DNA of 26,864 nucleotides, from assembly GCA_022844165.1 (NCBI GenBank), contig JALHMH010000051.1, positions 1-26,864 on the forward strand, read 5' to 3'. The position numbers and the translations under genes were made by a program. This stretch comes from Lysobacterales bacterium (GTDB lineage: Bacteria; Pseudomonadota; Gammaproteobacteria; Xanthomonadales; SZUA-5). Of this stretch, positions 1 to 26,864 are shown in pieces; the first letter of the stretch is position 1, and every line of letters starts with the position of its first letter. Below the pieces are notes generated by a model. That model was not told where the DNA came from, made no database searches, and worked only from the letters and a program-made list of their open reading frames with translations.

Positions 1-617
1 AGCACATTGGAGGGCTTCAGGTCGCGATGCACGATCAGGTTCTGGTGCGCGTACTGCACGCCGTCCAGCACCCGCAGCAGCAGCGCCACGCGCTCGCGCA
101 TCGACAGCTCGCGCTCGCGCGCGAACTGATGGAGCGGCACGCCGTCGACGCGTTCGATCGCCATCCACGGCTGGCCGCTAGCGGTGCTGCCGCCATCCAG
201 CACCTGTGCGATGGCCGGATGCGCCAGTCGCGCCAGCAGTTCACGCTCGCGCCGAAAGCGATGCTGCTGCTCCGCCGAATACACATCGCGCACGACCTTG
301 ATCGCCACTTCCTTGCGAAAGCTGCCGTCGTCGCGCTCGCCGAGATATACATCGCCCATACCGCCCTGGCCGAGTACGCCGAGCACACGGTACGGGCCGA
401 ATTGGGTCGGCAGCGGCGATTCGCCGGCCAGCGCCGCAAGCCGCGCCGCACCTTGATCGAGGGCAGCAACTTTAGGCGCCATTCCCAGGACAGTACGCAC
501 TTCCGCCGCTAACGCCGGATCGCCGCAGTCGGCCAGCAATTGCTCGCGATCGGTTGGCGAATCGAGGTCGAGGGCCCGCTCAACCAATGCCCGGATTTGT
601 GCGTGTGTGGGAGCCAT
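1..617 (-). CDS. Ser/Thr protein kinase (Hanks-type, ECF-associated class), N-terminal part; runs off the left edge
   Basis: Not in the ORF track. Manual translation from the ATG at 617 gives MAPTHAQIRALVERALDL...FGPYRVLGVLGQGGMGDVYLGERDDGSFRKEVAIK...LAHPAIAQVLDGG...IVHRDLKPSNV, which contains the Gly-rich loop, VAIK and HRDLKPxN motifs. The + ORF 27..512 is its antisense shadow. Confidence 0.95.
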   Translation of the reverse strand, partial: MAPTHAQIRALVERALDLDSPTDREQLLADCGDPALAAEVRTVLGMAPKVAALDQGAARLAALAGESPLPTQFGPYRVLGVLGQGGMGDVYLGERDDGSFRKEVAIKVVRDVYSAEQQHRFRRERELLARLAHPAIAQVLDGGSTASGQPWMAIERVDGVPLHQFARERELSMRERVALLLRVLDGVQYAHQNLIVHRDLKPSNV

Positions 618-648
618 GTTTATGTATGCACGAGCTTGGAGCTGGTGC

Positions 649-674
649 AACGCAGGATCGCAGGTTTTCCGGCA
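649..674 (-). promoter_or_regulatory. Putative ECF promoter TGCCGG-N16-CGTT upstream of the kinase
   Basis: Minus strand reads TGCCGG aaaacctgcgatcctg CGTT, about 30 nt before ATG 617. The same motif and spacing occur twice upstream of the S74 gene. Confidence 0.5.
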
Positions 675-758
675 AGCGATCCGTTCAGGGGCGCGCGGCG
701 AACAAGGCCGATGGACGCGGGCTGGCGGAAACTCAGCGGCTCATGCCCAGCACGCGGT

Positions 759-1031
759 TTATTCGAATCCGTCCCGGAAGATATCCGGCCCCGCATCGCA
801 GGCGCCATTCGCCGCTTTGGCCGCATCGCTGGATGTCAGCCGTGCGTCCAGGCGAAAGCGGCCGCCGGACAGTGCCGGATCGCCGCGCTTCAGGTCAGCC
901 CGCATCGCGAAGCGCCCGTCCGCGCTGGTACGGTCGGCCACCAGTTCGCCGCTGCCGCTGAAACGCGGCGTCTCGCCGGCCAGGGTCGGCAGCGGCACGG
1001 TCAGCACCAGTGCCATCGTCAGGATGCGCAT
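759..1031 (-). CDS. Small secreted protein (90 aa) ending in DIFRDGFE; probable partner of the S74 fibre
   Basis: The likely start is ATG 1031 (MRILTMALVLTVPLPTLAG, signal-peptide-like), 1 nt after the upstream stop. It has two internal S-x-(D/G)-G-R-F strands and ends ...GACDAGPDIFRDGFE*. Confidence 0.85.
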   Translation of the reverse strand: MRILTMALVLTVPLPTLAGETPRFSGSGELVADRTSADGRFAMRADLKRGDPALSGGRFRLDARLTSSDAAKAANGACDAGPDIFRDGFE

Positions 1032-1032
1032 C

Positions 1033-2703
1033 TTAGTGCTCCCGCTTAGCTTCGAGCGCCGCGAGACGCGCCGCCAATTGCTGCAACTGCGCCTGCAGAG
1101 CAGCGTTTTCGGCTTCGAGTTTCTGGTTGAGGCCCTGGATGGCCGCCAAGGCCACGCCGTCGGCGTCCACGGTGGAGATCGTGGTGTCGTTCTCGCCGAC
1201 GCCGAAGGCTGCCGCGAAGTCCTGCGCCATCGGGCCGATGTGCTGCACGTCGCCTGGTTGGCCGATGTAGCGCCACTGCTGGATCGGCATCGCGACCAGG
1301 CGCTCCAGCACATCCAGCGGCAGGATCGACTGGATGTCGGTCTTGAGGTTGCGGTCGGACAGCGTCGACCAGGCGCCCGCGCCGATCGCCAGTTGCACGC
1401 CCTGCGCGAGGTTGGCCGGATTGGAGCGCACGATCACGCTGCCGTCGCCACGGATGCTGAGGTGCTCAAAGAAACTGCCGCTGTTGTTGCGGTGCGCAAT
1501 GCGCAAATCGGCGTCGTTGGATCCGGCACCGCCCTTGCCGACGCCTAACTCGACCCGTTCGCCGGTGTTGCCGTTGAGCGATGGTTTCGGGATCAGTCCG
1601 AGCTCGACGTAGCCCTCATCCGGCGTATTGCCGAAGATGCTGAACTCGAAACCGCCATTGGCATTGGGTGGCGTGCCGTTGACGCCAACCCCGCCTTCGC
1701 TGCGAAGCAGAAACTGGTTAGGACCGGTGCTGACCAGGGCCTCGCCGATCGCGTCGCCCCACACGAAGGTACCCTCATCGCCATTACTGTCGCCCGACGT
1801 GGCATTGGTAATCGAACACAACTCGCCTCCGGTGCCGGGTCGCGCGGCAACACGATAGCCCGCTGCCCACGAAAAGCGCCCGCCGGCGCAGGCCTCTGCA
1901 CCGCCGGACGCCGTCGCTCCGACACCGATGGCCTTGTTCATCTCGCCACCGGACACCGTGGCGCTCTGCCCGATCGCGCGGTTCGCGCTGCCGCCGGCGA
2001 CCGTGCTGAATTGGCCGCGCGCGAGATTGGCGATGCCGCCGCCGACGGTTGCCGAGATCCCCGCAGCGGGAATCAGCGTGGAATCGCCCGCTACATTGTT
2101 GATGCCACCGGCGATGGTGCTGCCGTTGGACCAGGCACGCTGCCCCGAGCCGCCGCCGATGCTAATTGCACTCGATCCGAAAGCGGCCTGCACGTCGTAC
2201 CCGGCGGTCCAGTTGATCCCCAGACCGTTACGCTGCAGACGTGCGCCGATCAGGTTGTCCGCGCGGAACAGTAGCGGCTGCGCATCGATCGTCCCGACGA
2301 AGTCCGTCGCCGGATTGGTCCCCGCGTTGCCCTGCGTATCCCAGCACACGCCCGCCAAGGTCGTTTTGGCACGAAAGTCCTGTGGCTCGCCGAGCGCGAC
2401 GAAGCCACTGCCGCCCTGGGCCACCTCGGTCTTCAGCTTCACGGTGCCGAGCTGGCCGAGGTCGACGCCGAAATCGACATCCACCGCGAAAGCGCCATCC
2501 TTGACCTCGACGCCGCTGAGGGTCAGCGGATAAGCCAGCGCCTGGACGCCGCCGGCATCGAGCACGCTGAGGCGGATGTCGTAGCGGCCGTTGGCCGGCG
2601 CGCCGCCGTCGTGAAGTGTGCCGCGATAGGTCCACGGTGCCGCCTGTGCACCAGATGCGGCGAGGAGCAGGCTGAGGGCGATACGGCGGGCGAGCAAGGG
2701 CAT
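1033..2703 (-). CDS. Secreted trimeric fibre/adhesin with C-terminal peptidase S74 intramolecular chaperone domain
   Basis: Signal peptide (…ASGAQA|AP); N-terminal WTYRGTLxDGGxPANGRYD domain; 14-residue (S/A)TVxGGxxNxAxG beta-roll repeats; S74 motif WSTLSDRNLK…HIGPMAQDF…GVALAAIQGL followed by a coiled coil. Confidence 0.92.
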   Translation of the reverse strand: MPLLARRIALSLLLAASGAQAAPWTYRGTLHDGGAPANGRYDIRLSVLDAGGVQALAYPLTLSGVEVKDGAFAVDVDFGVDLGQLGTVKLKTEVAQGGSGFVALGEPQDFRAKTTLAGVCWDTQGNAGTNPATDFVGTIDAQPLLFRADNLIGARLQRNGLGINWTAGYDVQAAFGSSAISIGGGSGQRAWSNGSTIAGGINNVAGDSTLIPAAGISATVGGGIANLARGQFSTVAGGSANRAIGQSATVSGGEMNKAIGVGATASGGAEACAGGRFSWAAGYRVAARPGTGGELCSITNATSGDSNGDEGTFVWGDAIGEALVSTGPNQFLLRSEGGVGVNGTPPNANGGFEFSIFGNTPDEGYVELGLIPKPSLNGNTGERVELGVGKGGAGSNDADLRIAHRNNSGSFFEHLSIRGDGSVIVRSNPANLAQGVQLAIGAGAWSTLSDRNLKTDIQSILPLDVLERLVAMPIQQWRYIGQPGDVQHIGPMAQDFAAAFGVGENDTTISTVDADGVALAAIQGLNQKLEAENAALQAQLQQLAARLAALEAKREH

Positions 2704-2758
2704 GACGGACTCCGTGATGTGGTAGCGGCCGTCGGGAACACCGGCGGTTCACCCCACA

Positions 2759-2820
2759 TACGTAGTCCGCCGGCAAAACCGGCAGTTTTTCGCCAGCGAC
2801 CGAATCGGGGATAACCGGCA
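2759..2820 (-). promoter_or_regulatory. Two tandem TGCCGG-N16-CG(C/T)W putative ECF promoter sites
   Basis: TGCCGG(2820-2815)-N16-CGCT(2798-2795) and TGCCGG(2784-2779)-N16-CGTA(2762-2759), both on the minus strand upstream of ATG 2703. Confidence 0.5.
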
Positions 2821-2843
2821 ACAGACGGATATCGTCGCCGCGA

Positions 2844-3869
2844 TCACTCGCTCACTGCTTGGCCGTCTTCCAGATTGAGCGCCCATTGGCTGATGGCCTT
2901 CGCCACTGCCGGATCGCTGTCGCTGTCCAGGGCCATCGACTGCATCGGCGGTAGATCGGGCGGTGCGACTTTGTAGAAGTGCGTGAGCGTGGGAAACTCG
3001 GCCAGCCTGGTCGGCGCATCTCCCCGTGCGGCTTTCAACTGCGCCGCATGGGAAGCGGGCACCGAAGCATCGCGGCCGCCTTGCACGATCAGCACCGGCT
3101 GGCGGACCGCGCGCAATGCCGCCATCGGGTCGACCGCATCGACACTGCGCAGATAGCGATGCGCATTGGCGCCCATCGAGGCGAGCATGCCGCTATGCGG
3201 ATCGGAGGCAGCGGCTTCCGGCGGACGCTCCCCGGCCCGGATCGCGGCGATGGTCGCGTCGAGCACCGCAAAATCGGTTGCAACGCCCGGCGGCATCATC
3301 TGCCGCATCTGGTCGCGCATCAGATCGAGGAGAACTTGTGCCGGGCCCGACAGGCTGACCACGCCCTCGATGAGTTCGCCGCTCGGCGAGCTTGCGAGCA
3401 GCGACGCCACCAGCGCTCCCTCGCTGTGCCCGGCGACGAGGAGCGGTCTGGCGGTCGTCTGTTCCTGGAGCAACGCCAGTCCTGCGGCCGCCACCTCGAC
3501 GCGCATGCCAAACTCCACGTGGCGTTGCGCTTCTGCCGGGTCCAGCGTGCGAGAGCCGGTGCCCGGCCCGACCTTGGCCATCCTCAACACCACGAATCCT
3601 TCGTCGCCCAATTGACGCGCCAGATCGGCATACAGGTGCGGGCGCAGGTTCATGGCAGGGTAGTTGCCGTCGACATCGCTGTAGAGCGATCCCGGCAACA
3701 GCAATAGCGCGCCCCTGGGCTTTCGCTGAGGTTGCGTCAAGCGGCACGGAATCTCGATTCCCGACACGGTCACGGTCAGATCTTTATCCCGGGTTGTGGC
3801 GTTGGCGGATTGAACAAACATGGTGAGGATTCCCATCAGGACGAGAGCAAAACAGCGGCGGCGAGTCAT
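2844..3869 (-). CDS. Secreted alpha/beta-fold serine hydrolase (341 aa)
   Basis: Start ATG 3869 overlaps the MerR stop (ATGA). Signal peptide MTRRRCFALVLMGILTMFVQSANA; oxyanion region LLLPGS; nucleophile GHSEG; QGGRD Asp; LTHF His. Confidence 0.9.
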   Translation of the reverse strand: MTRRRCFALVLMGILTMFVQSANATTRDKDLTVTVSGIEIPCRLTQPQRKPRGALLLLPGSLYSDVDGNYPAMNLRPHLYADLARQLGDEGFVVLRMAKVGPGTGSRTLDPAEAQRHVEFGMRVEVAAAGLALLQEQTTARPLLVAGHSEGALVASLLASSPSGELIEGVVSLSGPAQVLLDLMRDQMRQMMPPGVATDFAVLDATIAAIRAGERPPEAAASDPHSGMLASMGANAHRYLRSVDAVDPMAALRAVRQPVLIVQGGRDASVPASHAAQLKAARGDAPTRLAEFPTLTHFYKVAPPDLPPMQSMALDSDSDPAVAKAISQWALNLEDGQAVSE

Positions 3870-4633
3870 GGCTCGGTCTCCGGCAGTTGTCGCGCGTAAC
3901 CGGCCATCGCCGCGGCCAGAAATTCGGCCAGTCGCGGATGCAAGGCGTCGTACATGGCGCGGAAGTCGGCGTGTTCGACATACATCTGGCCCAGCGCTGC
4001 GTAGCGCGGCCCGTTTGGCGTCCAGGAGCGGGAGACCCAACCGTGATGGCGCGCTGCCAGACGCTGCGCCGCGACCGATGACGGCGAACCGCCGGCGTCG
4101 ATCAGCTCGATAAAGGCCTGATGGATGGCGTCGATCTCGGCTTTGAAATCAGCCAGCTCGCCAGCCGACCAGCTTTGCATGCGGCGTTGCGATTCGTCGA
4201 CGGTTGCCCTGGCCGATTCGCCATAACGCGCGATCAGCTCGGCTTCCCATTGCGCTTGCTTCTCTGCCGATATGCCGACGTAAAGATGCTCGCCATCGAC
4301 CGCGCGCCCGGCGTCAATGCAGGCAAGGGTCTCGTCGATGGTCCGCGCCAACGCCTGGCGGCGTGCGATATCGCTGGCTACCCGAGAACGCAGATCACGC
4401 AGCGCGGCGCGCACATCGTAGCCGGGGTCGTCGAGGATGCGCGCGATGTCGACCAGGGCAACGCCGAGTTCCCGATAAAAGAGGATCTGCTGCAAACGCA
4501 ACAGCTCGCGCTCGCCGTAATAGCGGTAGCCATTGCCGCCGGTGGGCGGGCTCAATAAGCCGATGTGGTCGTAATGATGCAGTGCCCGAACGCTCACGCC
4601 AGACAGCTCGGCCACCTGTTTCACGGTTTTCAC
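3866..4633 (-). CDS. MerR-family regulator with TipAS-like ligand-binding domain (255 aa)
   Basis: GTG 4633 follows a GGAGAG RBS. HTH region VKQVAELSGVSVRALHHYDHIGLL…GYRYY…LQQILFYRELG; C-terminal TipAS-like region HHGWVSRSW…LGQMYVEHADFRAMYD…LAEFLAAAM. Confidence 0.93.
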   Translation of the reverse strand: MKTVKQVAELSGVSVRALHHYDHIGLLSPPTGGNGYRYYGERELLRLQQILFYRELGVALVDIARILDDPGYDVRAALRDLRSRVASDIARRQALARTIDETLACIDAGRAVDGEHLYVGISAEKQAQWEAELIARYGESARATVDESQRRMQSWSAGELADFKAEIDAIHQAFIELIDAGGSPSSVAAQRLAARHHGWVSRSWTPNGPRYAALGQMYVEHADFRAMYDALHPRLAEFLAAAMAGYARQLPETEP

Positions 4634-4661
4634 GCGACACTCTCCATGGGTGCTGGCGTGC

Positions 4662-4692
4662 AGTGTGCGGCCTGACGTTGGGTCAGGGTCAA
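4662..4692 (-). promoter_or_regulatory. MerR-type promoter/operator: TTGACC-N19-CACACT with dyad CCTGAC-N5-GTCAGG
   Basis: -35 at 4692-4687 and -10 at 4667-4662 give a 19-bp spacer, with the inverted repeat at 4671-4676/4682-4687. This is the hallmark architecture of TipA/Mta-type promoters. Confidence 0.85.
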
Positions 4693-4970
4693 GCGGTGCG
4701 CGGCGCCTGCCGTCGATCGCTGGATAGAGTTCGCGGTAACGAGCCACCATGTGAGCGCTCACGATCGGGGCGGCGCAACCATTGCTCAGTTGGATCGGAA
4801 CGCTCCTGGACCGGCACGCCAATCTCGCGAACGCGTCCACCGAGCTCGCTGCTGGATTCAACACGATCGCCCAGGAGCACGACGCCGTTCCAGCCGTCCA
4901 CGCGGGCTATTCCGCCGATCAGCAATGTGCAGAGCAGGGCCCCGCGGAGCCCACGTCGCCGCGCGCTCAT
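4689..4970 (-). CDS. Possible small exported hypothetical protein (93 aa)
   Basis: MSARRRGLRGALLCTLLIGG looks like a signal peptide, but no domain is recognisable and the stop overlaps the MerR -35 box. Confidence 0.3.
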   Translation of the reverse strand: MSARRRGLRGALLCTLLIGGIARVDGWNGVVLLGDRVESSSELGGRVREIGVPVQERSDPTEQWLRRPDRERSHGGSLPRTLSSDRRQAPRTA

Positions 4971-5235
4971 ACGATCAATTCCATTTCGTCTGCAATCCCA
5001 GCAAGTCCACGGTGGGCTCGACGCGCGCCGTGTCCAGCGCGGTCCACAAGACACCCGACAAGCCATCGAACTGGCCCATGCTCACGGCTTGTTCGGAGAG
5101 CCGCGGCCACGCCCTGCGCCACGCGTGATACGCGCGCCTGGCACAGGCATCGAATGGCGCGACGTCCCGATGACGACGCCACATCGCCGGCTCCGCCGAA
5201 CGATGCGACTCGAATAAGGCGAGCGATCAAGACGC

Positions 5236-6399
5236 TTAGACGCGGACCATGCCTTCCATCAACACGCGCGCACTGCGGCTCATCAGGGCTTTGGTGACGG
5301 TCCAAACGCCGTTCGCGAACCGTGCCTTGGCGCCAACGCGGAGTGTGCCCGACGGGTGCCCAAAGCGCACCGCTTCGCGCGCGCCGCCGCCCGCCGCGAG
5401 GTTGACAAGTGTGCCGGGCACGGCCGCGGCGGTGCCGATGGCGACGGCGCAGGTGCCCATCATCGCGTGATGTAATTTGCCCATCGACAACGCGCGCACG
5501 CATAAATCGATTTCGCCAGCAGCGACGTTTTTGCCGCTCGATGCGATATAGCTTTGCGCCGGCGCCACGTAGGCAACTTTCGGCGTATGTTGCCGCGCGC
5601 CGGCTTCGCTGGCGTATTGGATCAAGCCCATTGCCAGGGCGCCCGCCGTTCGAATCGCCTCGAAAGCGGCGAGGCGGCCGGAATCGTCATTGATCTGAGC
5701 CTGTAACTCAACGCCAGTCAATCCAATCTCTTGGGCATTGACGAAAACCGTTGGTATGCCGGCATTGATCAGCGTAGCGTTGAACGTTCCCAGCCCCGGC
5801 ACATCGAGGCGGTCGACCAGATTTCCGGTGGGGAACATCGCGCCCTCGCCGTCGTCCGCGGGCTCCATAAACTCGAGTGCTATCTCCGCAGCGGGGAAGG
5901 TCACGCCATCGAGTTCGAAGTCGCCCGTCTCCTGCACTGCGCCATCGCTCATCGGCACATGCGCAACGATGGTCTTGCCGATGTTCGCCTGCCAGATGCG
6001 CACGGTGCAAAGGCCGTCGTGCGGCACGCGTGTAGGATCGATCAAACCCTGAGCGATGGCGAATGGCCCCACGGCAGCGCTCAGGTTGCCGCAGTTGCCG
6101 CTCCAGTCGACGACCGCCTGGTCGATGGCCACCTGGCCAAACAAGTAATCGACATCGTGATCGGGTCGAGTGCTGCTGCTCACCAGCACCGCTTTGCTGG
6201 TGCTCGACGTGCCATTGCCCATGCCGTCGATCTGTTTGCCATAGGGATCGGGACTGCCAACCACGCGCAACCACAGCGCGTCGCGAGCCGGCCCAGGCAC
6301 ACGCGCGGCTTCGGGCAGATCGGCGAGCCTGAAGAAGACGCCTTTGCTCGTGCCGCCGCGCATGTAGGTGGCTGGAATCCGGACTTGGGGTGGGTGCAT
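5236..6399 (-). CDS. prpF: 2-methylaconitate cis-trans isomerase PrpF
   Basis: Motifs IPATYMRGGTSKGVFF, GSPDPYGKQIDGMG, DWSGNCGNLSAAVG, LSMGKLHHAMMGT and MSRSARVLMEG. Confidence 0.97.
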   Translation of the reverse strand: MHPPQVRIPATYMRGGTSKGVFFRLADLPEAARVPGPARDALWLRVVGSPDPYGKQIDGMGNGTSSTSKAVLVSSSTRPDHDVDYLFGQVAIDQAVVDWSGNCGNLSAAVGPFAIAQGLIDPTRVPHDGLCTVRIWQANIGKTIVAHVPMSDGAVQETGDFELDGVTFPAAEIALEFMEPADDGEGAMFPTGNLVDRLDVPGLGTFNATLINAGIPTVFVNAQEIGLTGVELQAQINDDSGRLAAFEAIRTAGALAMGLIQYASEAGARQHTPKVAYVAPAQSYIASSGKNVAAGEIDLCVRALSMGKLHHAMMGTCAVAIGTAAAVPGTLVNLAAGGGAREAVRFGHPSGTLRVGAKARFANGVWTVTKALMSRSARVLMEGMVRV

Positions 6400-6595
6400 G
6401 GCGACGTGTTGGTGGCACGGACTGGGCGCCGATTATGACGCCGCGCGCAAGCGTGCGCCGAACATTGCGAGAAATTGCAGTGTGCGAGATCCAGGGACCG
6501 CTAACGAATGACGCATTGCGAGGCGAACGCTGACTGTTTGGCGCTTTTGCCCACAAGCCTCTACCATGCGCGCACCCGACTCGGAGAGCCAAGTG

Positions 6596-7372
6596 ATGCG
6601 CAGCAAAGCGGAAATCGTCAGCAACTGGTTGCCCCGCTACACCGGTGTCCCTGTTGAGGAGTTGGGCGCGTTCGTGCTGCTGACCAACTTTGGTGGTTAT
6701 CTCAATTTTTTTGCCGAACGAACGGGTGCGCCACTCAAGGGTCTGGATCGCCCGATGCCTAGCGCAACCTTCGATGGCATCACCATGATCAATTTTGGTA
6801 TGGGCAGTGCTAATGCGGCCACGATCATGGACCTTCTGAGCGCGATCAGGCCGCGTGCCGTGTTGTTTTTGGGCAAGTGCGGCGGTTTGAAGCGCAAGAA
6901 CCAGCTGGGCGATCTGGTGTTGCCGATCGCAGCGATCCGCGGCGAAGGAACGTCGAACGACTACCTGCTGCCCGAAGTGCCCGCGCTACCGGCATTCAGT
7001 CTGCAACGCGCGGTGTCGACCATGATCCGCGACCTGGGACACGACTATTGGACCGGTACGGTCTATACGACCAATCGTCGCGTCTGGGAACACGATGACG
7101 ACTTCAAAGAATATCTGCGCAAAACACGTTCGATGGCCATTGATATGGAAACCGCCACGATCTTTGCCACCGGCTTCGCCAACAGCATTCCCGCGGGTGC
7201 ACTTTTGCTGGTCAGCGATCAGCCGATGGTCCCGGAAGGCGTCAAAACCGAAGCATCGGATCGCACGATCACCGAGAACTTCGTTGCCCGCCATATCGAG
7301 ATCGGCATCGAAGCCCTGAAGCTCATCCGGCGCGATGGAAAGAGCGTCAAACACCTGCGTTTCGACGAGTAG
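6596..7372 (+). CDS. amn: AMP nucleosidase (short, PNP/UDP phosphorylase fold)
   Basis: Motifs MRSKAEIVSNWLPRYTG, INFGMGSANAATIMDLL, FLGKCGG, AIRGEGTS, TTNRRVWEHD and IDMETAT. A GGAGAG RBS precedes ATG 6596. Confidence 0.9.
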   Translation: MRSKAEIVSNWLPRYTGVPVEELGAFVLLTNFGGYLNFFAERTGAPLKGLDRPMPSATFDGITMINFGMGSANAATIMDLLSAIRPRAVLFLGKCGGLKRKNQLGDLVLPIAAIRGEGTSNDYLLPEVPALPAFSLQRAVSTMIRDLGHDYWTGTVYTTNRRVWEHDDDFKEYLRKTRSMAIDMETATIFATGFANSIPAGALLLVSDQPMVPEGVKTEASDRTITENFVARHIEIGIEALKLIRRDGKSVKHLRFDE

Positions 7373-7373
7373 C

Positions 7374-8744
7374 TCAGGCTGCTGCGCGCACTGCGTTCTC
7401 TGCGGCGAGCGTGCAGACGTCGCCGACCAGCAGCAACGCCGGCGCACCGCTCAACTGGGCGCACAACTGAACCAAATCTCTGAGCGCGCCGCGCCACACA
7501 CGTTGTGCGGGCAGGCTGACGTTTTCGATCACGGCAATCGGCATCGACAATGCCACACCGGCACGCGCGAAGGCTGAGGCCAGTTCCGTCGCGCGCTGCG
7601 TGCCCATGTACACCGCCAAGGTTTCATCGCGGCGCATCTGCAATAGCTCGAAAGGTGTGATCCCGGTTTCGCTGTGCGCGGTCACAAAGCGCACACTGCG
7701 GGCGACACGTCGATGCGTCAACGGTATGCCTGCTGCGGCCGCGCACGCGAATGCGGCGCTGATGCCCGGAATGACCTCGACGTCGATGCCCGCGGCGCGC
7801 AACGCCAGCAATTCTTCGCCGCCACGTGCGAAGGTCAGCGCATCGCCGCCTTTGAGTCTCACCACCTGCTGCCCGGCACGTGCTGCCGTGAGCAGTTGTT
7901 CGATGATCGCCGGTTGGCTGGCGCTCGGTCGTCCACAGCGTTTGCCGACATCGACGATCTGGGCGTCGGCGCGTGCAAACTTCAACACTTCCGCACCGAC
8001 CAGGCGATCGTGAAACACAATGTCAGCGTCGCCCAACGCGCGGAGCGCCGCCAGCGTCAGCAGATTCGGATCGCCAGGGCCGGCGCCGACCAGGACCACG
8101 CGACCGCGTCGCTGCGAGTTGATCAGCAACGCGTCGAGCGCCGCCTCGGCTGCCGATTCGTCGCCACGGCGCAGCGCCGCGACAACGCTGCCGCTGGCCG
8201 CCGCGTGGTAAACCGCTCGGCGCGCGCGCGCATCTGGCTGCGCATCGCGGATCGACTTCAGGCGTCGATCGAACAGTGCGAGCAGCCGATCGAGCGCCGG
8301 ATCCAGCCACGCTTCAAGCCGCGCACGCAGCCAGCTGGCCAGCGCTGGCGCAACCCCACTGGTGGCGATTGCAATCTGCAGCAAACCGCGTTCGATGACC
8401 GCCGGCAGCACCGCGCTCGACAGTGCAGGGTCGTCGACAACGTTCACCGGCGTCGAGCGTAAACGAGCGGCCAGCGCGATCTCGCGGTTGACGTGGCGAT
8501 CACCCGTGGCCGCGACAATGAGACGCACATCGACTGCGTCGCTGGCGACAAACGCCCGCCGATGCACCACGACGTTCGGTTGCGCCGCCAGTGCGCTAAC
8601 CGCTTCGCCAACCTCGATCGCGACAATCGTCACCCGCGCTCGCGCGCGAATCAAACGCAGCAGTTTGCGCGCCGCGACATGACCGGCGCCGACCAGCAAC
8701 ACAGGCTGATCGACCAGATCGAGTCCAACAGGGTAGTAGCGCAT
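7374..8744 (-). CDS. cysG: Siroheme synthase (precorrin-2 dehydrogenase/ferrochelatase plus uroporphyrinogen-III methyltransferase)
   Basis: Likely start MRYYPVGLDL at 8744. Motifs VGAGHVAARK, VNVVDDP, VGAGPGDPNLLT, RLKGGD and IPGISAA…GIPLTHR. Confidence 0.93.
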   Translation of the reverse strand: MRYYPVGLDLVDQPVLLVGAGHVAARKLLRLIRARARVTIVAIEVGEAVSALAAQPNVVVHRRAFVASDAVDVRLIVAATGDRHVNREIALAARLRSTPVNVVDDPALSSAVLPAVIERGLLQIAIATSGVAPALASWLRARLEAWLDPALDRLLALFDRRLKSIRDAQPDARARRAVYHAAASGSVVAALRRGDESAAEAALDALLINSQRRGRVVLVGAGPGDPNLLTLAALRALGDADIVFHDRLVGAEVLKFARADAQIVDVGKRCGRPSASQPAIIEQLLTAARAGQQVVRLKGGDALTFARGGEELLALRAAGIDVEVIPGISAAFACAAAAGIPLTHRRVARSVRFVTAHSETGITPFELLQMRRDETLAVYMGTQRATELASAFARAGVALSMPIAVIENVSLPAQRVWRGALRDLVQLCAQLSGAPALLLVGDVCTLAAENAVRAAA

Positions 8745-8894
8745 GGCAATAAGCTCGTTTTGGCCGAGCTCATCGTCGCTGTAGCGCCGAAGAAGGGGAA
8801 ATGGCGAGCGGCTTGGCGGATATGCCTGCGTGGCATGTCGCCCACTCAGTCGGACCGGAACAGCGGTCAACTGAGGTTTTCAGGTCAATCGAAC

Positions 8895-8923
8895 CAGACC
8901 CGGCGCGATGCGCGCCGGGTCTG
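8895..8923. terminator. 13-bp perfect hairpin just downstream of katG
   Basis: CAGACCCGGCGCG-ATG-CGCGCCGGGTCTG lies 9 nt after the katG stop. There is no clear U-tract, so it may be a stabilising or attenuating stem rather than a strong terminator. Confidence 0.55.
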
Positions 8924-8932
8924 ACGGTTGGC

Positions 8933-11152
<2,220 letters not shown>

Positions 11153-11178
11153 TTAGTGCACGAAGACTAATTGAGGAA

Positions 11179-11215
11179 GTCATTCGTTTTTATGACATCG
11201 ATAGTATGCGTGAAT
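11179..11215 (-). promoter_or_regulatory. Putative OxyR binding site upstream of katG
   Basis: Minus strand reads ATTC-N7-CTAT-N7-ATAA-N7-TGAC, against the consensus ATAG-N7-CTAT-N7-ATAG-N7-CTAT. It lies in an AT-rich patch 66-102 nt upstream of katG. Confidence 0.6.
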
Positions 11216-11234
11216 GGCTTCGGTGTTCGCCGAA

Positions 11235-11570
11235 TCAGCGAGGCGACGATCCGCCGTTCTCCGCCAAGTGAACCTCAGGTCGATGATCCAGCCAGAGACT
11301 GTACGTCGCTGCGATCAGCGGAAACAGGTTCTGCAAGACGCCGACGGAATCTTGTTTCGCCGAGAACAGGAAGTAGGCGAGCGTCATCGCGCTTCCAAGC
11401 ACGCTCATGATCCAGAACGCTCGCGGTATCACCGGCCGACCTGCCCGACGCGTCGCCAGGAACTGCACCAACCAACGCGCGCCGAATAACAAAGCGCCGG
11501 TATAGCCGATCAGCTTCCACGGCGTGACGTGCAGACCCGTCCAACTTAGAAAGAGCAACTCCTCATTCAT
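11235..11570 (-). CDS. Lipid A biosynthesis N-terminal domain (LAB_N) membrane protein
   Basis: LIGYTGALLFGARWLVQF…RPVIPRAFWIMSVLGS…AYF…DSVGVLQ matches the LAB_N pattern. Confidence 0.85.
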   Translation of the reverse strand: MNEELLFLSWTGLHVTPWKLIGYTGALLFGARWLVQFLATRRAGRPVIPRAFWIMSVLGSAMTLAYFLFSAKQDSVGVLQNLFPLIAATYSLWLDHRPEVHLAENGGSSPR

Positions 11571-11607
11571 CGATCAGCGTCTCCCGATTGAAGGCGCGTT
11601 GTCCGCC

Positions 11608-12318
11608 TCACCAGTCCTTTCGACCCGGCAACAACCCGGCCAGTTCGGCATCCGTCAAGTTTCGCCATCGACCGACCTTGAGCGCGCCCAATTGAATATT
11701 GCTGATCCGCACGCGACGCAGCTGCGTGACGCGATAGCCAAACGCCGCACTCATCAATCGGATTTGTCGATTCAGCCCTTGTGTGAGCACAATCTTGAAG
11801 CCGAATTTGGCGATGCGTGCGGTACGGCATGGCAGCGTCATGCGCCCGTGGATACGCACCCCGCTCGCCATGCCGCGCAGAAACTCCGGCGTCACCGCCT
11901 TGTTCACCGCCACCAGATATTCCTTTTCGTGGTGGTTCTCGGCGCGCAGAATGTCGTTGACGATATCGCCGTTGCTGGTCAGCAGAATCAGCCCTTCCGA
12001 GTCCTTGTCCAGCCGCCCGATCGGGAAGATGCGCTTTTCATGTCCAACGAACTCGACAATGTTGCCCGCGGCAGTCTCGTCGGTGGTGCAGGTAATGCCG
12101 ACGGGTTTGTGAAGTGCGATGTACACATGAGCGCGCCCGCCCTTTTTCGCCCGGGCACGCAGAATTTGTCCATCCACGCGGACTTCATCGCCCTCGATGA
12201 ACAACGAGCCGATCTCTGCCAAAGCACCATTGATCGTGACCCGACCCGATTCGATCAGCGTATCGGCGTCTCGCCGCGAGCAATAGCCGGTGTCGGCGAT
12301 GTACTTGTTAATTCTCAT
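11608..12318 (-). CDS. rluF: RsuA-family rRNA pseudouridine synthase, RluF-like
   Basis: S4 domain MRINKYIADTGYCSRRDAD; motifs KPVGITCT, catalytic IGRLDKDSEGL, HEKEYLV and LTQGLNRQIR. Confidence 0.9.
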   Translation of the reverse strand: MRINKYIADTGYCSRRDADTLIESGRVTINGALAEIGSLFIEGDEVRVDGQILRARAKKGGRAHVYIALHKPVGITCTTDETAAGNIVEFVGHEKRIFPIGRLDKDSEGLILLTSNGDIVNDILRAENHHEKEYLVAVNKAVTPEFLRGMASGVRIHGRMTLPCRTARIAKFGFKIVLTQGLNRQIRLMSAAFGYRVTQLRRVRISNIQLGALKVGRWRNLTDAELAGLLPGRKDW

Positions 12319-12322
12319 CGCT

Positions 12323-12562
12323 AGAGTCCTTGACGGAGCCAGATCTTGTCATTTGAGTCAAATTTTCGTCGGAGCGGCTTTGGCTGTTGAAGCCCCCTTG
12401 AGTACAAGGGTGAGGATTGGCGCTGACACGCCGCAAGGCGTGTGCCGAGCCGAACGCCCGGCGGCTGTGCCGCCGGAAATGCGCGCACCGCTCAATGGGG
12501 GTTTTGGCAAGTACGGTGTCTGGCGAAGCCAACAATGCTCGGCGGTCTGAGGCGAAGCCTCG
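12323..12562. repeat. Hairpin-rich intergenic element (long copy A); candidate MITE remnant or structured RNA
   Basis: Contains several perfect stems. Both ends (AGAGTCCTTGAC, and the 31-mer at 12532-12562) recur in the same order on the minus strand at 18477-18521. Confidence 0.6.
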
Positions 12563-12665
12563 TTAGATATTCGCAAATCGCGCTCGCATCCGATAGCGTC
12601 GATCACACGTAAGTCACGACAATCGGCGGAGTCTTCGCAGGATCGTCGAGAAAAGGAACCCGCAG

Positions 12666-13040
12666 ATGCGATTGGACATTGTGGCTTTGACCCTATGCGG
12701 CGTGGGCTATCTGGCCTTCGGGCTGGTGATGTTCATTGCGCCGCAGGCAACGCTGGCCAGTGTTGGCATCGCGATTGCCGATGGTGTGGCGACCACTGAG
12801 ATGCGCGCCTTTTACGGCGGCCTTGAGCTCGGCCTGGCGGCGCTGCTCTTTGGTGCTGCGTGGAATGCACAATACCGGCGCGCCGGCCTGTGGTTAGGCA
12901 CCTTTAGTTTCGGGGGCATCGCAGCGGCGCGTGCCGCGGGGATGCTCATCGATGGCACTGGAGGTGGTTTTCTGCTCGGCGCGCTGGCCGTGGAATGCGC
13001 TCTGGCGGCGCTCTGCGTTTTCGCATTACGCAAACCCTGA
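12666..13040 (+). CDS. DUF4345-like four-TM membrane protein
   Basis: Motifs TEMRAFYGGLELG and ARAAGMLIDG, four hydrophobic segments and an AAGGA RBS. Confidence 0.8.
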   Translation: MRLDIVALTLCGVGYLAFGLVMFIAPQATLASVGIAIADGVATTEMRAFYGGLELGLAALLFGAAWNAQYRRAGLWLGTFSFGGIAAARAAGMLIDGTGGGFLLGALAVECALAALCVFALRKP

Positions 13041-13138
13041 CGCATCGTTCCGAACCCAGGACCTGCACATTGAGCCATTCCTGCACGCCGTCCACGGCAT
13101 CGCTAGTATCAGTGTCCAACGCGCCCAGGGCGCCTTCG

Positions 13139-13705
13139 ATGACGTTTGCTGTGTCGATCGCCACACCCAATGACTTGAACGATTTGGTCGGCAAGATAGC
13201 GGCTGGCGATCAGGCGGCTTTTCGGGCCTTCTATGAGGCCACCGTGGATCGCTGCGTGGGGATTGCGATGAGCGTGTTGAAGTCTCAAGTCTGGGCTGAC
13301 GATTGTGTCGCCGATTCCTTCGTACAGGTGTGGCGCACTGCGGCGCAGTTCGATGCCAGCCGCGGCCATGCCTTGGCCTGGTTGACGATGCTTTGTCGCA
13401 CGCGCGCCATCGACCGGCTGCGTAAAGAGCAGGCCCAGTTAATCACTGCGGCGGAATTGCTGCGGGAAACCCCAGCCGACGACGGCGACGATCGTTTCGG
13501 CGACATGCAGCCAACCGGCGCGCTTAAGCATGCATTGGGCCAATTGAGTCATGAACAACGGCGGGCATTGGAGCTGACTTACTTTCAGGGCTTGTCGAAC
13601 ACGGAGATTGCCAAAGTCACCGGCTGGCCGCTCGGCACCACCAAGTCGCACGTGCGGCGCGCACTGTCTGTGTTGCGCAAGGAGCTGATCGATGATCTTC
13701 GATGA
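13139..13705 (+). CDS. ECF sigma factor (SigK/RpoE-like)
   Basis: Motifs IAAGDQAAFRAFY, WADDCVADSFVQVWRTAAQFD, AWLTMLCRTRAIDRLR and LTYFQGLSNTEIA…PLGTTKSHVRRAL. The start codon is uncertain. Confidence 0.92.
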   Translation: MTFAVSIATPNDLNDLVGKIAAGDQAAFRAFYEATVDRCVGIAMSVLKSQVWADDCVADSFVQVWRTAAQFDASRGHALAWLTMLCRTRAIDRLRKEQAQLITAAELLRETPADDGDDRFGDMQPTGALKHALGQLSHEQRRALELTYFQGLSNTEIAKVTGWPLGTTKSHVRRALSVLRKELIDDLR

Positions 13706-14156
13706 AGCTCTGGATGACGCTCTGGACGATGCGCTCGCCTTCGCCATTGGCAGCCACTTGCAACCGCGAGTGCGAGCCCGGTCCGTGCTGTTCCAGCGCA
13801 TCAGCGATGCGATCGGTTTTGCCCCCGCGCATGCGTTTTTTCCCGCCGACGGCGGCGACTGGCGCGTGTTGGCCGATCGTGTATATCTCAAAGTCCTGAT
13901 GCGCGATGAAATCACGGGCCAGGCCACCTATCTGGTGCGCTACAGCCCTGGCACATCGTTCCCGGTTCATCCGCAGCGCTCGGTGGAGGAGTGCATGTTG
14001 ATCAGCGGTGATTTGCGCATTGGCGATATCGACATGCGCCCGGGCGATCTGCAGATAGCCGTCCCTGGACTGTTGCATGGCCCCCTGGTTTCGCAAGGCG
14101 GAGCATTGGTCTTTGTGCGCGGCATGTTGAGCCGCGTGCCAGAGCAACGTCTATAG
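13692..14156 (+). CDS. ChrR-like cupin-domain protein, probable anti-sigma factor
   Basis: Overlaps the sigma gene by 14 nt. Cupin pattern W…VYLKVL…YLVRYSPGTSFPVH…EECMLISGDL…PGD…H. Confidence 0.8.
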   Translation: MIFDEALDDALDDALAFAIGSHLQPRVRARSVLFQRISDAIGFAPAHAFFPADGGDWRVLADRVYLKVLMRDEITGQATYLVRYSPGTSFPVHPQRSVEECMLISGDLRIGDIDMRPGDLQIAVPGLLHGPLVSQGGALVFVRGMLSRVPEQRL

Positions 14157-14313
14157 CTGCCGGCCGCGGCATGGCAACTGGGCTGCGCGCGGCTTGGCGT
14201 CAAAGCACTTCGAGCCCTTTCTCGATTGGCGCATTGTAGTCGCTACGCTCATGGTCGCCGACACCACGCCGCCCAAGTAGGTGCCGTCTCCTGCCAAGGC
14301 TGCGATGCCGCCA

Positions 14314-14643
14314 CTAGTCGACAATGAACAACTGCGCGCCCGATTCGGTCGAAGATCGATGCGGAGCAACGTTATCCGACACTTGGTAGGACATCCCAGG
14401 CGCTAGCAAGAACGTAGCGCCGTTTTGAATCTCTGTCGCGAGCGCGCCCTCCATCACCAAGAGCACGTGGCCGCGAGAGCACCAGTGGTCTTCAAGATAG
14501 CCAGGCGAGTACCGGACCATGCGAATGCGCACGTTGCCTGCTTGAACGGTGCGCCAATAGGCCACACCTGTTGTTCCCGGATGTATCGTTTCCGGGATAG
14601 ATGACCAGTCGGTCACGGCAAATGGGACACCCTCGATCTTCAT
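14314..14643 (-). CDS. DHCW-motif cupin-fold protein (109 aa)
   Basis: From ATG 14643: MKIEGVPFAVTDWSSIP…HPGTTGVAYWRT…RMVRYSPGYLEDHWCSRGHVLLVMEG…GMSYQVSD…PHRS…LFIVD. Confidence 0.92.
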   Translation of the reverse strand: MKIEGVPFAVTDWSSIPETIHPGTTGVAYWRTVQAGNVRIRMVRYSPGYLEDHWCSRGHVLLVMEGALATEIQNGATFLLAPGMSYQVSDNVAPHRSSTESGAQLFIVD

Positions 14644-14686
14644 GCGTTTTCCCAAAATCTGCGCAGACGAATCTGGTAGCCCTTGA

Positions 14687-14715
14687 TACCACCGAACGAA
14701 CTTCGTTCGGTGGTA
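14687..14715. repeat. Perfect 14-bp inverted repeat (terminator- or REP-like)
   Basis: TACCACCGAACGAA-C-TTCGTTCGGTGGTA lies between two co-oriented genes. Confidence 0.6.
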
Positions 14716-14740
14716 CTTCCCGGCGCGCTTCTGCCATCGC

Positions 14741-15238
14741 CTACTGGCCACGTTCCGACGGGCATCGCACCGATGCTTCACTGGCGACGCAGAGACTGCC
14801 TTGCAGTTGTCTCGCCTGACGGCGCGCATTGCGCGCGCGTTCTTCGCGCTGGCCAACGGTCATGCAAACCGTCCTGGTCACGCGCGATCCCGTTTGTACC
14901 GCACGCTGACAGACAATTCGGTTCTTATTCTCCGCGCGCAGGATCTGGTCGATTCGCCCGCGGGCCTCTTCCAGCTCACGCCGATCGTCGCTGGACAGCT
15001 CGTGGATTTCGGACTTCCCGGCCGTCAGTTCTTCGATCGTCTCGAGCGCAGCGTTGGCGATTTGCAATTGCCGCCGGGTCATCCATCCGTATTGACCCGA
15101 CCGGGCCAGTTCGAGCCGATCGTAGGCATCCGAGAGGATTCGATTCAAGCTCGATTCCTCCGCCGAAACAACGGGATTGGATGCACCGGCCGACATACTC
15201 ACCAGTACGAACAGTAAAGCAGGTTTGAGCCAGCGCAT
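14741..15238 (-). CDS. Secreted hypothetical protein with C-x5-TGSR-x5-C motif
   Basis: Signal peptide, helical body and IVCQRAVQTGSRVTRTVCMT motif; AGGAG RBS. Confidence 0.8.
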   Translation of the reverse strand: MRWLKPALLFVLVSMSAGASNPVVSAEESSLNRILSDAYDRLELARSGQYGWMTRRQLQIANAALETIEELTAGKSEIHELSSDDRRELEEARGRIDQILRAENKNRIVCQRAVQTGSRVTRTVCMTVGQREERARNARRQARQLQGSLCVASEASVRCPSERGQ

Positions 15239-15290
15239 GACAGAGAACTCCTAAAGTTGGTGCTCGGCGCGTGGTGCCGAGCTGGTTGGT

Positions 15291-18200
15291 TCAAAACTTC
15301 CACTCGGCGCTCAGGGCATAACGGCGACCCAGGATGTCGTACGCGCCAATTGCGGCGCCAGCCGTGGTGCCAAAAGGCGGTTCGCGATCTGTGGCGTTAG
15401 TCACCGACAATCGAACCAATCCCTGGTCGAAGCGATAGCCCAGGCCAAGATCCAGCGTAGTGTGCGAACCAACGCGCAAGATGTCCTGCGTTTCTGCCGT
15501 GAAAGCGTTGTTGTAGGCAACGCCGCCCAGATAGTTCGCCTGGGCATTGAAGTTCCAGCGATCGATGTCTACCGAGCTTCGCAGCTGGTACTGTTGCCGC
15601 GCATTACCGAATACACCGTCGGTGAATGTGCGGATGCCGAGGACTTGATTCGACAGCTCACGCAGGTTGAATGCCGAGCCGGCAATCGTCCACTTCCAGC
15701 CCTTGTCCGTTTCGAAACGGTAGGCGGCCTCGCTGGTCACACCGCGAAAGTCGGTTGACGCGATGTTGGCGTAGCCGGTGCGGATTGCCGGCGTGCTGAC
15801 ACCATTGGCGTCGCGCGTTTCGACGATCTGCCCTGCGCCGTTGCGATTGATCGCGGTACAGAAACGATTGCCAGCGCGTGGATTGTTGCGATCGAAGTTT
15901 GGATCGTCGAAGCAGGCGTTGGCGATCTGGGTGCCGGTTAAGGTCACGATCGAGTCGGCGATGTCGATTTCAATATAGTCGAGCGCAACGCTCAGACCCG
16001 GCACCCAGCCAGGCTCATACACGAATCCGATGGTGCGGCCGATGCTGCGTTCGTTGTCCAGATTTGGATCGCCGCCCGTGACCCCTTGCTGGGTAGCGCT
16101 CACGATCGTCGATTGGAAATTGGTCAGCGTTTCGCCGGCACCTACCAAACCAAGATTGCGGAACAGCGCCTGGCAATTTTCGAAACGTGTGCTCCCTGGT
16201 GCACCGATGAATCGTCCGTCGCACGGATCGTTCAACGTCAGGAAACCGGTCGAAAGCGGTGTAAACAGCTCGACGATAGCGGGCGCCCGTAAAGACCGCG
16301 TTCGGTTACCGCGAATACGCAGGTCGGAGAACGGGCTCCATTGGAAACCATAGGTGTAGGCATCGAAAGATCCATTGATGCTGTTGTCGACGTTGCGCCC
16401 TTTCAGCTCGATATCGAGAGAATCGACGCCGAATATTTCCTGACTCGGTCCGATCAACGGGATCGACGCTTCGCCAAAAAACTCGTGGGTATCGAACTTG
16501 CCGCCGTTGGCGCCGATGGGTACCGCGCGGCCGCGACCGGCGACTTGAAAGGGATCCGGTGTGAAACGGCCTTGTTCGGTTCGATGCTCGTACCCAACAT
16601 TGACGCCAATACTTCCGGCCCAATAGTCGAAAAAGTAGCTCCCGATATTGCTGTTGAACACCGATTGTTCGATGGTGGAATTCGCTCGCGTTCGCGCGGT
16701 GACGTAGTTGCGCGCGGCCTCGCTGGCCCGACCTTCGCCGAAGATATCGAGCGGCACACAGCTCGAGTCGGCGACCGGCGTCGGCCCTGTGAAGACGCCA
16801 ATGCGACCATTCGGATCGCAGACGACCTGGCCAGCTGCATTAGTTGTCACGTTAATGGCGTTGACAAACCGCTGCTGATCCAACACGGTTTGGAAGTTAT
16901 CGGCGTCGCTGCGACCATAAGTCAGCGATGTGTCCCAGGTGAAATCTTGATCGCCCCAGGCAAAGCTGGTGGCGAAGCCCAGCACCCCACGCATCAATTC
17001 GGTCTCGGTGCGCGCGTTGTTGTTGACCAGATCGCGAGACGCGCGCGAGAGGCGAAAAGAGCTGATACCCAACTCCTGCAACCGTGTGCGCGCCTGCTGC
17101 GTCAGCCGCGGGTCGGTCGCTTGAAAGGTCAATGGCTGGCTCAATCCGCCGAAGATCGTCGCGTTGTATATCGACTGATCGATGATTTCCTGTGCCTCGG
17201 AGGTAAAGTACAAGGCTTCGAAGTACAAACGCGAGCTCTCGCCGATGTTGAAATGGCCAGAGCCGAAGAGATTGGCCCGGCGCAGATCGCTGGTGACTTG
17301 CGCGGTTTCTGTCAGGTTCAATCCATCGCCGCCCGAGGCGTCGAGCGTGCCGAACGGCGTGCCTGGGTTGTAGGGCACCAGATTGCCGTTCTGATCGAAT
17401 TGCAAATAGGTCTGCTCGTTGCCGCCAAAGCCGCGCGGCAGGCCGCCGCCACCGCTGAGCGTTGTCGCACCGGTGGCCGGAAACAACAACCCACCAAAGG
17501 TCAAAGGCATCAAACGCCGATTCGCGGCAAGCACCGCGTTGGGAATACCATCGGCCGGTCCGGTGTTGAATGGGATCCCTGTCAATCGCCCGTCGTTGAG
17601 CGGCGTACGACCCGGCTGGAGTCCGAGTGCCGTCTCTAGCGGATTGACTCCGAAGAAACGATTGCGAGTGAAAAACTCGATGTCGCTCTGCAGCACACCT
17701 TCGCTGTCGTCCATCGATGCGCTCACCACGACGTTGCCGCGGTCGTCAGCGAAGTTGAATCCGTACAGAGCTCGCGCGTTGTAGCGGAAGTTCTCGCCCT
17801 CTTCGGTCGCGCCGACGGTGCTGCCGACTTCGAACCCCTCATAGTCTTGCCGCAGAATCACATTGACGGTCCCAGCGATCGCGTCTGAGCCGTAGGTCGG
17901 TGCACCACCGACTGCCAGATTCTCGACGCGTTCGATCAGTTGGGTTGGGATCGCGTTCAGATCGACTTGCAGACCCGGCGCGCCGGCACCAAAAATGCTC
18001 GGCGGGTTAGACGATACGAAGCGCCGGCCATTGACCAGGGTCAATGTGCGATTCGTGCCCAGCCCGAAGCGATTGACGAAGTTAACGCCGGCACCAAAGC
18101 TCGCCTGGCCGCCTTCGGGGGTCACGCCGATGCCGAATCCCGGCAGTTGATTGAGCGAATCGGCTACATTGGTCTGGCCGCGCAGATCGATTTCGGCGCG

Positions 18201-18410
18201 GGTCAAGGTCGTCGCAGGCTCGAGCGTATCGAAACCTGCGCGTTTGATGCGCGAGCCGGTGATGGTGACCGACTCCAGTTCTGTCGCTTCGTCCTCTTCG
18301 GCCCCGTCAGTCCCCGTGGTGTTTTGTGCGTACGCCAACGTGGAAAAGGAGATCAGCGCAAAGCGGATGGCGAGCGACAACGCTGCGTGCGAAAGACGGT
18401 TAGGCTGCAT
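15291..18410 (-). CDS. TonB-dependent receptor (~1039 aa)
   Basis: Start MQPNRLSH at 18410 with a signal peptide. TonB box/plug motifs ESVTITGSRI, RTLTLVNGRR and YGSDAIAGTVNVIL; C-terminal YDILGRRYALSAEWKF. Confidence 0.96.
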   Translation of the reverse strand: MQPNRLSHAALSLAIRFALISFSTLAYAQNTTGTDGAEEDEATELESVTITGSRIKRAGFDTLEPATTLTRAEIDLRGQTNVADSLNQLPGFGIGVTPEGGQASFGAGVNFVNRFGLGTNRTLTLVNGRRFVSSNPPSIFGAGAPGLQVDLNAIPTQLIERVENLAVGGAPTYGSDAIAGTVNVILRQDYEGFEVGSTVGATEEGENFRYNARALYGFNFADDRGNVVVSASMDDSEGVLQSDIEFFTRNRFFGVNPLETALGLQPGRTPLNDGRLTGIPFNTGPADGIPNAVLAANRRLMPLTFGGLLFPATGATTLSGGGGLPRGFGGNEQTYLQFDQNGNLVPYNPGTPFGTLDASGGDGLNLTETAQVTSDLRRANLFGSGHFNIGESSRLYFEALYFTSEAQEIIDQSIYNATIFGGLSQPLTFQATDPRLTQQARTRLQELGISSFRLSRASRDLVNNNARTETELMRGVLGFATSFAWGDQDFTWDTSLTYGRSDADNFQTVLDQQRFVNAINVTTNAAGQVVCDPNGRIGVFTGPTPVADSSCVPLDIFGEGRASEAARNYVTARTRANSTIEQSVFNSNIGSYFFDYWAGSIGVNVGYEHRTEQGRFTPDPFQVAGRGRAVPIGANGGKFDTHEFFGEASIPLIGPSQEIFGVDSLDIELKGRNVDNSINGSFDAYTYGFQWSPFSDLRIRGNRTRSLRAPAIVELFTPLSTGFLTLNDPCDGRFIGAPGSTRFENCQALFRNLGLVGAGETLTNFQSTIVSATQQGVTGGDPNLDNERSIGRTIGFVYEPGWVPGLSVALDYIEIDIADSIVTLTGTQIANACFDDPNFDRNNPRAGNRFCTAINRNGAGQIVETRDANGVSTPAIRTGYANIASTDFRGVTSEAAYRFETDKGWKWTIAGSAFNLRELSNQVLGIRTFTDGVFGNARQQYQLRSSVDIDRWNFNAQANYLGGVAYNNAFTAETQDILRVGSHTTLDLGLGYRFDQGLVRLSVTNATDREPPFGTTAGAAIGAYDILGRRYALSAEWKF

Positions 18411-18445
18411 GTGCAAATTCCGAGTTTGTGAGGTGCCACCACTCG

Positions 18446-18472
18446 GACGTAGAACGGCGCAGAAATGAGACA
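18446..18472 (-). promoter_or_regulatory. Putative ECF promoter TGTCTCA-N16-CGTC
   Basis: Lies 35 nt upstream of the TBDR start; the same pattern occurs at 19383-19409 and 23858-23884. Confidence 0.45.
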
Positions 18473-18476
18473 CGAG

Positions 18477-18521
18477 CGAGAATTCGCGTCAGACTGCCGA
18501 GCATTGTCAGTCAAGGACTCT
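18477..18521 (-). repeat. Short copy B of the 12323-12562 element
   Basis: AGAGTCCTTGAC-TG-ACAATGCTCGGCAGTCTGACGCGAATTCTCG matches the two ends of copy A at 12/12 and 27/31 positions. Confidence 0.65.
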
Positions 18522-18582
18522 TAAACGACGATGCGACGAACGACGCCGAATCCGGGCACGATGGCGCCCTCGCGCGCCGGGC

Positions 18583-19218
18583 TCAGGCAGCGCGCCGCAG
18601 ATGCGGCATCGACACCCGGTGTGCGCCGACAATCCACTGCAGGGGCCGTCGCTGAGCGACACAACGGCGCATCATATTGCGGCGCTCGGCCAACAGCGGC
18701 GAGCGCACGCCGGCCGAGCGGCAGGTGTGATCGGCCAGCGCCAGCCAACGTTCGGCCTCGTCCCAATGTTGGTTGGCAGCCGCAATTTCAGCGCAACCGA
18801 TTTCCAGCTCGGCACGTTCCTCGATCAGGTCTTCGTCGCTACCGATCGCTGCTAACAGTTGCCGATGCAGGCTCGCTGCCGCCTGCCGCTGGCCGATCAT
18901 CCAAAGTGCGACGGCCGCGCCTACCTGGGCATGTTTGAGTGGGCGATCGTTGCTGTTCTCCGTGGCCTGGCAACAGGCCAGCACCTCATCGAAGAAGTCC
19001 AACGCTTGTTCGGCCTGCTTTTTCCAGAGTTTGATCTTGCCGATGCGCAACAGCAGCGCCAGGTAGGCCTCGTGCGTTGTCGCGCCTTGCTCGCGCATTC
19101 CCCGCAGCGCCATCTCGCACAACATTTCTCCGCCATCCAAGTCGCCACCGCGAGCCTCGGCGTAACCCAGCTCGCTGTTGGCGATACAAAATCGTACCGT
19201 GTTCGAAACCGTCTGCAT
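18583..19218 (-). CDS. TPR-like helical repeat protein
   Basis: TPR-like helices ELGYAEARGGDLDGGEML, LRIGKIKLWKKQAEQALDFFDEVL and AEIAAANQHWDEAERWLA. The start and the C-terminus are uncertain. Confidence 0.55.
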   Translation of the reverse strand: MQTVSNTVRFCIANSELGYAEARGGDLDGGEMLCEMALRGMREQGATTHEAYLALLLRIGKIKLWKKQAEQALDFFDEVLACCQATENSNDRPLKHAQVGAAVALWMIGQRQAAASLHRQLLAAIGSDEDLIEERAELEIGCAEIAAANQHWDEAERWLALADHTCRSAGVRSPLLAERRNMMRRCVAQRRPLQWIVGAHRVSMPHLRRAA

Positions 19219-19382
19219 TGTCCGCAACCATCACGCCGCGTGAGTGCGGCATTTATTCCTGACGATTTTTGAGCGGCAACTGCGCCACGACAGTTGACAT
19301 TCGTTCATTCTGTCTCAAGCCGACGACGGTCAGAGTGGTCCAATCGGCAAAGCATCTATCGTTGCCTGCGGGCGCAAGAGCA

Positions 19383-19409
19383 GACGGAAAAGCGCCGAAT
19401 GCTGCGGCA
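19383..19409 (-). promoter_or_regulatory. Putative ECF promoter TGCCGCA-N16-CGTC
   Basis: Begins 9 nt after the kinase stop and points toward the TPR gene. Confidence 0.35.
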
Positions 19410-19418
19410 CTCGCCCGC

Positions 19419-22193
19419 CTAGGCGTCCGCCATCCGCGCCTGCAGACGGAGCAGACGGGCGCGTACATACGGCTCGGCTGCGGGCAACAGGTCGATCCGA
19501 AGCTGCACGCTGTCCGCACCCCGACGCGCGGCAGGCACATCGCCTCGTTGCCACGCGAGCTCCGCCAGCGCCAACTGCGCATCGCGCCAAGCGTCCATCA
19601 AGTCCGGGTGGCGATCAAGTTCGGGCAACAGACGCGCCAGATTCGCCTGTGCGACCTTGGTTTCGCCGGCCATCGACTGCGCAACCGCCAGGCGTGTTTC
19701 GATACGCAACTTCACCGTTGTGGTCTCGCCGCCCGATCGATCCAGGTTCTCTTGCAACAGCGCAATCGCCGCGAGGGGATCGCCTCGCCACAGCGCAATT
19801 TCGGCGGCGTCCCGAAGCGCCTGCCTCAGAGAAAAAGCTTGCCGCTCATCGGCACGCAACGCTTGCAGCTCTTCGGCGCATGGCGCGTCGACGCCGGATT
19901 TGCCGAGCAATGTACGAACGTTCTCCAGCCGGCAGCGCAACGCCTGTACGCCGGGCGCCTGCGCGCCCAAAAGCGTACTCGCGCCTTCGAGTGCCGTCCG
20001 CAAATGCTCGGCGGCTGCTGCATAGTCCCCCGCTGCCCGCTCAAATGTGGCCAACACGCTGAGCATCGAATACAGTTGCGGCGACGCTTCACCAAAGCGC
20101 GTCTTTGCCACACGCAATGCCCGCTCACCGCTGTCGACGGCCTCGCGCGAGGCACCGCGCCGATACTGGGTATAGGCCAGCATGCTCAACCAGTCCTGTA
20201 GTCGCCAATGCGTCGCTGGCAGCGTGCCTTCCCCGATATCTACCGCTGCGCGCGCATATCGTTCGGCTTCTTCGTGCCGGCCCATGTGCGCATACGTACC
20301 CGCAAGCCCGCCCTGCGCATCCGCGATCAGTACATGTGTCGGTCCCAGCAGTTCGATACCGCGCGTGATCGCCCGCTCAAATGCGGCAACACTGGCCGCA
20401 TAAATCGTCTCTCGCTGTTGCTGCGAACCGAGCATGCGCTGGCGCTGCGTGCCCGCAAACCACACCAGTGTTTGCACTTCGACCATCGGCGGACAGGCGC
20501 CGTTGCTGCAGGCAGCCACCGCCTGAGCTGCGGCAGCCGTTGCCTCTGGATAGCGCAGCTGCTGAGCCGCGCGCTCCGATTGGAGCATGCGACGTTCCGC
20601 ATCGAGGTCCGCTGCGAGCGACGCCTTTTCCAGCGTCACCAGCAGCGCATCCAAAGCCGCATACTGCTGTTGTTCCAGCAGCACCCGTCCGAGTTCCAGT
20701 TGCGCGCGGTGCCGTTGCTCGGGCGCCAGAGCATCGCCACCCTGCTGCGCCAGCAGTTCGTTGAGCAACTCCGTGGATCGCGATGTCTGGCCCTGCCCTG
20801 CCAGTACGCCTGCCAGTTCCACCAGCAGATCGTCGCGGATCGCCGGCCGCACGGAGCGATCGTTTCGCAACTGGAGAATGGCGCTTTCGGTCACCTCGAC
20901 AAGCGTCGTAGGCCGTTCGGCGCTGACGGGTTCGGCGGCGCGGAACACGCTAACCAGGACTTCCCGCGTGCGTTCTGCCCGATCGGCTTCCTGGCCCGCT
21001 TGCAGCGCACTGCGCCACGCCAATACCATCAGGCCGATCACAGCAATCAGTGCGACGGAAGCGATCGTAGCGGCAGCGAAGTTGCGTTGTACGAATCGCC
21101 TCAGTAAGTAGCCCAACGTCGGCGCGCGTGCCGACACCGGTTGGTGAGCGAGGTAACGCCGCAGATCGTCGCCGAAGGCTTCCGCCGAGCCGTAGCGCTG
21201 CAGCGCCTGCTCGGCCATTGCCTTGAGCGAAATGTTGTCCAGATCGCCGCGCAACTGACGGCGCAAATCGGATAAGGACTCGGGGATGCCCGCAGCCTCA
21301 ACAGCCTCGTCCAACAAACGGCTGGGGGCCACGATCGCGCCGGCAGGCCGCGAACCGGTGAGCACTTCGCACAGGAGTACACCCATCGAATACACATCTG
21401 TCGCGGTTGTGATGATGCCGCCAGCGAGCTGCTCCGGCGCTGCGTACGCAGGCGTCAGCGCTCGATCCTGGGTGGTTGTGGCATCGGCGGTATCGCCGAG
21501 ATTCTTGGCGATTCCGAAGTCGAGCAACTTGACATGGCCTTCGGCCGTGACCAGGACGTTGGCTGGCTTCAAATCGCGATGTGCGATCAGCGCCCGGTGC
21601 GCTGCCGCTACCGCATCGCTCACTTCTGCCATCAACCGAACGCGATCGCGCAAAGTGGCTCGCCGCTCGCGCAGGTAATCGGTGATGCGGATGCCCGAGA
21701 CGCGCTCCATGACGATGTAGGCGATGCCGTCTTCCGTACTTCCGCCATCGATGTAGCGCGCAATCGATGGATGCGTCAGCAATGCCAAATGTTGCCGTTC
21801 GCTATCGAAGCGTCGCCGTTCAACGGCGCCCATCAAGATTCGTTTGAAGATCTTCACGGCCACGGGTTGGCGCACGCCGCCCTGCTCGCGCTCAGCGCCG
21901 AAGACCATCGAACTGCCACCTTCGCCCAACACCTCGCCTAGCGTGAATCCGCCGATCTGGCGTCCCAACCACGAACCGGACACTAAACTGTTCTTCGGTG
22001 CCAGGCGCGCTGCCACCTCATCGACCCGACTGGCAAGCAAATCGACCGATATCGTTTCGCTGGCCAACAACATCTTGACGAGGCGCTCGCGCTGGCCTGC
22101 ATCCGTCGCCGCCCGTTCGGCGAACGGCATGCGCTCGGCGGCAGGCAGTGCCATGGCGGTTTCAAACAATTCTCTTAGCGTGGCGGCGCTCAC
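19419..22193 (-). CDS. Membrane Ser/Thr kinase with extracytoplasmic TPR region (PknS-like)
   Basis: Motifs LGEGGSSMVF, VAVK, HRDLKPANVL, LLDFGIAK, LTPAYAAPEQ and DVYSMG; TM segment AAATIASVALIAVIGLMVLAW; then TPR repeats. The GTG start lies 4 nt after the ECF stop. Confidence 0.96.
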   Translation of the reverse strand: MSAATLRELFETAMALPAAERMPFAERAATDAGQRERLVKMLLASETISVDLLASRVDEVAARLAPKNSLVSGSWLGRQIGGFTLGEVLGEGGSSMVFGAEREQGGVRQPVAVKIFKRILMGAVERRRFDSERQHLALLTHPSIARYIDGGSTEDGIAYIVMERVSGIRITDYLRERRATLRDRVRLMAEVSDAVAAAHRALIAHRDLKPANVLVTAEGHVKLLDFGIAKNLGDTADATTTQDRALTPAYAAPEQLAGGIITTATDVYSMGVLLCEVLTGSRPAGAIVAPSRLLDEAVEAAGIPESLSDLRRQLRGDLDNISLKAMAEQALQRYGSAEAFGDDLRRYLAHQPVSARAPTLGYLLRRFVQRNFAAATIASVALIAVIGLMVLAWRSALQAGQEADRAERTREVLVSVFRAAEPVSAERPTTLVEVTESAILQLRNDRSVRPAIRDDLLVELAGVLAGQGQTSRSTELLNELLAQQGGDALAPEQRHRAQLELGRVLLEQQQYAALDALLVTLEKASLAADLDAERRMLQSERAAQQLRYPEATAAAAQAVAACSNGACPPMVEVQTLVWFAGTQRQRMLGSQQQRETIYAASVAAFERAITRGIELLGPTHVLIADAQGGLAGTYAHMGRHEEAERYARAAVDIGEGTLPATHWRLQDWLSMLAYTQYRRGASREAVDSGERALRVAKTRFGEASPQLYSMLSVLATFERAAGDYAAAAEHLRTALEGASTLLGAQAPGVQALRCRLENVRTLLGKSGVDAPCAEELQALRADERQAFSLRQALRDAAEIALWRGDPLAAIALLQENLDRSGGETTTVKLRIETRLAVAQSMAGETKVAQANLARLLPELDRHPDLMDAWRDAQLALAELAWQRGDVPAARRGADSVQLRIDLLPAAEPYVRARLLRLQARMADA

Positions 22194-22197
22194 GCCG

Positions 22198-22740
22198 TCA
22201 CTTCTGCAGGAGCGCAGCCAGATAGGCGCGCGCGAATTCCCAATCGCGGGTAATGGTGCGCCGATTGAGATTCATCACGGCGGCGATCTGATCGACAGTG
22301 AGTCCTGCGAAGTAACGCAACTCGACCACGCGTGCGGCACGCGGATCTTCCTGCGCTAGTTTGTCCAGCCCGTCGTTAAGTTCGAGCACATCAAGCGCCA
22401 GTTCATTGGCGGCTGCATCCTGCCCATGGTCCGAGATCGTCACTCGCACCCAGTCCCCGCCGGCCTTTTGTGCCAATCGCATGCGCGCGCGATCGGTGAC
22501 GATATTGCGCATCGCCGTCGCCGCGTAGGCAAAAAAATTCTCAGGGCCACCATGCTCGCCCCAATCTCGGGACGCCATTTTTTCGTAAAGCTCGTGCACC
22601 AGTCCGGTCGTGTTCAACGTCGCATGCCCGTCGCGCGCCAACTGCGAACTGGCCATGCTCTTTAGTCGATCGTAAACTTCGACAAAGAGCGACTGGGTGG
22701 ATTCGGGCATACCAGCCGGTATCGGCGGCGAAGCGGACAT
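22198..22740 (-). CDS. Kinase-associated ECF sigma factor (TIGR02999 / EcfK-like)
   Basis: Motifs VYDRLKSMA, TLNTTGLVHELY, FFAYAATAMRNIVTDRAR…KAGG and VVELRYFAGLT…RTITRDWEFARAYL. The start is 22740 or 22710. Confidence 0.95.
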   Translation of the reverse strand: MSASPPIPAGMPESTQSLFVEVYDRLKSMASSQLARDGHATLNTTGLVHELYEKMASRDWGEHGGPENFFAYAATAMRNIVTDRARMRLAQKAGGDWVRVTISDHGQDAAANELALDVLELNDGLDKLAQEDPRAARVVELRYFAGLTVDQIAAVMNLNRRTITRDWEFARAYLAALLQK

Positions 22741-22873
22741 TCGAGAGTGCGGCAGTTGAGCCAGGCTTCCATGATGGCACACTCGGCGCCAACGCAAACG
22801 GGCCATCGCGCTCAACTGGCGCCGACGGACGGCGACGGGTGGCACGTCGACTCTGAATCGCATCTTCAGCGCC

Positions 22874-23761
22874 TCAAGGTTCTGGTCGTTGATCAGCCTC
22901 TGCAACGTTAGTGATGTGCGCGGCCACGCATAACCAACGGCCGTCTGGGTATTTGTGCCAGACGTCCGTATAGCGCGAGATACCGCGGCGGCCATCCTTG
23001 CGTTCGAATGCATTCTCGGCGTGGATCAGTGCAACGTCGTCGAAGCGACGAATGCGAATGCCCGCGACCGGGAACGAGCGATAGTGAGTCTTGAAATTGG
23101 GTTTGGCGAAGTCCGCCAGCGCCGCCGCCCGATCGTGAAACGAGCCGTCTCCATAGACCACCGAATATTCCGGTGCCAGGTGCGCGTCATACCAGGCAAC
23201 ATCCGATTCGCGGAAGGCGCGCACATAGTTCTCGTTGAGCTCGCGAAGCACGACGTCATCGTCGCCTCGTAAGCGTTCTCCCGCCCACGTGTCGATGGCA
23301 AATTCGTGGCCTTCTCGCTGCGCTTGTTCGACGTGCGTACGCAGGGCGGTGTTTTGCGCATAGATCAGCCGCCAGTGCACACCGTCCCAATGGTAAGCGT
23401 CAGTGTAACGAACTCGCGCCAGCTCATCGGCTCGTGTGGCGCCCTCAAAGTAGCCTTGGACGAGTGCAACATCACCGAATAACCGTACACGGACATCGTC
23501 GTACGAAACTCCATACGGCGCGGAGGCGCGCAGCATCTGATGCAAATGCTGTTTGCGATCAACGTATGCGCCGGTGGCACTGAGCAGAAGGAAGTCATCG
23601 GCCATCAGCGCGTCCATGAAGTTGCTGTCGCCAACGGCAAAGGCGTTAACGTAGCGATGGTTGATCGCACGCAACTGAGCTTGGGCTACGTCGGTTTTTG
23701 GGACTGGCGCGACGCCGAGCGTTGTGACGAAGGCCAGGCTGAGGAAGGTGGCTAGCGGCAT
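22874..23761 (-). CDS. Exported protein with two tandem NTF2/SnoaL-like (DUF4440) domains
   Basis: Internal duplication LRAINHRYVNAF…VRLFGDVALV…RYTDAY and LRELNENYVRAF…IRRFDDVALI…RYTDVW; N-terminal signal peptide. Confidence 0.88.
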   Translation of the reverse strand: MPLATFLSLAFVTTLGVAPVPKTDVAQAQLRAINHRYVNAFAVGDSNFMDALMADDFLLLSATGAYVDRKQHLHQMLRASAPYGVSYDDVRVRLFGDVALVQGYFEGATRADELARVRYTDAYHWDGVHWRLIYAQNTALRTHVEQAQREGHEFAIDTWAGERLRGDDDVVLRELNENYVRAFRESDVAWYDAHLAPEYSVVYGDGSFHDRAAALADFAKPNFKTHYRSFPVAGIRIRRFDDVALIHAENAFERKDGRRGISRYTDVWHKYPDGRWLCVAAHITNVAEADQRPEP

Positions 23762-23857
23762 GCGAGGACTGTGCGTCAGTGGGATGAACTCGATTGACGT
23801 CAGAAGGCATCCAATAAGGACATTCGGTGCTTTGCATATGAAGCCTGCGCCTGGCGA

Positions 23858-23884
23858 TGTCCCAAAGCCACATCTCTCCCCGTC
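23858..23884 (+). promoter_or_regulatory. Putative ECF promoter TGTCCCA-N16-CGTC
   Basis: Lies 33 nt upstream of ATG 23918. Confidence 0.45.
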
Positions 23885-23917
23885 GAATCGTCTACATCAC
23901 TCGTCTCCGGAGCCGCT

Positions 23918-24832
23918 ATGCGCCGTTGCAACACCGTTGTCCCACAGGTCCGCCGCCGGTGTGCATTGGCCTGCGTCATCTCCATCGTTGGCGCAGAGGC
24001 GCTCCAGGCGGCCAGCGATGGCGCGCAATCGGCGCCGGTTGCAACACTGCCCAGTGCTGCTGTTCGCCTGACGCAAATGAGCGATGACAATGCGGTGGGT
24101 GAGGTGGTGGTCTCGGTCGTGGCGGCAGGCTCTGAGGAGTCGAATCTCTTTCTCCTGTGCAGCATTCCTTCTACCGCGGCGGCGTTTTCGATCATTGGAG
24201 GCGGGTCCCGGAACATCGGCGGCCCCGCGGTCCTGGGTCCAAACGACCCACCGATCCGCGTGCGTTGCACGCCGCAGGCCGCGTTGCTGAGCGCATCAAT
24301 GAGCTGCGAGCAGCGCGTCTCCGTGGGTGATCAACCATCGCCGTTGTCGGTGGCGGTTGAGTGCCCTGCGGCGGAGCCTGCGCTGATCGAACTCACGCCA
24401 AAACTTGACTTCGGCGCGGTCCCGGCCGGGCAGCAATCTTTCCGTTGGGTTGAGATCGCCAATCGTGCCAGCCGACCAGCAACCATCGCCGAATGCCGTT
24501 TCGAGGGCAACGATGCCGCCGACTTCGAACTGACCGACTACGTCGACTTCCACCCCAATCCGAGTTTCGCGCCGCGGTTTCCGCTGACGATACCGGCGGG
24601 ATTCGCCACTCAGTTGCCGATTCGCTTCGATGCGAGAGCGCCTCTTGGCGCCAAGACCGCCAGGTTCCTGTGCCAGGGCGCGGCCGGCACGACGGTCAAT
24701 GGCGACACGGTTGTCCAGGGAACGGTCACTTCCGGCGCCGGTGTATCGGTGAATGCTCTGAGCTCAGTTGGGCTCATTGTGCTGGCTTGCGGCGTGCTGC
24801 TCATCGGTTTGGGTTTGCGTCGCTTCGGTTGA
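23918..24832 (+). CDS. Exported Ig-like (ASH/choice-of-anchor D-like) protein with IPTL-CTERM-like anchor
   Basis: Domain pattern LDFGAVPAGQQS…EIAN…FEGNDAADF…FPLTIPAG…IRF…GAKTA; C-terminus VSVNALSSVGLIVLACGVLLIGLGLRRFG (motif, TM segment, basic tail). Confidence 0.8.
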   Translation: MRRCNTVVPQVRRRCALACVISIVGAEALQAASDGAQSAPVATLPSAAVRLTQMSDDNAVGEVVVSVVAAGSEESNLFLLCSIPSTAAAFSIIGGGSRNIGGPAVLGPNDPPIRVRCTPQAALLSASMSCEQRVSVGDQPSPLSVAVECPAAEPALIELTPKLDFGAVPAGQQSFRWVEIANRASRPATIAECRFEGNDAADFELTDYVDFHPNPSFAPRFPLTIPAGFATQLPIRFDARAPLGAKTARFLCQGAAGTTVNGDTVVQGTVTSGAGVSVNALSSVGLIVLACGVLLIGLGLRRFG

Positions 24833-24984
24833 TTCAGAGCGCCGAAAGGTCGCGGAAGGGTTGCTGAACCTCGCTTTCCGGCCACACGACGATGTTCAAA
24901 TCGTTGACCGCCAATCCTTCGTGGCGTCGTGTGAACCACAGCCCTTTCGACGTAAGCCAAACGGGCGCCACGTTTCGTACCGCA

Positions 24985-25269
24985 TCAATGGCCACGTTTC
25001 GTGTCGCAGATATCACCGACGAAACGCGCCTCGAATTCGTACGTGAGATGGTTCAACCAGAGCAACAGCGCCTGCTCACTGAGCGTCGTCGAGCACTGCA
25101 ATCGACGCCGCTCAGATTGTTCTGTTGCAAGGTCTAACACGCATGGTTGTCGGTCCGTTGGCGAAACGCCGGATGCGGCGGGTTCGCCAGACACACTCAA
25201 GCGCTCTATCGCGACGCCGAGTGCGCACCCGATCAACAGCGTTCCTGCGTACCTGATGGAATTGCGCAT
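24985..25269 (-). CDS. Small hypothetical protein with N-terminal hydrophobic segment; possibly frameshifted
   Basis: ATG 25269 lies 8 nt after the upstream stop (MRNSIRYAGTLLIGCALGVAIERL). A protein-like continuation runs in another frame to 24834. Confidence 0.45.
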   Translation of the reverse strand: MRNSIRYAGTLLIGCALGVAIERLSVSGEPAASGVSPTDRQPCVLDLATEQSERRRLQCSTTLSEQALLLWLNHLTYEFEARFVGDICDTKRGH

Positions 25270-25277
25270 CGCCTGGT

Positions 25278-26864
25278 TCACATCTGCATCGCCCAGCTCT
25301 CGAGCGTTCCCGACACGCCTGGCAGAATGTCGCGCACTTCCAGCTTCCACTCGCCGTTGATCGGCTCGGCGCTCAGATCCACCGAGTAACTGCGATGGAT
25401 ATCGCCGCTGCCATTGAACAGCACGTAGACGTGCCCGGTCGGCGCAACGAGGTTGACCTGCAAATCCGATGGGCGCTGATGTTGCACTCGAAACTGGACT
25501 TTGGTCAGCGGACAAGGAACACCGGAGCGGTTTGCGATAGCGATGGCCGATTGCAGGTTCTGTTGCGGGTTGTCCGGAATCGCGGCGCGGGGCGTTTCCT
25601 CGCGCACGCTTTGTGGACCCATCAGATCGCCGAATCGATCGCTCATGAAGGTATCGCCGTTGCGCGTTTCGAATGCACCCAGATCGCGAGTATTCGCGGC
25701 TGTCCCGGTCGCGCCACAAACGCCGGGTTGGTTGATACCGCGCACGGTACCGCGTGGATCGACCCGATCGTACTGCGCTGGCAGCGCGTCGATGCCTGGC
25801 GAGGTCGATTGCAGGCGGTAATCGAATTGGCCGCTGAACTGGGCCGTTCCCAGTATCACATTCGCACCTGTCGGCACGCCGGCAAGGCTGGGAACCATCG
25901 TCTGCGACAGGTCGATGATAGGGTTGCCGGCTATCTGCAGCAGCTGCGTGTAGGGTCCCGAAACAATCGAGTCGCGCAGTTCGAGACGTCCGTCGCTGTC
26001 GATCGTGGCCACAGGGCGGGGGTCGCCTGGTGTCGGCACAACCGTCGATTGGTGAATCGACATGCGTCCTGACGGACCGCCAAAAAAGGCCATGCTGCCG
26101 TTCACCAGAGAATCGCGAACGTCGATCGTGGCTGAATTTGCCTCCAAGTAGGTAGCGGTGAATCGCTCCGCCTCGATGCGACCACCATCGCGGGCAATCA
26201 GGCGCCCCCGTCCGCAGTCGAACTGCGCAAGAAGACAACTCGCTGGCCGATACGCACCGTCGGGTAAGGCATCCAGAGCGGCCTGGGTGTTCAGCTCGAA
26301 GACCGCGCCGGGGTGGCGAGATACCACTGTACCCAGGTCCACACTTGTCGCGAGCACAATGGCATCGGCAGCGTTGTTCTCAAGACTGTTGATCAATATC
26401 GGGTTGTAGATGGCGGTTGGCGTCAGCGACTGCCGATACAGGACGATGGTTCCATCGAGTGGCGAAGTCCCCGAACTGAAATAGATGCCACCACTGTCAT
26501 TCGACGCGACATTTTCTCTGATCGGTTCGCCGGGTGCACCGATGTATGCCGATATTGGCGTTTGCGCGTAGATGCCGCCGCCAAACTGTCCGGCCTCGTT
26601 GTTGGTTACCGCCGCACCGGTCGCGCGCATCCAGAACACCGCGTGGTTGGTGAGATGTAGCCCGCCGCCATCGAGTCCGGCAACGTTGTTCGCGATGCTG
26701 CTTTCCAGCCCGATCTCCACCGTTGCAGGCCGGCTGGCGTTCTCTGAACTCACCGCAATCCCGCCGCCGAAGCGGGCGATATTGCTGCGCACCGTCGTGT
26801 ACGTCAGCCCGAGGTTCGCAGGGCCGCCCTGGCTGCGGAAACGAATGCCACCACCAAAGTTGGC
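25278..26864 (-). CDS. Beta-helix (Pmp-like GGGI repeats, choice-of-anchor Q-like) surface protein with C-terminal proprotein-convertase P-domain; 5' end outside the window
   Basis: Frame is open to the right edge (ANFGGGIRF…). Repeated N-x-A-x-x-GGG(I/L); DYRLQSTSPGIDA…DPRG…DLGAFE; then P-domain AIPDN…HQRPSDLQVNLVAPTG…NGEWKLEVRD…GTLESW. Confidence 0.88.
   Translation of the reverse strand, partial: ANFGGGIRFRSQGGPANLGLTYTTVRSNIARFGGGIAVSSENASRPATVEIGLESSIANNVAGLDGGGLHLTNHAVFWMRATGAAVTNNEAGQFGGGIYAQTPISAYIGAPGEPIRENVASNDSGGIYFSSGTSPLDGTIVLYRQSLTPTAIYNPILINSLENNAADAIVLATSVDLGTVVSRHPGAVFELNTQAALDALPDGAYRPASCLLAQFDCGRGRLIARDGGRIEAERFTATYLEANSATIDVRDSLVNGSMAFFGGPSGRMSIHQSTVVPTPGDPRPVATIDSDGRLELRDSIVSGPYTQLLQIAGNPIIDLSQTMVPSLAGVPTGANVILGTAQFSGQFDYRLQSTSPGIDALPAQYDRVDPRGTVRGINQPGVCGATGTAANTRDLGAFETRNGDTFMSDRFGDLMGPQSVREETPRAAIPDNPQQNLQSAIAIANRSGVPCPLTKVQFRVQHQRPSDLQVNLVAPTGHVYVLFNGSGDIHRSYSVDLSAEPINGEWKLEVRDILPGVSGTLESWAMQM

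Follow-up and report, generated by a model that had tools for sequence, protein, structure and literature searches.

A host-encoded S74 fibre and its small tagged partner: a candidate two-part surface fibre in a gammaproteobacterium

The contig analysed here in full (26,864 nucleotides; the window) carries two adjoining genes, one for an exported fibre with a Peptidase S74 chaperone domain and one for an exported 90-residue protein ending in DIFRDGFE. The reading that we favour, with some reserve, is a two-part surface fibre in which the small partner docks on the N-terminal region of the large protein and supplies an anchoring or sorting tail in trans. This part of the original prediction is backed by the conserved pairing of the genes, by the way the partner tracks the N-terminal domain of the fibre (N-domain) and by the use of the tail throughout the lineage, while structural modelling of the complex weakly supports it.

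Results

The fibre combines an N-terminal beta-sandwich, UspA1-type repeats and S74

The fibre gene and its parts are as follows.

1033-2703, minus strand: fibre ORF, 556 aa, exported; signal peptide, N-terminal beta-sandwich of ~95 aa, UspA1-like head repeats, S74
2641..2703, minus strand: signal peptide, residues 1-21, ending ...SGAQA before AP (translation read directly)
2359..2640, minus strand: N-terminal beta-sandwich domain, residues 22-115, beginning TYRGTLHDGGAPANGRYD (AF2 model)
2344..2346, minus strand: Cys120 (AGVCWDT), in the low-confidence linker that follows the N-domain (Cys position conserved beside class-A partners)
1414..2328, minus strand: stalk/head of UspA1/YadA-head-like repeats, residues 126-430 (Pfam UspA1_rep; PDB 3pr7)
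1204..1359, minus strand: Peptidase S74 intramolecular chaperone domain (Pfam PF13884; genome search C51:1204-1359)
1342-1359, minus strand: SDRNLK, Ser449...Lys454, residues 449-454 (motif position)
1033..1203, minus strand: C-terminal remainder of the chaperone, coiled-coil-like tail and stop codon at 1033-1035 (translation; weak HALZ/M-repeat matches)

A Sec-like signal peptide was read directly from the translation (MPLLARRIALSLLLAASGAQA followed by AP). Pfam Peptidase_S74 (PF13884) matched residues 449-500 at E 5.2e-11, with 43.1 bits against a cut-off of 22, and scored 47.3 bits on the same fibre in the genome search. The Ser-Lys dyad of S74 is present, SDRNLK fitting SDxxxK, which bears out the original prediction of a Sec-exported fibre with an intact S74 motif. 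In the S74 family the passenger trimerises through the C-terminal chaperone, which then cleaves itself off. Because the chaperone would remove itself in this way, the C-terminus of the fibre would be unable to hold it on the cell.

The repeats described beforehand as beta-roll are present but belong to the UspA1/YadA-head type: Pfam UspA1_rep scored 27.9 bits against a cut-off of 27, and the PDB entry for UspA1, 3pr7, matched residues 219-283 (E 1.5e-8). An RTX identity was ruled out. Whereas the head repeats resemble those of the UspA1/YadA trimeric autotransporter adhesins, the window fibre ends in S74 and carries no C-terminal YadA-type membrane anchor, a Pfam scan at E <= 1 listing S74, UspA1_rep, HALZ and M only.

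With phage S74 fibres and spikes of the endosialidase type the protein has in common the C-terminal chaperone and, in its distal part, matches to the phage tail-fibre PHROGs 1980 and 6921. Unlike those proteins it has a Sec signal peptide and, as had been predicted, no phage or autotransporter-barrel families were found by Pfam among 18 other ORFs scanned on the 26.9-kb contig. The N-domain and the partner also lack PHROG matches (for either partner, at E <= 0.01), and a sister class of the partner module, class B (below), has 0 relatives in 2.9 million viral contigs.

The N-domain was modelled by AF2 as a beta-sandwich, with pLDDT ~85-94 over segment residues 1-94 and pTM 0.70. No Pfam, NCBIfam or PHROG model matched it, and a Foldseek comparison with the PDB gave no match at E <= 0.001; the best VIA Z of 7.2, to generic Ig/FN3/C2 sandwiches, lies within the stated background of that tool. 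Profile searches of the PDB, started from the N-domain and from class-B partners, reached a best E of only 0.21. A profile built from alignment A4 matched 51,160 representative proteins, nearly always directly after the signal peptide, and the same N-domain was found in or beside both S74 and non-S74 proteins.

The partner is a three-repeat exported protein with a conserved tail

The partner gene lies directly downstream of the fibre gene.

1029..1035, minus strand: junction TAA (1035-1033), G 1032, ATG (1031-1029), a 1-nt gap (sequence)
759-1031, minus strand: partner ORF, 90 aa, exported, C-terminus DIFRDGFE
975..1031, minus strand: signal peptide, residues 1-19, MRILTMALVLTVPLPTLAG (direct reading; hydrophobic N-terminus in all homologues, alignments A1 and A5)
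834..968, minus strand: three xRFxLxAxL repeats (PRFSGSGELVA, GRFAMRADLKR, GGRFRLDARLT), predicted beta-strands (alignment A1)
798..800, minus strand: Cys78, the only Cys in the mature partner (invariant in alignment A1)
759..785, minus strand: C-terminal tag DIFRDGFE (762-785) and stop codon (759-761) (alignment A1; genome-wide tag statistics)

A GGGAG Shine-Dalgarno-like motif is located 7 nt 5' of the partner ATG, inside the last fibre codons. The 1-nt gap agrees with the translational coupling proposed for this locus, but coupling is not a general feature of the pair, since gene order differs between loci. Partner homologues number 83 at E <= 1e-3 and the tag motif is concentrated at exact C-termini, so the small ORF is unlikely to have arisen by chance. 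In alignment A1, R40 and L61 are invariant and R58 nearly so; in the tag, F85, G88, F89 and E90 are invariant too. The exported 90-residue protein and its DIFRDGFE end had been described correctly, whereas the two SxxGRF strands then proposed turned out to be three xRF repeats (PRF, GRF, GRF). The NCBIfam sorting-domain models did not match the window's partner, and the ESM Atlas returned solely unnamed 'hypothetical protein' clusters.

Partner genes accompany the N-domain rather than S74

A survey of the pair in relatives found the expected co-occurrence. A partner gene adjoined the fibre in 24/25 fibre-centred loci with an N-domain fibre, and the fibre part was present in 30/30 partner-centred loci, the two sets of loci overlapping in part. 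Among the fibre matches listed, 46/52 partner matches lay no more than ~2 kb from a fibre match. Kin share features, so that these adjacency counts, like the cysteine counts below, overstate the number of independent events. The source genome contains a second pair, of class B, on contig C18, with the gene order reversed, and a possible third for which the hhalign probability is only 25%. One relative that lacks the tag (L031) has an N-domain fibre and no partner inside 1.5 kb.

The pairing had been thought to be tied to S74 fibres, and this did not hold, as non-S74 N-domain proteins also have a partner. Within the relatives, S74 loci with no detectable N-domain had a partner in 0/4 cases. Partners of the sister class (class B, with GGSYxLxGTIGQ repeats; the window's partner is class A) are encoded beside N-domain proteins in Chloroflexota, Planctomycetota, Verrucomicrobiota and others. 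At 80 partner-centred loci from other phyla, a same-strand N-domain ORF was found within 300 nt in 50 and farther upstream in 5 more, and was missing in 23 (13 of them with full flanks); an S74 ORF was found in only 24. The distribution of the genes supports the conclusion that the partner follows the fibre N-domain, not the S74 domain. The pairing is conserved over many bacterial phyla and has apparently not been described before.

These counts bear on two other explanations. The partner could be a small secreted protein in its own right, for example a lectin-like or matrix factor, that is co-regulated with the fibre and makes no direct contact with it; the gene neighbourhood is what is firmly shown, and support for a complex is weak. 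We give this a slim chance, however, as the adjacency is near-obligate, extends over several phyla and occurs in both gene orders, and the partner class co-varies with the fibre N-domain subtype and its Cys. Alternatively, the partner could be a tail-fibre-assembly protein like Tfa or gp38 that works on the fibre's distal, receptor-binding end. Phage tfa genes typically stand directly downstream of the fibre gene, the place that the partner gene occupies here. This explanation is very improbable: the fibre already contains an intramolecular chaperone in S74, the partner accompanies the N-domain irrespective of what forms the C-terminal end, it bears a signal peptide and a surface tag itself, and neither the PHROG search nor, for the class-B module, the viral contig collection yielded a relative.

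The tail of the partner is modular. Partners of relatives end in the tag or its SFE/QFE variant in 24/24 cases, as do 79/82 class-A homologues and, among the matches listed, 92/120 class-B homologues. Elsewhere the tail of the module is xYLPLxxR, FN3-like or a GC-type dockerin; the distant class-B homologue P0198 carries dockerin_GC (NF041540) at 51.8 bits against a cut-off of 29, and the window's partner has no GC-type dockerin by the same model.

Cysteine covariation and modelling are consistent with contact between the two proteins

One Cys was found at the linker position in 21/21 N-domain segments beside class-A partners and in 0/6 beside class-B partners. On the other side, exactly one Cys follows residue 22 in 76/93 class-A partners, and 0/6 class-B partners have any. 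By these alignments, the fibre linker Cys and the partner Cys co-vary. If they form a disulfide, a 3:3 stoichiometry would be needed, because the trimer has three copies of Cys120 and a 3:1 complex offers one Cys78.

The 3:1 complex proposed for modelling, three N-domains with one mature partner, passed the ESMFold2 mark, weakly. It scored 0.60 (runs of 0.62, 0.60 and 0.57), a range in which, by the tool's own guidance, predictions fail more often than they hold unless the pairing was already likely, compared with 0.15 for the best of 3 controls. The mark is reached by 116/157 solved complexes and by 2/215 mismatched pairs; at a score of 0.60 or below it is reached by only 18/157 solved complexes, together with both passing mismatches. 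The runs had at least 66% of contacts in common, with a partner pLDDT of at least 57. The model thus gives weak support to a predicted complex of N-domain and partner. Modelled alone by AF2, the partner reached pLDDT 63, as a low-confidence four-strand meander (strands 24-32, 41-49, 53-56 and 59-62), and this poor predicted folding is compatible with folding on a binding partner.

The same poor folding could point instead to a transient folding or capping factor, which would help three N-domains to assemble and then be released, its tag reflecting only its own export. Three repeats would suit a trimer, and in phages the small genes beside fibre genes are often assembly factors. We nevertheless consider this quite unlikely. 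Retention of the tail on 24/24 partners of relatives, and its replacement by lineage-specific tails elsewhere, argue that it matters for the pair; a single Cys conserved in both proteins suggests a lasting link between them; and no PHROGs entry matched the partner.

The tag marks many exported proteins of the lineage

The tail is not particular to the pair. The sequence ΦFx[ND]GFE-COOH ends ~57-78 exported proteins of the source genome, and 49/74 occurrences of F.[DNS]GFE in that genome lie at an exact C-terminus, with 0-1 each for seven control motifs. The 20 carriers sampled from 78 include S8, M12 and M28 peptidases, esterases and beta-helix proteins; the tag is absent from the C-terminus of both fibres. 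In seven families of the order (299 genomes) there are tens of tagged proteins per genome, and in 298 other genomes of the class the tag is at background. Judged by this distribution, the tag marks exported proteins of the lineage in general. No description of it, and in agreement with the original prediction no characterised pathway, was found in the searchable literature; in the papers listed, FADGFE, FRNGFE and FRDGFE had 0 occurrences and the matches to FANGFE were Chinese words (most subscription journals lie outside the scope of that search).

A secretion or anchoring gene co-distributed with the tag had been anticipated, and both candidate families profiled failed as such. The genes that recur beside tagged genes encode regulators (12 Ser/Thr kinases, 5 ECF-sigma-like), with no obvious sorting enzyme among them. 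Peptidase_C25 (gingipain/PorU-like) has two copies in the source genome, but across the 299 genomes of the order its distribution departs from that of the tag: it was found in 25/41 genomes of family f4, 19/40 of f10 and 0/4 of f5, although all three are tagged, and in 9/41 of f7 and 9/40 of f12. Peptidase_C13, considered as an asparaginyl endopeptidase that would cleave C-terminally to N/D, has several TM segments in the source genome; it was found in 40/40 genomes of f12, which is tag-poor, and in only 2/40 of f10 and 0/8 of f3, which are both tag-rich.

The tag could also be a secretion signal across the outer membrane, with the partner binding the fibre in the periplasm and serving as an export pilot that the fibre follows as a hitch-hiker; the partner would not have to stay on as an anchor. 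The adjacency and tag evidence behind the two-part fibre also supports such a pilot, and many tag carriers are degradative enzymes, which would be expected to be released rather than anchored. We consider it unlikely, since the module is also joined to dockerin, a binding module, and is found in Chloroflexota and, as a weak match, in a pilus-tip protein of CPR bacteria, where crossing an outer membrane is less clearly the problem or not the problem at all; moreover, no secretion system tracking the tag was found among the families profiled (C25, C13).

Discussion

By architecture alone, the window fibre parallels the mosaic adhesive trimeric (MAT) fibres of Bdellovibrio bacteriovorus (Caulton et al. 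2024, PMC10769870). As far as the passages of that paper extend, both are encoded by the host and not by a phage, and each begins with a signal peptide and then a conserved beta-rich N-domain, continues as a trimeric stalk and, in some members of the family, ends in S74 with SDxxxK, the consensus motif of S74 (PMC10769870). In both families, S74 and non-S74 members have the N-domain in common. The organism here, in contrast to Bdellovibrio, is a gammaproteobacterium of the Xanthomonadales/Lysobacterales group, as homologue labels indicate. The MAT N-domain 'would presumably tightly bind a surface element' that is still to be found (PMC10769870), and a small partner gene is not mentioned in those passages.

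The tag resembles LPXTG and PEP-CTERM signals in its place at the extreme C-terminus, its presence on dozens of signal-peptide proteins per genome and its confinement to a lineage. LPXTG, PEP-CTERM, GlyGly-CTERM and MYXO-CTERM signals are described in passages of Haft (10.1101/2023.06.07.544157) as tripartite, with a motif, a transmembrane helix and an Arg cluster. FxNGFE differs from that description in having 7-8 residues, a free terminal Glu, no helix and no basic cluster, and here, if active, it would work in trans through an adaptor. Identity with T9SS CTD cargo, which has a folded CTD of ~70-100 aa, was rejected, the conserved tag element being just 7-8 residues.

A further comparison is with PamT, which is predicted to be the tip pilin of the Pam pilus in CPR bacteria (PMC13278184; NCBIfam NF058579); passages of that paper place a 'tail fibre-like protein' with pam operons. 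PamT resembles the partner as a small exported protein at a filament junction, its own role being only predicted. The first ~70 residues of class-B partners aligned weakly to PamT profile positions 9-78 (E 1e-6 to 2e-3). Membership of NF058579 was rejected, class-B partners scoring 17-28 bits against a cut-off of 240 and the window's class-A partner giving no match.

For the two-part fibre, we propose the following course. The large protein would be exported by Sec and, given its intact SDxxxK, would trimerise through the S74 chaperone, which would then cut itself off. The 90-aa partner would be exported separately and its three-repeat beta module would dock on the N-domain or the linker, where a disulfide from Cys78 of the partner to Cys120 of the fibre may lock it, as the covariation suggests. 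The ΦFx[ND]GFE-COOH tail, which the partner shares with dozens of other exported enzymes and surface proteins of the lineage, may then hand the fibre to the recogniser of the tag, for retention on the cell surface or passage to it. The repeat module itself appears ancient and portable; in other phyla it adjoins N-domain proteins and bears other lineage-specific tails.

A broader reading, which we put forward tentatively and regard as possible rather than probable, is that the three-repeat module is a universal adaptor for a very large class of cellular MAT-like fibres, joining the N-domain to the anchoring device of each lineage: one gammaproteobacterial order would use FxNGFE, Chloroflexota xYLPLxxR, Planctomycetota a GC-type dockerin, Verrucomicrobiota an FN3-like domain and CPR bacteria perhaps the pilus tip. 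FxNGFE-COOH would then define a new kind of surface sorting, not tripartite in design, that serves ~40-75 cargo proteins in each genome.

An always-adjacent partner with a swappable tail would be a testable candidate for the missing binder of the MAT N-domain, as that gap is stated in passages of PMC10769870, and the candidate would apply to an N-domain family of tens of thousands of members. FxNGFE-COOH appears to mark a whole exported proteome in one order and to fit no described sorting-signal design, and its phylogenetic profile offers a direct handle for finding the machinery. Both the fibre/partner pair and the tag could serve surface display in these organisms.

Two fibre genes and their small exported partners

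Contig C51, the entire window, belongs to a genome of 4.68 Mb in 59 contigs and carries an S74 fibre gene next to a small partner gene. A second pair was found on contig C18 of the same genome (locus L006), with the gene order reversed and the partner directly upstream of the fibre.

Fibre and partner genes
Window 2703-1033, minus strand: fibre P0001, 556 aa, start resembling a signal peptide
Window 1031-759, minus strand: partner P0002, 90-aa ORF with a hydrophobic leader
C18 (L006) 4295-4564, plus strand: partner of the second pair, 90 aa, class B, three SASYxL repeats, ending PIFANGFE
C18 (L006) ~4602-6887, plus strand: fibre of the second pair, a 761-aa S74 protein

The original prediction of an exported fibre with an intact S74 motif was confirmed by a Peptidase_S74 domain at residues 449-500 of P0001 (Pfam, E 5.2e-11) with SDRNLK at its start, and the 1-nt gap is visible in the sequence as the fibre stop TAA (1035-1033), a single G and the partner ATG. 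UspA1/YadA-head-type repeats were also present (Pfam UspA1_rep; PDB UspA1 3pr7, E 1.5e-8), and the N-terminal segment ('APWTYRGTLHDGGAPANGRYD...') matched no family in Pfam, NCBIfam or PHROGs. P0001 differs from a trimeric autotransporter in being without an anchor domain, and that identity was therefore rejected. By its architecture the fibre appears alike in build and working to the mosaic adhesive trimeric (MAT) fibres of Bdellovibrio, as these are described in the accessible part of PMC10769870. A Pfam scan of C51 found no phage genes, as had been claimed; the other genes are ordinary cellular ones (MerR/TipAS, PrpF, sirohaem synthase, catalase-peroxidase, TonB receptor), together with Ser/Thr kinases and ECF sigma factors.

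The size, leader and DIFRDGFE ending predicted for the partner all held, but it contains three repeats (PRFSGSGELVA, GRFAMRADLKR and GGRFRLDARLT) rather than two. It has a single cysteine and matched no family in Pfam, NCBIfam or PHROGs. Two classes of partner can be told apart. Those of class A carry xRFxLxAxL repeats and a single cysteine (alignments A1 and A5; 83 homologues, every one labelled 'hypothetical'); in class B the repeats read GGSYxLxGTIGQ...GGF[HW] (alignment A2), and among the candidates scored 1194 proteins reached E <= 1e-3. The two profiles align with an hhalign probability of 97.4% across 71 columns, a score partly due to the C-terminal tag common to both. Within the genome, the partner profiles matched only the two ORFs adjoining the two fibres.

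The second pair is flanked by genes for tagged proteins of 523 aa (L006 1778-3349) and 591 aa (7044-8819, minus strand). A Ser/Thr kinase gene truncated by the contig end (window 3-650, minus strand; N-terminal 216 aa, Pkinase) adjoins the first fibre locus, and C18 begins within a kinase-like C-terminal part (L006 2-1687, plus strand) adjoining the second; C51 and C18 may be either neighbouring contigs or contigs broken in paralogous kinases.

The pair is conserved in related genomes

P0001-like fibres were found in 35 of 39 related genomes, frequently multicopy and in tandem. Local profiles built from the fibre loci were applied to 29 fibre-centred loci (L008-L036). A fibre with the N-terminal beta-sandwich segment (N-domain) was present at 25 of these, and a partner gene adjoined it in 24; the exception, L031, comes from a tag-free family. 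The partner was absent from all four S74 loci without a detectable N-domain. Every one of the 24 partners terminated in the tag or in a variant of it (FxNSFE, FADSFE, FADQFE). Reciprocally, a partner profile search returned 52 genes in 23 of the 39 relatives, at least 46 of them, by coordinates and among the matches listed, no more than about 2 kb from a fibre match. Partner-centred loci included part of a fibre in 30 of 30 cases, with the N-domain in 23, although these and the fibre-centred loci partly overlap, all come from kin and are not independent events. The neighbourhood survey proposed earlier thus found the pair conserved in both directions.

In most relatives the partner precedes the fibre, as it does at the closest orthologue (L008, 61% identity); it lies downstream in the window and at L010, L024, L025, L027 and L036, and between tandem fibres at L011 and L015.

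The partner accompanies the N-domain across phyla

At least 578 loci were found when species genomes were scanned with the class-B module. The best 80 are spread over Chloroflexota, Planctomycetota, Verrucomicrobiota, Acidobacteriota, Sumerlaeota, Armatimonadota, a deltaproteobacterium and Ahniellaceae. At 50 of these 80, an N-domain ORF shared the strand of the partner and lay no more than 300 nt from it (29 upstream, 18 as overlapping open frames, 3 downstream), and at 5 more it lay farther upstream; fibre-then-partner, as in the window, is the common order at these distant loci. No N-domain ORF was found at 23 of the 80, 10 of which have less than 1.5 kb of upstream flank, and 2 of the 80 had no closed small ORF. 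Since an S74 ORF was present at only 24 of the 80 loci compared with an N-domain at 56, the partner accompanies the N-domain whether S74 is present or not. The N-domain profile matched 51,160 representative proteins (27,188 at 1e-10), in which the domain nearly always starts at residue 25-70. Near-identical search patterns for the class-B module found no relatives in a viral contig collection.

Two genes on contig C4 (L146) form a possible third pair, the second starting 12 nt after the first:

C4 8621-9409, plus strand: 262-aa exported N-domain protein (profile E 3e-14), no S74
C4 9421-10038, plus strand: 205-aa exported protein

The 205-aa protein has degenerate GGxFxLxGG repeats, a DUF11 domain in place of the tag and a weak likeness to class B (hhalign probability 25%, E 8e-4).

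After its last repeat the class-B module continues into a lineage-specific end. In the order of the window, the FxNGFE tag ends 92 of 120 class-B homologues among the matches listed. Among 81 partner ORFs from the distant loci (the best 80 of at least 578), 38 matched a pattern of a 14-22-residue tail ending xYLPLxxR(+0-3), in Chloroflexota, which may be another undescribed C-terminal signal (loci L057-L136). A further 8 end in an FN3-like domain of ~80 residues closing on FYRLxxP (Verrucomicrobiota), at least 7, judged by eye, in a 60-68-residue D/N-rich repeat closing on C or CP, and 3 in WFLY or WYLY (Sumerlaeota). One class-B homologue, P0198, matched the NCBIfam 'GC-type dockerin domain-anchored protein' above cut-off. 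A constant module with lineage-specific C-terminal elements is what would be expected of an adaptor whose tail handles the local envelope.

A C-terminal tag common in the order

The genome has 44,225 stop-to-stop ORFs of 60 aa or more, in which F.[DNS]GFE occurred 74 times: 49 at the exact C-terminus, 8 within 6 residues of it, 2 at 7-30 residues and 15 farther inside. Each of seven control motifs, made by rearranging or changing the letters, gave 0-1 at the exact C-terminus. A looser pattern collected 78 ORFs (median 657 aa, range 59-2327 aa), almost all with a signal-peptide-like start by a crude heuristic that picks the start of maximal score. Pfam families were found in 14 of 20 sampled ORFs: esterase, M12 and M28 peptidases, S8 subtilase, glucose/sorbosone dehydrogenase, BNR/sortilin, DUF4394 with Calx-beta, CotH, DUF5650 with Ig-like, beta-helix and DUF5122. 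These families mark the sample as extracellular or surface proteins. Apart from the two adjoining the S74 fibres, no small tagged protein has a clear leader.

As a DNA pattern (F-x-[ND]-G-F-E-stop), the tag matched 43 times in this genome and reached tens of matches per genome across seven families of the order (f1 24/24, f4 41/41, f10 40/40, f9 14/15, f3 8/8, f5 4/4 and f6 2/2 genomes). Other families had none to a few per genome (f2 2/41, f12 10/40, f7 16/41, f8 19/41), the backward-read pattern gave 0-2 per genome, and no genome exceeded 2 matches among 298 of other families of the class. Source labels of the homologues were Rhodanobacteraceae, Lysobacterales or Xanthomonadales bacterium, and Dokdonella sp.

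A T9SS C-terminal domain was rejected as a reading of the tag, which is far too short. Nor is it one of the tripartite C-terminal sorting signals, as these are described in the accessible part of the Haft preprint (10.1101/2023.06.07.544157). No description of the tag or partner was found in the literature searched, whose coverage left out most subscription journals.

Cysteine covariation and predicted structures

At class-A loci, all 21 N-domain segments had exactly one cysteine, at the same site just past the domain ('CW'; Cys120 in P0001), and 76 of 93 class-A partners had exactly one after residue 22 (Cys78). Beside class-B partners, none of 6 N-domain segments had a cysteine, nor did any of the 6 class-B partners in A2. 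Two further cysteines of P0001, 272 and 296, could form a pair of their own. A lone unpaired cysteine in each protein suggests an intermolecular disulfide between fibre and partner, although the covariation may represent a single event, given shared ancestry.

The N-domain was modelled as a confident beta-sandwich (pLDDT 81-94 over the first 90 segment residues, 87 at 81-90; pTM 0.70), with the cysteine linker after it disordered. The model had no specific PDB relative (best Foldseek E 0.011; best VIA Z 7.2, within background); this agrees with the accessible part of PMC10769870, which describes the MAT N-domain as lacking any structural homologue. On its own, the partner gave a low-confidence four-strand meander (pLDDT 63). 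The proposed 3:1 complex of N-domains and mature partner scored 0.60 with ESMFold2 (runs 0.62, 0.60 and 0.57), while none of three controls exceeded 0.15, and the runs agreed in at least 66% of contacts with partner pLDDT of at least 57. This counts as 'weak support': the ESMFold2 mark was passed by 116 of the 157 solved complexes and by 2 of the 215 mismatches; at 0.60 or below, the passes comprised only 18 of the 157 and both of those mismatches.

Candidate machinery and regulators

The search for machinery co-distributed with the tag came out negative for two peptidase families, each rejected because its distribution does not follow the tag's phylogenetic profile: a PorU-like C25 peptidase and a membrane-bound C13 peptidase that would putatively cut after the conserved N/D.

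G000:C10:108826-109872 (L138), plus strand: Peptidase_C25 (gingipain-family), very large open frame, 1672 aa
G000:C11:11038-12063 (L139), minus strand: Peptidase_C25 (gingipain-family), very large open frame, 1351 aa
G000:C17:66074-66502 (L137), plus strand: Peptidase_C13, multi-helix hydrophobic N-terminal half
Window 19419-22193, minus strand: kinase-TPR gene, adjoining a Sigma70_ECF gene
Window 22198-23013, minus strand: Sigma70_ECF gene (Pfam)

Peptidase_C25 was found in 0 of 14 control genomes and 113 of 299 genomes of the order, and Peptidase_C13 in 24/24 genomes of f1 and 40/40 of f12; the His/Cys motifs of the C13 protein read 'THGSED' and 'SACYSGG' in translation. Within two genes of tagged genes lie 12 paralogous Ser/Thr kinases (~900 aa, TPR-like tails) and 5 ECF-sigma-like genes. 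Such recurrent neighbours point to regulation rather than sorting, and suggest kinase/ECF control of the tagged exoproteome.

A model for the partner as adaptor

S74 domains trimerise their passenger and then cleave themselves off; therefore, the fibre C-terminus cannot be its anchor. We propose that the repeat module of the partner binds the N-terminal domain or linker of the fibre, possibly through a disulfide, and that the partner's tail would let the fibre use, in trans, the system that handles tagged proteins in this lineage. The idea of the partner as a putative trans adaptor is largely borne out by comparative genomics; the anatomy of the pair, its adjacency, the modularity of its tails and the tag statistics are direct observations.

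Class-B partners also show a weak likeness to PamT (NCBIfam NF058579), predicted to be the tip pilin of the CPR Pam pilus, over its first 70 residues (17-28 bits against a cut-off of 240). For L006 4295-4564, plus strand, the match has an E of 1e-6 and 28 bits and covers profile positions 9-78 of 241. According to the accessible part of PMC13278184, a tail-fibre-like gene adjoins pam operons. We treat the likeness as a lead only; PamT might combine a fibre adaptor and a pilin domain in one protein.

Taken together, the fibre and partner constitute a real and conserved feature that is broader than first thought: the module of fibre and probable adaptor is pan-phylum, and the C-terminal tag is order-wide.
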